NCBI GenBank assembly: GCA_029260875.1 | Contig: JAJDCL010000008.1 | Coordinates: 2,546 to 66,545, forward strand | From: Candidatus Saccharimonadota bacterium | GTDB lineage: Bacteria; Patescibacteriota; Saccharimonadia; Saccharimonadales; OFTM59 | Direction of reading: 5' to 3' | DNA length: 64,000 bases | Shown: positions 1 through 64,000 of the stretch, piece after piece | How positions within the stretch are numbered: position 1 is the first letter of the stretch | Layout of the letters: the number at the start of each line of letters is the position of its first letter | The notes under the pieces: generated by a model | The model's database searches: none | Told to the model about the DNA's origin: nothing | What the model saw: the letters and a program-made list of their open reading frames with translations, nothing else | Program-made: the position numbers and the translations under genes

Positions 1-314
1 TTGTTGTTGTAGGTCTGATTGCATTAATAATTCCCGGGCTAATTGTTATACGAAGATATTTCCTGGCTCCATATTTTATAGTAGACCAGGGCCTGGGCAT
101 AAAAGACGCTATGGCGGCAAGTGCTCAAGTTTCTAAACTGCATGTTAAAGCGATATGGAGCATCATAGGTGTTATGGTTTTGCTAAGTGTGTTTAATATT
201 ATCCCTATATGGGGCGGTATGATAAGTTTGATTTTGGTTACACTGTACTCATGCGCGCCTGCGCTAAGGTATCTTGAGCTTTCAAAGCATGCACGCACCT
301 TGAGTAAAAAGTAA
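1..314 (+). CDS. integral membrane protein, C-terminal fragment (gene starts left of the window)
   Basis: The frame of the listed 111..314 ORF stays open back to base 3 (VVVGLIALIIPGLIVIRRYFLAPYFIVDQG...). It has hydrophobic helices and ends at TAA 312-314. No family recognised. Confidence 0.5.
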   Translation, partial: VVVGLIALIIPGLIVIRRYFLAPYFIVDQGLGIKDAMAASAQVSKLHVKAIWSIIGVMVLLSVFNIIPIWGGMISLILVTLYSCAPALRYLELSKHARTLSKK

Positions 315-854
315 TTAATCTGTCAGCTTGCGGTAAAACACTAATTTAGCATCGCCATATGACTTTGCAGAAAGCTCTCTGTAGTTCTCTGGGGGTAGCA
401 AAAAACCACTGTCAGGGGGCAAAGACAGAACTACAATACCCTTCTTTTTTGTGTGCTCCGCCATTTTGCCAAGCAAATCGTATCTTATACCGTCGTAGGG
501 GGGGTCACACATGACGACGTCAAACCTTACTTTGGGATTATTGTCAGACCACGAACTATTGTTTGCGCGGATAGGTTTTATTTCGTTGCCCAAACCAAGC
601 AACTGAATATTGGCATTTATCTTGTTGAGTGCGTTTTTGTCTACATCAAGCGCCGTAACAGCTTTTGCGCCCCTGCTGATAGCTTCAAAAGACAATGCAC
701 CACTGCCAGCAAATGCATCCAGTACGGATAAGCCTGTTACGTCCCCGAGTGCGTTGAACAGCGCGTTCCGTATCTTTTCACTCATCGGGTGGGTGCGATT
801 ACCGGAAGGCGATTCAAAAGTTCTTCCACCCAGCTCCCCCGACACGATTCTCAT
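315..854 (-). CDS. rsmD: 16S rRNA (guanine966-N2)-methyltransferase RsmD
   Basis: 179 aa. SAM-binding LDAFAGSGALSFEAISRGA and the catalytic DPPY motif (MCDPPYD), with an RsmD-like N-terminus. Confidence 0.9.
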   Translation of the reverse strand: MRIVSGELGGRTFESPSGNRTHPMSEKIRNALFNALGDVTGLSVLDAFAGSGALSFEAISRGAKAVTALDVDKNALNKINANIQLLGLGNEIKPIRANNSSWSDNNPKVRFDVVMCDPPYDGIRYDLLGKMAEHTKKKGIVVLSLPPDSGFLLPPENYRELSAKSYGDAKLVFYRKLTD

Positions 855-1660
855 GCCAAGCCCGCCTCTTTTAGGGCGCTATACCACGTCAGGGTCACTG
901 TCTGAACCATTAGTGGTGCTAAGCGGTGCCTGGCTTGCCATGCAAGCTTAGGTGTCCAGCCTTTTTCGTAGTATTTTTCATACATACTAAGCACGGCTAT
1001 TTCTCTAGCTGCATGCTTAAACCAGGCAATCGGCCCTATCTTTTCCATCCTTTTTTTGTCAGCTAATTTAGGTTTTGCCTCGCCAAAACGCAGTGGAGCT
1101 ATAATTGTTGCCAGCCCAATTTCAAATAATCCGTGAGTAGTCAGCAGCCCTTTTGGTCCCCACATTTTCCAGTTATTCTTAACACTTTCACGGTGCGTTG
1201 CACCAGACATGATTATCTTTTGCCTCACACTTGTACGTGTTTCTATGCCCTCGCCACGGATCTCAACTAATTTTTTTTCGTACGGATAGTGGTGCGCTGG
1301 CGTCAACCCGTCAACCATGGCATGAGAAAGCCAGGCAGCCTCAAAAGCAGCACGCTCAGTATTGCCCTTCTTAAGTTGTCTCACTAGCTCTTTATAGTGG
1401 TCTTCTATGAGCTCAATTATGCCATAATCTTTATCATCAAACGGGCTGTAATAGTGCCACGGCTCATCTTTTGCAGGACTTTTGCGCTTTATACCATCAG
1501 GGCCATTCTTCCCTTCAAAATATATAATCATCTTTATGTCCGGGAAGCTGGACATGTTCTGGGTTATCTTCGCAAGGTGTTTATGCGCGACTCTATCAAT
1601 GCGTTGATGAGCACCTAATACCCGTCCAGAATATCTTGTAAGCGTCGTTCCGGAATACAT
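851..1660 (-). CDS. conserved hypothetical protein, possibly zinc-dependent phospholipase C / P1-nuclease fold
   Basis: 269 aa. His-containing motifs are spaced like PLC-type zinc ligands (GAHQRIDRVAH, WHYYSP, SHAMVDGLTPAHH, THGLFE). 4-nt overlap with the rsmD start. Functional call tentative. Confidence 0.45.
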   Translation of the reverse strand: MYSGTTLTRYSGRVLGAHQRIDRVAHKHLAKITQNMSSFPDIKMIIYFEGKNGPDGIKRKSPAKDEPWHYYSPFDDKDYGIIELIEDHYKELVRQLKKGNTERAAFEAAWLSHAMVDGLTPAHHYPYEKKLVEIRGEGIETRTSVRQKIIMSGATHRESVKNNWKMWGPKGLLTTHGLFEIGLATIIAPLRFGEAKPKLADKKRMEKIGPIAWFKHAAREIAVLSMYEKYYEKGWTPKLAWQARHRLAPLMVQTVTLTWYSALKEAGLA

Positions 1661-1666
1661 AAAATC

Positions 1667-3712
1667 CTAATTTAGATTTGTAATAGCACGTAACTGCATA
1701 ACATGCTTGTTTAGCTCCTGATATTGTATCAAATCTTCGCCCCTATCAATAAATTCCTGAGCAGCTTGCCGAGCTGCAGCAATCAGCTTGATGTCAGATA
1801 ATTTAGCTATGCGCAAATCAAGCGCACCATGTTGTAATGTGCCGTAAATGGCCCCGGGACCCCTTACTTCTAAGTCCATTTCTGCCAGTTTAAATCCATC
1901 GTCAGAGGTTTCGATTGCGCGTAGCCGCCTGCTTGGCGCGCTACTATCGCCCATCACTAAGTAGCAGTAGCCCTGGTGATTACTTCGCCCGACACGCCCC
2001 CTAAGTTGATGTATTTGGGCTAGACCAAAACGCTCTGCGTTTTCAACGACCATTACAGAAGCGTTAGGTACATTAACACCAACCTCAATAACAGTTGTGG
2101 CAACCAATATGTCATATTTTTTGGCTAAAAACTGTTGCATTATTTTGTCTTTTTGATCAGAACTAAGCTTGCCGTGAAGCAACCCTACTTTCCGATCTTT
2201 GAAATACTTTCTGGAAAGCTGCGCGTGCATTGCTTCTACCGATTGGAGCGGCAATGCGCCCGACTCGCTGATAGTTGGGCAGACCACAAAGACCTGACGA
2301 CCATTTTTAATCTGTTGATTGATATCTGCGTACAGCTGTGGCCTAGAGTTTGGCGAACAAAGCTTAGTTATTATGGGTAATCGTCCAGGAGGTTTTTCAG
2401 CAATAATAGAAATATCAAGCTCACCGTACAGCGTCAAGGCAAGGCTACGTGGAATCGGTGTAGCTGTTAGCGATAGTACATGAGGCATATGGCCCGCCTT
2501 AGCCTGCAGTTTTTTCCTTTGCTCAACACCAAATCGGTGTTGTTCGTCAATTATCACCAACCCTAAACGATGCATGTCTACTTTGTCCTGGATAAGCGCG
2601 TGTGTACCGATTATAAAATTTATATCGCCCGATTTAATGCGCTCGTGTGCCACCTTTTTTTGTTTTGGCTTAAGAGAACCTGTTAGCAAACTAAGTTTAT
2701 CGGCCATCCCCAGCGGATCAAGCAACTCATGAATCGTTTCGGCATGCTGGCGTGCCAATAGTTCTGTTGGAGCCATCAAGGCAACTTGTAGGTTTTGCTT
2801 AATTACCATGAGAGCCGCCATGACAGCGACCACAGTTTTGCCCGAGCCTACATCACCGTTAGTTAAGCGGTTCATGGGCTGAGTTTTCTGCATGTCCAAA
2901 TAGATTTGCCAGACAGTTTTACGCTGATCATTAGTTAGTTTAAATGGTAATTGTTTAACAAATTCCTTAGCTAGCTTTTCGTCAAAAGGAATACTAAGCG
3001 ACTTTTCACTTGCTAGTTCGAGCTTGTTCATTAAACTAGCGAGTGTAATCCGAAAAACCTCTTCAAACCCCAGTCGGCGTCTAGCGTTTTGGAGTTGCGC
3101 GTCGTTTTCTGGAAAATGTAGAGATTCGTACGCATCGGCTCGGGGTATAAGCCCTTCCTGCTTGATTAGCCACACCGGCAATGTCTCTGGCAATGAGCGA
3201 ATAAGTGGTAGGGTTTCTCTAACAAGCTTGCGAATAAAAGCAGACTTTAACCCCTTCGTTTCGCGGTAAATTGGCACAATTCTCGCGGTGTTCACAGGAA
3301 AATCGCTTACAAGCTCCACTGAAGGATTTAAGATGCCCAGCCGCTGTCTCCTAAGCTGAAAATCACCAGATATATAGTAGTTTTGCCCAAGCTTTAAAGA
3401 TGCAACTCGGTAGGGCTGATTAAACCAGATAAGCTTTAAACTACCTGTATCATCCATAGCAACTGCCTCAGTTATGTGCATGCCCCGCCTAGCATATCGT
3501 CCCGCTGCTTGTTTAATAACACCTTGGATTGTAACAGGGCCCGGCCTTACTCTGCTAATGGCTGTTATCTGCGAATAGTCTTCGTACTTACGCGGCAAAT
3601 ACTCAATAAGTTCGCCAACACAGTTAACACCAACGGATAAAAGTTTCTTCGCCAACTCATCGCCCACCCCTTTTAGGGTGCTGACACTGCTGTCTAGTCT
3701 CATACCTGACAA
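1667..3712 (-). CDS. recG: ATP-dependent DNA helicase RecG
   Basis: 681 aa. N-terminal wedge/OB region, Walker A GDVGSGKTVVA, DEQHRFG box and helicase C motifs (QLRGRVGR). Confidence 0.95.
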   Translation of the reverse strand: MSGMRLDSSVSTLKGVGDELAKKLLSVGVNCVGELIEYLPRKYEDYSQITAISRVRPGPVTIQGVIKQAAGRYARRGMHITEAVAMDDTGSLKLIWFNQPYRVASLKLGQNYYISGDFQLRRQRLGILNPSVELVSDFPVNTARIVPIYRETKGLKSAFIRKLVRETLPLIRSLPETLPVWLIKQEGLIPRADAYESLHFPENDAQLQNARRRLGFEEVFRITLASLMNKLELASEKSLSIPFDEKLAKEFVKQLPFKLTNDQRKTVWQIYLDMQKTQPMNRLTNGDVGSGKTVVAVMAALMVIKQNLQVALMAPTELLARQHAETIHELLDPLGMADKLSLLTGSLKPKQKKVAHERIKSGDINFIIGTHALIQDKVDMHRLGLVIIDEQHRFGVEQRKKLQAKAGHMPHVLSLTATPIPRSLALTLYGELDISIIAEKPPGRLPIITKLCSPNSRPQLYADINQQIKNGRQVFVVCPTISESGALPLQSVEAMHAQLSRKYFKDRKVGLLHGKLSSDQKDKIMQQFLAKKYDILVATTVIEVGVNVPNASVMVVENAERFGLAQIHQLRGRVGRSNHQGYCYLVMGDSSAPSRRLRAIETSDDGFKLAEMDLEVRGPGAIYGTLQHGALDLRIAKLSDIKLIAAARQAAQEFIDRGEDLIQYQELNKHVMQLRAITNLN

Positions 3713-3720
3713 GTATAAGG

Positions 3721-4488
3721 TTATTTGGCTTTACGAACTAGGAAGAATACACTGGGGCCGAAGTAAGTTTTAGCTAAAGTCGGCTGCAACACTTGCTCAG
3801 CAGCAAGCATTAAGGCGCGTGGCAAGATTTTCTTAAGACTTTGAGATCTCAGGTTTGATACGGACAGAATACGTTCAACCTTCAACCCAGCGTGCGCTAA
3901 TTGCTTAGCGACGGTTTTAGGATTGTGGTTAACAAAAGCGATCTCATCAGGTCTACGGTTCTCTGCAGAACGAATATCTATTGGCTGTTTTGGCAAAGCT
4001 TGGCCTTTTAATAGGTGCTTAATACGGTTACGCGCATGGGCATAGTTTGCCATCTCAAGAATGATATATCCTTTGTCAGAAAGCACACGTGACAACTCAG
4101 AAAATTCTTGCGAAGGATCCGGCAAGTGGTGCATAACACGTATCATAGTTATAAGGTCAACACTGCCATCTTTAAATTTCAGGTCATCAGCTTGCATTTT
4201 TTTCTGCGCAATACGGGGGTATTTCTTAAGATATGCGGCAGCAATGTCAAGTTGTGCTTGTGACGGCTCGGCAAGGGTTATGTTGTCGGCATAATTTTGC
4301 AGTAATACACACAAACGCCCATATCCTCCACCTATATCCACCGCCTGGTCAAAATGTTTCCCCTTAAGTAGCCGTTTAATAGCTAGTTCTTCAGCGGCAT
4401 GTTCGTAGGCACGGCCCGTCCAATAATGAAGATAATTATAGTTGTCATTATCGTATTGATTGGCTTTTTTGTGGCTATTTTTTGTCAT
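3721..4488 (-). CDS. class I SAM-dependent methyltransferase
   Basis: 255 aa. Motif I VDIGGGYGRL, followed by an acidic post-I residue and the DLITMIRVMHH region. Confidence 0.8.
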   Translation of the reverse strand: MTKNSHKKANQYDNDNYNYLHYWTGRAYEHAAEELAIKRLLKGKHFDQAVDIGGGYGRLCVLLQNYADNITLAEPSQAQLDIAAAYLKKYPRIAQKKMQADDLKFKDGSVDLITMIRVMHHLPDPSQEFSELSRVLSDKGYIILEMANYAHARNRIKHLLKGQALPKQPIDIRSAENRRPDEIAFVNHNPKTVAKQLAHAGLKVERILSVSNLRSQSLKKILPRALMLAAEQVLQPTLAKTYFGPSVFFLVRKAK

Positions 4489-4506
4489 AACTCGGACAAG
4501 TATACA

Positions 4507-5754
4507 CTATTTGACCTTAATTAATGCGGGGTATTTTTTGCCTTTGAAAACCACCACGTAGCCTTCTGTGCTGGCAGACTTTAGTAGCGGAGTTTCACCC
4601 GACGCTATATCAATTAACTGGCTGCTTGTGATGGCTTTGCTAGCTATTAAATTACGTGCATCTGATTTACTGCTTGCAAGACCCGTACTTATTAACGCGT
4701 CGGCAATATTCGTGCCCTCGTTTACCTCAACATACGGAAGTTCACCTTCAAGTTGCTCAAAATCTTTTGCTGAAAATTCATGAAAATCACGACTAAATAG
4801 ACTTATGCTAATCTTTTTTTGTATTTCAGCCTGTTCATGGCCATGGACAACTTTTGTAACCTCGTAAGCCAAAGTTTTTTGGGCTAAACGCTGCCCTGGA
4901 TTTGCGCGGAACTCAGTCATAATTGATTGGATCTTGTCATGGTCTAGGAGCGTATATATCTTAAGGTAATCTTCAGCGCTTTCGTCGTCTACATTCAGCC
5001 AGAACTGGTAGAACTTAAATGAACTCGTCATGGCTTGGTCCAGCCATATTGCCCCTTCTTCACTTTTGCCAAACTTTTTACCGGTAGACTTATTGATGAT
5101 TAATGGAGCAGTCCAGACGTGTGCTTCTTTACCCGTAATCCGCCTAACAAGCTCTACCCCCGCAATGCTATTTCCCCACTGGTCTGACCCCGCCACCTGA
5201 AGCGTCACACCCAGTTCTTTAAACAACTGCAAAAAGTCGTAGCCTTGTATTAATGCATAGCTAAACTCGGCATAGCTTATGCCTGCTCCGTTATCTTTTA
5301 GACGCTCCTGCACAAACTCTCTACCAAGCATCTGTCGCATCGGTACGTGTTTTCCGATTTCGCGTAAAAATTGCAGATAGCCCATGCTCTTAAACCATTC
5401 AAGGTTATCAACAAGCTTAAAGTCTAGCCCCTTAAAAATTTTCTCGTACTGGCTTACTATGGCTTTTTTATTGGCTTCAATTTCGTTCAAAGGCTTCAGA
5501 GTCCGCTCCTCACTCTTGCCATCAGGATCACCAATCATGCCAGTTGCACCGCCTATAAGCAACACCGCCTTGTGCCCATGCGAAATAAAATGCCTAACCA
5601 TCATTGCCATTGCTAGATGCCCGATAGTCATTGAGGGAGCACTAGGATCAACTCCCCAATAAAAAGTGAGTGGCGCCTTATCAAGCTCCTTAATATCTTT
5701 AAGCGTCGTTTGGTTAACGAAGCCACGCCAGGTGAGTTCTTCGGATAATTTCAT
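4507..5754 (-). CDS. tyrS: tyrosine--tRNA ligase
   Basis: 415 aa. HIGH-type motif (PSMTIGHL), KMSKS-type motif KFGKS and a C-terminal S4-like domain. Confidence 0.95.
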   Translation of the reverse strand: MKLSEELTWRGFVNQTTLKDIKELDKAPLTFYWGVDPSAPSMTIGHLAMAMMVRHFISHGHKAVLLIGGATGMIGDPDGKSEERTLKPLNEIEANKKAIVSQYEKIFKGLDFKLVDNLEWFKSMGYLQFLREIGKHVPMRQMLGREFVQERLKDNGAGISYAEFSYALIQGYDFLQLFKELGVTLQVAGSDQWGNSIAGVELVRRITGKEAHVWTAPLIINKSTGKKFGKSEEGAIWLDQAMTSSFKFYQFWLNVDDESAEDYLKIYTLLDHDKIQSIMTEFRANPGQRLAQKTLAYEVTKVVHGHEQAEIQKKISISLFSRDFHEFSAKDFEQLEGELPYVEVNEGTNIADALISTGLASSKSDARNLIASKAITSSQLIDIASGETPLLKSASTEGYVVVFKGKKYPALIKVK

Positions 5755-5808
5755 AGTTTTACTCTAATATACTATAACAACTCCTGTAAATTAGTACGTC
5801 TATAAGTC

Positions 5809-5835
5809 TTGCCTTAGGCATAAGTTTGATATAAT
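5809..5835 (+). promoter_or_regulatory. putative promoter of the PBP gene (TTGCCT-N15-TGaTATAAT)
   Basis: -35-like TTGCCT at 5809-5814 and extended -10 TGaTATAAT at 5827-5835. The ATG lies 11 nt downstream of the -10, implying a very short leader. Confidence 0.4.
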
Positions 5836-5846
5836 GGGGTAAATCT

Positions 5847-8800
5847 ATGGGAAATAATAGTAAGTCACGAACTCCTCGTTTTAAGCGCTCACGCTCTGGC
5901 GCTCGGAAATCTAAAAACACGTTCACAACTAGGTCTGGCCAGACAATCAAGATTCATCGTAACATCGTAGAAAAATTGCACGCCCGACGCGACGCCAGTG
6001 CGCGCAAGCGCGCTCTGAGAATGGCTGGTATGCCAAAAAGCCGTTTTAAACGAATTGTTTATCGCATGCATCCGAAACGTCTTTATAAGTACTGGTTCAG
6101 TCGTGAGGGCGCAATTATGGCGCTCAAAGTTACAGGTATAGGGATTGTGTCTGGTTTTTTGGTGCTCGTAGGGTTGTTTGCATACTTCAGGAAGGATTTA
6201 CCGAACTTACGAGATATATCCGGAGATAACATCGGTGGTAGTGTCCTCTACTATGATAAAACTGGGACAACCTTGCTGTGGGAAGATTATGAGGCTGTAA
6301 AACGCATACCAGTACACGGCGAAGCGTCACAGTATATGAAAGATGCCACAATCGCCATAGAGGACAAGGATTTCTTCAGTCACGGAGGGTTTGATGTACG
6401 AGGCATTAGCCGTGCTGCAGTTAATAATGTATTCGGGCGCGAGGGCACAACCCAGGGAGGATCAACTATTACACAGCAGCTGGTTAAGCTAACTCAGAGC
6501 TGGACCAATGAGCGCACCTATACACGCAAAGTTAAAGAGCTTATCCTGGCCGTTGAGCTTGAAAGGACCTACAGCAAACAAGAAATACTGGACGGCTATC
6601 TAGATACTGCGCCGTATGGCGATATTACCTATGGCGTAGAAGCAGCGTCGCAAGATTATTTTAACAAGCCAGCTTTAGACTTGACACTGGATGAAGCAGC
6701 ATTTTTGGCAGCAATGCCTCAGTCACCTACATATTATTCGCCCCACGGTGCACGACACAATGCTGAGGCTTTAGTAGGACGGATGCACTACATTCTTGAT
6801 CAAATGGAGGATCAAGGCATGATCTCCAAAGAGCAGCGCGATGAGGCGAAAGCCGTTGAAACCTTAGCTAAGCTTAAGCCTCGCCGACGTAAGTACGACG
6901 GCATGCAGGCTCCTTGGTTCGTCTTAACAGCGAAGGAACACCTGCAAGAACGCTGCAAAGAAACAGTCACTTGTGGTGGCTGGAAGGTTACTACCACTCT
7001 TGACTTAGACTTACAAAAATTGGCAGAAGAACAGGTTCAGAAGGGTCTCGCACAAGTACGGCGCCAGCGGGGTGACACAGCTGCATTTGTGGCTGAAGAC
7101 GTAAAAACCGGTCAGGTTGTTGCGCTAGTCGGGGGTGCAGAATTCGGGCCAGATAAGCCAGCTGGTGAGGTTAACTTTGCCAGAGAAAAGCTACCTCCTG
7201 GCTCTAGCTTTAAGCCGTACGATTACTTGGCGCTTATAGAACATACTGATCAGTTTGGAGCCGGGTCAGTACTATATGACACAGTCGGCCCGCTTGAAGG
7301 AGAAGGATACCAGTGCACCAACAGAGCACGGCCCCCTGTGGGTAACTGTCTTAACGACTATGATTTTCGCCAACCTGGCCCTTTGACGCTTCGCTACGCG
7401 CTAGGCGGATCGCGTAATATTCCAGCCGTCAAGGCCATGCTAATAGCTGGCATTGATAAGACTATAGAGACCGCAAATAAGCTTATGGGAGCTGAGGACC
7501 ATGGCTATGCATGCTACGAGTACGGAGATGTTTCGTTAACGAAAGAGGCACCTTGTGGTGGCTCATCAGCAATTGGTGATGGCGCGTTTTTGCAGCTAGA
7601 TGAACATGTACACGGATACGCTACCATGTCACGTAATGGTAACCGTATCGATCAGACATATATTTTGGAAATTCAAGATGGCTCTGGAAAAACTGTAGAA
7701 AAATGGCAGCCAAAGGCAGGCGAGCAAGTAGTAAGAGACGAAGCAGCGTATATAGTGGCCGATATGCTCTCGGACCCTAACGCAAGCTACTTAAGTCGCA
7801 AGCCCCATAACTATAAAAACCACAAAATATCTTACAAAACCGGAACTACGAACGATTCTAAAGACGGTTGGATGATGAGCTTTTCAACTTATTACGCAGC
7901 TGGTGTTTGGGTTGGTTATCACGACCGCAGCGTAGAAATGAGCGGTTTTATGGAAAATATGACTCAACCTATATTGCAGGGCTGGATGCAGGGTGCACAC
8001 AACAACTTACAACCCGAAGAGCGCCCAAGACCTGCAGGTATTCAGGTTTTACCTGCGTTTGTTGTTCGCAACCATGTCGGTGTTGGCTCGGTAGAGCCTA
8101 GCCCAGCTACTGACTTGTACCCTTCTTGGTACAAGAAAAAAGTTGCCGCCAAGAAACAAACCATAGATAAAGTATCAAATAAGCTTGCGACCGATTGTAC
8201 GCCTGCTCGTGCACGTGAAGAAGTCACCGGTGGCGGAGCAGCTGAATTCTCTGGTGACAAATTTGTTGGTGGCGGTGGTACCACCGAAGACAAAGATGAT
8301 GTTCACCAATGTAGCGACGTTAAACCCAGCATATCTATCAGTGTTGTGCCCCAGGGCAGTAGCTATCTTATCGGGGCAACTGTTGTTGGTGGCACACATC
8401 CGTTATCTAGCGACCGCTTCCCCGGTACTGTTAACTTTATCGTAGAAGGCCAGGTCATACGATCTTTCAATGTGACAGGCAACGGCCCCATCGCCTCATT
8501 TACATACACGCCCACCTTTGTTGGCACTAAAACAATGACAGTGGAGGTAATTGATAGCGTCCTTTACGACGGACAAGACAGCGCTAACATAACGGCTGTG
8601 AGCCCAGGAGAAGATGATAACGATAATAGTCTAACTACACCATCAGCAAGCGGGCCGGTGGGGGTAGGTGGCACATCAACAACAATTAGCTGGTCGGGGG
8701 GAACGCCCGGCTACACTGTTTTAGTTGATGGCCCTGGCGGAGGCAGCTCCTTTACTTCTGGCTGCACGACTTCTGGGACATCCTGCAATATAACAACCGC

Positions 8801-8876
8801 CACCCCCGGTACATATAGGGTTAAAGTGCGCGATAGTAAGAACGACGAAAGTTCCGTAATTACATTTAGCAGGTAG
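5847..8876 (+). CDS. class A penicillin-binding protein (glycosyltransferase GT51 + transpeptidase) with long N- and C-terminal extensions
   Basis: 1009 aa. GT51 motifs EDKDFFSHGGFD and GGSTITQQLVK. Transpeptidase motifs SSFKP (SxxK) and KTGTT. One TM helix after a basic tail of about 90 aa. C-terminal region of about 270 aa, rich in Gly/Thr/Ser. Confidence 0.9.
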   Translation: MGNNSKSRTPRFKRSRSGARKSKNTFTTRSGQTIKIHRNIVEKLHARRDASARKRALRMAGMPKSRFKRIVYRMHPKRLYKYWFSREGAIMALKVTGIGIVSGFLVLVGLFAYFRKDLPNLRDISGDNIGGSVLYYDKTGTTLLWEDYEAVKRIPVHGEASQYMKDATIAIEDKDFFSHGGFDVRGISRAAVNNVFGREGTTQGGSTITQQLVKLTQSWTNERTYTRKVKELILAVELERTYSKQEILDGYLDTAPYGDITYGVEAASQDYFNKPALDLTLDEAAFLAAMPQSPTYYSPHGARHNAEALVGRMHYILDQMEDQGMISKEQRDEAKAVETLAKLKPRRRKYDGMQAPWFVLTAKEHLQERCKETVTCGGWKVTTTLDLDLQKLAEEQVQKGLAQVRRQRGDTAAFVAEDVKTGQVVALVGGAEFGPDKPAGEVNFAREKLPPGSSFKPYDYLALIEHTDQFGAGSVLYDTVGPLEGEGYQCTNRARPPVGNCLNDYDFRQPGPLTLRYALGGSRNIPAVKAMLIAGIDKTIETANKLMGAEDHGYACYEYGDVSLTKEAPCGGSSAIGDGAFLQLDEHVHGYATMSRNGNRIDQTYILEIQDGSGKTVEKWQPKAGEQVVRDEAAYIVADMLSDPNASYLSRKPHNYKNHKISYKTGTTNDSKDGWMMSFSTYYAAGVWVGYHDRSVEMSGFMENMTQPILQGWMQGAHNNLQPEERPRPAGIQVLPAFVVRNHVGVGSVEPSPATDLYPSWYKKKVAAKKQTIDKVSNKLATDCTPARAREEVTGGGAAEFSGDKFVGGGGTTEDKDDVHQCSDVKPSISISVVPQGSSYLIGATVVGGTHPLSSDRFPGTVNFIVEGQVIRSFNVTGNGPIASFTYTPTFVGTKTMTVEVIDSVLYDGQDSANITAVSPGEDDNDNSLTTPSASGPVGVGGTSTTISWSGGTPGYTVLVDGPGGGSSFTSGCTTSGTSCNITTATPGTYRVKVRDSKNDESSVITFSR

Positions 8877-8884
8877 ATATATCC

Positions 8885-10228
8885 TTAGTCCTTTTGCAGA
8901 AAAGTATTGAGCGCACTTCTTATGTCTGGAACTCCTAGATATTTTGTAAGTTTTTTGTCTTTTAACTGAGGCCCTATGCATAATTCAAAACCAAGTTTTT
9001 TAGCCTCAGACACTCGTTTTTCAATCAGCGGAACATGACGAACTTCTCCACTAAGGCCTACCTCACCAAAGACCACTGCGTTTTTCTTAAGCTGTAAGCC
9101 CTTTGCTGCCGATCCTATAGCCATACAGATAGCCAGGTCAGCCGCTGGCTCGTTCAGGCGTATACCCCCGACAATATTTATATAAATGTCTTGGTCAGCC
9201 AGATTAAGCTTTGTGCGACGCTCCAGCATAGCCACCAATAGGTTAACTCTGTTTAGGTCAATCCCGCTAGCCGTACGTTTCGGGTAGCCATAGCTTGTAC
9301 GATTTACTAGAGCCTGGACTTCTACAAGTAATGGCCGCGTTCCTTCTATAGTTGCCAACACAACTGATCCGTCGGTTATCTGTCTTTCTGCTAGCAAAGC
9401 CGCAGAGGGGTTTCTTACCGGCACCAGGCCCTTATCGGTCATCTCAAAGATACCAGCTTCATTTGTGGTACCATAACGGTTTTTCATCGCCCGAAGCACC
9501 TTAAACCCACCATAACGATCACCTTCTAGCTGCAACACAACGTCTACTACATGTTCCAATACTTTTGGGCCTGCAATTGAGCCTTCTTTAGTTACGTGGC
9601 CCACTAAAATAAGCGATGTGTTGGTTTTTTTAGCTGCTGTCGTTAGTAATTGTGTGCTGTTGGTTATCTGGCTTACTGTGCCTGCGGCTGAAGCTATATC
9701 TTTGCAACTAAGCGTTTGTATGGAATCAACAATAACAGCTTCGTATTTTCCGCCGGCAATTGTCGCGGCTATATCGTCAGCTATTGTACTAGTGGCAAGC
9801 TGGAGCCCTTCGGTGCTCGTGCCTAAACGTTCTGCCCTGATGCCAATTTGGTGTGATGATTCTTCGCCACTAACATATAGGACCTTATGCGCTTTCGCTA
9901 AATTATATGCAACCTGTAGCAATAACGTGCTTTTGCCTATGCCAGGCTGACCCGCGATTAAGTTAACACTGCCAGCGACTAAGCCCCCGCCCAATACATC
10001 GTCAACTTCAGCTATATTTGAGACAAGCCTTTTGTGGTCATGCTTAATAGAGGCTGTAACATCTTCTGCTAGAAGGATGTTGCCCCCGCTTTTTAACTTT
10101 CCCTGCTTAATAACAAGCTGTTCCTCCAGTGTGTTCCACTGCGCACAGGCAGGACAACGACCACTCCATGTACCATGCTCCGCTCCACAATTCGTGCAGA
10201 CGTATCTTACTGTGTCTCTTTTAGCCAT
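8885..10228 (-). CDS. radA: DNA repair protein RadA/Sms
   Basis: 447 aa. Zinc finger CTNCGAEHGTWSGRCPAC, Walker A GQPGIGKST, KNRYG motif and a Lon-like C-terminal domain. Confidence 0.95.
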   Translation of the reverse strand: MAKRDTVRYVCTNCGAEHGTWSGRCPACAQWNTLEEQLVIKQGKLKSGGNILLAEDVTASIKHDHKRLVSNIAEVDDVLGGGLVAGSVNLIAGQPGIGKSTLLLQVAYNLAKAHKVLYVSGEESSHQIGIRAERLGTSTEGLQLATSTIADDIAATIAGGKYEAVIVDSIQTLSCKDIASAAGTVSQITNSTQLLTTAAKKTNTSLILVGHVTKEGSIAGPKVLEHVVDVVLQLEGDRYGGFKVLRAMKNRYGTTNEAGIFEMTDKGLVPVRNPSAALLAERQITDGSVVLATIEGTRPLLVEVQALVNRTSYGYPKRTASGIDLNRVNLLVAMLERRTKLNLADQDIYINIVGGIRLNEPAADLAICMAIGSAAKGLQLKKNAVVFGEVGLSGEVRHVPLIEKRVSEAKKLGFELCIGPQLKDKKLTKYLGVPDIRSALNTFLQKD

Positions 10229-10272
10229 ACAGCAAGTTTACACAAATTCTTGTAATGAAGCATTAGATAATA

Positions 10273-11235
10273 CTAAAGCGACGACTGGTGGCTATCAATA
10301 GCATTAATCAGATCTTTCTGCTCAACGGCTAGTGAATTATGTTCCTCTACCATCTGATTCATTTTTTGAACTTTTGCGTTGTAATCTGTAATAAGTTTAC
10401 GATATTGCCCAACAAGATTATTATATGGACCGACCCCCGCGTTATATTCTTCTGTGCGACCTTGCTGTCTTAGTCTACTTAGCTGTTCTGCGTCGGCATT
10501 TAAGTTACTCTCAAATTTATCAATTTCTATTTTTTGCTGTCTTAGCTCATTCTCTATTGCCGCTATTTGCTCGCTTAGCAGCCTAATACGATTTAACTTT
10601 TCTGTAAACACAGCTTCGTATTGCTCGGAAAACGCAACTACCGCTTGTCTATTAGTGAAGTATCGCTGATAGTAGGACTCTAAATCTGAAGGCAGCACCC
10701 TTACTTCTGTGGCAAGAATAGAATGAAGTTCATTGCTTACCACAGTTCGGTCGCGCTCCTCGTAAGAGGCTACAACCTTCTTTATGCGCTCATCATTTAG
10801 ATTATCAAATGCGTTCTTGGTCATACGATCAACAGCCTGCTTTTCGGATGCACTTAGTCTGTCGTAGGCTGCGTGCAGCATTTCATGGGCTGATGTTACT
10901 TCCTCTACGCCTTCTAGCCGGGGATCTTCTACATCAAAGATATATATTGACCTATGTGTGATATAACACCCGAGTACTATAGTTTGCTCAAATCCTGCAC
11001 AATTTACATTAAATGCAGTTCTGTCATTAAGCTGCGGGGCATGTACATAAAACAGCTTTCGCCCCTCATCGGTCATCTGTGTATGCTCTGTGAGCTCAGC
11101 AATCCGCGCTGGAGGCGTATAGCCTCTTAGGCGCAACCAGTCCGAGATGTTCTGATGCTGCCATAGCAGCACGAAAGGTAATGCAGCTACGACTACTATG
11201 AATAGTGTTTTTAAGATTCTCCGAAGCGCGTGCAT
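10273..11235 (-). CDS. membrane-anchored putative zinc metalloprotease-like protein with C-terminal coiled coil
   Basis: 320 aa. N-terminal TM helix, HExxH motif (SAHEMLHAAY) and a long heptad-rich C-terminal half. No named family recognised. Confidence 0.45.
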   Translation of the reverse strand: MHALRRILKTLFIVVVAALPFVLLWQHQNISDWLRLRGYTPPARIAELTEHTQMTDEGRKLFYVHAPQLNDRTAFNVNCAGFEQTIVLGCYITHRSIYIFDVEDPRLEGVEEVTSAHEMLHAAYDRLSASEKQAVDRMTKNAFDNLNDERIKKVVASYEERDRTVVSNELHSILATEVRVLPSDLESYYQRYFTNRQAVVAFSEQYEAVFTEKLNRIRLLSEQIAAIENELRQQKIEIDKFESNLNADAEQLSRLRQQGRTEEYNAGVGPYNNLVGQYRKLITDYNAKVQKMNQMVEEHNSLAVEQKDLINAIDSHQSSL

Positions 11236-11326
11236 AAAGTCAGTCTATCATAACGGACAGTTCACATGTACGGCACTGGCTAGCCGTAAGCACGTTTTAG
11301 CAAAACCATTACTTAGAATATGGCAC

Positions 11327-13819
11327 CTAAACAGCAACCGCTTCAGTGACTGACTCGTAGGTAAGAGCACCATCACTAACGCTAACTCTTACGATCTCGC
11401 CCTTACTGTATCTATCATTTAGTAATTCGCTGGCAATATGGTCTTCAATAGTATCTTGTATAAGCCGTCGCATGGGCCTTACTCCGTTATGGGCATCGTA
11501 TCCATTTTGGAGCAAATATCTTTTAGCAGACGTGCTGACGTTTAAACCCAAACCGTGCTTAATAAGCCGATTTCTAAGCTCATCAATCTGCAAATCTAAG
11601 ATCTTCATGACATCTTTACGAGTCAAAGCGCGGAATACGATCGTCTTATCAATACGATTTATTAACTCTGGCCTCATTAGTTTTTTAAGCTCATCGTGTA
11701 CCTTGCTTTTGTTGGCAGCGTGCAGGGCGTCAAGGTCTTTGAGCTCCTTATTGTGGACAGCGCGAAAGCCAAGGTTAGCTTCTTTTTGCAGCTTTTCAGC
11801 GCCAATATTACTTGTCATTATTATGATTGCATTTGTAAAATCTATTTTGCGACCTTTTGCATCAGTCAGAACGCCATCTTCCAGTATTTGGAGCAGCATG
11901 TTGAAGACCTCAGGGTGAGCCTTCTCAATTTCATCAAACAACACGAGGCTGTACGGCTGACGTCTAATCTTATCCGTTAATTGGCCGCCTTCATCATATC
12001 CCACATATCCAGCTGGCGCACCGACAAGACGTGCTGCGGTATGTCGCTCACTAAATTCGCTCATGTCTATTTTCACAAGCGATTCTTCGCCACCAAAAAA
12101 TTCGCGCGCTAGAACCCGCGCAAGCTCAGTTTTTCCTACCCCCGTAGGCCCCAGAAATATAAATGAGCCTATCGGTCTCGTGCCCGCACTAATCCCCACT
12201 CGGTTACGACGGACAGCACCAGAAACTGCTTTGACAGCTTCATTCTGACCTATAACATGCTTGCTAAGACTTTTCTCTAGATTCAACAAATATTTAGCTT
12301 CAGCTCGTATAACCTTTTTTACAGGCACACCTGTCATACGCGCTATGACCTCGGCAATATCGTCACTTGTCATTATCAGCTTATTGGCAGCCTTATCGCC
12401 AACCTGTAGAGTTTTGATCTCTTCGCTAATTTGTATGGCACGCTGCTTGTAGCTTGCAGCTTTTTCATAATCGCCGATTTCTGCAGCTTCTTCCTTGCGA
12501 ACATTACAAAGCTTTAGTTCCTTCTGAAGCTTGCGTAGTTGAGGTGGTGTTTTGCCTTTGTCAACTCTTAGGTGAGCCGACGTCTCGTCAAGCAGGTCAA
12601 TTGCTTTGTCAGGCATAAACCGATCATTAATGTAACGGCTTGCCAATTTGACAGTGTCTTCTAAAACTTCATCGCTAACCTTAACCCCATGAAATTCTTC
12701 ATAATGTTTTCGTAGCCCCTTCAATATAGAAATTGTCTCAGATATGGTAGTTTCTGGCACTTGAATAGGCTGAAACCGTCTTTCTAGTGCAGCGTCCTTT
12801 TCAACATGCTTTGTATATTCATCAGTGGTAGTTGCACCAATGACTTGGATTTTTCCACGAGCCAGTACTGGTTTTAGGATGTTGCCAGCATCCATTGCGC
12901 CCTCAGCAGCACCAGCGCCCACAATCAAATGCAACTCGTCAATGAAAATTATGGTTATTTTATCGTTTTTGAGCTCTGACATTACTTTCTTTAGTCGTTC
13001 CTCAAATTCGCCTCGGTATTTAGTCCCAGCGATCATGCCGGCTAAATCCAACATCACAATTCTTTTATCAAGCAGGCTATCCGGAACATCTTCTGTGACT
13101 ATTCTCTGCGCCAAGCCTTCTACAATAGCTGTCTTACCGACTCCAGGTTCGCCGATGAGCACAGGGTTATTCTTTGTGCGCCTGTTTAAAATTGTTATAA
13201 CTCTACGTATTTGCGGGTCACGCCCCACTACCGGGTCCAGTTCTCCGCGCCGAGCTTGTGCAGTCAGGTCGGTACCAAAAAAATCTAGTGCCGTTTTACG
13301 CTGTTTCTTTGTCCTACTTATGTTTTCTGAAGCATGCTCGCTCTCATCTTCGTATTGCTGACGGTTTAAAAACTGCTCAAGCTCACCCAAAAGACTATCT
13401 AAAGACACATTCATATCCCGCAGTAAGACCGTTGCCCTGGAATTCTTTTGTTTAAGAATGCTGTATAGGATATGTTCCGTCCCGCAAAACTCCTGATTAA
13501 AATCTTGGGCAATGTCATAGGCCATGTTTAGAGTTAATTTGGCCGTTTCACTTAGCCCTTTTGCCCCCATATTAATTACTAGAGTTTTAGGCGTAAGATT
13601 CAGGGCTAATCGTGCTCGGTCTAGGGTCACACCAATCCCTTCTAACATCTTAGCGCCGATACTTGAATCTTGGGCCAATAAACCAAGCAACAAGTGTTCA
13701 GTGCCAATATAAGCACTACCGAAGCTGCGCGCTATTGAGTCGGCATGCTTAAGGCTCTGCAGCGCGTTACCTGTGAGATGATTCAAAAAATCCTGAAATT
13801 CAGATGATTGTGGCATCAT
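11327..13819 (-). CDS. clpC: ATP-dependent Clp protease ATP-binding subunit ClpC (class I Hsp100 AAA+)
   Basis: 830 aa. Two Clp_N repeats, Walker A GEPGVGKTA and GPTGVGKTELA, a short UVR-like linker (GDYEKAASYKQRA) and an LGF ClpP-docking-type loop. Confidence 0.88.
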   Translation of the reverse strand: MMPQSSEFQDFLNHLTGNALQSLKHADSIARSFGSAYIGTEHLLLGLLAQDSSIGAKMLEGIGVTLDRARLALNLTPKTLVINMGAKGLSETAKLTLNMAYDIAQDFNQEFCGTEHILYSILKQKNSRATVLLRDMNVSLDSLLGELEQFLNRQQYEDESEHASENISRTKKQRKTALDFFGTDLTAQARRGELDPVVGRDPQIRRVITILNRRTKNNPVLIGEPGVGKTAIVEGLAQRIVTEDVPDSLLDKRIVMLDLAGMIAGTKYRGEFEERLKKVMSELKNDKITIIFIDELHLIVGAGAAEGAMDAGNILKPVLARGKIQVIGATTTDEYTKHVEKDAALERRFQPIQVPETTISETISILKGLRKHYEEFHGVKVSDEVLEDTVKLASRYINDRFMPDKAIDLLDETSAHLRVDKGKTPPQLRKLQKELKLCNVRKEEAAEIGDYEKAASYKQRAIQISEEIKTLQVGDKAANKLIMTSDDIAEVIARMTGVPVKKVIRAEAKYLLNLEKSLSKHVIGQNEAVKAVSGAVRRNRVGISAGTRPIGSFIFLGPTGVGKTELARVLAREFFGGEESLVKIDMSEFSERHTAARLVGAPAGYVGYDEGGQLTDKIRRQPYSLVLFDEIEKAHPEVFNMLLQILEDGVLTDAKGRKIDFTNAIIIMTSNIGAEKLQKEANLGFRAVHNKELKDLDALHAANKSKVHDELKKLMRPELINRIDKTIVFRALTRKDVMKILDLQIDELRNRLIKHGLGLNVSTSAKRYLLQNGYDAHNGVRPMRRLIQDTIEDHIASELLNDRYSKGEIVRVSVSDGALTYESVTEAVAV

Positions 13820-13876
13820 ACGCCAAAATACCCTTCTTTATCTTATAGGTGCAGCGAGGTTTCCGCCACTATTACA

Positions 13877-13904
13877 ATAATATCATTTGGCACTCAAAGG
13901 TCAA
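13877..13904 (-). promoter_or_regulatory. putative clpC promoter (TTGACC-N16-TGaTATTAT)
   Basis: On the minus strand: -35 TTGACC (13904-13899), a 16-nt spacer ending in TGa, and -10 TATTAT (13882-13877). This lies about 55 nt upstream of the ATG at 13819. Confidence 0.5.
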
Positions 13905-13913
13905 GAGTGCCAA
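13887..13913. promoter_or_regulatory. CIRCE-like inverted repeat (HrcA-type operator)
   Basis: TTGGCACTC-N9-GAGTGCCAA is a perfect 9-bp dyad. It matches the CIRCE consensus TTAGCACTC-N9-GAGTGCTAA at 16/18 arm positions, and the two deviations are dyad-symmetric. Confidence 0.7.
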
Positions 13914-13921
13914 ATTCACTG

Positions 13922-13972
13922 GCTCAGTCAACAAACGTGAGACAGGCGTAGTTTGTAGGTAGTTGACTGAGC
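13922..13972. repeat. 11-bp perfect inverted repeat (GCTCAGTCAAC ... GTTGACTGAGC) with a 29-nt spacer
   Basis: Arms at 13922-13932 and 13962-13972, with an inner ACAAAC/GTTTGT pairing. It sits between the nusA stop and the CIRCE element and has no U-tract. Confidence 0.6.
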
Positions 13973-13994
13973 TGCCATATTATTACTATGGCTA

Positions 13995-15155
13995 CTATTC
14001 CTTGTCAGTACCATGCTGTTCAATTGCTTCAAGCAAGGAGCTTTCAAGCTCTGTCTTCTTTTTCAACTTTTGCACGACTGGCTTAGCTTCCGTTTTATCA
14101 GGCTCCTGAGCAGCATCAGATTCCCCTATAATATCAATCTCGTAGCCCGTTAACTTACTAGCCAGACGAACATTTTGCCCCCCCTTGCCTATGGCTATGC
14201 TGAGCTGGTCTTCAGGGACGATCACCCTTGCTTTATTACTCTTCGGGTCTATCTCAACCTTTGAAACACGTGTCGGGCTTAGTGCATTAGTGATATAGGT
14301 GGCTAAATCATCACTCCACACTACAATATCAATCTTTTCTTGCTCTCCCGTTTCACTCATTACAGCATTAACACGTGTACCATGACCGCCAACAAAAGTA
14401 CCCACAGGGTCAACACCCTGCACCGTGCTGTGAACGGCAAGCTTTGTACGCACACCAGCCTCTCTTGCGAGGCCTTTTATTTCAACTGCTCCGTTTTCCA
14501 TCTCAGGGACCTCAGCACGGAAAAGCCATTCAATAAACTGAGTATTGCCGCGAGAAACCACCAGCTGGGGACCACGGAATCCGCGCTCTACATCCTTTAG
14601 AAAAACCTTCAGCCGTTGGCCGGGGAAGTATCGCTCGCCTTGAATTTGCTCACTGCGGGGCATTATCCCTTGAGCTTTGCCAAGATCAATCCTTACAATA
14701 TTGCCCTCAACACGACCTACGATACCGTTAATTACAGTGCCTATTTTGTCCTCGTATTCGTTCATAATAATTTCACGCTCTGCTTCTCGTAACCTTTGTA
14801 AAATCACCTGTTTGGCGGTTTGTGCAGCAACACGGCCAAAGTCTTCAATATTTTCCTTGACCTCAATCGTCTCGCCAACTTTGGCATTCTTTTTCATTAC
14901 TGACGCGTCTTTGTAGCTTATTTCAAAGTTTTGGTCCTTTACAGAGTCAACGATTTCCTTCGTTATATAGGCTGTTAAGTCGCCGGTGTTGAGGTTCATA
15001 CTGACCCTAACTTCCTGCTCGCGCTCACCATAATCACGTCTGTAAGCAGCAGCTAATGCTTGCTCTACAACTTCCTGTACTGACTCTTCTGGCAAATTTT
15101 TCTCTTCAGCAATTGTCTTAATGGCTGTTGCCAACTGTTTCATATCTAAGTCCAT
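13995..15155 (-). CDS. nusA: transcription termination/antitermination factor NusA
   Basis: 386 aa. NusA N-terminal domain, S1 domain and two KH domains (IAIGKGGQNVRLASKLTG). AGGAG Shine-Dalgarno 6 nt upstream. Confidence 0.95.
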   Translation of the reverse strand: MDLDMKQLATAIKTIAEEKNLPEESVQEVVEQALAAAYRRDYGEREQEVRVSMNLNTGDLTAYITKEIVDSVKDQNFEISYKDASVMKKNAKVGETIEVKENIEDFGRVAAQTAKQVILQRLREAEREIIMNEYEDKIGTVINGIVGRVEGNIVRIDLGKAQGIMPRSEQIQGERYFPGQRLKVFLKDVERGFRGPQLVVSRGNTQFIEWLFRAEVPEMENGAVEIKGLAREAGVRTKLAVHSTVQGVDPVGTFVGGHGTRVNAVMSETGEQEKIDIVVWSDDLATYITNALSPTRVSKVEIDPKSNKARVIVPEDQLSIAIGKGGQNVRLASKLTGYEIDIIGESDAAQEPDKTEAKPVVQKLKKKTELESSLLEAIEQHGTDKE

Positions 15156-15251
15156 GATAGTCTCCTTATTATTGTCAAAACCTATTAAAAAAGCCGACCT
15201 GCCGGCCGACTACTACACGATAAGTCTACATTCTTAGCTGCGAAGAGTCAA

Positions 15252-15260
15252 TGCTACAAT
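15252..15260 (+). promoter_or_regulatory. extended -10 (TGcTACAAT) 8 nt upstream of the pepN ATG
   Basis: TGcTACAAT at 15252-15260 and ATG at 15269. No Shine-Dalgarno fits in between. Confidence 0.5.
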
Positions 15261-15268
15261 AGAATGCT

Positions 15269-17845
15269 ATGGGAAATATCCTGAAGAGACTTTACAAACA
15301 ATTTCAGCCGAGCCACTACGCGCTTGAGCTGGATTTAAGCCCTGACAGCATGAAATTTACCGGTAGGGTAATTATTACAGGCAAGAAGGTTGGGCCTCCA
15401 TCAAAACGACTAGTGTTCCACCAGCACGGTCTTACAATTACAACGGCCTCTATAGTCAAACGCAGCAAGCATGAAGATCAACATATAGCCGTTGATCGCA
15501 TTAATCACCACAGTACATATGATGAAGTTCGCTTGCATTCAAAAGACACGATATACCCGGGCACATACGCGGTTACAATGAGCTTTAGGGGCAAAATACA
15601 GGAAGGTATGCACGGTATATATTTGTCTCGGTATAAGATTAAAAGCAAACAGGCAGTTGTCGTTTCTACCCAGTTTGAAAGTCATCACGCCCGCGAGGCT
15701 TTCCCGGGGATTGATGAACCAGAAGCAAAAGCAACCTTTGACCTGACTATCATAACGCCCAACAACACCGTCCTTGGCAACATGCCCATTAAATCTCAAA
15801 GCAAAGATAGCAGTAAACTTGTAACCACATTTGACACCACTCCCTTAATGTCAACCTACCTTTTAGCATTTGTTTACGGGGATTTGCAGTCCAAGGAAAC
15901 AACAACCAAGGACAATGTACAGGTAAGGGTTTGGTCTACAAAGGCCCATTCAGTTGACTCGCTTGATTATGCCCTTAATGTGGTTAAGGATGGTATAGAA
16001 TTTTTTAATGATTATTATGGGGTGCCGTATCCTCTGCCAAAGTGCGACAACATAGCCTTACCAGAGTTTTCGTCAGGCGCAATGGAAAACTGGGGCCTTA
16101 TTACATATCGTGAATCGGTGTTGTTGGTAGACCCAAAGACGGCCTCGCAGAATAACCGCGAAACAGCCACCCTTGTCTGCTTACATGAACTGTCCCATCA
16201 ATGGTTCGGCAACCTCGTGACGATGAAATGGTGGGACGATTTATGGTTAAACGAAAGTTTCGCTAATGTCATGGAATATGTTGCAGCCGATGCCCTACAC
16301 CCAGATTGGCGTGTTTGGGACACGTTCACCAGTTCCGAAGGGCTGTCTGCTTTTCGTCGGGACGCCATCAATGGTGTGCAGGCAATAAAAACACCCGTCA
16401 ATCACCCTGGCGAGATATCAACCCTGTTTGATCCGTCAATTGTCTACGCCAAAGGTGGTCGTCTACTTAATATGCTAATGAATTATATCGGCGAACAAGA
16501 TTTTAAAGTTGGACTAAGAGACTATTTTGTTCGGCATGCCTACAAAAACACTACTGGCGATGATCTATGGGAATCCCTAGGAAAGGCAAGCGGCAAAGAC
16601 GTAAAGGCGTTTATGATACCATGGCTGACACAACCCGGCTTCCCTGTGGTTAATGTGAAACAGACAGATAAAAAGCTTACTATAGGACAAACTCATTTCA
16701 CACTAGACCCGAAAAAGGCCGACTCATCGCGCGCTTGGCCTGTGCCCACGCTTTGCAGCGATAAAAGTGTATTACCGTTACTTGCCAGCAAGGACCTGAA
16801 AATAACACTTGCCTCTAGTGATTTTGTTCGTCTGAATAAAGGTGCTGTTGGGCATTTCATAGTAAATTACCAAGAACCGAGTCACGCTCTTACTGTTGCT
16901 CGCTTGATAAGTAAACATCAAATAAGCGAGTCAGAACGTCTGATGTTTCTAAGTGACAGCTCAATGCTTGCTCGTGGCGGAGTTCAAGCTTTTGCTAGCA
17001 CTTTGCAGCTACTGGAACAATATACAAACGAGGACAGTGAGCCGGTGTGGGACATGATTGCGCTTATATTGGCTGACTTAAGGCGTTTTATCGATTCAGC
17101 TCCGGAAATTGAAGGTCAAATTAAAGCATTGGTACGAAAACTGATCGAGACACAGTTTCAGCGTCTCGGCTGGCAGGAAGATTCCGACGAGCCTGTTCAG
17201 GATACAAAATTACGCGCAACCATAATAAGCCTTGGCGTTTATGCTAAACATAAGCAAATCACCAATCATGCAATAGAACTTTTTGAAATCTATAAAAATG
17301 ACGGGGCTAAAATACCGGCAGAACTCAGAAGCACAGTATTTGGAGCCGCTGTTCGCAACGAAGTATCTGGTGCATTTGATTACCTACTTAGACTCGAGGA
17401 AAGCACTAGTAATGTTAACCTCAAGCAGGACATAATGTCAGCGCTTACAACTACTAAAATTTCATCAGAGATTAAAGTGCTGCTAGACAGACTCCCGTAC
17501 GGTCAAAAAGTTCGACTCCAGGACGTTGACCACTGGCTGGCCTATCTTTTGCGCAGCCGGCACGCCCAGGAGCAAGCCTGGGATTGGATGCGTAAAAATT
17601 GGGAGTGGATTGAAAAGAACTTTAGTGGCGACAAATCATATGATTATTTCCCCCGCTACGCTGCCAGCGCTTTAAATACCCGAAAACGTTTGGATGAATA
17701 CGTTAAGTTTTTTGGCCCGTACAAGTCACACCCTGCTTTAGGCCGTAATGTGGCAATGGGGGCAGAAGAGTTAAGTACGCGTATTGAATGGCTAGAACGC
17801 GACACAGAGCTAGTACGAAAATATTTAAAAACTCACGTTAGCTAG
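15269..17845 (+). CDS. pepN: M1-family aminopeptidase N
   Basis: 858 aa. GAMENWG exopeptidase motif, HELSHQWFGNLVT-(18)-WLNESFA zinc site and a C-terminal ERAP1-like helical domain. Confidence 0.9.
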   Translation: MGNILKRLYKQFQPSHYALELDLSPDSMKFTGRVIITGKKVGPPSKRLVFHQHGLTITTASIVKRSKHEDQHIAVDRINHHSTYDEVRLHSKDTIYPGTYAVTMSFRGKIQEGMHGIYLSRYKIKSKQAVVVSTQFESHHAREAFPGIDEPEAKATFDLTIITPNNTVLGNMPIKSQSKDSSKLVTTFDTTPLMSTYLLAFVYGDLQSKETTTKDNVQVRVWSTKAHSVDSLDYALNVVKDGIEFFNDYYGVPYPLPKCDNIALPEFSSGAMENWGLITYRESVLLVDPKTASQNNRETATLVCLHELSHQWFGNLVTMKWWDDLWLNESFANVMEYVAADALHPDWRVWDTFTSSEGLSAFRRDAINGVQAIKTPVNHPGEISTLFDPSIVYAKGGRLLNMLMNYIGEQDFKVGLRDYFVRHAYKNTTGDDLWESLGKASGKDVKAFMIPWLTQPGFPVVNVKQTDKKLTIGQTHFTLDPKKADSSRAWPVPTLCSDKSVLPLLASKDLKITLASSDFVRLNKGAVGHFIVNYQEPSHALTVARLISKHQISESERLMFLSDSSMLARGGVQAFASTLQLLEQYTNEDSEPVWDMIALILADLRRFIDSAPEIEGQIKALVRKLIETQFQRLGWQEDSDEPVQDTKLRATIISLGVYAKHKQITNHAIELFEIYKNDGAKIPAELRSTVFGAAVRNEVSGAFDYLLRLEESTSNVNLKQDIMSALTTTKISSEIKVLLDRLPYGQKVRLQDVDHWLAYLLRSRHAQEQAWDWMRKNWEWIEKNFSGDKSYDYFPRYAASALNTRKRLDEYVKFFGPYKSHPALGRNVAMGAEELSTRIEWLERDTELVRKYLKTHVS

Positions 17846-17848
17846 CCC

Positions 17849-18181
17849 CTATATTTCATCTACGAACGTTATGTCGTCACCGTCCATACCTATTGCCGCA
17901 AGCTGATACTCTCCACTCCAATTATTTGCACCAACCCATACTTCAGCTGCAAACTCCATCTTGCGAAGCTTGCCGTGCGTAACATAATCCAAGCCTCTTC
18001 CCTGTTTAGTATTCTGCCTGTACTTCACCTCAACAAAATATATTACTTTGTTTTTTTCAGCGACAATATCAATTTCACAATAACGGGTTTTCCAATTAAG
18101 CTGTATTATTGCAAAACCTTGCTGCTCAAGATAATTTGCAGCTCGCACTTCCGCCTCGTGCCCAGCTTTATAGTTAGACAT
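17849..18181 (-). CDS. yraN: YraN-family endonuclease (UPF0102)
   Basis: 110 aa. GHEAEVRAANYLEQQGF...CEIDIVA...YFVEVKYR restriction-endonuclease-like core. Overlaps the rnhB stop by 8 nt. Confidence 0.85.
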   Translation of the reverse strand: MSNYKAGHEAEVRAANYLEQQGFAIIQLNWKTRYCEIDIVAEKNKVIYFVEVKYRQNTKQGRGLDYVTHGKLRKMEFAAEVWVGANNWSGEYQLAAIGMDGDDITFVDEI

Positions 18182-18737
18182 TTTTTACCAATAAACTTTG
18201 AATGGGTTTATAAGAAAATCGGTGTAAATCACATGGACCATGAAGTTTGAGCATTGTATGATGTTGCCTAGTGCCATAGCCCACGTGTTTGTCAAACCCG
18301 TATACCGGATACTGCTGAGCAATTGTGTTCATATAAGAATCTCTGGCTACCTTAGCAACTATACTAGCGGCACTCACACACGGGACAGTTATATCAGCTT
18401 TTATAATTGCAACAGATTTTGGATTATCTGCTAAAAAATTAAGTTTTCCATCTATGATTATCTCATCGTATTTAGATTTTATTCCTTCAACCGCCGCTTT
18501 CATGGCCGCTCTCGTCGCTGCGGTCAGGCCAATTTGGTCGATCTTACTAGCTGAAACCCAGCCTAGACTTACCTCGCAGCTCTTAAGTATTGCCTCGGAT
18601 AATTCCTCGCGCTGCCCTTTTGTAAGAAGTTTGGAATCTGTAAGCCCCTTGATTGGGCTGCTAAGTATGACAGCAGCAGCCACCAGTGGCCCGGCCCAGC
18701 AACCTCTCCCTACTTCATCTATACCCAATACTTGCAT
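18174..18737 (-). CDS. rnhB: ribonuclease HII
   Basis: 187 aa. GIDEVGRGCWAGPLVAAAV catalytic N-terminus and DSKLL motif. Confidence 0.95.
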   Translation of the reverse strand: MQVLGIDEVGRGCWAGPLVAAAVILSSPIKGLTDSKLLTKGQREELSEAILKSCEVSLGWVSASKIDQIGLTAATRAAMKAAVEGIKSKYDEIIIDGKLNFLADNPKSVAIIKADITVPCVSAASIVAKVARDSYMNTIAQQYPVYGFDKHVGYGTRQHHTMLKLHGPCDLHRFSYKPIQSLLVKNV

Positions 18738-19022
18738 TCTATATCAATCCGTTACAAGGTGTATCCTTGTTAACTGTAGCACGTCTGCTTGAGCTCAGTA
18801 TAGCCAGCACCCCAAGCGCCACTGGCCCGCTGAACGTCAGCACCGTATCGGTGAAATTACCAACCCAATTAAACGTAGTGAGGTGTTAAAAATCTAGTCG
18901 TAAGCACAGATGAAAGATACTGTTCTGAGCCAAAAATTATTGATACACAGCCCATAACTGTAGAATTTCGTATGTTCAACGGTTTGTGGAGCAGCAACTT
19001 GCTGCACTACAATTGCGATTAC

Positions 19023-19051
19023 AAAAAACAGCTTAAAAGGCAGTAGCCTTC
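19023..19051 (-). terminator. weak intrinsic-terminator-like hairpin downstream of rplS
   Basis: Minus strand GGAAGGC-tact-GCCTTTT (includes G.U pairs) followed by AAGCTG and a T6 run. The U-tract is not directly adjacent to the stem. Confidence 0.3.
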
Positions 19052-19072
19052 CTTTATTAGTTATAAATAAAA

Positions 19073-19618
19073 TTACTTAGATTTTTCTTCAGCCTGTTCG
19101 GGCGCTGAGTCGTGCGCAGCAAGAGCTGCCTCTGCTTTAGCTTCTAGCTTGGCATCTTCTTCGGCCTTTTTGGCTGCCTCAGCCTCGGCTGCAGCAGCAA
19201 CTTCTTCTTTCAATTTTTCTTCTTCAGCCTCGGCCTTTTCGTCACGAACTGTATTCACGGCGTCGCGATCAAAATTAACTCCTGCCAGACGTGCCGATTT
19301 ACCGGTGCGCTCGCGCATATATGTAAGATAATTACGGCGAACTTTCGTCCTCTTAGTAACTTCAACTTTTAGAATAAGCGGGCTGTGTAGCAAGAAACTT
19401 TTTTCTACACCAATGCCACTTGCGATCCTACGAACAGTAATGCGACTGGTGTGGCTGGCCTTGCGGTCTGTTCGTATTACCGTCCCCTGAAAAATCTGTA
19501 CACGCTCTTTGTTGCCTTCGCGAATTTTCTGGTGCACTTTAACAGTATCGCCCGACTGCACATCAACGACTTGGCTTTTCATGTATTTTGCTTCAATTTT
19601 CTGAATCACGGATTGCAT
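19073..19618 (-). CDS. rplS: 50S ribosomal protein L19 with Ala/Glu/Lys-rich C-terminal extension
   Basis: 181 aa. The first ~115 aa are a canonical L19 (GDTVKVHQKIREGNKERVQIFQGTVI...). The last ~65 aa are low-complexity A/E/K. Confidence 0.95.
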   Translation of the reverse strand: MQSVIQKIEAKYMKSQVVDVQSGDTVKVHQKIREGNKERVQIFQGTVIRTDRKASHTSRITVRRIASGIGVEKSFLLHSPLILKVEVTKRTKVRRNYLTYMRERTGKSARLAGVNFDRDAVNTVRDEKAEAEEEKLKEEVAAAAEAEAAKKAEEDAKLEAKAEAALAAHDSAPEQAEEKSK

Positions 19619-19647
19619 AAGTAACTATCCTACACCATTTCTTTATC

Positions 19648-19656
19648 TGTTACAAT
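19648..19656 (+). promoter_or_regulatory. extended -10 (TGtTACAAT) 6 nt upstream of the malic enzyme ATG
   Basis: TGtTACAAT at 19648-19656 and ATG at 19663. Confidence 0.5.
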
Positions 19657-19662
19657 AGTTAA

Positions 19663-20796
19663 ATGGATTATGGTGATAAGGCCCTAATAAGGCACAAGCA
19701 GCTCAGAGGCAAGCTCGCCGTGGAGCTTAAAGACAAACTTGATACCAAAGAAAAACTGAGCATTTATTACACCCCTGGAGTGGGCGCGGTTTCAAGCCAC
19801 ATTGCTAAAAACCCCAAGGAAGCGCGAAACTACACTTGGCTCAGCAACTGCGTAGCGGTAGTTTCAGACGGGTCCGCGGTGCTTGGTCTTGGAGATATCG
19901 GCCCATATGGTGCTTTGCCAGTTATGGAGGGCAAGTGCATGCTATTTAAGCATTTTGCAGGTATCGATGCTGTTCCAATCATCCTTGACGCGCACAGCGC
20001 AGACGAAATAGTAGCCACTGTTAAGGCAATCGCGCCAAGCTTTGGCGGAATTAATCTTGAAGATATTGCAGCTCCGATCTGCTTTGAAGTAGAGGAACGG
20101 CTAAAAGCTCATTTAAATATCCCGGTCTTTCATGATGATCAACATGGCACCGCAATCGTAGTACTAGCGGGGCTTATCAATGCTGCCAAGGTAACTGGAC
20201 GTGACTTAAAAAGTTCACGGATAGTGGTTGTTGGTGTTGGCGCTGCTGGCGTAGCGATTATAAAATTATTAAATACATACGCTAGCCCAGAGATACTGGC
20301 AGTTGATAGCCGGGGGATTATTTCGTCCGGCCGAAAAGATATTAATAGCGAAAAGAGTAAGCTTTTAGAGTTCACGAACAAGGAAGATATGGACGGGTCA
20401 TTAGAAGACGCTATTAAAGGCGCTGATATATTTATTGGGGTATCCAAGGCTGGTCTGTTGACAAGTGATATGACAAAAACTATGGCAAAGGACCCAATAG
20501 TATTCGCTATGGCAAACCCTGTGCCAGAAATTATGCCGGAAATTGCCAAAAATTCTGGTGTTTCTGTAATTGCCACAGGCCGTAGCGATTTTCCTAATCA
20601 GGTTAATAACGCATTGGTTTTTCCGGGGATATTCAGAGGCGCACTAGACAACCACGTTACAAAAATAACTGACGAACACAAAATTGCAGTCGCTGAGGCC
20701 ATAGCAAGTCTTGTAGAAAGGCCAACCACTGAAATGATTGTCCCAAACGTACTAGACGACCGCCTAGTCCCATCTGTCGCCAAAGTTATAATCTAG
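19663..20796 (+). CDS. NAD(P)-dependent malic enzyme (short form, no PTA domain)
   Basis: 377 aa. YTPGV, VVSDGSAVLGLGDIGP, FGGINLEDI and a GVGAAG dinucleotide-binding loop. Confidence 0.9.
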   Translation: MDYGDKALIRHKQLRGKLAVELKDKLDTKEKLSIYYTPGVGAVSSHIAKNPKEARNYTWLSNCVAVVSDGSAVLGLGDIGPYGALPVMEGKCMLFKHFAGIDAVPIILDAHSADEIVATVKAIAPSFGGINLEDIAAPICFEVEERLKAHLNIPVFHDDQHGTAIVVLAGLINAAKVTGRDLKSSRIVVVGVGAAGVAIIKLLNTYASPEILAVDSRGIISSGRKDINSEKSKLLEFTNKEDMDGSLEDAIKGADIFIGVSKAGLLTSDMTKTMAKDPIVFAMANPVPEIMPEIAKNSGVSVIATGRSDFPNQVNNALVFPGIFRGALDNHVTKITDEHKIAVAEAIASLVERPTTEMIVPNVLDDRLVPSVAKVII

Positions 20797-22400
20797 CCGA
20801 TTACACGGTAGACTTCTTCAAAGGTGGTTTTGCCAGCACAAATTTTAAGCATGCCATCCTGGATCATTGTACGCATACCGCTATGAATTGCTGCCGCTTC
20901 TATTCGCTGCGCAGAAACTATACCGCCACGCTCAAGTAACTCACGAATTTCACCAGTCATAATAAATTGCTCACGCAGTGCAATTTGACCCTGATAACCG
21001 TAAGGGTTGTCTTTGGAACTTCCGGGTTTATAGAGCTGTAGACTGTTAAGATCAGGTTTTTTTATGTTGCCGGGGAGACTGTCTAAAACAGCTTTTATGT
21101 GGTGCAGCTCTTCTTGACTCGGTTGGTATGCTTGCTTGGTGCTATCGTCAAGCCGCCTCACTAACCTCTGGGCCATAACAAGCCTGATAGCAGAGACGAA
21201 TAACGGATTTTGCTCTATAACATCCATCAAACGCGTTAGGGCTGCAGCGGCAGAGCTGGCATGAAACGTAGACAAGACTAAGTGGCCCGTCAATGAAGCT
21301 TGTAGAGCAGTTTTGGCTGTATCCATATCGCGGATCTCCCCCACCATAACAATATCGGGGTCTAGTCGTAAGACAGCTCTAAGCCTGTCAGCAAAGTTAG
21401 TTCCTTGGCTGTTTTTTGATGTTACGGATACCTGGGTGATCCCAGCAAACTGGTATTCTACCGGATCTTCAATTGTGATGATCTTACGTTCTGGTTTGTT
21501 CAGTGAGTTTAGCATGGAGTAGAGCGTGGTTGTCTTACCCGAACCTGTCGGCCCGACAGCAAGGACTAAACCGCTAGGACGAGAAATAATATTATCAACT
21601 ACGGATCTTTCTTCTTCGGATAAACCAAGACGGTCAAGGTTGTACATGTCTTGATCTAAATTGAATAGACGCATTACCACATCCATGTTGTTGATCGTGG
21701 GCACCGTTTCAAGGCGCACATTTATATCAACAGTTTTGCCATCTGACATGGTGACTTTTTGCGCAATATGGCCTTGCTGCGCATCATCAGCGGCGGTCGA
21801 TACATTACCAGCACTCGCAATAGCTGCAATAAGTACACGATATTTTTCATTGCTAATTTGCGCGATGGGGTGCAAGACCCCGTCTATCCTTAGCCTTATA
21901 CGAACATTTTCTTTCCCCGTCTCTATATGTATGTCAGAAGCGCCAAGGCGATGTGCTTGCTGGACGAGATAGGCCAGCATATCATCCGCCTTAACCTGTT
22001 CAAGTGTTGACGATACCTGCTGAACAAGCTCTTCAGTGCCAGCTGTATTGATTGAGATGTCCTGATACACCACCTCCTTGGGCGGATTATATAGTTGCAT
22101 GTATTCACGAAAGCCAGCTTCTGAAATTAACGCAAAACTAACCCGCTGATCCAAAAAGCGTTGTTTTAAAAATGCCATGTTTTGCTGCGAAGTTGTGTTG
22201 GTAACACCAAACAATATATTACCCTTGTCAGCAATAAGCGGAATGGCCCGTATAGAAGCAAGCTCCTGAACTGTCAGCAGTTGTTTGTATGTTACTTTCT
22301 GGCTGGCTGAAGTATCATAATAACCCAAGCCCAATATTCGGGCGCGTCGTTGTGTGCTTGTCTCTTCATCAAGCCTAGCATCTGAACTCATAATATTCAT
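20793..22400 (-). CDS. pilB: GspE/PilB-family type IV pilus / type II secretion ATPase
   Basis: 535 aa. Walker A GPTGSGKTTT, Asp box, Walker B VGEIRD and His box. No other pilus genes adjacent. Confidence 0.85.
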   Translation of the reverse strand: MNIMSSDARLDEETSTQRRARILGLGYYDTSASQKVTYKQLLTVQELASIRAIPLIADKGNILFGVTNTTSQQNMAFLKQRFLDQRVSFALISEAGFREYMQLYNPPKEVVYQDISINTAGTEELVQQVSSTLEQVKADDMLAYLVQQAHRLGASDIHIETGKENVRIRLRIDGVLHPIAQISNEKYRVLIAAIASAGNVSTAADDAQQGHIAQKVTMSDGKTVDINVRLETVPTINNMDVVMRLFNLDQDMYNLDRLGLSEEERSVVDNIISRPSGLVLAVGPTGSGKTTTLYSMLNSLNKPERKIITIEDPVEYQFAGITQVSVTSKNSQGTNFADRLRAVLRLDPDIVMVGEIRDMDTAKTALQASLTGHLVLSTFHASSAAAALTRLMDVIEQNPLFVSAIRLVMAQRLVRRLDDSTKQAYQPSQEELHHIKAVLDSLPGNIKKPDLNSLQLYKPGSSKDNPYGYQGQIALREQFIMTGEIRELLERGGIVSAQRIEAAAIHSGMRTMIQDGMLKICAGKTTFEEVYRVIG

Positions 22401-22447
22401 TATAACCTTTAGCGTTAATAAAGATAAGTGCTATTAGGGATCGTGCT

Positions 22448-22475
22448 TTGCGATTTTCACTAATGTATCTACAAT
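22448..22475 (+). promoter_or_regulatory. putative promoter TTGCGA-N16-TACAAT, 7 nt upstream of the ATG
   Basis: -35 at 22448-22453, -10 at 22470-22475 and ATG at 22483. Confidence 0.5.
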
Positions 22476-22482
22476 TTGCTTT

Positions 22483-22980
22483 ATGAACCAAACCGTATTG
22501 ATTGTCCACAATTTACGTAGCGCCCATAACGTAGGTGCTTTACTAAGAACGTCTGATGGCCTTGGGGTTAACAGTGTTTATTTAACTGGCTACACACCTT
22601 ATCCCATTGCTAGCAAGGATGCCCGTATGCCCCACGTTGCGGCTAAGGTAGCGAGGCAAATCCATAAGACGGCATTGGGCGCAGAAAACACCATCAAATG
22701 GCAGCACTGTTCTGATATATCTCCGGTCATAAGCCAATTAAAAAACGCTGGCTATAGCATATGCGCACTGGAGCAAGCAAAGAATTCTGTGGGTCTTAAC
22801 AAGTACAAGCAACGGGGTAATGTGGCTTTGATTTTGGGCAATGAGATCACTGGAGTTGAATTAGACATACTTGAAGTCGCTGATACAATATTAGAGATAC
22901 CCATGCTTGGTGCAAAAGAATCATTTAATGTCGCCCAAGCAGCCGCAATGGCGTTGTATCATCTGAAATTCTACATATAA
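22483..22980 (+). CDS. TrmH/SpoU-family RNA 2'-O-methyltransferase
   Basis: 165 aa. SPOUT motifs NVGALLRT, LILGNEITGV and IPMLGAKESFNVAQAAAMALY. Confidence 0.85.
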   Translation: MNQTVLIVHNLRSAHNVGALLRTSDGLGVNSVYLTGYTPYPIASKDARMPHVAAKVARQIHKTALGAENTIKWQHCSDISPVISQLKNAGYSICALEQAKNSVGLNKYKQRGNVALILGNEITGVELDILEVADTILEIPMLGAKESFNVAQAAAMALYHLKFYI

Positions 22981-22984
22981 TCAA

Positions 22985-22993
22985 TGCTATAAT
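22985..22993 (+). promoter_or_regulatory. extended -10 (TGcTATAAT) 10 nt upstream of the CAP-domain gene ATG
   Basis: TGcTATAAT at 22985-22993, directly after the TrmH-family stop. ATG at 23004. Confidence 0.45.
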
Positions 22994-23003
22994 CCCAACA
23001 TAT

Positions 23004-24068
23004 ATGAAATCAAATAAACATCAAACGCAAAAAAAACGCGTCGGACAGCATCATAACCGCACAAAGCGCTACCATAACGTCTATCTGCCATATCTGCCCG
23101 CGATCATATTTTTAGTCGCAAGCATTGTATTAAGCAATATAAGGATACCTGTAGTCCACCAAAGCGTCTTATCCTATGCTACAGAAATCAGTTCGGGGAG
23201 TCTCCTGTCAAACACCAACCAACAACGTAGCGCTAACGGCAAAACGGGCCTAGCACTTAACTCTCAGCTTAATTCAGCTGCACAGGCCAAGGCAGACGAC
23301 ATGGCAAATCGCAACTATTGGTCTCACAATACGCCGGACGGCAAAGAACCGTGGGTTTTCTTTGATCAAACAGGGTACAAGTATACCAAGGCAGGGGAAA
23401 ACTTGGCATATGGGTTTACAACCAGCGCAGAAACTATTTCCGGCTGGATGAATAGCGCATCGCACAAGGCAAATATGCTGGACGGCGAGTTTACTGAGGT
23501 AGGATTTGGATATACTAATGCTGCGAACTATCAGGAACAAGGTAATCAAACGATCGTCGTTGCGATGTATGGCCAACCGCAAACTTTAGGCGCATCATCC
23601 CCTGCGTCTGCTCCTGCCACATCTTCGCCTTTAGCAGCGCAGCCGAGCAGTCCTAAGGCTGCCACAACAACTGCACCGGCTCCAGCTACACTGCCTGAGC
23701 CGTCAGCACCCATAGATGAAACTGCGAGCACACTACCTTCCGACACCTCCGTCGCTGCGCTGGGCGCTGAATCAAAACCAGCTCCTCTGGCAAGCACATC
23801 GCCAGGGCGTCAGATTTCGCGCATAGAAGCACTAACAAATGGTAAGGCTCCTTGGGCTCTTTTCCTGCTAGGCACCATGAGTGGCATAGCTGTGGTCGCG
23901 CTATTTATAAGTCACAGTGTGCGTTTGCATAAAATTTTTCGTTCTGGGGCCAGGCTCCTTAAAGGCGGAGAAAAATTCGTATTACATCACCCCGTGCTGG
24001 ACGTAACTTTAGTAAGCTTCTTGATACTGACAATAACACTTGCTCAAAATATAGGTGTTATACTTTAG
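23004..24068 (+). CDS. membrane-anchored CAP/SCP (PR-1-like) domain protein
   Basis: 354 aa. N-terminal TM, CAP motifs (YWSHNTPDG, GENLAYG, GWMNSASHKANML), a Pro/Ala/Ser-rich linker and two C-terminal TM helices. Confidence 0.7.
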   Translation: MKSNKHQTQKKRVGQHHNRTKRYHNVYLPYLPAIIFLVASIVLSNIRIPVVHQSVLSYATEISSGSLLSNTNQQRSANGKTGLALNSQLNSAAQAKADDMANRNYWSHNTPDGKEPWVFFDQTGYKYTKAGENLAYGFTTSAETISGWMNSASHKANMLDGEFTEVGFGYTNAANYQEQGNQTIVVAMYGQPQTLGASSPASAPATSSPLAAQPSSPKAATTTAPAPATLPEPSAPIDETASTLPSDTSVAALGAESKPAPLASTSPGRQISRIEALTNGKAPWALFLLGTMSGIAVVALFISHSVRLHKIFRSGARLLKGGEKFVLHHPVLDVTLVSFLILTITLAQNIGVIL

Positions 24069-27000
24069 CGCAATTTGACATTGTCTTGCCCCACAACATC
24101 ACTGAGCTTTGCTAGGCTCTCCTCGTTAGGCTCAAATTTCACAGGCAGCTTAATTGCTTGCCTACGTTCAGTGTTGCCAACCACCAGAACAACTTCGGTT
24201 TCACCACGATACAAATCAATCGTAGACTTAAGGCTTGTTAATAATCTAGAGTCTTCACTATTTTCTAGGCGTAAATATAGTTTTGCTACAGAAGTCTCAA
24301 CCGCTGCTGCAACAATCTTTTTGGTAGGTGCTTTAGCTTGTTGCTTTGGACTCTTAACTTTTTTTCCTGTTGACTGGTAAGCACTTGCCTGTTCGGCGGT
24401 AATTTCCCTGGCTTCTTCTGTTAATATTTTTATCTCACTACTGCTATTACCTTGACGATCTTTGGAGCTAATCTTGCCCTTAGCCAAAACTATCCTATCG
24501 CGCACCCATATACCAATCGTCTGCTGATAAACACTCGGAAACAGCACGAGTTCAATTTGATTAAATCGATCCGTAATCTTAACAAATGCCATTTTTTGAC
24601 CGTTTTTTGTTACGATTTCTCGCACCTCTTCTATAGCTCCCCCGACCTTGACTACACGCCCTTCATGTTCTGGCTTTAAGGTATTGATCGGCAGGGCTAG
24701 TTCACTAAGAATTGTTTCATAGTCTTCTAAGGGGTGTCGCGACAAGTATAACCCTAGCAGCTCTCTTTCCCACACAAGTAGCTGGTGAGATGCTGGGCTG
24801 GCAACTTTTTCTAGGGTTATCTGCGACTTCACCTGATCTCCTTCAACCAGATTCCCAAACAAGTCAGTTTGGCCACTAGCTGATTGCTTCTGGGTACGTG
24901 TGGCGTAGGCTAACAATAAATCAATATTGTGCAGCAGTATTCCGCGCTCACCCAGACTATCAAACGCGCCGGCCTTGATAAGACTTTCCAGCGCCTTACG
25001 ATTTACCACACGGACATTTACGCGAGAGAAAAAGTCTTCTAGGCTTGTGAAGTGCCCTGCCTCGCGTGCGCGTAATATTTCTTCAACCGCACCCGAGCCT
25101 ACATTTTTGACTGCAAGCATACCAAACCTGATCTGATTAGTCTCGGGCACAACAGCAAATTCCATAAACGATTCGTTAACGTCCGGCGCCAGTACACCAA
25201 TACCCATATGCTTACATTCAGTAATTTCAATAGCTAGACGATCCGTATCGTCATAATCACTGGTCATAAGTGCGGCCATAAATGCAGCTGGATAATTCGC
25301 CTTTAAATACGCTGTCCAGTAGGCGATCATCGCGTAGCATGCTGAATGAGCTTTGTTAAAACAATAAGCAGCAAAATCTTCAAGTTGTTTCCAAAACTTT
25401 TCCATCAGAGGTCTATCTGCGCCGACTGTTTTTATCGCGCCCTCTATAAATTCCTTTTTCATCTTAGCAAGCACCGCCGGTATTTTTTTGCCAATGCCTT
25501 TACGTAGCGTATCGGCTTGACCGCCGGTAAAACCGCACATTTCTTTTGAAATCTGCATAACTTGTTCTTGTGTAACAATCACTCCATAAGTTGATCTGAG
25601 AGCAGGCTCCATAGCTGGGTGTAGGTATGTGATAGGCTTGCGACCATGCTTACGATCAATAAAGTCATCGATCCACTGCATAGGGCCAGGCCGGTAGAGA
25701 GCGACCATAGAAATAATATCCTCAAAAACAGACGGCTGTAGCTCTTTTAGGTAGCGTTTCATCCCGGCTGATTCAAGCTGAAATACACCAGTCGTATTGC
25801 CACTAGCTAAAAGCTCGTAAGTTTTTTCGTCGTCTAGGGGAATATCTGTAATAGTTATATCTTTGGCATGGACTTTCTTAATAATTCTGAGCGCATTCTT
25901 AATAGTAGTTAGGTTGGACAGACCTAAAAAGTCCATTTTCAGCAAACCCATTTCTTCTATAGGGCCCATTGAGTACTGTGTAGCCACCACTCCTTTTTGG
26001 GCTAGTTCGAGTGGGACAAACTTAACAATATCGTCCGGGGCAATCACCACGCCGGCCGCGTGTACGCCATGGCTGCGTATTGTGCCTTCTAGCTGAACGG
26101 CAAGGTCAAATACTTCCTTTGCCTGCTTGTTAGTCTCATATTCATTTTTGAGATCCGGGTTTTCTCTTAGCGATTTCTCCAGCGGTATATGCCTACCTTG
26201 CACGGGTTGGGGTATCATCTTGGCTAGACGATCCGCCTCTGAATAAGGCACCTGCAAAACACGCGCCACGTCGCGCACGGCATTGCGAGCTGCCATACGG
26301 CCAAACGTAACAATGTTTGCAACGCGACCCTCACCGTACTTCTCCACACAATAACGTATAACTTCATCACGGCGCGAATCCTGAATGTCTATATCAAAAT
26401 CAGGCATACTAATACGATCGGGGTTCAAGAAGCGTTCAAATAATAGATCGTATTTTAAAGGGTCTAGTTCAGTAATCCTAAGTGCATAAGCAATAATTGA
26501 GCCGGCTCCGCTTCCACGCCCAGGCCCAAAAACAATGCCCTGATCTTTCCCCCAATTTATAAAATCTTGCACTATCAGGAAATAGCCGCTAAACCCCATG
26601 CCGTTAATGATGCCCAACTCAAAACCAGCTCGCTCAATAACGCGCTCTGGCAACAACTTCTTTAGGGCAGCAATGCTATCGGCTTTTTTGGGCGTTTTAC
26701 TTGTATACCTTTGGACGAGCCCCCGAAAGGTCAACTTATCAAGATAGCTTTTTTCGGTCTCCTTAGGAGGAACAGGAAATTTTGGGATTAGGTACTCACC
26801 TAGTTTTAGCTCAACATTGCATCTATCAGCAATTTTAGAGGTATTCAGGATAAGATCAGGGTGTTTTTTGCCCCAACGCTTGATTAATGAATCCGGCTCG
26901 GTTACGTAAAGCTCAAAATCTTTGAGCGACATACGGTTTTCATCACTCAAAAACGACCCAGTTTGTACGCATAGCAGTATTTCATGAGCCTGCTGATCCT

Positions 27001-27667
27001 TATGGTTGAGGTAGTGCGCATCACAAGTTACAACGCACGGTATATCAAGCTCTTCGCTTAAATTAAATGTGTGCTTTGTGACTTCAATTTGGTCAGGCCA
27101 CTTACTGGGGTGTGCGGAATGCCCATGATCCTGAATTTCTAGATAATACCTGTCTTTAAACACCTTCTTGTACCACGCGGCTGTCTGCTTAGCCTGCTCA
27201 TATTGACCTTGGCGTAGCATATCCCCAACTTCACCACCGATACATCCCGATAAGACAATCAGCCCTTCGTTATATTTCTCAAGGAGCTCACGATCAATAC
27301 GTGGCCGATAATAAAACCCCTGCAAGTTTGCTATCGTGCTAAGTCGCATCAAGTTTTGATAACCGGTATCATTCATGGCAAGTAAAATCAGATGGAAGTA
27401 GTTCTTGTCCTTGCCAGGGTCTTTATCTGTGTGACGTCGTGGCGCCACATATGTTTCTAGACCAATAATAGGTTTAATATTCTTGGCCTTGGCTTCCTTA
27501 TAAAACTCAACTGCACCGGACAATGTTCCGTGGTCTGTTATTGCTACCGACTTCATGCCAAGCTCAATCACCCTGTCAATCAGCGCAGGGATCTTGGTCA
27601 GGCCGTCCAACAGGCTGTATTGGGTGTGGTTATGTAGGTGTACATAATCCTTAGAACTTAGTGCCAT
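24065..27667 (-). CDS. dnaE: DNA polymerase III subunit alpha
   Basis: 1200 aa. PHP domain (HLHNHTQYSLLDG), palm/fingers motifs (PDFDIDI, GLLKMDFLGL) and an OB fold. Confidence 0.95.
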   Translation of the reverse strand: MALSSKDYVHLHNHTQYSLLDGLTKIPALIDRVIELGMKSVAITDHGTLSGAVEFYKEAKAKNIKPIIGLETYVAPRRHTDKDPGKDKNYFHLILLAMNDTGYQNLMRLSTIANLQGFYYRPRIDRELLEKYNEGLIVLSGCIGGEVGDMLRQGQYEQAKQTAAWYKKVFKDRYYLEIQDHGHSAHPSKWPDQIEVTKHTFNLSEELDIPCVVTCDAHYLNHKDQQAHEILLCVQTGSFLSDENRMSLKDFELYVTEPDSLIKRWGKKHPDLILNTSKIADRCNVELKLGEYLIPKFPVPPKETEKSYLDKLTFRGLVQRYTSKTPKKADSIAALKKLLPERVIERAGFELGIINGMGFSGYFLIVQDFINWGKDQGIVFGPGRGSGAGSIIAYALRITELDPLKYDLLFERFLNPDRISMPDFDIDIQDSRRDEVIRYCVEKYGEGRVANIVTFGRMAARNAVRDVARVLQVPYSEADRLAKMIPQPVQGRHIPLEKSLRENPDLKNEYETNKQAKEVFDLAVQLEGTIRSHGVHAAGVVIAPDDIVKFVPLELAQKGVVATQYSMGPIEEMGLLKMDFLGLSNLTTIKNALRIIKKVHAKDITITDIPLDDEKTYELLASGNTTGVFQLESAGMKRYLKELQPSVFEDIISMVALYRPGPMQWIDDFIDRKHGRKPITYLHPAMEPALRSTYGVIVTQEQVMQISKEMCGFTGGQADTLRKGIGKKIPAVLAKMKKEFIEGAIKTVGADRPLMEKFWKQLEDFAAYCFNKAHSACYAMIAYWTAYLKANYPAAFMAALMTSDYDDTDRLAIEITECKHMGIGVLAPDVNESFMEFAVVPETNQIRFGMLAVKNVGSGAVEEILRAREAGHFTSLEDFFSRVNVRVVNRKALESLIKAGAFDSLGERGILLHNIDLLLAYATRTQKQSASGQTDLFGNLVEGDQVKSQITLEKVASPASHQLLVWERELLGLYLSRHPLEDYETILSELALPINTLKPEHEGRVVKVGGAIEEVREIVTKNGQKMAFVKITDRFNQIELVLFPSVYQQTIGIWVRDRIVLAKGKISSKDRQGNSSSEIKILTEEAREITAEQASAYQSTGKKVKSPKQQAKAPTKKIVAAAVETSVAKLYLRLENSEDSRLLTSLKSTIDLYRGETEVVLVVGNTERRQAIKLPVKFEPNEESLAKLSDVVGQDNVKLR

Positions 27668-27735
27668 GCTTACCTTCTTTTATCTTTATTTTATAAGAAG
27701 TCGTCTATAGTTGCGATGCTTATTATTACAACAAC

Positions 27736-27990
27736 TCATCTGCCTTGTTCTATGGCATTACGTAGGTCGTCAATATATGGGATAGCGTCCAACAGCGATA
27801 ACACCCAGACCAGCAAGCCTACAACAATAGTCGCCCCCACAACGCCACCAAAGCCAGCCATAAGGCCCTTTAAGAAGCTCATCCGATATATGCGGCCACG
27901 GCTGACATAGCCTGTTTCATAAACATCGGCTATCAAACGGCCAAATCTTTCAAGATCAGCTGGTTTACTTTTTTGGTTTTGTTTTGACAT
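27736..27990 (-). CDS. small membrane protein (DUF5665-like, tentative)
   Basis: 84 aa. Basic N-terminus, then FLKGLMAGFGGVVGATIVVGLLVWVL TM segment. 26-nt overlap with the upstream YtxH-like gene. Confidence 0.5.
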   Translation of the reverse strand: MSKQNQKSKPADLERFGRLIADVYETGYVSRGRIYRMSFLKGLMAGFGGVVGATIVVGLLVWVLSLLDAIPYIDDLRNAIEQGR

Positions 27991-28402
27991 TTTTAGTATC
28001 TTTTTTTATAAACGATTTTAGGTGCAGAGTGGCTTTTTTAACTTCATTAATAGCTTTCTGTAAATCTTTATTATCGGCTTCGCCTTCATGAACTGCGCTT
28101 AAAAGTTGTCGCGCCTTATCTTTTGCAGCCAACGCACTCTTTAGCGCATCGTCTAGGCCGGCCTTTGCTTTTGTGCTAGTTGTCTTAGCTTGGCGTTTGC
28201 CCTGTGTGATCAAGTTGGCCAAGTCGCTGTGCAGCAGCTTTAATTTGGCCTCTGCTTCCTTTTTAGCTTTTACCGCTGCTTTTTGCAGATCACGTCTCGC
28301 TTGTTTGCCGCTTTTAGGTGCTGTTAGGATGCCTGCTGCGTACCCTATCCCAGCCACAACTACAGCACTCATAGCTAGTTTGCCGGTCCGTGCTTTTGAC
28401 AT
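27965..28402 (-). CDS. YtxH domain-containing protein
   Basis: 145 aa. N-terminal GIGYAAGILTAPKSGKQARRDL motif typical of YtxH, followed by a Lys/Ala-rich helical region. Confidence 0.72.
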   Translation of the reverse strand: MSKARTGKLAMSAVVVAGIGYAAGILTAPKSGKQARRDLQKAAVKAKKEAEAKLKLLHSDLANLITQGKRQAKTTSTKAKAGLDDALKSALAAKDKARQLLSAVHEGEADNKDLQKAINEVKKATLHLKSFIKKDTKNVKTKPKK

Positions 28403-28692
28403 TACTTGCCTCTCTTTCCATTAGACGATTGATGCATCATGGTATTAAAAGCTTTTCTAAGTATGCGCCCCACCGCAAACGAGCCAAGCGTTTTGGACCA
28501 ACCGCCGGTTAGGCCCTCAGCAACGTCAGCGACATGCTCGGCCTTTTCGGCTAGACCTTTTAGCGTATTAAGCAATTGGATAAATTTATAAACAACCAAA
28601 ATTGACAAAACCAACAATACAGCTAACGCAGCCGCCAATATAATGACTAGTGTTTTCTCCGCATCATCAATCACGTATTTAGTATACAACAT
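28402..28692 (-). CDS. small membrane-anchored protein (DUF948-like, tentative)
   Basis: 96 aa. One TM helix followed by an amphipathic helix. TAATG stop/start overlap with the YtxH-like gene. Confidence 0.5.
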   Translation of the reverse strand: MLYTKYVIDDAEKTLVIILAAALAVLLVLSILVVYKFIQLLNTLKGLAEKAEHVADVAEGLTGGWSKTLGSFAVGRILRKAFNTMMHQSSNGKRGK

Positions 28693-28927
28693 CTTACAAG
28701 AACCAACTTAGTCATATTGCCAGCCTGCCTCGTCACCCGATCTATTCAATAAGCAATCGTCTGCGATCCAGCCCATATCAGTTCAAGCACCCCCAAAGTC
28801 CAAAAAATTGACGCAGTGTGCCGCGGATCCGCACTCACCACGTAGACTTCGGAGCTACATATTCACTAACTCGTTACTACTAAAAACCTAAACCAGCAAC
28901 ATGAGCAATTTTTGACATAATTCTGAA

Positions 28928-30394
28928 TTATACGTCTAGCTGCTTTTTGATCAACTCCTGAGCCAGAGCAGGGTTCGCCTTGCCACGAGAGTTCTGCATA
29001 ACCTGCCCCACCAAAAAGCCTACCGCCTTTTCTTCGCCATTTTTAATGTCATCAGCTGCCTTTGGGTTTGTTTTGATTACTTTAGATACTATGTGGGCAA
29101 TTTCACCTTCATCAGAAACCTGAATAAATCCCTGCTCTTCAGCATATTTTGCTAGATCCTTAGGGAGTGCGCCTGAACTAAGCAGAGTCACGAGCAACGC
29201 TTTTGCGTTTGTTGAGCTTAATTTGTTGGTATGCTGTAAGTCATATATATCTTTGAGATACATATCCCAGTTACTGGCTGTTCGGCTAGTTTCTTTGCGT
29301 ATAGGATCAATCGTATTTACGATATGATTTACAATAAATTTTGAAAACGCAACTTCGGCAAGATTTTCTTCAATAAATGGTAAATAGTTCGCCTCAGGCG
29401 TCTCGGCCTGGGCATCAATAAGTGTTTCTATAACCAAGCGGTCCAGGCCCAAGCCTGCCAGTCGTCGGCGCCATTCAATGGGCATAACAGGCATGGATTT
29501 ACGCACGCTTTCAACTACATAGTCATCAAGTACTACAGGGGGAATGTCGGGGTCAGGCATGTACCGGTAGTCATGTGCCTCTTCTTTGCTGCGCTGAGAA
29601 AATGTTTTCTGTTTCGCATCGTCCCAGCCGCGTGTTTCTTGAACAATTATTTGGCCCTTTTCAATTAGTTCAATTTGTCGCTTTATCTCGTACTCAACAG
29701 CCTTTTCAACTGCCCTAAAGCTATTTAAGTTTTTGGTTTCTGTGCGCAGGCCGAGCAAATTTGGGTCTTTATTTACGCTTACGTTAACATCAAAGCGCAT
29801 ATTACCGTGGAACATATCAGCATCGGACACGTCAGCATATCTCATAAGCAACCAGAGCTCCCGGGCATAAGCCTTAGCTTCAGCTGGCGAATGAATATCC
29901 GGCTCGGACACAACTTCAAGTAGCGGAGTCCCTGCACGGTTAAGGTCTACCAAGCTATAGTTTTTACCCTGTGGGTGGGTGTTTTTGCCAGCGTCTTCCT
30001 CAAGCTGAACGCGGTTAATTCGCACTACTTTATGCTTGTCATTTAACTCAAGATTGACCGATCCCCCAAGGATAATCGGCTGACTAAGCTGACTTATTTG
30101 GTACCCTTTCGGCAGGTCTGGATAAAAATAATGTTTGCGTTCAAAATAGCTGTATTTTTGTGGTGCAACGTTAAGCCCAAATGCAACTCGCATAGCATAT
30201 TCAACAGCTTTTTTATTTAGCACAGGCAAAGCCCCGGGCATGCCCAAGCATATATGGCTAACAAGGGTATTCGGCGCTGCATCACGGGCATCGTTGCCAA
30301 CAGCTGCAAAAAGCTTTGTAATAGTTTTTAGTTGCACATGACATTCTATGCCAATGGTCGGAGTATAGGTCTTGCGAACAACGTCACTAATCAC
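28928..30394 (-). CDS. gatB: Asp/Glu-tRNA(Asn/Gln) amidotransferase subunit B
   Basis: 488 aa. IGIECHVQL N-terminus, YFYPDLPKGYQISQ and a C-terminal YqeY-like tail. GTG start overlaps the upstream stop (GTGA). Confidence 0.95.
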   Translation of the reverse strand: MISDVVRKTYTPTIGIECHVQLKTITKLFAAVGNDARDAAPNTLVSHICLGMPGALPVLNKKAVEYAMRVAFGLNVAPQKYSYFERKHYFYPDLPKGYQISQLSQPIILGGSVNLELNDKHKVVRINRVQLEEDAGKNTHPQGKNYSLVDLNRAGTPLLEVVSEPDIHSPAEAKAYARELWLLMRYADVSDADMFHGNMRFDVNVSVNKDPNLLGLRTETKNLNSFRAVEKAVEYEIKRQIELIEKGQIIVQETRGWDDAKQKTFSQRSKEEAHDYRYMPDPDIPPVVLDDYVVESVRKSMPVMPIEWRRRLAGLGLDRLVIETLIDAQAETPEANYLPFIEENLAEVAFSKFIVNHIVNTIDPIRKETSRTASNWDMYLKDIYDLQHTNKLSSTNAKALLVTLLSSGALPKDLAKYAEEQGFIQVSDEGEIAHIVSKVIKTNPKAADDIKNGEEKAVGFLVGQVMQNSRGKANPALAQELIKKQLDV

Positions 30395-30840
30395 ACTGAG
30401 CCCCCATTTTCACCTTTATCTTCGCGTGTAATCGGCAGGGCACCTATGTCACGCAAGGCTTGTCTAAAGCCGATTAGTGCTTGCTTTACTTCGTTCTCAT
30501 TAAGTTTTGCACCGGGGTTGATGTTTAGTTTTTTCACAAGGTTATGGGCGTACCAGACCGCATCATTGTTAGTAAACTTTGACCCTGCCGAAACTAATCG
30601 TTCACCCATTGTCTTGCCTTTAAACTTACGCTTCTTTAGCGCTTCGTCAAGCAATTTATCAGCCAGCAAAATCGCCTGGCTCCATGTTGTTTTATCCCGG
30701 CAGAAATCCTGCAAATAACGCCACTTATTAATAAACTTATCGTGTCTTAGGCGCTTAGGTAGGACCTTAAGCAGTATAGCTATGGTAGCTAAAAGTAGCG
30801 TAGCGGCAGCTACTATTGCAATCTGCTTCTCTGGGCTCAT
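30391..30840 (-). CDS. hypothetical membrane-anchored protein encoded between gatA and gatB
   Basis: 149 aa. One N-terminal TM helix followed by a helical soluble domain. Overlaps the gatA stop (ATGA) and the gatB start (GTGA). No family recognised. Confidence 0.6.
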   Translation of the reverse strand: MSPEKQIAIVAAATLLLATIAILLKVLPKRLRHDKFINKWRYLQDFCRDKTTWSQAILLADKLLDEALKKRKFKGKTMGERLVSAGSKFTNNDAVWYAHNLVKKLNINPGAKLNENEVKQALIGFRQALRDIGALPITREDKGENGGSV

Positions 30841-32267
30841 GACATTAATCCTTGGATTTCTTTTGCTAGGGAAAGCAGTTTTCTGTCGTTTTTCTGTTGG
30901 CCAATTAGCTGCACTCCTACGGGCATGCTGTCTCCATCCACGCCAACAGGGACGCTGATAGCTGGCAAACCGGCTAGACTAACTCCAACGGTCATTACAT
31001 CAGCTAGATACATTTTAAGCGGGTCTTTCGTATTCTCGCCTATCTTAAAGGCTGTCATAGGAGCGACAGGACCAACCAAAAAATCAACCGCCTTAAACGC
31101 CTGGTTAAACTCATCGATAAGCTTGGTACGTAATTGCTGCGCCTTCTTGTAATATGCGTCGTAATATCCGCTACTAAGCACATAGGTACCGATCATAATC
31201 CTGCGTTTGGCCTCGCGCCCAAACCCTTCGCTTCTAGACCAATTATAGCTTTCTTCCAGGCTAGTGGCATCACGATGAGAAAACCCATAGCGCTGGCCAT
31301 CATAACGACTTAGGTTGCTACTAATCTCAGCCGGAACAACAATATAGTAAGCCGCTAGTGCTAAGTCTAGGGAAGGCAGGGTTAACTCTCGTATATCTGC
31401 CCCACTATTTTTAAGAAGTTCGATAGTAGCTTGGATTCGCGCGCGCACGTCAGCATCAACCCCATCGCCCATGTGCTCCTTAATAACGCCAACCTTGACT
31501 TTGTTTAACGAAATTCTATCTAGGCTAGTATAAGGCTCGGGGTCACGATCAATTGTTGTACTGTCTAGTTCGTCTTGACCAGACATCACTTCAAGCACCA
31601 AAGCAATATCTTCAACCGTACGGGCAATAGGGCCGATTACGTCCGTGCTGCTGGCCATAGCCACCACGCCACTGCGTGATACCAGCCCATAAGTCGGCTT
31701 AAGCCCGACCGCTCCCGTAAAAGACGCAGGCAAACGAATTGAGCCACCCGTATCCGTGCCTAGCGCAAATGGCGCCATATCAAGCATCACCGCCGTGGCT
31801 GACCCTCCGCTGCTTCCACCCGGTACGCGACTTTCGTTATGAGGATTTTTTGTCACCATAAAATCACTATTCTCCGTGCTTCCTCCGTGCGCAAATGCAT
31901 CAAGGTTAGCTTTGGCAACACAAATTGCCCCTTCTGCTTCAAGTCGCTCAATAGCTGTTGCCTGATATGGAGCATTGAACCCTCTCAGAATATTACTAGC
32001 AGCGGTTGTCTCGCTGCCAAATGTTAGAAAATTATCCTTAGCTATAAACGGCACACCTGACAGGAGCCCAGTGTATTCGCCATTGGCAATACGCTCGTCC
32101 AGTTCTTTTGCTCGTAAGTTTGCACGGTCAGGCATTGTGGCTATGACCGCGTTATACTTCTTGTTATTGTTGATAACTTTTAACGCGCGCTCAACCATTT
32201 CTGCGGCCTTTAGCTCGCCAGCATTAACTTGCTTAGCAATATCTGCAATTGGCATCCACCCGCTCAT
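30837..32267 (-). CDS. gatA: Asp/Glu-tRNA(Asn/Gln) amidotransferase subunit A
   Basis: 476 aa. Amidase signature GGSSGGSA, with the Ser-cisSer-Lys triad context. Confidence 0.95.
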   Translation of the reverse strand: MSGWMPIADIAKQVNAGELKAAEMVERALKVINNNKKYNAVIATMPDRANLRAKELDERIANGEYTGLLSGVPFIAKDNFLTFGSETTAASNILRGFNAPYQATAIERLEAEGAICVAKANLDAFAHGGSTENSDFMVTKNPHNESRVPGGSSGGSATAVMLDMAPFALGTDTGGSIRLPASFTGAVGLKPTYGLVSRSGVVAMASSTDVIGPIARTVEDIALVLEVMSGQDELDSTTIDRDPEPYTSLDRISLNKVKVGVIKEHMGDGVDADVRARIQATIELLKNSGADIRELTLPSLDLALAAYYIVVPAEISSNLSRYDGQRYGFSHRDATSLEESYNWSRSEGFGREAKRRIMIGTYVLSSGYYDAYYKKAQQLRTKLIDEFNQAFKAVDFLVGPVAPMTAFKIGENTKDPLKMYLADVMTVGVSLAGLPAISVPVGVDGDSMPVGVQLIGQQKNDRKLLSLAKEIQGLMS

Positions 32268-32557
32268 CCAAGAATCCTTTTCACCTTGATATGTCCGCCT
32301 TCAGTTGCAGGAGCATTCTTTAGTAAATCTTCGGTCGTGGTGCCGTAATCCTTAATAACATCTTCTCGCGTTACGTTAGTTAAGCCACTTATCTGATACG
32401 TGGGCTTAACGTCTTTAAGATCCACGGCTTGAAGTTTCTCGACATATTGCAGTATAGATGTAATCTCGCCCTGAAAACGCACAATTTCGTCTTCGCTTAA
32501 TTTCAAGCGAGCAAGCTTAGCCAATTTTAATACGTCTTCCCGGGTCAATTTCGCCAT
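32264..32557 (-). CDS. gatC: Asp/Glu-tRNA(Asn/Gln) amidotransferase subunit C
   Basis: 97 aa. GatC-like LAKLARLKLSEDE...RED motifs. 4-nt overlap with gatA. Confidence 0.9.
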   Translation of the reverse strand: MAKLTREDVLKLAKLARLKLSEDEIVRFQGEITSILQYVEKLQAVDLKDVKPTYQISGLTNVTREDVIKDYGTTTEDLLKNAPATEGGHIKVKRILG

Positions 32558-32607
32558 AGTTATTATCTAATTATATCAGATCATCGGGCGGATAAATTTT
32601 AATCATT

Positions 32608-33087
32608 TTACTCACGACGGGCAGCCCGTCTAAAATCATAAACTAGGGCAGCTTCGTGAACCAGAACTTCCGGAGGGATATTATCTATTTCAGCTTGTGC
32701 TACAACCGCCTCGGCCAATGCCCGAGTCACTTGATACATTTCGACAACCCACGGGTAAGACCATGGATCCTGTACGGGTAAACTGCCGGTACTCATAAAG
32801 TCACGTGCTTGTTTCTCGCGGAAGAGTTGAGCTCCATCATCCAGAACATTCGGTATAACTGCACCTTGCATCTCTCTCTCGTGTGCATTGAAAGGTACAA
32901 AGTCGCGTGTCAAGGGTGCGCTTAAATACTCCTCGCACATTTTCTGAACAACACTTAAACTCCCGTGTTCTGGATCGTTCCATTTTTCTATTAGGTGCTT
33001 TGCAAAGGGATTACGTATCCGCACATTGGCCTTATGGCTTTCAAGCCTAGCGTCAGCAACAATGAATTCTAAAGAAGAGTTGTGCAT
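32608..33087 (-). CDS. hypothetical protein
   Basis: 159 aa soluble ORF with no recognisable motif. TTGACA-N16-TACACT promoter-like sequence upstream. Confidence 0.5.
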   Translation of the reverse strand: MHNSSLEFIVADARLESHKANVRIRNPFAKHLIEKWNDPEHGSLSVVQKMCEEYLSAPLTRDFVPFNAHEREMQGAVIPNVLDDGAQLFREKQARDFMSTGSLPVQDPWSYPWVVEMYQVTRALAEAVVAQAEIDNIPPEVLVHEAALVYDFRRAARRE

Positions 33088-33145
33088 CGCAAAATCCTAG
33101 ATAATATTTTTTGCAGTGTAATTTTTATTATTTTATTGTCAAGTT

Positions 33146-35113
33146 TTATAGTTTCTTTTTTATATCGGCGATTATATCGCGCAGTTCAGCAGCCTTTTCA
33201 AACTCTAGATTAGCACTAGCTAGCTCCATTTGTGACGTTAGGTCTTTAATAAGATGTCCGTATTCGTCTTTTGGAATTTTCTTGAGATTAAGCTTTGCGG
33301 TTTTGGCCTCTTCTGGCAGATCAGGACGCATACCCTTTTCAATGGCCCGAGCAATGCCCTTAGGTGTAATGCCGTGCTTTTTGTTATAAGCTTCTTGCAC
33401 TTTACGGCGACGGTTTGTCTCATCAATGGCTCGCCTCATACTGCTAGTAACATTGTCGGCATACATGATTACGCGGCCTTCTATATGCCTGGCCGCTCTA
33501 CCAATAGTTTGCACCAAAGCCTGTTCGCTGCGCAAAAACCCTTCTTTGTCGGCATCTAAAATTGTGACCAAACTAACCTCTGGTAAGTCCAAACCTTCAC
33601 GTAGCAGATTTATACCTACAACCACATCGTATACACCAAGGCGCAGGTCTCGCAATATGTCCGTACGATCTAAAGTATCAACATCACTGTGCAAATACGT
33701 AACCTTGATGTTTATCTCAGCCAAATATTCAGTCAGATCTTCAGCCATGCGCTTTGTAAGCGTCGTTACCAGTACTCGTTGACGCTTACTAACCGTGGCA
33801 CGAATTTCATTAATAAGGTCATCAACCTGACCCTCAATGGGCCGCACCTCAATTACTGGGTCAATCAGGCCAGTTGGACGTATCACCTGCTCTACTGGCT
33901 CAGGGCTACGAGTCAGTTCGTACTGAGCAGGAGTAGCACTTACATAAACAACCTGGTTCACGTGTTTTTCAAACTCTGTAAAAGTTAGCGGTCTGTTATC
34001 TAGGGCGCTTGGCAAACGAAATCCGTGCTCTACCAGCACTTCTTTCCTAGCACGATCACCATTGTACATCCCCCTAACCTGCGGAATTGTCATGTGTGAT
34101 TCATCGATAAACAGCAGGTAGTCATCTGGAAAATAATCAAGTAATGTTGCTGGCTGTTCACCTGGTTCGCGGTTTGTAAGATACCGACTATAGTTCTCAA
34201 TACCTTTTACAAAGCCGGTTTCTTCAAGCATCTCAATATCAAACCTTGTCCGTTGTTGAAGGCGCTGAGCCTCCAGCAACATGCCGTTCTTTTTATAATA
34301 ATCTAGTCTTCCGGCTAGCTCGGCTTCAATTTTGGTAAGCGCCTCTTTAAGCTTATCGGCCGGAGTCACATAGTGGCTGCTTGGGAATATCCTAACGTGA
34401 TCAGGGTGTTTCTGGATTTCACCAGTCAGGGGGTTGATCTGCGAAATACGCTCAATCTCGTCACCAAAAAACTCAATTCTATAAGCAACTTCTTCGCCGG
34501 CTGGCATAACGTCTATCACATCTCCCTTAACCCGAAATGTGCCACGGTGAAAATCTATATCATTACGCTGGTACTGAATATCTGTCAAACGACGTATGAA
34601 TTTATCCCGGACCTTGCGCTCACCCAGCTTAACCGTCTCAGATAAATTGCCATAATCTTCAACCGATCCAATTCCGTAAATACAGCTAACACTTGCCACT
34701 ATAATGACATCGCGACGAGAAAGTAACGCATCCGTTGCAGCGTGCCTCAAACGATCAATTTCCTCATTTATCTGGCTGTCCTTCTCTATATATGTGTCGC
34801 TGCGCGGTATGTAGGCCTCGGGCTGGTAATAGTCAAAGTAGCTGACAAAGTAGTGTACGGCATTCTTTGGGAAAAAGTTTTTAAACTCTCCGTAAAGCTG
34901 CGCGGCCAAAGTTTTATTGTGCGACAAAATAAGTGCAGGCCGCTGCAAATTCTGTATAACGTTAGCTACCGTAAATGTTTTGCCAGAACCAGTAACACCT
35001 AGCAGCACCTGTTCCTTTACCCCGTTTTGTGTATTCTTTGACAGCTGAGCAATCGCCGTTGGCTGGTCGCCTGTAGGCTTGTAGTCTGATGTTAGTTGAA
35101 ATTTGGCAGACAT
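33146..35113 (-). CDS. uvrB: excinuclease ABC subunit B
   Basis: 655 aa. Walker [13 protein letters not shown] box, beta-hairpin region and a C-terminal UVR domain (FEKAAELRD). Confidence 0.95.
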
Positions 35114-35119
35114 TATTTA

Positions 35120-35128
35120 ATTGTACCA
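35120..35128 (-). promoter_or_regulatory. extended -10 (TGgTACAAT) 6 nt upstream of the uvrB ATG
   Basis: Minus strand TGGTACAAT at 35128-35120 and ATG at 35113. Confidence 0.5.
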
Positions 35129-35169
35129 ATTTAAAATACTTAATACATTTATGATTTGGCCCAAAACTC

Positions 35170-35382
35170 TTAGCGAGTATTTACAAAAGTACGACCATTA
35201 GCGATACATTGTTCTGGGTAGCTTTCCAAAACCGGGTGACCAGTCTTCACACAGTCATCAAAATTTTGTATGTTTTTATCATTAATTTGCAGACTAACTA
35301 TCCTCCACCCCGCTAGAGTTATTAGTATAATAACCAATATTGTTATCGGCCACTTCCCACGTGCAGCTAAATTATTATTCAT
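35170..35382 (-). CDS. small membrane-anchored protein with a two-Cys C-terminal domain
   Basis: Start re-set to the internal ATG at 35382 (MNNNLAARGKWPITILVIILITLAGW...). This gives 70 aa with one TM helix and the motif DDCVKTGHPVLESYPEQC. 8-nt overlap with the upstream gene. The longer listed ORF would run inside the LOG-like gene. Confidence 0.55.
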   Translation of the reverse strand: MNNNLAARGKWPITILVIILITLAGWRIVSLQINDKNIQNFDDCVKTGHPVLESYPEQCIANGRTFVNTR

Positions 35383-35938
35383 ACAATTGCCGGTACTTCC
35401 TATTCTCATGATCAAGAAGACCTGTAAGCTTTGAAAGCAAATCGTCTGCATTATCACTAAACACCACATTTTTGCTGTTTGATTCACCTGCTGCATGCAT
35501 AATGTCAGAAATTTCCGTACTAATTCCTCCTGCCCCTTCTAAAAAGCCGATTGGCGTGTCGGTTTCCATCGCGATAGTAAACTCATGCAGAGTCCCCAGC
35601 CTGCCACCAATACTTATAACTGCATCACTTGAAACTATCAGCAAATTGTCGCGTCCGACGTAATGCATGCCAGAATACACAATCACATCATAAGCCTTAG
35701 TAGGTAAGCGATATTTCATAACATGTTCAATCTTAGAAGTAGCCGGACTAATACCGACACTCATTTTGCCGCCAGCTGCTTTGTATGCTTCTGCAGCATA
35801 GTTCGGCAGGCCCACTGTTGCGCCTGTCATTAGACTGTGGCCTGACTTGGCTAGCGCGCGCCCTGCAGCTATGGCAATGTGTTTACCTTCCTCGACGCTT
35901 TTACCTTTGGCGGCCCCGGATATGCAAATTTGGTACAT
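35375..35938 (-). CDS. LOG-family / TIGR00725-like Rossmann-fold protein
   Basis: 187 aa. N-terminal ICISGAAKG, an MTGATVGLP glycine-rich loop and IGGRLGTLHEF (the GGxGTxxE signature of the LOG/lysine-decarboxylase-like family). Confidence 0.65.
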   Translation of the reverse strand: MYQICISGAAKGKSVEEGKHIAIAAGRALAKSGHSLMTGATVGLPNYAAEAYKAAGGKMSVGISPATSKIEHVMKYRLPTKAYDVIVYSGMHYVGRDNLLIVSSDAVISIGGRLGTLHEFTIAMETDTPIGFLEGAGGISTEISDIMHAAGESNSKNVVFSDNADDLLSKLTGLLDHENRKYRQLYE

Positions 35939-37194
35939 TAGCCAAGCCCTCCAGAATGCAAAACCAATGACTCAGGAGCGATCATTTCATTATCAAGCTG
36001 TTTTAAGACCTGCGCCTCTAAAGTTTTTTGGCCTAAATAACGCATAAAGATCTCGTTCCATAAAGCTTCACGAAAGTGGTAAACAGCCCTATCGTGGTAA
36101 GGCAAATCGTTGACATAACTAATTGCAATATCCATTAGGTTAAATGTCACTGGCCGGCCTTCATGCAATATCGCAACATAATCTAAGTCATACCAAAAAT
36201 GCAGTGCAGGCTCTACATGGTAAAGCACTTCTTCGGCTTTTCGCCAATGCAAGTCCTCTGGCTGTACGTGTGGTTCAAACATTTCAGGATGATACTCTGA
36301 TTCTAATTTTCCGAAGTAACGCTGTATGACTCGCCAATGGATTTTCTGTCCAGCCATGACTGCATGTTTGTCAGGGTCGGCAATCAACGTATTGACAAGT
36401 ATTTCGCCGAAATCAGGCTTAACTTGCTGCAACTTAAAGAAAGCACTGTAAAGACGAATTTCGTTTAAGTAATGCAAAAGCAGTGGCAACACCGTGATAG
36501 TTATCCCGCGCATTTTCATTACTGGCATAGGTAGCATTAAGATAACGCCTAGTTCTTTTAGATGTGTTAGGTTGTGTCTTTTTTTATTAACAAATGCCTT
36601 TGTTAACTCTCCCCATTTCTCACTATCCATCAGCAAAATCTCAATATCGCGCGACTCAAAATCACTTGGCCGAAGGCTTTTATACTTTTGCAAGAACAGT
36701 CGTAGCCACTCTGGGTCTTCAGCAAAGCGCAAACTTCCATAGAGCTCGGCAACAGGCTCTCGCTTCAGCATTGAATCAACAGATTTATAGCCTAAGTGCT
36801 TCATAACATGCTTTGGCGGCATCGCCTTCAACAATCGCTTAGCCACGCTGAGTCGCAGCACCCAAACTTTTTTGGGCACGTCCATTTTCTCTACAATATC
36901 CTTAATTCGTGGCAACAGATCGCTCACATCTGAAGAGTCTTTGCTACCAATTTTAGTAGACAAAAACTCGTCATGCTTTTTTACTAATGACATCAGGGCG
37001 TGGTACAGCTCCTTGCCTGTTGTGTCGCTTGGGTCTAAACCTAGTTCACGCATTTTCATGTGCGCTTTACCGATCAACTCCGCAGTCAACCTGACATCTA
37101 CGCTTTGGTCCCCAGAAGCAAGCTCAAGTTGCTTAAGCGCAGACGTAAACATGGGTTCGTTTGCCTTCAGCAAGTCCGACAAGTACTTTGACAT
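35938..37194 (-). CDS. hypothetical protein (418 aa, no family recognised)
   Basis: Long, compositionally normal ORF. TAATG stop/start overlap with the LOG-like gene. His/Trp-rich C-terminal half. Confidence 0.6.
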   Translation of the reverse strand: MSKYLSDLLKANEPMFTSALKQLELASGDQSVDVRLTAELIGKAHMKMRELGLDPSDTTGKELYHALMSLVKKHDEFLSTKIGSKDSSDVSDLLPRIKDIVEKMDVPKKVWVLRLSVAKRLLKAMPPKHVMKHLGYKSVDSMLKREPVAELYGSLRFAEDPEWLRLFLQKYKSLRPSDFESRDIEILLMDSEKWGELTKAFVNKKRHNLTHLKELGVILMLPMPVMKMRGITITVLPLLLHYLNEIRLYSAFFKLQQVKPDFGEILVNTLIADPDKHAVMAGQKIHWRVIQRYFGKLESEYHPEMFEPHVQPEDLHWRKAEEVLYHVEPALHFWYDLDYVAILHEGRPVTFNLMDIAISYVNDLPYHDRAVYHFREALWNEIFMRYLGQKTLEAQVLKQLDNEMIAPESLVLHSGGLG

Positions 37195-37249
37195 AATTGT
37201 TTATAGATTAGCATGAGCGTAATTGTTAAGCCAGAAGTGCTTGAGCTGC

Positions 37250-38254
37250 TCACATGCGCTCAGGCTTATACCAGTGAGGTGCCTTTTTAAGAAACTCTTC
37301 TATTTCTGCCCCTGTGAGCAGCCCCTCGCGTGCGCCAACATGCTGTACCACACTCATTGAATTAATTGGAGCTACCTGAAGAGCCCCTTCTACTGTGTTG
37401 CCCCTGATTAGCTCCGCAACAAAGGCTGAAGAAAACGCATCACCAGCGCCAGTACGCTCATAGGGCGGGGCTGGGTCTGGGTATGGTGGCATTTTGAAGC
37501 GCGCATTGTTTACCTCACTTGCGTATGCACCAGCTGGCCCATCAGTAATTACGACCACTTTCGGTCCATATGCATGTAAACGGTCAAATAAATCATTCAG
37601 GTCGTCATAATTACCGCCGGATATCACAACAGCTTCTTCCCTGTTAACAAGCAACACGTCGGCCCGTTTGTACAATGCGCCCAAGCGCTCGACTCCTGCT
37701 TCAAGCTGGAATGTACCTGGCTGAAATGCAAACTTGATATCGGGGTGCTTTTCCAGCCACTCCGTCACATAATCATGGTAGGTGTCCAGGGCGTCTTTGC
37801 TGATTGAGCTAAAATATATCCACTTCGGGATATCTTCGTCGCGAAAACTTGGCCACTGATACTTGTATTCCTCGTGCTTGATCAAAATTGTACGCTCTTC
37901 TTTGTACCATAGTACGTAGTGGAAGTTACTGATCTTACCAGGATTGACATGGATAAATCGCGTGTCAACGTCTAGTTTTTTTAGCGTGCTAATAATATCC
38001 CGGCCGTGTTGGTCATCGCCCACATTAGAGATTAGGCCACTTCTAAGCCCCAGCTTAGCGAAGCTTACCGAGGCGTTTGCAGCGTTACCTACTCCATCGA
38101 CCTCTACCGCATGGTCAAAGGGTACCTTAGTAGCAAACGGTATTGATAACCATTTACCTCTTTCATCTTTGTATGCTTCAGCTCTGTCGTCTAGCAACTT
38201 GATGAAAGCGTCCGTGACAACGTCTCCGATACTCAACACATCTAAATTAGTCAT
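37250..38254 (-). CDS. PfkB-family carbohydrate/sugar-phosphate kinase
   Basis: 334 aa. Ribokinase-fold motifs GNAANASVSFAKLG and TGAGDAF. Substrate not assignable. Confidence 0.8.
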   Translation of the reverse strand: MTNLDVLSIGDVVTDAFIKLLDDRAEAYKDERGKWLSIPFATKVPFDHAVEVDGVGNAANASVSFAKLGLRSGLISNVGDDQHGRDIISTLKKLDVDTRFIHVNPGKISNFHYVLWYKEERTILIKHEEYKYQWPSFRDEDIPKWIYFSSISKDALDTYHDYVTEWLEKHPDIKFAFQPGTFQLEAGVERLGALYKRADVLLVNREEAVVISGGNYDDLNDLFDRLHAYGPKVVVITDGPAGAYASEVNNARFKMPPYPDPAPPYERTGAGDAFSSAFVAELIRGNTVEGALQVAPINSMSVVQHVGAREGLLTGAEIEEFLKKAPHWYKPERM

Positions 38255-38284
38255 TTGTCTTTCCCACCCACATAATGCTTAAGA

Positions 38285-39199
38285 TTAGTCTACCACAGCT
38301 CTTCCTGCTGAGTTAAACATGTCAATTTTCTCTTCTACGACAGTCTCAACCGATGCTATAACCTTATCCATCAATTTAACCACAGCGTACTCGTCAGGGT
38401 TTTCGTCTAACTCCTTCTCAAGCGTCCTACGGTAAGCTACCCGCATATCAGAGTTGATATTCACTTTGGTTACGCCAACCTTAACCGCATCCACGAAATA
38501 ATGCCCCGGCGTCCCGCTGCCACCATGCAAACTAATGTTGCAATCAACTGCTTCACGTATCTGTTTGAGCAGCTCTATATCTAGTTTTTTAGGTACAGGG
38601 TACTTACCATGTAGATTACCGATTGCAGCTGCAAAGGTGTCGATACCCGTTGCATCCACAAAAGCCCTTGCACCTTCAGGTGTACTAAATGTTTTTCTAA
38701 TTTCTTCGTAATCAATTTTCTCAGTGTGCAAGTTGGATGATCCGCCAAAGTAATGGGGCTCGCTTTCAACAAGCGCACCGGTCAGGCTGGCGTAATTTAC
38801 AATCTGCTTTGTTTCGGTAATTATCTCTTCGGTCGTAGCATTCTTGCGCGCCTGGCTTATGTCAATATGAATAAATTCAAAACCCGCCTCTATCCCCGCG
38901 ATAGCAGCTGCCACTGATGGGCTATGGTCAAGGTTTATATATATTTCAACTTTGAGCTGTTGCTTGTAGTTGTCGACCATATCACGGACATTGTCTAGCC
39001 CTAAGGCTTCTACCTCGCCCTGACTTACTTCAACCAAAACTGGTGCATTTTTATTGGCAGCCGCTTGCGCAACAGCGCGTAAGGTCTCTTGATTGTCCAG
39101 GTTAAACGCTCCCAGCGCAAAGTGTTCTGCGCGTGCCCGAGCCATAGCATCACGTGCCTGCTGACAGTTTTTCCTCATTTGTGTGAGCGATAGAGACAT
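38285..39199 (-). CDS. fba: class II fructose-bisphosphate aldolase
   Basis: 304 aa. LDHSPS, ISLHGGSG and AAAIGNLHGKY motifs of the class II FBA/tagatose-bisphosphate aldolase family. Confidence 0.85.
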   Translation of the reverse strand: MSLSLTQMRKNCQQARDAMARARAEHFALGAFNLDNQETLRAVAQAAANKNAPVLVEVSQGEVEALGLDNVRDMVDNYKQQLKVEIYINLDHSPSVAAAIAGIEAGFEFIHIDISQARKNATTEEIITETKQIVNYASLTGALVESEPHYFGGSSNLHTEKIDYEEIRKTFSTPEGARAFVDATGIDTFAAAIGNLHGKYPVPKKLDIELLKQIREAVDCNISLHGGSGTPGHYFVDAVKVGVTKVNINSDMRVAYRRTLEKELDENPDEYAVVKLMDKVIASVETVVEEKIDMFNSAGRAVVD

Positions 39200-39330
39200 T
39201 GACTCTTAGTATATCCGTTCCGCTCATGGTTGTATAGACGCTTAGCGTTATCGGTTGCGACCAATACACTACTAGCACTCTGCGCGTGCTTCAACGCCAG
39301 CCGGGTAAAACAAAGATTCTTACTATTTAT

Positions 39331-40296
39331 CTAAGCCAAGATGTGATGTGCAGCCATGGCAATATGTTTTGCTGTCAGGGCAAAGTGCTCTAGCAGCTCT
39401 TCAGGCTTACCGGATTCTCCGAAGCGGTCGCGTACACCTAAGCGCTTCATCTTGACCGGAAACTCTTCGCCAAGTAGTTCGGCTACCGCGCCACCAAGCC
39501 CGCCATTGATCTGAGCCTCTTCAACCGTAATGACTACTTTGGTCTTGTGAACACTTTGCAGGATAGTTACGGCATCAAGCGGTTTTATGGTAGGCACATG
39601 CACAACTTCCGCATCAATACCGTCCTTAAACAGCATTTCTGCAGCAGCTAATGCCTGATACGTCATCGTACCGGTTGAAATTATTGTTATGTCCATTCCG
39701 TGCGAATACACATACGCCTTACCAATTTCAAAAGGTGTTTGCTCAGTGGTGATTATTGGCGATGCTTCTCTTGCCAGGCGCAAATAACCGGGCCTTTTGT
39801 CTTTTGCTAGTGCTAGCGTGGCTTTTTCCGCCTCTATACTGTCGCCAGGTACGACGACGACCATGTTTGGCAGTACGCGCATTAACGCTATATCTTCAAG
39901 CATCTGGTGCGTTGCACCATCCGGACCTACGGATACACCGGCATGAGAACCCACTATCTTTACCGGCTGGTCGTTCAGACAAATCGTCGTACGAATCTGC
40001 TCCCAGTTCCGTCCCGGGCTAAACGCTGCATAGCTGCTGACAAATGGGATTTTGCCCATGGCCGCCATCCCCGAACCGACCGTTACCAGGTTTTGCTCTG
40101 CAACCCCAATTTCTATGAAACGATCCGGAAAAGCTTCTTTAAACAAATGCATCTGCGTAGATTCCGTCAAATCCGCACAGGCCGCGGCAACATTTTCATC
40201 CAGCTCACCCGCCTTCTTAAGCCCGCGCCCAAACCCCTTTCGGATAGGTTCTTGCTGCAACTCACTCTTTAAATCTATAAGATGCAAATCAGCCAT
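39331..40296 (-). CDS. transketolase, C-terminal subunit (pyrimidine-binding + C-terminal domains)
   Basis: 321 aa. GVAEQNLV and SHAGVSVGPDGATHQ motifs. Confidence 0.9.
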   Translation of the reverse strand: MADLHLIDLKSELQQEPIRKGFGRGLKKAGELDENVAAACADLTESTQMHLFKEAFPDRFIEIGVAEQNLVTVGSGMAAMGKIPFVSSYAAFSPGRNWEQIRTTICLNDQPVKIVGSHAGVSVGPDGATHQMLEDIALMRVLPNMVVVVPGDSIEAEKATLALAKDKRPGYLRLAREASPIITTEQTPFEIGKAYVYSHGMDITIISTGTMTYQALAAAEMLFKDGIDAEVVHVPTIKPLDAVTILQSVHKTKVVITVEEAQINGGLGGAVAELLGEEFPVKMKRLGVRDRFGESGKPEELLEHFALTAKHIAMAAHHILA

Positions 40297-40438
40297 TAAA
40301 GTATCCTTGCCAAATATATAAAACTATCAACCCCATTCCTATTAAAAAGGTTATTAAAATGATAAGTGAAACGCGAATTATTTTCCCAGAAATTGTTTTA
40401 GCATAAATTTTATTATTTGAACTATTTATATTATTCAT
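40289..40438 (-). CDS. unlisted 49-aa single-TM small ORF bridging the two transketolase genes
   Basis: Hand-translated codon by codon: MNNINSSNNKIYAKTISGKIIRVSLIILITFLIGMGLIVLYIWQGYFNG. Its ATG (40438-40436) lies inside the last codons of the N-terminal tkt gene. Its TGA (40291-40289) overlaps the start of the C-terminal tkt gene. Confidence 0.45.
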   Translation of the reverse strand: MNNINSSNNKIYAKTISGKIIRVSLIILITFLIGMGLIVLYIWQGYFNG

Positions 40439-41288
40439 GTTCGCTCCGAATCTTGCCCCTTAATGTTCGCAATTCTTTCAAAGCCTCCACAGCCTGCTCA
40501 TGGTTTGGAGGTGCGCCATGCCAGTGAAAATCATATTCCATAAAATCTACGCCTTTGCCCGGAATCGTATGCGCAATAATCATTACCGGCTTTTCGACAA
40601 TTGCACGCCCCATAGCGCAGGCATCAATCACCGCCTCCATATTATTGCCATCAATCTCAATAACATGCCAGCCAAAGGCCTCCCATTTATCCTTCAAGTC
40701 TTCCAGTGGCATAACCGACTCTGTCGGCCCATCAATCTGAATGTTATTACGGTCAGTTATGGCGATTATATTATTCAGCTTGTACTTACTAGCCAACATC
40801 GCAGCTTCCCAAACATTCCCTTCGTCCTGCTCGCCATCGCCCATAACTACATAGACCCAACGGTGGTGGTCCTTATTCATCCTCATGGCCAGAGTCATTC
40901 CACAGGCCTGACTCAGGCCGCTCCCTAGGGGGCCGCTAGTATTCTCCATCCCTGGTAATTTTGTGCGCTCGGGATGACCTTGCAAGCGTGAGCCAAATTG
41001 TCGAAGCGTCATTAGCTCTTTTTTATCAAAATACCCGGCGTGCGCCATCGTTGCATAACGAACCGGCACACAATGGCCATTGCTGAGTAGCAAAATATCG
41101 CGTTGTTCCCAGTCAGGATTTTTTGGATTATGTTTTAATACATCAAAATAAAGCGCTGTGAAAATATCAGCCAACCCCAGCGGCCCAGCGCTATGCCCAC
41201 TCCCCGCATGCTCCAGCATCCGGATAATATCCTGCCGTATCTCGACCGCCTTTAGCTCTAGTTCCTCAAGTGTTAATTTTTGCGTCAT
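40431..41288 (-). CDS. transketolase, N-terminal subunit (TPP-binding)
   Basis: 285 aa. GSGHSAGPLG, LSNGH and GDGEQDEGNVWEA motifs. Confidence 0.9.
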   Translation of the reverse strand: MTQKLTLEELELKAVEIRQDIIRMLEHAGSGHSAGPLGLADIFTALYFDVLKHNPKNPDWEQRDILLLSNGHCVPVRYATMAHAGYFDKKELMTLRQFGSRLQGHPERTKLPGMENTSGPLGSGLSQACGMTLAMRMNKDHHRWVYVVMGDGEQDEGNVWEAAMLASKYKLNNIIAITDRNNIQIDGPTESVMPLEDLKDKWEAFGWHVIEIDGNNMEAVIDACAMGRAIVEKPVMIIAHTIPGKGVDFMEYDFHWHGAPPNHEQAVEALKELRTLRGKIRSEHE

Positions 41289-41310
41289 CTTGCTTATGAA
41301 TTATAACAGG

Positions 41311-42111
41311 CTAAGGGCGTGAGATAAAATCTGCACACACTCCATGTTTAATGATAACGCGGGCACAGTGCTGAGATGTTAACTTAAACTGTGCCTCCGC
41401 GTAACGTACCGCCCGTTCACTTAAACCTAAGTCTGGCCTTAGTAAGCCCTTTTCTAGGATAGGCACAAGTTGAATATATTTATGGGCCCATTTCATAAAT
41501 TGTTCAGGCGTTGCTTTTCGCGACCAAAATATTCCCGTGCCATTATCAAAAAAATCGGCAAACTTACCAATAACTGATCTATTAGGCCCATGCGTCACAA
41601 GCTCTTGGCCATGTTCAAGATAGAGGGCCAGACTTGTCTTGCCCGGCTGGGGCAGAGGGTTGGTCATCCATTTCACACCTTCCGCTACCTCGGGAGCAAA
41701 GTTGGTTGCAATTCTACCAAAAGCGCGAGTTCGGGCTTCGGCTTCTTCGGTATTTTTACGCACATTCGCAAGTTTATGGGGGTGATCTTCTGGCGCATCA
41801 TGCAGCATCATAATAGCCGGCATGAACGGATCTTTGTAGTCTAAATGGTTGAGTGAAAGAACTCTGATGGCTCCGCGGAGCAGGTGGTTCTCGACTGGTT
41901 CATGTGAGCGGCGGTCAGCACGGTGCAGCCTGGACCCTATTGAATGAGCTCGGCCAGCCATTTCGATTATTTCTGTGTCATCAAATGCCCGCATTACTTC
42001 GTGAGCGTATCGGACTCTTAGACCTTCTGTCCCTAATTCTTGGGTAACAACAGAAATAGGAAGATCTAATATGGCCTCGGAGCCTTTAGCGACGTATTTC
42101 TGTATATTCAT
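41311..42111 (-). CDS. HD-domain metal-dependent phosphohydrolase (SpoT/Mesh1-like HD, tentative)
   Basis: 266 aa. H...HD signature NHLLRGAIRV ... MMLHDAPEDHP resembles the RelA/SpoT hydrolase HD motif. Confidence 0.45.
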   Translation of the reverse strand: MNIQKYVAKGSEAILDLPISVVTQELGTEGLRVRYAHEVMRAFDDTEIIEMAGRAHSIGSRLHRADRRSHEPVENHLLRGAIRVLSLNHLDYKDPFMPAIMMLHDAPEDHPHKLANVRKNTEEAEARTRAFGRIATNFAPEVAEGVKWMTNPLPQPGKTSLALYLEHGQELVTHGPNRSVIGKFADFFDNGTGIFWSRKATPEQFMKWAHKYIQLVPILEKGLLRPDLGLSERAVRYAEAQFKLTSQHCARVIIKHGVCADFISRP

Positions 42112-42146
42112 ACTTCAATATAACACTGGTATTTGGTTTATAGAAC

Positions 42147-42779
42147 CTATAACAAATTGTGCAGTTTCTCATAAGCTGTCTTGGGATTTTCTGCCCGCTG
42201 AATAGCGCTCCCGACATTTAAGACATCGATGCCGCTATGTACCAGGTGCGCTACATTATGCTTATTTATGCCGCCATCCCAGCCTACTTCAAGTCCGGGC
42301 TTCAGTCTTTTTAGTTCCACAGCTTTTTTTAGTAGCGCTAGGTTGGCTTTCCCGCCGAAATGTCCCAAATCTCCGGAAAATATTAAAACATGATCAATGT
42401 CTTTTAAAGCTGCTGCAATACGTTTTACCGGTGTTTGGGGCAAGAGCGCGACCCCAACCTTAATGTTCAAATAGTGAAGTTGATCGGCTAATTTTACAAA
42501 GTCTCCATGGCCTTCAGCGTGGATAATTACTAATGACGGCTTAATATGCTTAATTTCGTTCATGTAAAGATCAGGACGCATGTACATAAGATGGAGATCA
42601 CAGCTAATACCGTGCTCATGGGGAAGCCACACCTTGCTTAATTCAATGGACTTGTTTGTAGTAAACAGCCCATCCATAAAATCCAGATGAATACGCTTGG
42701 CAAAAGGCGTCAAGCGCTCTACTTGCTCGCGATATTCATGAGGGTTAGAAGCCGTAACAGTCGGACAGATAATAGCCAT
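42147..42779 (-). CDS. rpe: ribulose-phosphate 3-epimerase family protein
   Basis: 210 aa. TIM-barrel motifs HLDFMDG, a second His pair (CDLHLM) and a C-terminal GG..N...L..GID.L.VGSAI phosphate-binding region. Confidence 0.7.
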   Translation of the reverse strand: MAIICPTVTASNPHEYREQVERLTPFAKRIHLDFMDGLFTTNKSIELSKVWLPHEHGISCDLHLMYMRPDLYMNEIKHIKPSLVIIHAEGHGDFVKLADQLHYLNIKVGVALLPQTPVKRIAAALKDIDHVLIFSGDLGHFGGKANLALLKKAVELKRLKPGLEVGWDGGINKHNVAHLVHSGIDVLNVGSAIQRAENPKTAYEKLHNLL

Positions 42780-42800
42780 GTCTAAATTATAGCTTAAGCG

Positions 42801-43694
42801 TTACTGGTTGGTAGCAGAAAGTGGATTAAATATTGCTTGCGTCAAAGCGACGAGGCGGCGAGTGCCGGCATTTCTTGAAAGCAGCGTTACAGCGACCTCA
42901 CGGCCGTTTTCCAGTTTAACGATGCCGACGTCGTGATATTCGACCAGGCCGTTGAAGCCAACCTTGTCGTACACTGTCAGATCGGGCAAAGCCACTGGTA
43001 TTACATCACGATAGATATTGTTTTTTAGAGATTCCAAATATAAATTTGTATGTGCTTCATTCAAATCCTTGCGCGCATACAGTCGAGCCAGAATTATATT
43101 CACATCGTGGGCTGTGGTGGTCAGCCCGACCATTGAAGTTCCTGACAGCTTAAATTGATCTCCGAGACGCTCAGTTGACTCTTCTTTTCCTTGCTCAACC
43201 CACATTTTTTCAGCGCAAGGACTATGGGATTCGCGAATCATTTTATCCAGACATTCCTTACGACTCCAGCCACCAAGAAAGGGATCATCAAGTGTATGTC
43301 TGCCGTTTTGAATATCAAGATAGCCCAGATAAGCCACATATAGCTTGTATATACTAGCTGCAAAATAAGGCTCGTCGGTATTATGTGCGGCCAGTTCCGT
43401 CTCAGTTGCCAGGTCGGTTACTACAACGCTATAAGTACCTGAATTTGCCTGTGTGTAGGTGTCTACCACGCTTTGAACGTTGGGTAGCGACGCCTTTGTG
43501 GCCGGTAGTGTGGCTGAGTCTTCAGCACTAGAGTGGCTTTGTTTTGTAGGTGCCAAAGCCGGCTCTCTACGAACATAAAAAACTATTAATCCTATGATTA
43601 TAAAGAGTATTAACACGACCAATATTCTGCCTGACGGTTTTTTGCGTTGGGAGCGATGCTTATATTTTTGGGGCCTATAACTGTAAACGTTCAT
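42801..43694 (-). CDS. membrane-anchored serine hydrolase (class A beta-lactamase-like fold)
   Basis: 297 aa. N-terminal TM, SxxK motif (AASIYKLY) and a KxG-type motif (DKVGF). Confidence 0.55.
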   Translation of the reverse strand: MNVYSYRPQKYKHRSQRKKPSGRILVVLILFIIIGLIVFYVRREPALAPTKQSHSSAEDSATLPATKASLPNVQSVVDTYTQANSGTYSVVVTDLATETELAAHNTDEPYFAASIYKLYVAYLGYLDIQNGRHTLDDPFLGGWSRKECLDKMIRESHSPCAEKMWVEQGKEESTERLGDQFKLSGTSMVGLTTTAHDVNIILARLYARKDLNEAHTNLYLESLKNNIYRDVIPVALPDLTVYDKVGFNGLVEYHDVGIVKLENGREVAVTLLSRNAGTRRLVALTQAIFNPLSATNQ

Positions 43695-43700
43695 AATAAG

Positions 43701-44147
43701 TTAGTTTAGCTCATCTAAAGCACGGATGCGACGAATAAAGCGAGGGGCCTTAGCAAATGGCGTCCTTAACCATGTTTCAATTATTTGGTTAGCTTCGCCT
43801 TCTTTGAGTACTCTAGCCGGTAAACAAGCAACGTTTGTATCGTCGTCGTTACGTGAAGAACGCGCAGATTCTTTATCATAAAGCAGCGCGGCTCTTATAC
43901 CTTTGAAACGATTAGCTGCTATACACATTCCTTGACCGCTGCCACAAAGCAGTATCCCACGCGGATCCGCATCATCACTAGCTAGTATGTCTGTAACTAC
44001 ACGCTGGGCAAAAATCGGGAAATCGTCCTGAGGGTCCAATTGCCCACCACCTACATCTACCACTTCATAGCCACACTTTTTTAAGTGCTTAATCAGCTCT
44101 TCGTGCATATGGAAGCCATTATGATCAGTGCCAACATAAATTTTCAT
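43701..44147 (-). CDS. rpiB: ribose-5-phosphate isomerase B
   Basis: 148 aa. GTDHNGF and LLCGSGQGMCIAANRFKGIRAA motifs. Confidence 0.92.
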   Translation of the reverse strand: MKIYVGTDHNGFHMHEELIKHLKKCGYEVVDVGGGQLDPQDDFPIFAQRVVTDILASDDADPRGILLCGSGQGMCIAANRFKGIRAALLYDKESARSSRNDDDTNVACLPARVLKEGEANQIIETWLRTPFAKAPRFIRRIRALDELN

Positions 44148-44159
44148 ACTAGCTCATTT

Positions 44160-45200
44160 CTAATCGTGATGTTCTGAATGATCTTCTTTTCTGTGGAGCA
44201 TCGCACCAGTGTCGGCTACAACTTCTACCAATCTGTTCGAGTAGCCCCACTCGTTGTCGTACCATGCCACAACTTTAAGCATATCGCCACCAACCACAGC
44301 TGTAAGTTTTAGGTCCACAATCGCCGAATGGCTGTTACCAATAAAGTCTGATGACACTAGCTCTTCCTCTGTTACATCCAGAATGCCCTGATAATATGGC
44401 TCCTTTGCTGCCTTTTTAAAGGCGTCGTTTACCGCCTCAACTGTGACAGGTTTCTTAGTAATTATTACGAAATCACTGAGCGACACAACAGGAGTGGGCA
44501 CGCGGACAGACATCCCACCAAAGATTCCCTGGAGTGCTGGTAGGGCTTGTCCGGCAGCGATTGAGGCACCAGTTGTTGTTGGCACAATATTTTCAGCTGC
44601 ATTGCGTGCTTCGCGGAGATCTTTGGCCGGTGCATCTTGAAGTTTCTGGCTTGCAGTATAACTATGAATTGTGGTCATCATAGCCTTCTCTATACCGAAG
44701 GCGTTTTCAATAACCGCAGCCACGGGAGTAATGCAGTTTGTAGTACAGGATGCGTTGCTAACAACATCTTCTGCGCCTTCCAGCTGGTCTTCATTCACGC
44801 CCAGTACAATCGTGGTTGCGCCCTCGCCTTTTGCCGGTGCAGAGATAACTACTTTCTTGGCGCCAGCGTCAATGTGAGCGCGGGCAAGTTCTGGCTTCAC
44901 AAAGAAGCCGGTTGATTCAATAACGACATCTATTTTATGTTCAGCCCAAGGCAGGGCTGCGGGGTCTTTCTCGGCCAATACGATTACGTGCTTACCATCC
45001 ACAATAATGCCAGTATCGTCATAGCCCACCTCGTGCTCATAAGTGCCGTAATTGCTATCATACTTCAGAAGATGGGCTAGCGTTTTGGTATCAGTTAGAT
45101 CATTGATGGCGGCAATTTGCATATCTGCACGCTCAAACGCCACCTTAAATGCATTTCGCCCGATGCGTCCAAACCCATTAATCGCTACTCGTGTCTTCAT
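44160..45200 (-). CDS. gap: type I glyceraldehyde-3-phosphate dehydrogenase
   Basis: 346 aa. INGFGRIGR NAD loop, catalytic SNASCTTNC and WYDNEWGYS. Confidence 0.95.
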   Translation of the reverse strand: MKTRVAINGFGRIGRNAFKVAFERADMQIAAINDLTDTKTLAHLLKYDSNYGTYEHEVGYDDTGIIVDGKHVIVLAEKDPAALPWAEHKIDVVIESTGFFVKPELARAHIDAGAKKVVISAPAKGEGATTIVLGVNEDQLEGAEDVVSNASCTTNCITPVAAVIENAFGIEKAMMTTIHSYTASQKLQDAPAKDLREARNAAENIVPTTTGASIAAGQALPALQGIFGGMSVRVPTPVVSLSDFVIITKKPVTVEAVNDAFKKAAKEPYYQGILDVTEEELVSSDFIGNSHSAIVDLKLTAVVGGDMLKVVAWYDNEWGYSNRLVEVVADTGAMLHRKEDHSEHHD

Positions 45201-45250
45201 TCTAACCCCACATTTATATAAACATTAACGCTATTGTATAGGGAGATATG

Positions 45251-45700
45251 CTATTGAGGCAACTGTTGTTTTATCTTAGGGATCACAGAAAGGAGGAACT
45301 CCCTATCCTTTCTATGCGTCAGGATGTCTGCCGCCTCATCAATTGGCAGCCATCGCGCTTCTGGGTTATCGGGATCTTCCGGCAACAGCTCGTTTTGATT
45401 CGTCCTAAATAAGAATAACGTGATTAGTTTAGATGTATTTTTATCTTCTGTTTTATCAAGACCGATACGATAACGTTTGTATGTCCCCAACGCTTCTATG
45501 AGCTCAAGATCAGTAATGCCAGTCTCTTCCTTAATTTCTCTAACCGCAGCGACAAAGGCTGTTTCACCAGACTCCAGGTGACCTTTAGGCAAAGACCAAG
45601 AATTCCCGTGCTGATTCACAACCACAATTTTTCCGTCGGGCCCTATCACTACCCCTCCGGCCGTAACAGACTCAACCAACTTATCGACCATCGGATACAC
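45251..45700 (-). CDS. NUDIX hydrolase
   Basis: 149 aa. Nudix box GHLESGETAFVAAVREIKEETGI. The start may instead be the ATG at 45691. Confidence 0.88.
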   Translation of the reverse strand: MYPMVDKLVESVTAGGVVIGPDGKIVVVNQHGNSWSLPKGHLESGETAFVAAVREIKEETGITDLELIEALGTYKRYRIGLDKTEDKNTSKLITLFLFRTNQNELLPEDPDNPEARWLPIDEAADILTHRKDREFLLSVIPKIKQQLPQ

Positions 45701-46211
45701 GAGCTATTGAGTCTTGTATAACTTTGACGGCATCTTCGGGGCCACCCCATCCATTAAAACTCACGGGTGTGCCCTGCCAATTTTTTTTCCAGGCTTTGTA
45801 CTGCTTGTAAAAATGCTCAACCATAGGCTTAAAATTCTCACCCAGCTGATCAACGTGAGTTATGTGGGCCTTTGTTACATCGTCAGAGGCTACACATATT
45901 AACTTTTCATCACCCTCGCCATCATCAATCATTCTAAGCACTCCGATAGGTCTGGCTGGGACAACTACTCCCTGAGGAACTGATTCGTCAATAATAAGCA
46001 TTGCATCTAGGGGGTCCCCGTCGTCACAAAGCGTATCAGGGATATATCCATAATCAGCCGGGTAACCTAGGCTTGCTGTTCCGTTAACACGGTCCAAAAA
46101 TATTCGACCTGTTTTTTTATCAACTTCATACTTATTAACATTGCCTTTTCTAATCTCAATAACTACATTCACAATATTCGGGGCTTCATCGCCATAGCTT
46201 AGGTCTAGCAT
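45681..46211 (-). CDS. ppa: family I inorganic pyrophosphatase
   Basis: Start re-set to ATG 46211 (MLDLSYGDEAP...), which is preceded by AAGGAG. 176 aa with DGDPLDAML and VNKYEVDK motifs. The listed 230-aa form would read through the divergent promoter. Confidence 0.9.
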   Translation of the reverse strand: MLDLSYGDEAPNIVNVVIEIRKGNVNKYEVDKKTGRIFLDRVNGTASLGYPADYGYIPDTLCDDGDPLDAMLIIDESVPQGVVVPARPIGVLRMIDDGEGDEKLICVASDDVTKAHITHVDQLGENFKPMVEHFYKQYKAWKKNWQGTPVSFNGWGGPEDAVKVIQDSIARVSDGR

Positions 46212-46254
46212 CGTGTTCTCCTTATTTTCTCTAATATTGTACACTAGATGTAAG

Positions 46255-46968
46255 ATGAAAATAATTGGGCACCGCGGTGCCGCTGGCTTAAGGTTGGAAA
46301 ACACCATTACATCGCTTAAAAAAGCTTTGGAGATTGGTGTTGACGCAGTTGAATTTGACGTCCGTCTTACCAAAGACGGCCAGCCTGTATTAAGTCACGA
46401 CGATAAGCTTGCCCGTATTGGTGGCGGCAAATACAGAATCGCCAGCTCGACCTACGCCGAGCTTAAAGAAGTAAAGCTTAACGATGGCGAATCAATAGCT
46501 CACCTGAAAGACGCCCTTCGGGTTATTGGTGCTACCGAAGCAATTGTAGAGGTCAAGGTTGAAGGAGGTGTTAAGGTTGTACTTGAAACGCTTCAAGATT
46601 TTCCAAGCGCAAATGTTATTATTGCCTCACCTGTATATTCCGAAATAAAGGTTCTAAAGCGATTGCGCCCGGAAATACAGGGGTTTATCAGGGTAGTAGT
46701 TAATCCGTTCGAGGCCATTACCTATGCCCGCGCTTATGGCGCTGACGGCATTGATATAAATTTCTGGATCATGAACCCATTGACCTATTGGCTGGCGCAG
46801 AGGCTCAATCTAACTATCATGGTCTACACTGTGAACCATCATTTTTTTGCACGATTCTTGAGGACACTTTACCCAGGCGCGTGGATATGCACCAACTACC
46901 CCAACAAGTTTATTAAACGTAAGCGCAGGGTCGCTAAAGGTAGCGTTCTATCTAGGCACGCTAAATAA
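46255..46968 (+). CDS. glycerophosphodiester phosphodiesterase family protein
   Basis: Start re-set to ATG 46255 (MKIIGHRGAAG...ENT...EFDVRLTKDG.PVLSHDD), a GDPD catalytic signature. Confidence 0.85.
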   Translation: MKIIGHRGAAGLRLENTITSLKKALEIGVDAVEFDVRLTKDGQPVLSHDDKLARIGGGKYRIASSTYAELKEVKLNDGESIAHLKDALRVIGATEAIVEVKVEGGVKVVLETLQDFPSANVIIASPVYSEIKVLKRLRPEIQGFIRVVVNPFEAITYARAYGADGIDINFWIMNPLTYWLAQRLNLTIMVYTVNHHFFARFLRTLYPGAWICTNYPNKFIKRKRRVAKGSVLSRHAK

Positions 46969-47176
46969 GATCTTACTAACCACCACGAATATAGTGCATA
47001 AACAGGTTTGACTAAGATCATCAACACGTGTGCGCGGTTGTTAATCACTGGTGGCTTATATTTCTGTCCTAAGCGCCCTGCGTTAAGAGTTATCCCCTGC
47101 GTTCGTCAAATGATTAGCAACAGCTACGCCGATTAGTACAATTAGCCAAGATTGCTTTTCTCGCACTCCGGGCTCT

Positions 47177-47626
47177 CTACTTACGTTTTAGTGTTACACC
47201 AATCGTAACAGACTCAGTTTCACATGGGATTATATGCTCTAGCATGCTTACGTATGCCCGACGCCTCTCCCCAGGGAATAAGTCGCCTAGCCCAACTTCT
47301 AATGTGCTGTTGGCTTTCCTTAGCGCCTCCTCCCCTTTTGGGGTTAACAAAGCGTGACGACTGCGCCTGTCGCGACGCTGCGTTCTAAGTTTAATCAACC
47401 GTAATTTACTAAGACTATGTAGCAAGGCGGTAACTTGTGGCAAAGTAATGCCCATGTGTTCAGCTATGTTGCCCATGCTGAGCCCTTCTTTTGGGCCACC
47501 AGCTATAATGCCAAGCGAAAGCCACTGCATCATCGTAAGTTCTACAGGTTGAAGTTTTTCCGCTACAACAGCACGAAGAGCCCGGTCGGCACGAGAGTGT
47601 AATAGGCAAAGCTCATAAATTGTCAT
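47177..47626 (-). CDS. MarR-family transcriptional regulator
   Basis: 149 aa. Winged-helix region LSMGNIAEHMGITLPQVTALLHSLSKLRLIKLRTQRRDRR. AAGGAGG Shine-Dalgarno upstream. Confidence 0.85.
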   Translation of the reverse strand: MTIYELCLLHSRADRALRAVVAEKLQPVELTMMQWLSLGIIAGGPKEGLSMGNIAEHMGITLPQVTALLHSLSKLRLIKLRTQRRDRRSRHALLTPKGEEALRKANSTLEVGLGDLFPGERRRAYVSMLEHIIPCETESVTIGVTLKRK

Positions 47627-47707
47627 GTATTACATCCCTCCTTAGACTTATATATAGCATAACCATAGCAGTTTATTTTTGTATATGAAATATCTTGCTT
47701 ATAATGC

Positions 47708-48649
47708 TTACGCGTGCGGTTCCAGATACTTACGAATCATAAGCGCTGCAGTGGCGCCTTCACCGGTTGCGCTGGCGATTTGCATTGTTGCCCCCGACCG
47801 TACATCACCTGCGGCAAATACGCCAGACATACTGGTTTCTAAACTCTCGTTTGTCTTTATCATACCGATGTCGTCTAGGTCTATGTCAGAGCCCTTTAAA
47901 AAACCAGTGTTTGGCAACAAACCGATAAAAACAAAAACCCCGTCAACTGCAAAGCTCAACTCTTTCTTGCTTTTGCTATTATGTCCTTGTACTTCTGTTA
48001 CTTTGCCCTCTTTGCCAATAATCCTTTCCGTGGATGTATTAAAGTGCACAGTCACTTTATCAGAGTGTTTCTTCAGCTCCTGCTGCAATATCTCAGAAGC
48101 TCTAAACGAATCACCGCGCACCAGCAAATCAATATGGCTCGCAAACTTTGTTAAGAATATTGATTCCTGCACCGCGGAGTTACCACCACCAACAACGACT
48201 ATTTTCTTGTCACGATAAAAAGCGCCGTCGCAAGTTGCACAGTAGTGTACGCCTCGGGCATAGTATTCTTCTTCCCCTGGAATCCCCAGTTTTTTATAAT
48301 CACTACCGGTAGCTATAAGCACTGTCTTTGCCCTAACCAATCCGTCTGTCGTTTCTATCTCCTTAAGATTGCCTGTATTTGTAATTTTTTGAACTTCGCC
48401 GAGCCTTATATCAGCGCCAAACCGTTCGGCTTGTTTTTGTAATTTATCCGCTAGCTCAAGGCCCGCTAGACCATCAGGGAACCCAGGATAGTTGTCTACC
48501 CAGTCAGTAATCGCCGCCAACCCACCGATTACACCCTTCTCATATAACACCGTGTCTATGTCCTCGCGCGTCGTATAAAGCGCCGCAGCCAACGCTGCTG
48601 GCCCTGCTCCTACCATTACTACATCATGTAACTCTGTTGAATCATTCAT
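47708..48649 (-). CDS. trxB: thioredoxin-disulfide reductase
   Basis: 313 aa. GAGPAALAAALY FAD loop, redox-active CATCDG and GGGNSAVQE NADPH loop. Confidence 0.93.
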   Translation of the reverse strand: MNDSTELHDVVMVGAGPAALAAALYTTREDIDTVLYEKGVIGGLAAITDWVDNYPGFPDGLAGLELADKLQKQAERFGADIRLGEVQKITNTGNLKEIETTDGLVRAKTVLIATGSDYKKLGIPGEEEYYARGVHYCATCDGAFYRDKKIVVVGGGNSAVQESIFLTKFASHIDLLVRGDSFRASEILQQELKKHSDKVTVHFNTSTERIIGKEGKVTEVQGHNSKSKKELSFAVDGVFVFIGLLPNTGFLKGSDIDLDDIGMIKTNESLETSMSGVFAAGDVRSGATMQIASATGEGATAALMIRKYLEPHA

Positions 48650-48780
48650 AATTTTTAATTACCGATTATCGTTTTTCTCAACACCAAACTCTCAGTGAAG
48701 CAAACTTCCTTACCGCGAGCCGTAAAAAATAACCTGCTGATATTTGATTGTAGATTGAAAGCTGAAAAATTGAAAATCAA

Positions 48781-49029
48781 TTAACTAACAGCTGGAGCTA
48801 GTTTAGCCAGGTTGTAGCCAACTACAACTTCTTGCGTGTCGTCTTGTTTCGTAACTACCGTGATTGGGACAGAAAGTTGGCCACTCAACGCGATAGCCTC
48901 TTGTTGGCGGATAGGGTCGGTGTCCAGATTTACTTCTTCGTAGGCATGACCTTTGGCGCTGAGCCACTTCTTAACCATTACGCAGTAACCGCAAGTGTTA
49001 GTAGTAAATATTGTGATGTTCTTTGGCAT
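48781..49029 (-). CDS. glutaredoxin/NrdH-like small redoxin
   Basis: 82 aa with a CGYC active site in a thioredoxin-fold context. Confidence 0.85.
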   Translation of the reverse strand: MPKNITIFTTNTCGYCVMVKKWLSAKGHAYEEVNLDTDPIRQQEAIALSGQLSVPITVVTKQDDTQEVVVGYNLAKLAPAVS

Positions 49030-49181
49030 TTTATACCCCCGTGTTTGGTTGTTTATAAAGTTATTGTTTTTATGGTGTCGCTTTTACTAGATACAGTATA
49101 GCTAGCGTAGCTCTGCATAGTCAATACGCTATATGTTGTGTTTTTTGCTGTATTTATCCCCTGATTAATCGCGAGGTCAGA

Positions 49182-49721
49182 CTACTGGACCGAGACAATT
49201 TCTATATCAAAAACCAAATCAGAGTTAGCTGGAATGCCTTCTTGACTTTGCGATCCATAAGCCTGGGCAGCAGGAATTAGCAGCCGTCTTTTGCCTCCCA
49301 CCTTCATACCCGGTACGCCGTCAGTCCAGCCCTTAATAACACCATCAAGACCGAACGGTATTGGCTGGCCAAAATCATGTGAACTTTGGAATATTGTTCC
49401 GTCCTTAGCTAATGCTCCTGTATAGTGAGCAGTTACTGTTGCTCCAGGCTGCACGACTTCGCCAACTCCCTCAACCAGATCAATCTTCTGTAGTTCTGTA
49501 ACCTGCTCTATGGGCGTAAAATCTTCTAGTTTAGTACCTTGTAGCATGTCTTTATTCTCCTCGTTCTGATTAATTGATTCTGTAACTTCGCTCTGCGTCA
49601 ACTCGCTGGTGTCCTGGCTTTGTTTGCGCATATCTAGTACAACAGCCACAGTAAAGGCTATCGATGTTCCTAGGAACAGTACTGCCAGCAACAGGACAAC
49701 GACCCGTTTGGGTTTAGACAT
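49182..49721 (-). CDS. membrane-anchored FKBP-type peptidyl-prolyl cis-trans isomerase
   Basis: 179 aa. N-terminal TM and an FKBP core (VTAHYTG.L..G..F.SS...G.P..F.L..VI.GW..G..GMKVGG.R.L.IP...AYG). AAGGAGG Shine-Dalgarno upstream. Confidence 0.9.
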   Translation of the reverse strand: MSKPKRVVVLLLAVLFLGTSIAFTVAVVLDMRKQSQDTSELTQSEVTESINQNEENKDMLQGTKLEDFTPIEQVTELQKIDLVEGVGEVVQPGATVTAHYTGALAKDGTIFQSSHDFGQPIPFGLDGVIKGWTDGVPGMKVGGKRRLLIPAAQAYGSQSQEGIPANSDLVFDIEIVSVQ

Positions 49722-49799
49722 ACACCCTCCTTAATTCATAGACTAGTATAGAGTCTGTTGGCTGTTGGTGACAAGCATTTTGTTGCTTAAGCCGTAAAC

Positions 49800-50504
49800 C
49801 TACTGCAGCACTCGTCTGATTAACGAAATCAGCTTCTTACGATTTTTGCCTTTAAAGCTGTGGTCAGCCTCAAGGATTGCAATAAAATCTACGTTCGGAT
49901 GATTGCTAAGATCACTATAATCCTCATCCGCCAACGCTTCGTCATTGCCAGCCGTCACTATCGTCAACCGCTGGTCATCAGCAAAGTCCAATAGCGTCCT
50001 GCCGGCATTGATTTGCTCAAACTCATCAATTAGCGATAATGGCACAATTGTTGTGCCGTCGCTGTCAGGTATAAGCCAGCGGTCTCCGTACTGCTTTGCG
50101 CCCGGCTTTGATGTGTAGTAGCTGCGCGTGTTTTCGCCAATTTGTAGAGGGGGCGCTAAAAGTATAAAGTATCCGTTAATCTTGGGCTTAGCTAGGGCAG
50201 TCACGACACACCCCATTGAATGTGCAATTATGTGCGTCTCAACTACACCTGGCTGTTGTTGAGTCCAGTGAACAATATCTGAAAGCCGTCTGGCCTGCTC
50301 AGTAAAATCCGAAAGGACAGTAGATCCGCCGTTATTGTCATTGTGGTCAAACAAAACGTGACCGAAGCCTTCTGGCAAATCTGCTACAAGCTCAGTAAAC
50401 AATCCACCGCCGTCCCTTGCTACCCCGAACCCATGGCTGAATACCACCATATTTGGTGCCAGCTTGTGTTCCATTTTTATGCCGTGCAGGGCTTCTGACT
50501 TCAT
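49800..50504 (-). CDS. alpha/beta-fold hydrolase
   Basis: 234 aa. Nucleophile elbow AHSMG and a late DH pair. 4-nt overlap with the pheT stop. Confidence 0.7.
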   Translation of the reverse strand: MKSEALHGIKMEHKLAPNMVVFSHGFGVARDGGGLFTELVADLPEGFGHVLFDHNDNNGGSTVLSDFTEQARRLSDIVHWTQQQPGVVETHIIAHSMGCVVTALAKPKINGYFILLAPPLQIGENTRSYYTSKPGAKQYGDRWLIPDSDGTTIVPLSLIDEFEQINAGRTLLDFADDQRLTIVTAGNDEALADEDYSDLSNHPNVDFIAILEADHSFKGKNRKKLISLIRRVLQ

Positions 50505-53038
50505 AATCTTGCTGCGCCAAATTTTTTCTTCGCAGCTTGAGCGGTTTCTTCAAGCAAACTATTCACCTCTTTATCGGTCAACGTACGCTCATAAGACACA
50601 ATACTTAATCGCAGCGTAATGTGTTTATGCTTGGTATCGCTTTCATTTTGGTAGATATCAACGGGCGTAATATCTGTAACCGTTTCTCTGGGTTTAATCT
50701 CATCAACGACTTTGTTGATATGGCTCAGCAGATCACTGTAGGCAAGGTCTGCAGGCACCTTAAGCGATATGTCTTGTTCAGTCTTTGGGAATTTAGAAAG
50801 CTCTTTATAAGTACTCTCTTTTGCCCTACTCCTAGCGATTGATATGGCCGAAATGTCCAACTCAAAACCGGCAGAATAATATGGCAGTTTTAGTGCCTTT
50901 TGTACGGCAGGCTTGAACTCGCCGATTATTCCTATAGTTACTTTTTTAGAATCCGATAAGCCTATTTTTACCGTCGCAGATCTGGTCGTATCATATGGAG
51001 AGGCTAGAGCATCAATCAGGTCGCCGCCTTCCGGCAGTCCGGGCGCCAATGAGTGCCGGCCGATACCTAACTTGTCAAACAGTAGAGTCAAATATCGCTG
51101 CGCCTCGTAATAGGCCGCACCAGTATACTTGGCTTTAGCCACTTTTTCGTCTGCCGTAAATACCACGGCTAGCCTGTCAAACTCCTTCGGCAGGCCTTCA
51201 TCATCCTTTTCAGCCCTGTTATGCACCGTGCCGATTTCATAGATTGCAAATTCGCCATAGCCGGCTTTGATGTTCGGGTGAACTTTGTCCAGCAGGCTCG
51301 GAGTCATGCTCAGCCTATAATATTGCAGGTCCGGGCTAAGCGCATTGCTTAGCTGAAATGCTTGTCCTTTGTTTTGGCCAGTTTTTTCAAGCAAGTTGCC
51401 GTGAACAAAACTATAAGTCAGTAGTTCGTTGGCGCCAGCTGAAGATAATGTAGAACGCATATTGTCTTTAAGCTCAATCATTGGGTTCTTAGGCGGAGGC
51501 GTAAGGTCGCGTTTAGGTAGTTCAAGCGGCAAGTTATCGTAGCCGTATAGCCGGCCTATCTCTTCTACCATATCTTCGCGAATTTCTATGTCTGTACGCC
51601 AAAACGGCGGTGTCACAACAAGCGTGGGTCCGTTAATCGCTACTTCAAACTCTACGTTTTCCAGCAAGTGAGCCATTTCTTTAACAGACAGTGTTAGGCC
51701 CAGACGCGCATTGATAAAATCATCAGTTACATGTACAGCAACAGCAGGGCGCAAGACGCCGTGGTTATCCGTATCTAAAACGAGTTGTTCTTCTGCGCCC
51801 GCTATGTCCTTGAGCAGTTCGATAGCGAACTTCATTACCCTGTCGTTTTGCAGCGGGCTTTGCCCTTTAGTAAAACGTGTAACGGCATCTGTGAAAAGGC
51901 CGTGTCGCATCGCCGTGCGACGTACCGCATACATGTCAAAATTAGCGCATTCTAGGATGATAGAGCGGGTGTTTTCGTCTACTTCTGTGTCTGTACCGCC
52001 CATTACGCCAGCTAAAGCTACGGCATTTTTATCTGTCGCAATCACTATATCTTGTTCGTCTAGCTCAATTTCTTTGCCAGACAAAAGCTTGAGCTTTTCT
52101 CCTTTTTTTGCCAGCCTTGGGCCGATAACGACCCCATCCGCACCCGAGGCAGCCTTTACTTTTTCGTAGTCAAAAGCATGAAGCGGCTGAGCTGTCAGGT
52201 ACATAACGTAGTTAGTTATATCGACAACATTATTTATTGGGCGAATACCTGTACGGCTTAACCAGCTCTGGAGCCAAATAGGACTTGGCTTAATTTCAAC
52301 ATCTGTAAGCACGGCTGCCATAAAGCGCGGTACTTGTTCTGGCCGTTCACCCATAAGCCTAAGTTGACCAACTTTTGGTTCGGCCGATAAAAACTTAGGT
52401 TTTTCTACATGCCAGTCTGGACTTTTGAATGGCCTATGCTGGATTCCGGCAATCTCGCGTGCTATGCCTAGTATACCGAACAGGTCAGGCCGGTGGGTAA
52501 ACATCTTGTTTTCTATATCAATAATATGGTCGTCAAGCTTATAAAGCTGCGCAAAATCATCACCTGGTTTTGCGCCACCACTGTCCAGCTCCAAAATTCC
52601 CGAATGATCGTCACTAAGCGCCAGTTCGCTGGCACTGGCTAACATGCCGTTACTTACAACACCGCGTATTTCCCGCGACTCAAGTACAAACGGGTCTTTG
52701 CCATAACTGCTCGGTACAGTTGCGCCGGGCGGCAGCCACGCTACAAGCATGCCGGCAGCCACATTTGGCGCGCCACAGACTACTTGTACATGCCCGTTTT
52801 TGTCCCTCTTGACATCAGGTGTAATACCACCATCGTCAATAGTGCAGACCTGTAGCTTGTCGGCGTTCGGGTGTGGCGCGCAGGATACGACTTTGGTGAT
52901 AACGATACCCTGATATTTCTTCTCTAGGTCAACGGTCTCTTCTACCGCACCAAGCTGTGCGCCTATTTTTCGAACGAGCTCATCCACCGGTATATTAACG
53001 GTCGTAAATTCTTTTATCCAGTTCAGACTAACTTTCAC
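50501..53038 (-). CDS. pheT: phenylalanine--tRNA ligase beta subunit
   Basis: 845 aa. tRNA-binding OB domain, B3/4, B5 and a C-terminal FDX-ACB domain. GTG start at 53038. Confidence 0.93.
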   Translation of the reverse strand: MKVSLNWIKEFTTVNIPVDELVRKIGAQLGAVEETVDLEKKYQGIVITKVVSCAPHPNADKLQVCTIDDGGITPDVKRDKNGHVQVVCGAPNVAAGMLVAWLPPGATVPSSYGKDPFVLESREIRGVVSNGMLASASELALSDDHSGILELDSGGAKPGDDFAQLYKLDDHIIDIENKMFTHRPDLFGILGIAREIAGIQHRPFKSPDWHVEKPKFLSAEPKVGQLRLMGERPEQVPRFMAAVLTDVEIKPSPIWLQSWLSRTGIRPINNVVDITNYVMYLTAQPLHAFDYEKVKAASGADGVVIGPRLAKKGEKLKLLSGKEIELDEQDIVIATDKNAVALAGVMGGTDTEVDENTRSIILECANFDMYAVRRTAMRHGLFTDAVTRFTKGQSPLQNDRVMKFAIELLKDIAGAEEQLVLDTDNHGVLRPAVAVHVTDDFINARLGLTLSVKEMAHLLENVEFEVAINGPTLVVTPPFWRTDIEIREDMVEEIGRLYGYDNLPLELPKRDLTPPPKNPMIELKDNMRSTLSSAGANELLTYSFVHGNLLEKTGQNKGQAFQLSNALSPDLQYYRLSMTPSLLDKVHPNIKAGYGEFAIYEIGTVHNRAEKDDEGLPKEFDRLAVVFTADEKVAKAKYTGAAYYEAQRYLTLLFDKLGIGRHSLAPGLPEGGDLIDALASPYDTTRSATVKIGLSDSKKVTIGIIGEFKPAVQKALKLPYYSAGFELDISAISIARSRAKESTYKELSKFPKTEQDISLKVPADLAYSDLLSHINKVVDEIKPRETVTDITPVDIYQNESDTKHKHITLRLSIVSYERTLTDKEVNSLLEETAQAAKKKFGAARL

Positions 53039-53459
53039 TTTTCCCTTTCAGTAGCGGCCAGGCATATGGCATCATTTCGGAAATCGGCACATCATGAGGG
53101 CCGTTCTCTTCGTCCATAATTATCATAATGTCTATGCCAGAATTCAGTCCGTTTTCATAAATTAACTGCTTGCAAATATGGCAGTTAGGCCCCACGATTG
53201 CGACTACATCCGTTTCACCGTGAATTGCCGCGTTAGCCAGTGCCGTTACCTCCGCATGCATGGTTAATGTATGCGTTTCAGACTTATAGGAAATGCCCTC
53301 ATAAATACTGCCAGAAACCGTCATCAGAGCAGTCGCGTAGCCATCATCAGAGATAGGGTATGTATTCACTATGACATTTTGCGCGCATACGATCAGGTCG
53401 GTTCTTTCTGCCGGATCAAGTTGGTAGCGCACACCTTTGCTTGTTTCTATCTTCTTCAT
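53028..53459 (-). CDS. cytidine/deoxycytidylate-deaminase-fold zinc protein encoded between pheS and pheT
   Basis: 143 aa. HAE motif (TMHAEVTAL) followed 23 residues later by C-x-x-C (GPNCHICKQL), the CDA-fold zinc site. ATGA overlap with the pheS stop and 11-nt overlap with the pheT start. Confidence 0.6.
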   Translation of the reverse strand: MKKIETSKGVRYQLDPAERTDLIVCAQNVIVNTYPISDDGYATALMTVSGSIYEGISYKSETHTLTMHAEVTALANAAIHGETDVVAIVGPNCHICKQLIYENGLNSGIDIMIIMDEENGPHDVPISEMMPYAWPLLKGKSES

Positions 53460-54490
53460 GCGAACTGCCTCAGAAAATCTAGTTTACCCGACATAAAATA
53501 TCGCACATCGTCAATGTTGTGCTTAATCATTACTAGCCTCTCAACGCCACCACCCCATGCAAAGCCCGTATAAATGGTCGGGTCTACTCCAGCCATCTTC
53601 AACACATTTGGATGAATCAATCCACAGCCCAAAATCTCAATCCAGCCTTCACCGCAAACCCGACAGCCCTGTTTGCTACAAAACGGGCAGCTGACTGCAA
53701 ACTCAAAACTCGGTTCAGTAAAGGGAAAGTAAAATGGTTGCGTCTTAATCTCAAGGCTTTTACCAAAGTACTCTTGAAGGAATGTTTTTAGTGTGGCCAG
53801 TAGTTGGCCCACATGCACGCCAGTACCTACGTATACCCCTTCGTGCTGATGAAATGTGTGCTCGTGCCGAGCATCTAGGTCTTCGTTACGAAATACACGA
53901 TCCGGGACCAGCACTGAGATAGCCTGACCAGTTGCAAGCCTATCCTTTCTGGCGCTAATAATTCTATTTTGCATTGTGCTGGTGTGTGCTGGAGCAATCA
54001 AACCTTCGGTCGTTATAAAGGTGTCATAATCATCTCGCGCCGGGTGCTCTTCTGGGAAGTTTAAGGACGTAAACATATGCCAGTCATCGTCAATTTGTCG
54101 GCTTTTCACAACTTCCATACCCATACGCATTGCTATGTCGCTAAGAATTTCAATCTCGCTTGTTATAGGGTGCTTACTACCTAGGTCACTAGCTAGTAAG
54201 CGCGGTCGTTTGTCTGGCTCGGTGTTTATATCAAATGGCGCTGTTACATCTATGGGTTCCAGTTTTTTATGGGGCTCATCGTCTTGGCCTGCCAATTCTA
54301 GAAGTTCAGCTTTAAGAGTGTTAATCTCTTTGCCAAATGCAGCCCGCTCTCCATCTGGCAGCATTGGTATACGCGCATAAAGTGCCTTAAGCTCATTATC
54401 TTTTATTATGTCGGACTTATTTTCAAGCTCATTCAGGCGCTTTTTAAGCACCTCAGCAGCTTTAGCAATCTCCGTATTCTGGTAACTCAT
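53456..54490 (-). CDS. pheS: phenylalanine--tRNA ligase alpha subunit
   Basis: 344 aa. Class II motifs 1-3 (HPITS..., FRNEDLDARHEHTFHQHEG, GFAWGGGVERL). Confidence 0.95.
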   Translation of the reverse strand: MSYQNTEIAKAAEVLKKRLNELENKSDIIKDNELKALYARIPMLPDGERAAFGKEINTLKAELLELAGQDDEPHKKLEPIDVTAPFDINTEPDKRPRLLASDLGSKHPITSEIEILSDIAMRMGMEVVKSRQIDDDWHMFTSLNFPEEHPARDDYDTFITTEGLIAPAHTSTMQNRIISARKDRLATGQAISVLVPDRVFRNEDLDARHEHTFHQHEGVYVGTGVHVGQLLATLKTFLQEYFGKSLEIKTQPFYFPFTEPSFEFAVSCPFCSKQGCRVCGEGWIEILGCGLIHPNVLKMAGVDPTIYTGFAWGGGVERLVMIKHNIDDVRYFMSGKLDFLRQFA

Positions 54491-54525
54491 AACTGGCGTT
54501 TAGTATACGCCAAACAGATAGGTTT

Positions 54526-55116
54526 TTACACCCCGCTACCAAATTTTTTGAAGTCAATAATATCTGAGTCACGCACCTGTTTAAGTGCTTTGGCGTATTC
54601 CACCAAAACTTTTAAGGAATAATCAGCTCTTTCGCGTACGCCGTCTACTACTATTTCGCCATTTACTAGCACTTCTTTAACCTTGCTAATACGCAAGCCT
54701 TCCGGTGAAACAACATAATGCGTGTTTTTAGCTCCTATAGCCTTAAGTTGAGCTATAGGATAGGCTCCGCCCATACCGTCGCTAACACCTACCAACATCA
54801 CTGGCTTGTGTGCCATCACGTGGTTTTTGGTTTTAGTGACATAATGAAACATATTGTGTAGCCCAACGCTAAACATACCATCCCATTCTGGCGACACGAC
54901 CACAAAACCGTCCGCACTCATCAGTTCGTTTTCAATCGGTCCCCAAATTTCTTGCCAAGGGCCATCCGTGCTGTCGTCATAAAGTGGTAGCCGGTGTTCG
55001 TTTAGGTCCACTATCTTCACCTCCATGGCATCATTAAGACGGCCGGCTAGGTAATCTGTCACCTTGCGGCTCTGTGAGTCTGAGCGGACGCTACCTGACA
55101 CAAACACTATCTTCAT
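54526..55116 (-). CDS. NAD(P)H-dependent FMN reductase-like flavoprotein
   Basis: 196 aa. Flavodoxin-like MKIVFVSGSVRSDSQSRKV N-terminus and a VVVSPEWDG motif. Confidence 0.7.
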   Translation of the reverse strand: MKIVFVSGSVRSDSQSRKVTDYLAGRLNDAMEVKIVDLNEHRLPLYDDSTDGPWQEIWGPIENELMSADGFVVVSPEWDGMFSVGLHNMFHYVTKTKNHVMAHKPVMLVGVSDGMGGAYPIAQLKAIGAKNTHYVVSPEGLRISKVKEVLVNGEIVVDGVRERADYSLKVLVEYAKALKQVRDSDIIDFKKFGSGV

Positions 55117-55139
55117 AATCTGTAGTATACAATAAGAAT
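55117..55139. promoter_or_regulatory. 23-bp divergent intergenic region with two face-to-face -10 boxes
   Basis: Plus-strand TACAAT at 55128-55133, 6 nt from ATG 55140. Minus-strand TATACT at 55129-55124, 7 nt from ATG 55116. The two boxes share the TA at 55128-55129. Confidence 0.45.
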
Positions 55140-55676
55140 ATGCCTACCATAGAACACCGTCCGCCTACACGCGCCAATATACCCCATAACGAACAAATTT
55201 TATTTCTTGCCGGGCCTATTAAGGGCGCTCAAGACTGGCAACGAGATTCCGTTAGCTATTTTACTCAGCTATACTCCGGAAACACCCCGCTTCATATTGC
55301 AAATCCGCGTAGAGACACAATTGGCGATAAATTTAATTATAGACAACAAACCCGCTGGGAAAAAGATCATTTATTTGATGCCGCCAAGTTCGGTGCGATT
55401 ATGTTTTGGTTTGCTAATCAAGATTTAAGCTTGCCTTATCAAGGGGGCCGCGCCTACGCACAAACTACTCGGATTGAGTTCGGTATTATATATTGCTTGC
55501 TGAGAATCGGGGAACAGCCTAATGTGGTAATGGGGATGGAGCCGGGGTATAAGGGCAGCGAAAAATATTACTTAGATACTGCGGATGAGTTGGGGCTTCC
55601 AGTTTATTCAACGCTAGAAGATGCGTGGAGCAAAACACTAGAAAAGATTATAATTAATGAAGCGAGGGCTAAGTAA
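55140..55676 (+). CDS. hypothetical protein, possible nucleoside 2-deoxyribosyltransferase-like Rossmann fold
   Basis: 178 aa. ILFLAGPIKGAQDWQ N-terminal strand-loop and a later TTRIEFG acidic motif reminiscent of NDT-like proteins. Weak assignment. Confidence 0.35.
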   Translation: MPTIEHRPPTRANIPHNEQILFLAGPIKGAQDWQRDSVSYFTQLYSGNTPLHIANPRRDTIGDKFNYRQQTRWEKDHLFDAAKFGAIMFWFANQDLSLPYQGGRAYAQTTRIEFGIIYCLLRIGEQPNVVMGMEPGYKGSEKYYLDTADELGLPVYSTLEDAWSKTLEKIIINEARAK

Positions 55677-56170
55677 TGGCTAATTTTTCTTTTGATGTGG
55701 TTAGTGAGTACGACAAGGCAGAGATGAACAACGTCTTTGACCAAGCGCAGCGCGAGATAGACAATCGCTACGATTTTAAAAACACGCCTGCAGCACTAGA
55801 ATGGCAAGATGATAAAAACGGTTTTAAAATTACCGGCAATAGCGACTTTCAGATTGACGCAATCCTAGACATTATTCGTAAGAAGTTGGCCGCCCGAGGT
55901 CAAAGCCAAAAGGTTTTAGACGTTTCTAAAGAAGCAATAACAAGCAATCTAAAGACAACCAAAGAAGTAGCTTTTAAACAAGGCTTGGACCAAGATAAAG
56001 CCAAAAACATTACTGCGCTACTCCGCGAAAAATTCCCGAAGGTCAAAGCACAAATTCAAGGCGACACCGTCCGCGTAGTGAGCGGTAGCAAAGACGACCT
56101 GCAGGGTGTTATGCAGTTATTGCGCGCCCAAGATTTTAATTTTCCTTTAAGTTTCACAAACTACCGCTAG
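55676..56170 (+). CDS. yajQ: YajQ-family nucleotide-binding protein (UPF0234)
   Basis: 164 aa. FDVVSEYDKAEMNNVFDQAQREIDNRYDFK signature. TAATG overlap with the upstream gene. Confidence 0.88.
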   Translation: MANFSFDVVSEYDKAEMNNVFDQAQREIDNRYDFKNTPAALEWQDDKNGFKITGNSDFQIDAILDIIRKKLAARGQSQKVLDVSKEAITSNLKTTKEVAFKQGLDQDKAKNITALLREKFPKVKAQIQGDTVRVVSGSKDDLQGVMQLLRAQDFNFPLSFTNYR

Positions 56171-56190
56171 CATTTTAATCTTTACGCTAT

Positions 56191-56964
56191 ATGGTTGAAT
56201 TCTCTGTCGCTACCGCTAATACTCAATCTGGCAACGCTCTAAGAAGTCCCAAAGCTCTTGAATCTATTGTCGGGACCGATGTGTGGCTATTACAAGAAGT
56301 TAACACTAAACGTGATATTGAATTTGAAAGCGTTATTCATACTGCAGGCATGAGAATTGCCGCCTGCGCTGATGAATTTGGACTCGCGATAGCAGTTCGT
56401 AAAAATATTGACGTCATAACAGATAATAAAATTGTATTACAGGAGCAACGCAGACCTTCACTGCCATGTGTTGACGAAGTTCGTTATAGAGCACGAGGAA
56501 TTCTACAAACAGAAGTTGTTATAGGGGGCATGGTTTGTACGCTTGCCACAGTACACCCTATTGTTCCGATAAAATTTTTATCACGCGCGTCACAATTAAA
56601 GAAAATACCTGAAGCTATAGATAGCATAAAAACTCCGCTTATTATGGGTGGTGATATGAACCACTTCCCACGCCCAAGACCGGCAGACGCAGTGATGCAA
56701 CATCAAGCGAACTTAAGCAGGGTTGATATTGGCAAGCAACCGACGTGGCATGCGATTAAGTCCAACCAGAAAGTAGCCGCATTCGTTTTGGAAGGCGTAG
56801 CCTATAACTGCGGAGTCAATTGGCGTTACGCAGCACAGCTTGACAGCATGTATTACCGAAATTTATCCGGAAAGATACATTGTACTGATTCCCGGGTAGT
56901 ACAAATAGATTCTGACCACGACGCAATAATCGCAAGCTTCCTTGTTTCTTGTGATAGAGATTAA
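56191..56964 (+). CDS. endonuclease/exonuclease/phosphatase (EEP) family protein
   Basis: 257 aa. LLQEV (catalytic Glu), GGDMN and a C-terminal SDHD motif. Confidence 0.7.
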   Translation: MVEFSVATANTQSGNALRSPKALESIVGTDVWLLQEVNTKRDIEFESVIHTAGMRIAACADEFGLAIAVRKNIDVITDNKIVLQEQRRPSLPCVDEVRYRARGILQTEVVIGGMVCTLATVHPIVPIKFLSRASQLKKIPEAIDSIKTPLIMGGDMNHFPRPRPADAVMQHQANLSRVDIGKQPTWHAIKSNQKVAAFVLEGVAYNCGVNWRYAAQLDSMYYRNLSGKIHCTDSRVVQIDSDHDAIIASFLVSCDRD

Positions 56965-56997
56965 TTGAATAATCGGGTCTACTTTCGCAACACATAT

Positions 56998-57013
56998 CAC
57001 ATGCAAGCATGTG
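56998..57013. promoter_or_regulatory. 16-bp palindrome CACATGC-AA-GCATGTG just upstream of a TATAAT box
   Basis: 7-bp perfect arms. TATAAT at 57017-57022 and ATG at 57031, 8 nt after the -10. Confidence 0.4.
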
Positions 57014-57030
57014 CGTTATAATGGTAATAA

Positions 57031-58347
57031 ATGAACGAGCAGTTAAACCTTTTGGAGCAAGCAAAGTCGGTTTTAGAGACCAACGATCAAGGGTCGTTTA
57101 CCATTCCAGCAGACGGCCCTTATCCCCATCAGTGGCTTTGGGATAGCTGTTTTATTGCTATCGGCCAGAGGCATTATGATGTGAGCCGTGCACAGACAGA
57201 AATACTACACTTACTCACAGGCCAGTGGCATAACGGGATGATGCCTAATATTGTTATGTCACCAGGCTATAAGCGCGATCACAACATATGGCGCAGCTGG
57301 ACTAACCCCAATGCACCCGACTATGTTGACACCACCGGGATTACGCAGCCTCCAATGCTAGCAGAGGCCGTTCTTCGGATTGGTCAAAAATTATCTCTCC
57401 CGGAACGGCGCACATGGTATAAAACAGTTTTTTCTGCACTTGTTCAATATCATGAGTGGCTTCACACCGACCGAGATCCTCACCAAGAGGGGTTGGCATT
57501 ACTTTTACACCCATGGGAGTCAGGCCTAGACAACACACCCCCCTGGATGAGTGAGCTCAAAACACACCAAATGCCGGTGTGGATACGTGTTATTGATAAG
57601 TTAGGCCTGGACTGGCTTATCAATCTTTTTCGCCGAGACACACACTTTCTCCCCGCATCGCAGCGCATGTCTACGGTTGATGCACTATCACTATTTAGCA
57701 CACAACGGCGGTTGCGTCGCAAACAATATGATACCGCCAAGATATTGGATCATTCGCTTTTTGCGATTGAGGATCTCAACTTTAACTGCATCCTTATTCG
57801 TGCTGACGAAATTCTTCTGGACATCGCAAAAACAATTCGCCAGGAAGTGCCAGAGGATTTGTTAAATCAGATGAAAAAAACAGTTTTGGCGCTTGAATCT
57901 CTTTGGGACCCATACAGCAACCAGTATTACTCGCGCAACTTTACCACCCATAAACTAATTAAGGAACCTTCTGTTGCTACGTTAATGCCTCTTTATGCAG
58001 GGTGCATTACTAAAGAGCGAGCAGGCTTACTTGTAAAGCATTTAGAAAATCACCACATTTTTGGGCCAGCCTACCCGGTGCCCACAGTACCAATCAACTC
58101 CGTGTGGTTTAAAGAGCTAGGTTACTGGCAGGGCCCGACATGGGTCAATATGAACTGGCTCATTATTGACGGTTTAAAAAGAAACGGCTTCAAGGATCAT
58201 GCCCAGGCCTTAACAGAATCAACACTGGAAATGGTAGCCAAAGGGGGTTTCAGAGAATATTTCTCTCCCATAGATGGCACCCCCGCAGGCGCCCACAACT
58301 TCTCCTGGACCGCCGCCCTGACCATAGACTTACTTCAAAAAAATTAA
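57031..58347 (+). CDS. (alpha/alpha)6-barrel glycoside hydrolase (GH63 / MGH1-like, tentative)
   Basis: 438 aa. PYPHQWLWDSCFIAIG, HPWESGLDNTP and YWQGPTWVNMNW motifs typical of GH63/GH37-type glucosidases. Confidence 0.6.
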   Translation: MNEQLNLLEQAKSVLETNDQGSFTIPADGPYPHQWLWDSCFIAIGQRHYDVSRAQTEILHLLTGQWHNGMMPNIVMSPGYKRDHNIWRSWTNPNAPDYVDTTGITQPPMLAEAVLRIGQKLSLPERRTWYKTVFSALVQYHEWLHTDRDPHQEGLALLLHPWESGLDNTPPWMSELKTHQMPVWIRVIDKLGLDWLINLFRRDTHFLPASQRMSTVDALSLFSTQRRLRRKQYDTAKILDHSLFAIEDLNFNCILIRADEILLDIAKTIRQEVPEDLLNQMKKTVLALESLWDPYSNQYYSRNFTTHKLIKEPSVATLMPLYAGCITKERAGLLVKHLENHHIFGPAYPVPTVPINSVWFKELGYWQGPTWVNMNWLIIDGLKRNGFKDHAQALTESTLEMVAKGGFREYFSPIDGTPAGAHNFSWTAALTIDLLQKN

Positions 58348-58359
58348 TTTTTAACTTTT

Positions 58360-59205
58360 GTGTTTATACCAATATTTCTTTTGCTTATATGTCTAATTTG
58401 TGCTATAATTATTTATATGAAGTATGTAGTGGAAGTTGTTGACGAATTTGAGCGTAACTTTGCATGCGTGCAGGCTGGCGAAGAACAACTTGAATCACGA
58501 TTTCATCATATTGACCAAATGGCGCTTGCAGGTAGAAGTTATGAAATGGCTATCATGAAATTTGTTCAGACGTTTCCAAATCTAACCGCAAGGATAATTG
58601 GGGTCGATCTTGATAAGATGGCGGATGAGGGTTATAGATTTAAAGGAGCTGGCACACTGCACACAGCGGTCGTAAATGAGAATGACTCATATTATATTTT
58701 AAAGGCACATCGCAGAAGTGTACGAATGAGCGAAAGTGATCGACTAAGTACAGCGATTGGCTTTAACGAACAACATAATATATTAAGGAATTATTTAGGA
58801 CCAATGGTTTTGCCTCAGGTAAGCTATGTGGGCAAACATCCTATAAAGCCTGGCGAAACCGCTGTTATGACAGCGCAGGAATTCTGTCCAAAGTTGTATG
58901 ACCCGAAGTTATTCCATCCATACAAGGCAGAGGTTGATGCGGAAAAGCTTGAGATATTAATGGCCGAATATCCCGGCATTGAGAACCAGCTTCATGACTT
59001 AGCCGTCCAAGGCCTTAGGCTCTGGAAAGATACAAGAGAATTTTTGCCAGACACTAGTGCGCCACGCAATATCGTTATCGGTCTGGAACCGCAGCCCCGA
59101 CTACTGTGTCTTGACGGTTTGCCGGTTGAACGCAACAGAGGCTCAGTTGAAGAACGTATAGTAGGTCAGCTTATTGATCTACGCGATAAAACACCCCAAC
59201 CATAA
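58360..59205 (+). CDS. hypothetical protein (start uncertain: GTG 58360 with an N-terminal TM, or ATG 58417)
   Basis: 281 aa ORF. The hydrophobic N-terminus exists only if the GTG start is used. Some spaced motifs faintly resemble a kinase-like fold (see findings). Confidence 0.5.
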   Translation: MFIPIFLLLICLICAIIIYMKYVVEVVDEFERNFACVQAGEEQLESRFHHIDQMALAGRSYEMAIMKFVQTFPNLTARIIGVDLDKMADEGYRFKGAGTLHTAVVNENDSYYILKAHRRSVRMSESDRLSTAIGFNEQHNILRNYLGPMVLPQVSYVGKHPIKPGETAVMTAQEFCPKLYDPKLFHPYKAEVDAEKLEILMAEYPGIENQLHDLAVQGLRLWKDTREFLPDTSAPRNIVIGLEPQPRLLCLDGLPVERNRGSVEERIVGQLIDLRDKTPQP

Positions 59206-59341
59206 CCTGGAGGTTATATTTAGCCTAATACACAAAGTATGCCCTTTTAGGTTGGTTCAAGCCGGCCAAGCTTACATGTACAGATTAGACTGTTGCAAAA
59301 AGATTGCCTTATCACGAGTTTGGGCGAGTGTTCCGCGATTG

Positions 59342-60502
59342 TTAAAAGTCGGCTAGGTGGTTGCCTTTGCGGTAGGTTTTGATGGCTTGTTTATATGGTT
59401 CAAAGTTGCGGTAAATGGCCAGGTCGGCACGCCGGCGCACGATCCAACCGCGCAAACCGCTGATAATTTTTGTCGGCGTTTGAATAATTGCCCAGTTCGG
59501 TCCGATTGGCACGGCGTAAATGGGCTTCCTTGCACGGTACCAAAACGGCGACTTGCCCGCTTGCTCGCGCAGTAAGTTTGTTGCTATAAATTTTGCGTCA
59601 AGTAATGCGGTCTGTGCCATACCCGAATACGGCGTAGATGCATTGTCGCCCAGTACATATACGTCTGTATGACCCGACGCATGTAAATACTGGTCCACTT
59701 TTACGCGCCCGCGCTCCATCGCGAATAGCCGCGGATGGTTAGCATAAAAATTAGCCGCGTGGCTGCCAGCCGTCCATATTATTAAGTCTACCTCTAGGTC
59801 GCCACTGTCCAGACACGCCTTACCAGGCTTACACAAATTTAACTGTGTGTTTAATAAAACCCGCACCCCAAGCTTCTGAAGTCTGGTCAAAGCTTTTTTA
59901 GACGCCTGGGGTAAAAGTGATGGCAACACACGGTCGGAACCCTCAATAAGTACAGCTTCCACCTTCTTGGCTGGTGTCTTGTACTTTTCTGCCACCAACT
60001 GGGCAAAATGATCTAGCTCACCAGCCAGCTCAACGCCAGCTGACCCACCACCAACAACCGCAATGCGCACTGATTTTGCAGGGCTCCTAAAAAGATCTTT
60101 CAATTTATGGCGGAGCCTGATTGTGCTGCCTATTGTATCAAGGCTCATGCTTAGCTCATCCATGTCACTAAGGCCAAAGTAGTTAACGACATTGCCCATT
60201 GCTAGCACCAATTTGTCGTACGGGTAAATATTGCCTGTCTCGCTCACAACGCGCTTTTTATTTGCATCTATACCGACTATCTTATCTTGCGCAAATTTAA
60301 CATTCTTGGTGCGTTTTAAAATATCTCGCAGAGGTATTACCACCTCTAACGGCGATCGGCCTGTGCCAGAACGGTACAGCGCCCCATGATATTCGAAGTT
60401 TGACCGTTCAGAAATAAGCGTAATCTCAAACCCCTGCTTATTACCCAGCTCAAGTGCAGTCTTGATGCCTGCAAACCCGCCCCCGACTATCACAATATTC
60501 AC
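59342..60502 (-). CDS. ndh: type II NADH dehydrogenase-like FAD/NAD(P)-dependent oxidoreductase
   Basis: 386 aa. Two dinucleotide loops (IVIVGGGFAG, VVGGGSAGVE) and GD..S motif. GTG start 2 nt after the rmuC stop. Confidence 0.8.
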   Translation of the reverse strand: MNIVIVGGGFAGIKTALELGNKQGFEITLISERSNFEYHGALYRSGTGRSPLEVVIPLRDILKRTKNVKFAQDKIVGIDANKKRVVSETGNIYPYDKLVLAMGNVVNYFGLSDMDELSMSLDTIGSTIRLRHKLKDLFRSPAKSVRIAVVGGGSAGVELAGELDHFAQLVAEKYKTPAKKVEAVLIEGSDRVLPSLLPQASKKALTRLQKLGVRVLLNTQLNLCKPGKACLDSGDLEVDLIIWTAGSHAANFYANHPRLFAMERGRVKVDQYLHASGHTDVYVLGDNASTPYSGMAQTALLDAKFIATNLLREQAGKSPFWYRARKPIYAVPIGPNWAIIQTPTKIISGLRGWIVRRRADLAIYRNFEPYKQAIKTYRKGNHLADF

Positions 60503-60504
60503 TT

Positions 60505-61572
60505 TTATCTCTCAATTTCCAACGGGTTGTTGCTGGGGGGTTCAACAATCTTAAGATCTGAGTGGTTACTGATTTGATCAACAACTTTTGTTAGCTGCCG
60601 GCTGCGCGTACCTTCTACTTCTTGAAATGTTTTTTGCGTAGTTGTTAGTTGATTACCAAGCCTTTGCATGCTGTCGCCAAACTTTGCGTATTCTTCCTGG
60701 AACTTAGAAACAAGCCCAAAAATTTCCTGCAAGTGCTTTTCATAGCCAAAGTTTTTGTGCGCCTGCATTACCAGCCTAAGCACCGCCGTAAAACCAAACG
60801 GCCCAGCTAATACTACCTTGCGCTGGTTGCAGTATTCGTTTATGTCAGGCATTTTTTCATATATAAAGCTAAATATCATTTCGTTCGGTATAAACATCAC
60901 CACAAAATCCAGCGTCTGATCTTGCGGGTTGATGTAGTCTTTAGACGTTATACCTTTTACTTTCATCTTGATAGAGTTGCTAAATTTAGCCAGTGCCTGT
61001 TTCTTGGTTGCCTCGGTTTTGGCCTCTTGATATTCCATCAGGTCATCGAATGGAAACTTAGCATCAACATTAAGCTTAGCGCCATCAGGTAATAAGATCG
61101 TAAAATCGGGCCGCCCTTCGCTGGTAGCTGATTGTTTTGTAAAGTTTGAACCTTCTACAAAACCAGCTGCAAGCAACAAATCCTCCGCCACTTGCTCGCC
61201 CCAGACACCACGCAACCTGTTGTTTGATAGCAGGTTCTTTAGGCTATCTGTAGATACTTGCAAACCTTCGGTTATCTTGGCTGTATTCGCCAGCTGTTCG
61301 CGGATGGCGGCATTTTGCTTGCGTAGATCGCCTACTTCTTCGCGGCTGCCTTGCAGCTGCTTTTCTAGACCCTTCATAATTTCGCTAATAAGTTTTTGGT
61401 TGTTAGCAACGATGTCCTTGACGCCAGATTCAATTTCTTGTTTGCTGTCTTTGCGCTTCTCTTCGTGTGTGTTTGTAAGCTGCAAGATAAATTTTTGGCC
61501 AAAGAAGTAAATCGCAAACACTACAATCCCAGCAACTATAACTGCCCCCAACAAAATTTCGCCAATATCCAT
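60505..61572 (-). CDS. rmuC: DNA recombination protein RmuC
   Basis: 355 aa. N-terminal TM, a coiled coil and an RmuC nuclease-like core (RPDFTILLPDGAKLNVDAKFP ... FVVMFIPNE). Confidence 0.8.
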   Translation of the reverse strand: MDIGEILLGAVIVAGIVVFAIYFFGQKFILQLTNTHEEKRKDSKQEIESGVKDIVANNQKLISEIMKGLEKQLQGSREEVGDLRKQNAAIREQLANTAKITEGLQVSTDSLKNLLSNNRLRGVWGEQVAEDLLLAAGFVEGSNFTKQSATSEGRPDFTILLPDGAKLNVDAKFPFDDLMEYQEAKTEATKKQALAKFSNSIKMKVKGITSKDYINPQDQTLDFVVMFIPNEMIFSFIYEKMPDINEYCNQRKVVLAGPFGFTAVLRLVMQAHKNFGYEKHLQEIFGLVSKFQEEYAKFGDSMQRLGNQLTTTQKTFQEVEGTRSRQLTKVVDQISNHSDLKIVEPPSNNPLEIER

Positions 61573-61578
61573 AAGTAT

Positions 61579-61584
61579 ATTGTA
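61579..61584 (-). promoter_or_regulatory. TACAAT -10 box 6 nt upstream of the rmuC ATG
   Basis: Minus strand TACAAT at 61584-61579 and ATG at 61572. Confidence 0.4.
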
Positions 61585-61605
61585 CCCTAGTTAGCTATAC
61601 GCGCA

Positions 61606-62475
61606 CTAGTGGCCATGCTCATGTAGGTCAAATGATTCTACACAATCTGCATATATCAAGTGTTCGCCCTCTTTATCAAAATACTGAACGCAGTTATGGT
61701 TTTGGTCGCCATGATTCGCGTCAGTATATTTATGCGCGATTTCCGTAGTTACACCAACAGTTAAGATCCCGAGTAGAAGCAAGGCAACCGCAGCATAGTT
61801 ATACTTTTTGTTAAATGTTTGGTGAATCGTAGGTATCAAGTCGCTGGCGGCTATGTATATGAACATACCGGCTGTAATGGCTAGCATTTCGCCGAGTGGA
61901 AGGGCTGATTCAGACCCAAGCCAGAAAATCAGCAGCGCGCCGACAGTAGACATGAGGGCACTTAGGACATTGATGATAATAACCTTCTGGCGGTTATAGC
62001 CTTGCTTTAATAGTAATCCGAAATCTCCAATCTCCTGGGGTATTTCATGAGTAGCCACAGCAATCGCAGCGACAATTCCGGCCGGAACACTAATCAAAAA
62101 AGCCGCGCCTATAGCAATACCGTCTAAAAGATTATGTACGCTGTCTCCGATGATTATGAGTGGCGCTGTCACGTGCATACTCTTATCTTGATGCTCATGG
62201 TGGTGGTGAAACCAGTGCAAAAAGTGCTCAAGCAAAAAGAATGCAATTATGCCACCAAGTACCCAGCGCATAGCCGTACCCGCGACCATTACTTCCAGCG
62301 CTTCTGGTAAAAGCTCAAAGAAAGCAGCAGCCAATAGCGCACCAGCAGCAAAAGGAGTCGCGTATTTACCAAGTGTTTCAGCCGTTTTTTTGCGACGCAA
62401 CAATAACATGCCGCCTACAAGAGAAAAAACTCCGCCAATAAGTGAAAAAAATATAATGTGCCCGTAATTCGCCAT
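61606..62475 (-). CDS. zupT: ZIP-family divalent metal (zinc) transporter
   Basis: Start re-set to ATG 62475 (MANYGHIIFFSLIGG...), giving 289 aa. His-rich loop HWFHHHHEH and ZIP signature HEIPQEIGDFGLL. Confidence 0.85.
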   Translation of the reverse strand: MANYGHIIFFSLIGGVFSLVGGMLLLRRKKTAETLGKYATPFAAGALLAAAFFELLPEALEVMVAGTAMRWVLGGIIAFFLLEHFLHWFHHHHEHQDKSMHVTAPLIIIGDSVHNLLDGIAIGAAFLISVPAGIVAAIAVATHEIPQEIGDFGLLLKQGYNRQKVIIINVLSALMSTVGALLIFWLGSESALPLGEMLAITAGMFIYIAASDLIPTIHQTFNKKYNYAAVALLLLGILTVGVTTEIAHKYTDANHGDQNHNCVQYFDKEGEHLIYADCVESFDLHEHGH

Positions 62476-62518
62476 GTCTTGTCTTTCGTTTATTTTCCTC
62501 AAAAGTTTACTCTTTATA

Positions 62519-62553
62519 ACATACAAATTGCAAATTATTCGCAATTTGTATGT
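62519..62553. promoter_or_regulatory. 13-bp perfect inverted repeat (ACATACAAATTGC-N9-GCAATTTGTATGT), candidate Fur/Zur-family operator
   Basis: Lies in the 100-bp divergent region between the ZIP and Fur-family genes. A third AAATTGCA copy sits at 62554-62561. The dyad abuts TGtTATAAA, the minus-strand -10 candidate for the ZIP gene. Confidence 0.6.
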
Positions 62554-62575
62554 AAATTGCAGTAATCTGTATGGT

Positions 62576-62989
62576 ATGAACATTGAATTAGTCAGGTTTA
62601 AGAAAGTTTTGAAAAGCAATGGGCACTTTGTGACCAAGCCACGGCTGCGGTTGTTTGGGCATTTGCAGAATCATAAGGTGCTGACGATTGCTCAGCTTAT
62701 TTCCCTGCTGAGCCGGCACGACCAAGCAACTGTCTACCGCAACATAAAAATCTTTGAAAAACTTGGCATCATCAGCCGACTCCAGCTCGGCTGGCATTCT
62801 AAGCTTGAACTCAGCGACACTTTCCAGCACCATCATCACCACATGACGTGCTTAAAATGTGGCAAAGTCACCGTACTGAATGAAGACCAGGTTATCGAAA
62901 AGCAAATCGAGCACATGAGTGCACGCTCAAATTTCAAACCCATACATCACCAGTTAGAAATCCGCGGCCTCTGCCACATCTGTAAGTAA
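62576..62989 (+). CDS. Fur-family metalloregulator (Zur-like by context)
   Basis: Start re-set to ATG 62576 (MNIELVRFKKVLK...), giving 137 aa. Winged helix (ATVYRNIKIFEKLGII), HHHHHMTCLKCG and a C-terminal CHIC zinc site. Confidence 0.85.
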   Translation: MNIELVRFKKVLKSNGHFVTKPRLRLFGHLQNHKVLTIAQLISLLSRHDQATVYRNIKIFEKLGIISRLQLGWHSKLELSDTFQHHHHHMTCLKCGKVTVLNEDQVIEKQIEHMSARSNFKPIHHQLEIRGLCHICK

Positions 62990-63052
62990 CGCTGAATATA
63001 TTATTGTGTCGTTCGCAAAGTTGGCGTAAGATTAGCGACAAAGGAGATAATT

Positions 63053-63127
63053 ATGAACGAACACGCTGAGGGCAAACTACTGGAAGCGATTGAAGCATCA
63101 AGAGATGCCAAACGGGTAACTTCTTAA
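63053..63127 (+). CDS. 24-aa ORF with strong Shine-Dalgarno, in frame with the downstream 88-aa ORF
   Basis: AAGGAG at 63041-63046, 6 nt before the ATG. Translation MNEHAEGKLLEAIEASRDAKRVTS, then TAA at 63125-63127. Confidence 0.35.
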   Translation: MNEHAEGKLLEAIEASRDAKRVTS

Positions 63128-63145
63128 AGCCGGGCAGAATCATTA

Positions 63146-63412
63146 ATGCGAGCCATGGCTGGTATTGCGGCTGGTAAAACAGTAATAATAGTAAGGAATG
63201 ATGATTCGGACCGGGGTGTTGTACATGATTACTATGGTGGGCGGCGGCATCTAGGATTCTTAAAATGTAGCGACGGTTTAGGGGACGCTTATGGTTTATG
63301 GGACGCTTATAAAGTGTCTAGCGATCCAAAAGTTAGCCCAGCATGTCTAAATACCAAACCAGCCAGTTATGTTCAGGCTTTTAACATACTTGAAGAAGCG
63401 CTTTACGAGTAA
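63146..63412 (+). CDS. hypothetical protein (possibly the distal part of a gene interrupted by an in-frame TAA)
   Basis: 88 aa. No Shine-Dalgarno or -10 box near the ATG. Same frame as the 63053 ORF. Confidence 0.4.
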   Translation: MRAMAGIAAGKTVIIVRNDDSDRGVVHDYYGGRRHLGFLKCSDGLGDAYGLWDAYKVSSDPKVSPACLNTKPASYVQAFNILEEALYE

Positions 63413-63430
63413 CCCAAGTTCATAAATGCA

Positions 63431-63463
63431 AATAAAAATGACCCCGGACGATAGTCCAGGGTC
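63431..63463 (-). terminator. intrinsic terminator downstream of the PAP2 gene
   Basis: Minus strand GACCCTGGAC-tatc-GTCCGGGGTC (one mismatch) followed by ATTTTTATTT. A second hairpin, GTGGAAG-N7-CTTCCAC, lies at 63465-63485. Confidence 0.6.
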
Positions 63464-63514
63464 TGTGGAAGCCTCACACTTCCACTTCTAGCATAATCCT
63501 AAGTGCTCATGCTT

Positions 63515-63988
63515 TCAAGACTTTTTACGAATGTCTGTCAGGCGCACAAAATGAAAAACAGCAACCGACGCCCAGCCAATCGCAAAACCTCCCACAATGT
63601 CCAGTGGCGCATGCACCCCCAGATACACACGCGACAAACCGACCCCAATTATCATGGCTGGCACAAGCCACCGGTATCGTCTTGGCAAGAAGTGCCATAA
63701 GGTCAACGCGATAGCAGTGGCAAGCGCTGTGTGGCCAGACGGAAACCCAGGTCCGCGAATTAGATGGTCACGGTAGATTAGATCTGTGAAGAATTCATGT
63801 GGGCGACCCCTGCCGTACATGTCTTTTGCAACACCAGCAGCCAGATAAGCTAAAAGACCGCTCATAAGCAGCCTAATAACCGCAGAATAGTGGCTTTTCA
63901 CAAGATAGACAATGGAAAGCGCAAAAAGCATGGTTATGCCACCCAGTTGTGTGATAACCAAAAACGGCAGCGTCAAGGACTCCGGCAT
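63515..63988 (-). CDS. PAP2-family phosphatase (start may lie beyond the right edge)
   Basis: 157 aa from ATG 63988, but the frame stays open to base 64000. PAP2 motifs KDMYGRGRP, PSGH and SRVYLGVHAPLD. Confidence 0.85.
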   Translation of the reverse strand: MPESLTLPFLVITQLGGITMLFALSIVYLVKSHYSAVIRLLMSGLLAYLAAGVAKDMYGRGRPHEFFTDLIYRDHLIRGPGFPSGHTALATAIALTLWHFLPRRYRWLVPAMIIGVGLSRVYLGVHAPLDIVGGFAIGWASVAVFHFVRLTDIRKKS

Positions 63989-64000
63989 TTGGTAAACAAA

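Follow-up and report, generated by a model that had tools for sequence, protein, structure and literature searches.

A CIRCE-type dyad fused with the clpC promoter in environmental-type Saccharibacteria

We analysed a 64-kb stretch of DNA (the window) in which a perfect inverted repeat overlaps the predicted promoter of clpC. The dyad is probably a CIRCE operator, the site of the repressor HrcA, fused with a sigma-70-type clpC promoter. A CIRCE occurs at the orthologous position in 81/81 related loci with upstream sequence (77 from GTDB genomes and four from metagenomes), or 82/82 including the window. This gives strong comparative support to an earlier sequence-only reading, which had placed a CIRCE-type operator within the clpC promoter. 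Environmental-type loci carry the dyad in 82/82 cases, and in the clade with oral taxon 488 the count is 0/7; to judge from these loci the CIRCE-clpC promoter unit is characteristic of environmental-type Saccharibacteria and deleted in that clade.

The dyad, its promoter and the neighbouring genes

The features of the region are listed below.

13995..15155, minus strand: nusA, the upstream gene (TIGR01953 match, 2e-111; same synteny in relatives)
13974-13992, minus strand: second hairpin past the nusA stop, with a 6-bp stem and no U-tract
13922..13972, minus strand: hairpin just past the nusA stop, with an 11-bp stem, a long loop and no U-tract
13887..13913, minus strand: CIRCE-type inverted repeat, with TTGGCACTC at 13913-13905, spacer TTGACCTTT at 13904-13896 and GAGTGCCAA at 13895-13887
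13899..13904, minus strand: predicted -35 hexamer TTGACC, at CIRCE spacer positions 1-6, from an independent consensus scan
13877..13885, minus strand: predicted extended -10 TGaTATTAT, 16 nt past the -35; the promoter spacer is mostly the downstream CIRCE arm
13851..13869, minus strand: predicted stem-loop of 7 bp with which the clpC leader begins
11327..13819, minus strand: clpC, encoding an 830-aa ClpC-type AAA+ unfoldase (assigned from its domains and LGF loop)
10273-11235, minus strand: gene for a 320-aa membrane HExxH protein, downstream of clpC
8885-10228, minus strand: radA, downstream of the 320-aa gene and completing the downstream block 8885..11235

The dyad sits in the 175-nt gap between nusA and clpC, both of which are on the minus strand, and is separated from the clpC ATG by 67 nt. 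As written, positions 13887-13913 read TTGGCACTC-AAAGGTCAA-GAGTGCCAA, a perfect 9-bp dyad with a 9-nt spacer. Its arms, TTGGCACTC-N9-GAGTGCCAA, agree with the canonical TTAGCACTC-N9-GAGTGCTAA at 16/18 positions, so that the dyad, its spacing and its match to CIRCE were all reproduced as first described. This dyad is the sole match in the window with up to three mismatches allowed. Dinucleotide-preserving shuffles of the window gave a mean of 0.01 matches, with a match in one shuffle of 100.

A consensus scan of the minus strand placed a promoter overlapping the dyad: TTGACC at 13904-13899, a 16-nt spacer and TATTAT at 13882-13877 with a TG extension, for 10/12 hexamer matches. Along this strand the sequence runs TTGGCACTC, TTGACC, TTT, GAGTGCCAA, A, TG, A, TATTAT. 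The end of the -10 is 57 nt from the clpC ATG; the sequence-only reading had drawn the same -35, spacing and extended -10 and put them about 55 nt from the ATG. The upstream CIRCE arm lies directly 5' of the -35 and the downstream arm within the -35/-10 spacer. From this geometry, a protein dimer bound to the dyad would have to occlude the -35 region.

Transcription of clpC would start near 13870, directly ahead of the predicted leader stem-loop. A stem occupies this place in the leader of many relatives; AGCGA-N8-14-UCGCU is a frequent form, and compensatory variants include GCAGC/GCUGC and GGCAC/GUGCC. Folding statistics for this stem are weak, with a median z of -0.9 and z below -1.5 in 31% of loci. 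On the other side of the dyad, the two hairpins between 13922 and 13992 may be nusA 3'-end structure.

In the 830-aa product of clpC, two Clp_N repeats accompany two AAA modules and a short middle domain. An LGF loop at residues 683-685 occupies the position of the ClpP-docking tripeptide, which identifies the protein as ClpC-type and not ClpB-type. The 320-aa protein encoded downstream combines a transmembrane helix at its N-terminus with an HEMLH (HExxH) motif and a long coiled coil at its C-terminus; neither Pfam nor NCBIfam gave a family match. These three features also ruled it out as a divergent HrcA, for which it had been a candidate. The gene is kept between clpC and radA in all Saccharibacteria loci (33-42% identity) and in Southlakia epibionticum, as SEML1_0511, and the order nusA-clpC-HExxH gene-radA is conserved in relatives. 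We found no terminator-like site from clpC to radA. Since none parts the 320-aa gene from either neighbour, this gene may share the CIRCE-controlled transcript, and it and radA are probably co-transcribed with clpC.

Distribution of the dyad across Saccharibacteria

The window has a G+C content near 45%, and ClpC homologues 79-89% identical to its own are named Candidatus Saccharibacteria or Saccharimonadales bacterium. The sequence-only reading had spoken of another reduced lineage; these homologues and the genome scan described below identify it as Saccharibacteria (TM7, Patescibacteria/CPR).

A metagenome scan with the whole ClpC sequence was swamped by universal Clp motifs and yielded four close syntenic relatives, with ClpC 81, 74, 62 and 61% identical to that of the window. 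In each of these, a CIRCE-like dyad precedes clpC by about 90-110 nt. We then selected ClpC N-terminal peptides that are conserved in the 120 Saccharibacteria homologues listed and absent from 76 distant ClpCs. The N-terminal fragment alignment, scanned against GTDB species genomes, returned 80 species-level loci, mostly from Saccharibacteria, Saccharimonadales and Patescibacteria MAGs. A dyad scoring 14-18/18 against TTAGCACTC-N9-GAGTGCTAA lies just upstream of clpC in 77/80. In the remaining three the contig ends before the expected position, and the dyad is thus found in 77/77 loci with upstream sequence.

Many of the 81 orthologous sites are closer to the canonical CIRCE than the window's own: 44 match at 18/18 positions, 21 at 17, 12 at 16, three at 15 and one at 14. 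The distance to the first in-frame ATG has a median of 65 nt. Across about 1.5 Mb of Saccharibacteria DNA, 84 sites scored at least 14/18; the clpC sites account for 81 of them, and the remaining three reach only 14/18. The window site combines, as a CIRCE should, a repeat with the exact 9-nt spacer, a location in the promoter of a proteostasis gene and sequence-conserved arms.

Arm positions T2, G4-C9, G19-C24 and A26 are invariant in 82/82 sites; G4-C9 doubled as a criterion for picking the sites, and an unconstrained scan chose the same ones. Variation in the arms falls on wobble positions 1, 3, 25 and 27 (T/C, A/G, T/C and A/G, respectively). In the spacer, positions 1-6 are constrained by the -35 and positions 15-18 of the element are variable. 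An invariant core combined with non-compensatory outer variation points to a DNA sequence recognised by a protein, not to an RNA stem.

The two departures of the window dyad from the consensus had been offered as a further argument, as they preserve symmetry. They do fall on both arms, and pairing is kept. They carry no special signal, however: positions 3 and 25 are wobble positions throughout the lineage and vary almost independently. Over the 82 sites, position 3 is A in 70 and G in 12, and position 25 is T in 62 and C in 20. The pairs are AT in 55, AC in 15, GT in seven and GC in five, against 2.9 GC pairs expected under independence. Dyad-symmetric co-variation was rejected on these counts, which are close to independence and include many non-pairing combinations. 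As far as the aligned sites can tell, the CIRCE reading does not need the symmetry argument.

The promoter is conserved along with the arms. A -35 of the form TTGACN or TTGCAN stands at spacer offset 0 in 77/82 CIRCE sites. A -10 of the form TAnnnT follows 16-18 nt past the -35 in 80/81 relatives and 19 nt past it in the remaining one; the commonest variants are TATTAT (26), TATCAT (17), TATAAT (11) and TATACT (9), and a TG extension precedes the -10 in 43/81. Hexamers 16-18 nt apart and kept at orthologous positions, as expected of a sigma-70-type promoter, are thus found at clpC. In four loci (L004, L258, L263 and L270) TTGAC lies 2-4 nt deeper in the spacer and the -10 has moved by an equal distance. 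This correlated shift is good evidence that the two hexamers act jointly as a promoter. Read from the alignment, these patterns show that purifying selection has acted very strongly on both arms and promoter elements throughout the lineage.

One metagenome locus, L006, has the gene order of the relatives (pepN-nusA-clpC-325aa-radA-PBP1A) and a ClpC 50% identical to that of the window. It carries no dyad, and its nusA-clpC gap of about 40 nt contains a ribosome-binding site as its sole content. ClpC homologues of this type form a large sister clade with human-associated members, among them 'Candidatus Saccharibacteria bacterium oral taxon 488' (CP047920.1); a single ENA-derived cluster contains 3,472 member sequences. 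Six further loci of this clade (ClpC 64-71% identical to that of L006) have nusA-clpC gaps of 33-73 nt, and no site scoring at least 13/18 was found anywhere in up to 22 kb around them. The nusA-clpC junctions of L006 and L310-L316 (e.g. L310 9960-10001) show the ribosome-binding site AAAGGAGG, no CIRCE and no promoter.

CIRCE, promoter and spacer DNA are missing together from this clade, indicating that operator and promoter are gained or lost as one unit. Here clpC would be transcribed from upstream. The absence of the CIRCE could represent a single loss tied to host association. The ClpC of this clade is also unusually diverged, at 50% identity to the window's versus about 59% for NusA and RadA.

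The candidate regulator and competing explanations

An NCBIfam/Pfam scan of the approximately 60 window ORFs found no hrcA, groES, groEL, dnaK, grpE, dnaJ or ctsR. Searches by tblastn of the window and 85 Saccharibacteria loci, with chaperone, HrcA and CtsR queries from E. coli and B. subtilis, gave no matches either. This is explained by the synteny near clpC, which is conserved and never includes these genes. Neither ctsR nor mcsB was found in the window or the 85 related loci. The CtsR tandem heptad RGTCAAA-NAN-RGTCAAA has no match between nusA and clpC with up to three mismatches allowed, and its five matches elsewhere in the window are no more than chance would give (6.8 expected). We excluded a CtsR operator at the clpC site, as the intergenic region holds no heptad repeat.

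The cultured Saccharibacterium Southlakia epibionticum ML1 has an annotated regulator of the required kind. SEML1_0720 is assigned to K03705, with PF01628 (HrcA C-terminal) and PF03444 (HrcA DNA-binding), and has the ECOD domains of Thermotoga maritima HrcA (1stz) (PMC10633639). At 729 bp it encodes a short form of about 242 aa, which by its ECOD assignment has no counterpart of the inserted dimerisation domain of T. maritima HrcA (PMC10633639). The gene lies immediately upstream of grpE and dnaK and is essential in Tn-seq (Wang et al. 2023, PMC10633639); groES and groEL of this strain are SEML1_0799 and SEML1_0798 (PMC10633639). This annotation indicates that HrcA exists in the phylum. The strain that carries SEML1_0720, the only documented Saccharibacteria HrcA, was isolated from the human mouth; the oral-taxon-488 clade, by contrast, is without the clpC CIRCE.

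The clpC locus of S. epibionticum consists of nusA (0513), clpC (0512), a 999-bp hypothetical gene (0511) and radA (0510), with a nusA-clpC gap of 196 nt (PMC10633639). Its gene table shows no neighbours shared between the window genes and hrcA or groES. The words CtsR, McsB and HspR are absent from the S. epibionticum gene tables (PMC10633639). The collapsed, single-repressor heat-shock regulon suggested by the sequence-only reading may be a reasonable extension, its basis being the absence of these words from one gene table. TM7x transcriptome papers contained nothing usable on clpC or chaperone co-regulation, and full-text literature searches turned up no publication that brings HrcA or CIRCE together with Saccharibacteria, Patescibacteria or CPR.

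We infer that HrcA binds the dyad, that binding represses clpC and that heat or proteotoxic stress induces it; the window's genome would then encode an HrcA that acts on this site. A bound HrcA dimer would cover the -35 and the spacer DNA and keep RNA polymerase off. Control of HrcA by chaperonin titration is established in Bacillus subtilis. In the same manner, unfolded proteins would titrate the chaperonin that keeps HrcA active, and HrcA would leave the operator. With HrcA gone, clpC would be transcribed, probably with the HExxH membrane protein gene and radA.

Three other explanations were weighed. The dyad might be the operator of some different regulator, for instance a winged-helix protein unrelated to HrcA whose site has become the same by convergence, or it might be bound by HrcA and serve activation. 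The lack of hrcA among the window's ORFs and the truncated form of SEML1_0720 give this idea some room. It is nevertheless improbable, given that 44/81 orthologous sites are letter-perfect canonical CIRCE and that an operator lying over the -35 and the promoter spacer has the geometry of a repressor site. Wherever CIRCE has been studied, the protein known to bind it is HrcA.

We give still less credence to an RNA-level hairpin acting on nusA read-through transcripts as a terminator, attenuator or mRNA-destabilising element. The dyad does fold as an 11-bp stem (-16.8 kcal/mol) 82 nt past the nusA stop codon, and in B. subtilis a CIRCE within the transcript lowers mRNA stability. But no U-tract follows the dyad, and a terminator scan of the minus strand was negative there. 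The G+C-rich hairpin, U-tract and compensatory pairing that together mark an intrinsic terminator are not what the dyad offers: compensatory changes are absent, the core shows no change at all, and changes at the outer positions are not matched by their partners (e.g. 15 A3/C25 sites). Its 'loop', moreover, keeps a -35 hexamer to which a -10 downstream corresponds, and such conservation would be meaningless for a terminator. A chance palindrome or a functionless fragment of a repeat element is barely conceivable. Only the small size of the element speaks for it, against 0.01 matches expected per window, an orthologous position kept in 81/81 loci with ClpC identity down to 61%, and a dyad that is not repeated elsewhere.

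An HrcA-controlled operator-promoter thus remains our preferred reading, and the CIRCE-clpC element is almost certainly a working switch that extends a known kind. A broader evolutionary scenario is more speculative, and we hold it as possible though somewhat doubtful. In environmental Saccharibacteria, HrcA may have taken over the Clp branch through this composite element, with the short-form HrcA serving as the sole proteostasis regulator of genomes of roughly 1 Mb; the unit would then have been deleted wholesale in the oral-taxon-488 clade, fusing clpC to the nusA transcript. If this is true, loss of the unit marks, at the level of regulation, a shift from fluctuating environments to a host of constant temperature. 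The contrast in presence and absence (82/82 versus 0/7) can be tied to habitat. Almost nothing is known of transcriptional regulation in Patescibacteria/CPR, and the clpC CIRCE offers a concrete candidate link between regulator, operator and target. A native promoter-operator this compact (about 40 bp) and so extremely conserved could also become a stress-inducible promoter, as Saccharibacteria are now genetically tractable (PMC10633639).

Comparison with known heat-shock systems

The arrangement has clear counterparts in the classical CIRCE/HrcA system of groESL and hrcA-grpE-dnaK-dnaJ in Bacillus subtilis and many other bacteria. Common to both are TTAGCACTC-N9-GAGTGCTAA, its place in the 5' control region of a protein-quality-control gene and a repressor-type arrangement. 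The classical targets are chaperone operons, whereas the Saccharibacteria target is clpC. The two also differ in layout: in B. subtilis the promoter comes first and the CIRCE follows, near or past the transcription start, and at Saccharibacteria clpC the -35 is inside the CIRCE spacer.

The sequence-only reading had drawn a parallel with Mollicutes, and correctly, as HrcA-controlled dnaK, clpB and lon promoters are reported there and HrcA is among the very few conserved transcription factors of the group (PMC5138195). This is likewise a genome-reduced lineage with CIRCE ahead of an AAA+ protease or unfoldase gene; there chaperone genes are controlled as well. The Mollicutes targets are clpB and lon, whereas in Saccharibacteria, from the unrelated phylum Patescibacteria, the target is a ClpP-docking ClpC; to our knowledge Mollicutes are without ClpC and ClpP. 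Given this precedent, and a mechanism that extends the well-understood CIRCE/HrcA system, a heat-shock specialist may find the element neat more than surprising.

Control of clp genes by dedicated regulators is found in other lineages too. In Firmicutes, CtsR (ctsR-mcsA-mcsB-clpC-radA-disA) regulates the same gene, with the same clpC-radA linkage and the same heat-shock logic of a promoter-seated repressor. Its operator is a heptad repeat, whereas that of Saccharibacteria is a CIRCE with no CtsR heptad near clpC. Actinobacteria, a Terrabacteria lineage, likewise have dedicated transcriptional control of clp genes by ClgR, which activates clpC and clpP; ClgR differs in being an activator and in recognising a different motif.

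A similar composite was seen further afield. On L072, a human-gut metagenome contig with a ClpC 43% identical to the window's, TTAGCACTC-ACCTATTGA-CAGTGCTAA at 105-131 lies about 90 nt ahead of the clpC ATG, with TTGACA straddling spacer and right arm and TATAGT 17 nt later. With this independent CIRCE-promoter composite, control of clpC by HrcA probably extends beyond Saccharibacteria.

CIRCE scans of IMG/VR returned, among the matches listed, no Saccharibacteria chaperone loci, one full-length HrcA locus (L085) and several phage-borne CIRCEs. Beside phage terminase and portal genes on L291 (8859-8905), CTGGCACTC-TTGCATTTT-GAGTGCCAA is followed by TATAAT and, 10 nt on, by a dnaJ start, and the -35 is in the spacer as at Saccharibacteria clpC. 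On L304 (941-961 and 4139-4159) and L303 (2587-2607), both classed viral, CIRCEs have TTGACA or TTGACT in the spacer and a -10 downstream; the ORFs they precede may be phage genes under host HrcA control. A further contig classed viral (L159, IMGVR_UViG_3300038675_000167) carries three tandem canonical CIRCE dyads 49 nt apart at 5424-5548, each followed by the palindrome GTTAGA-N4-TCTAAC, upstream of a TTGATT...TATAAT promoter.
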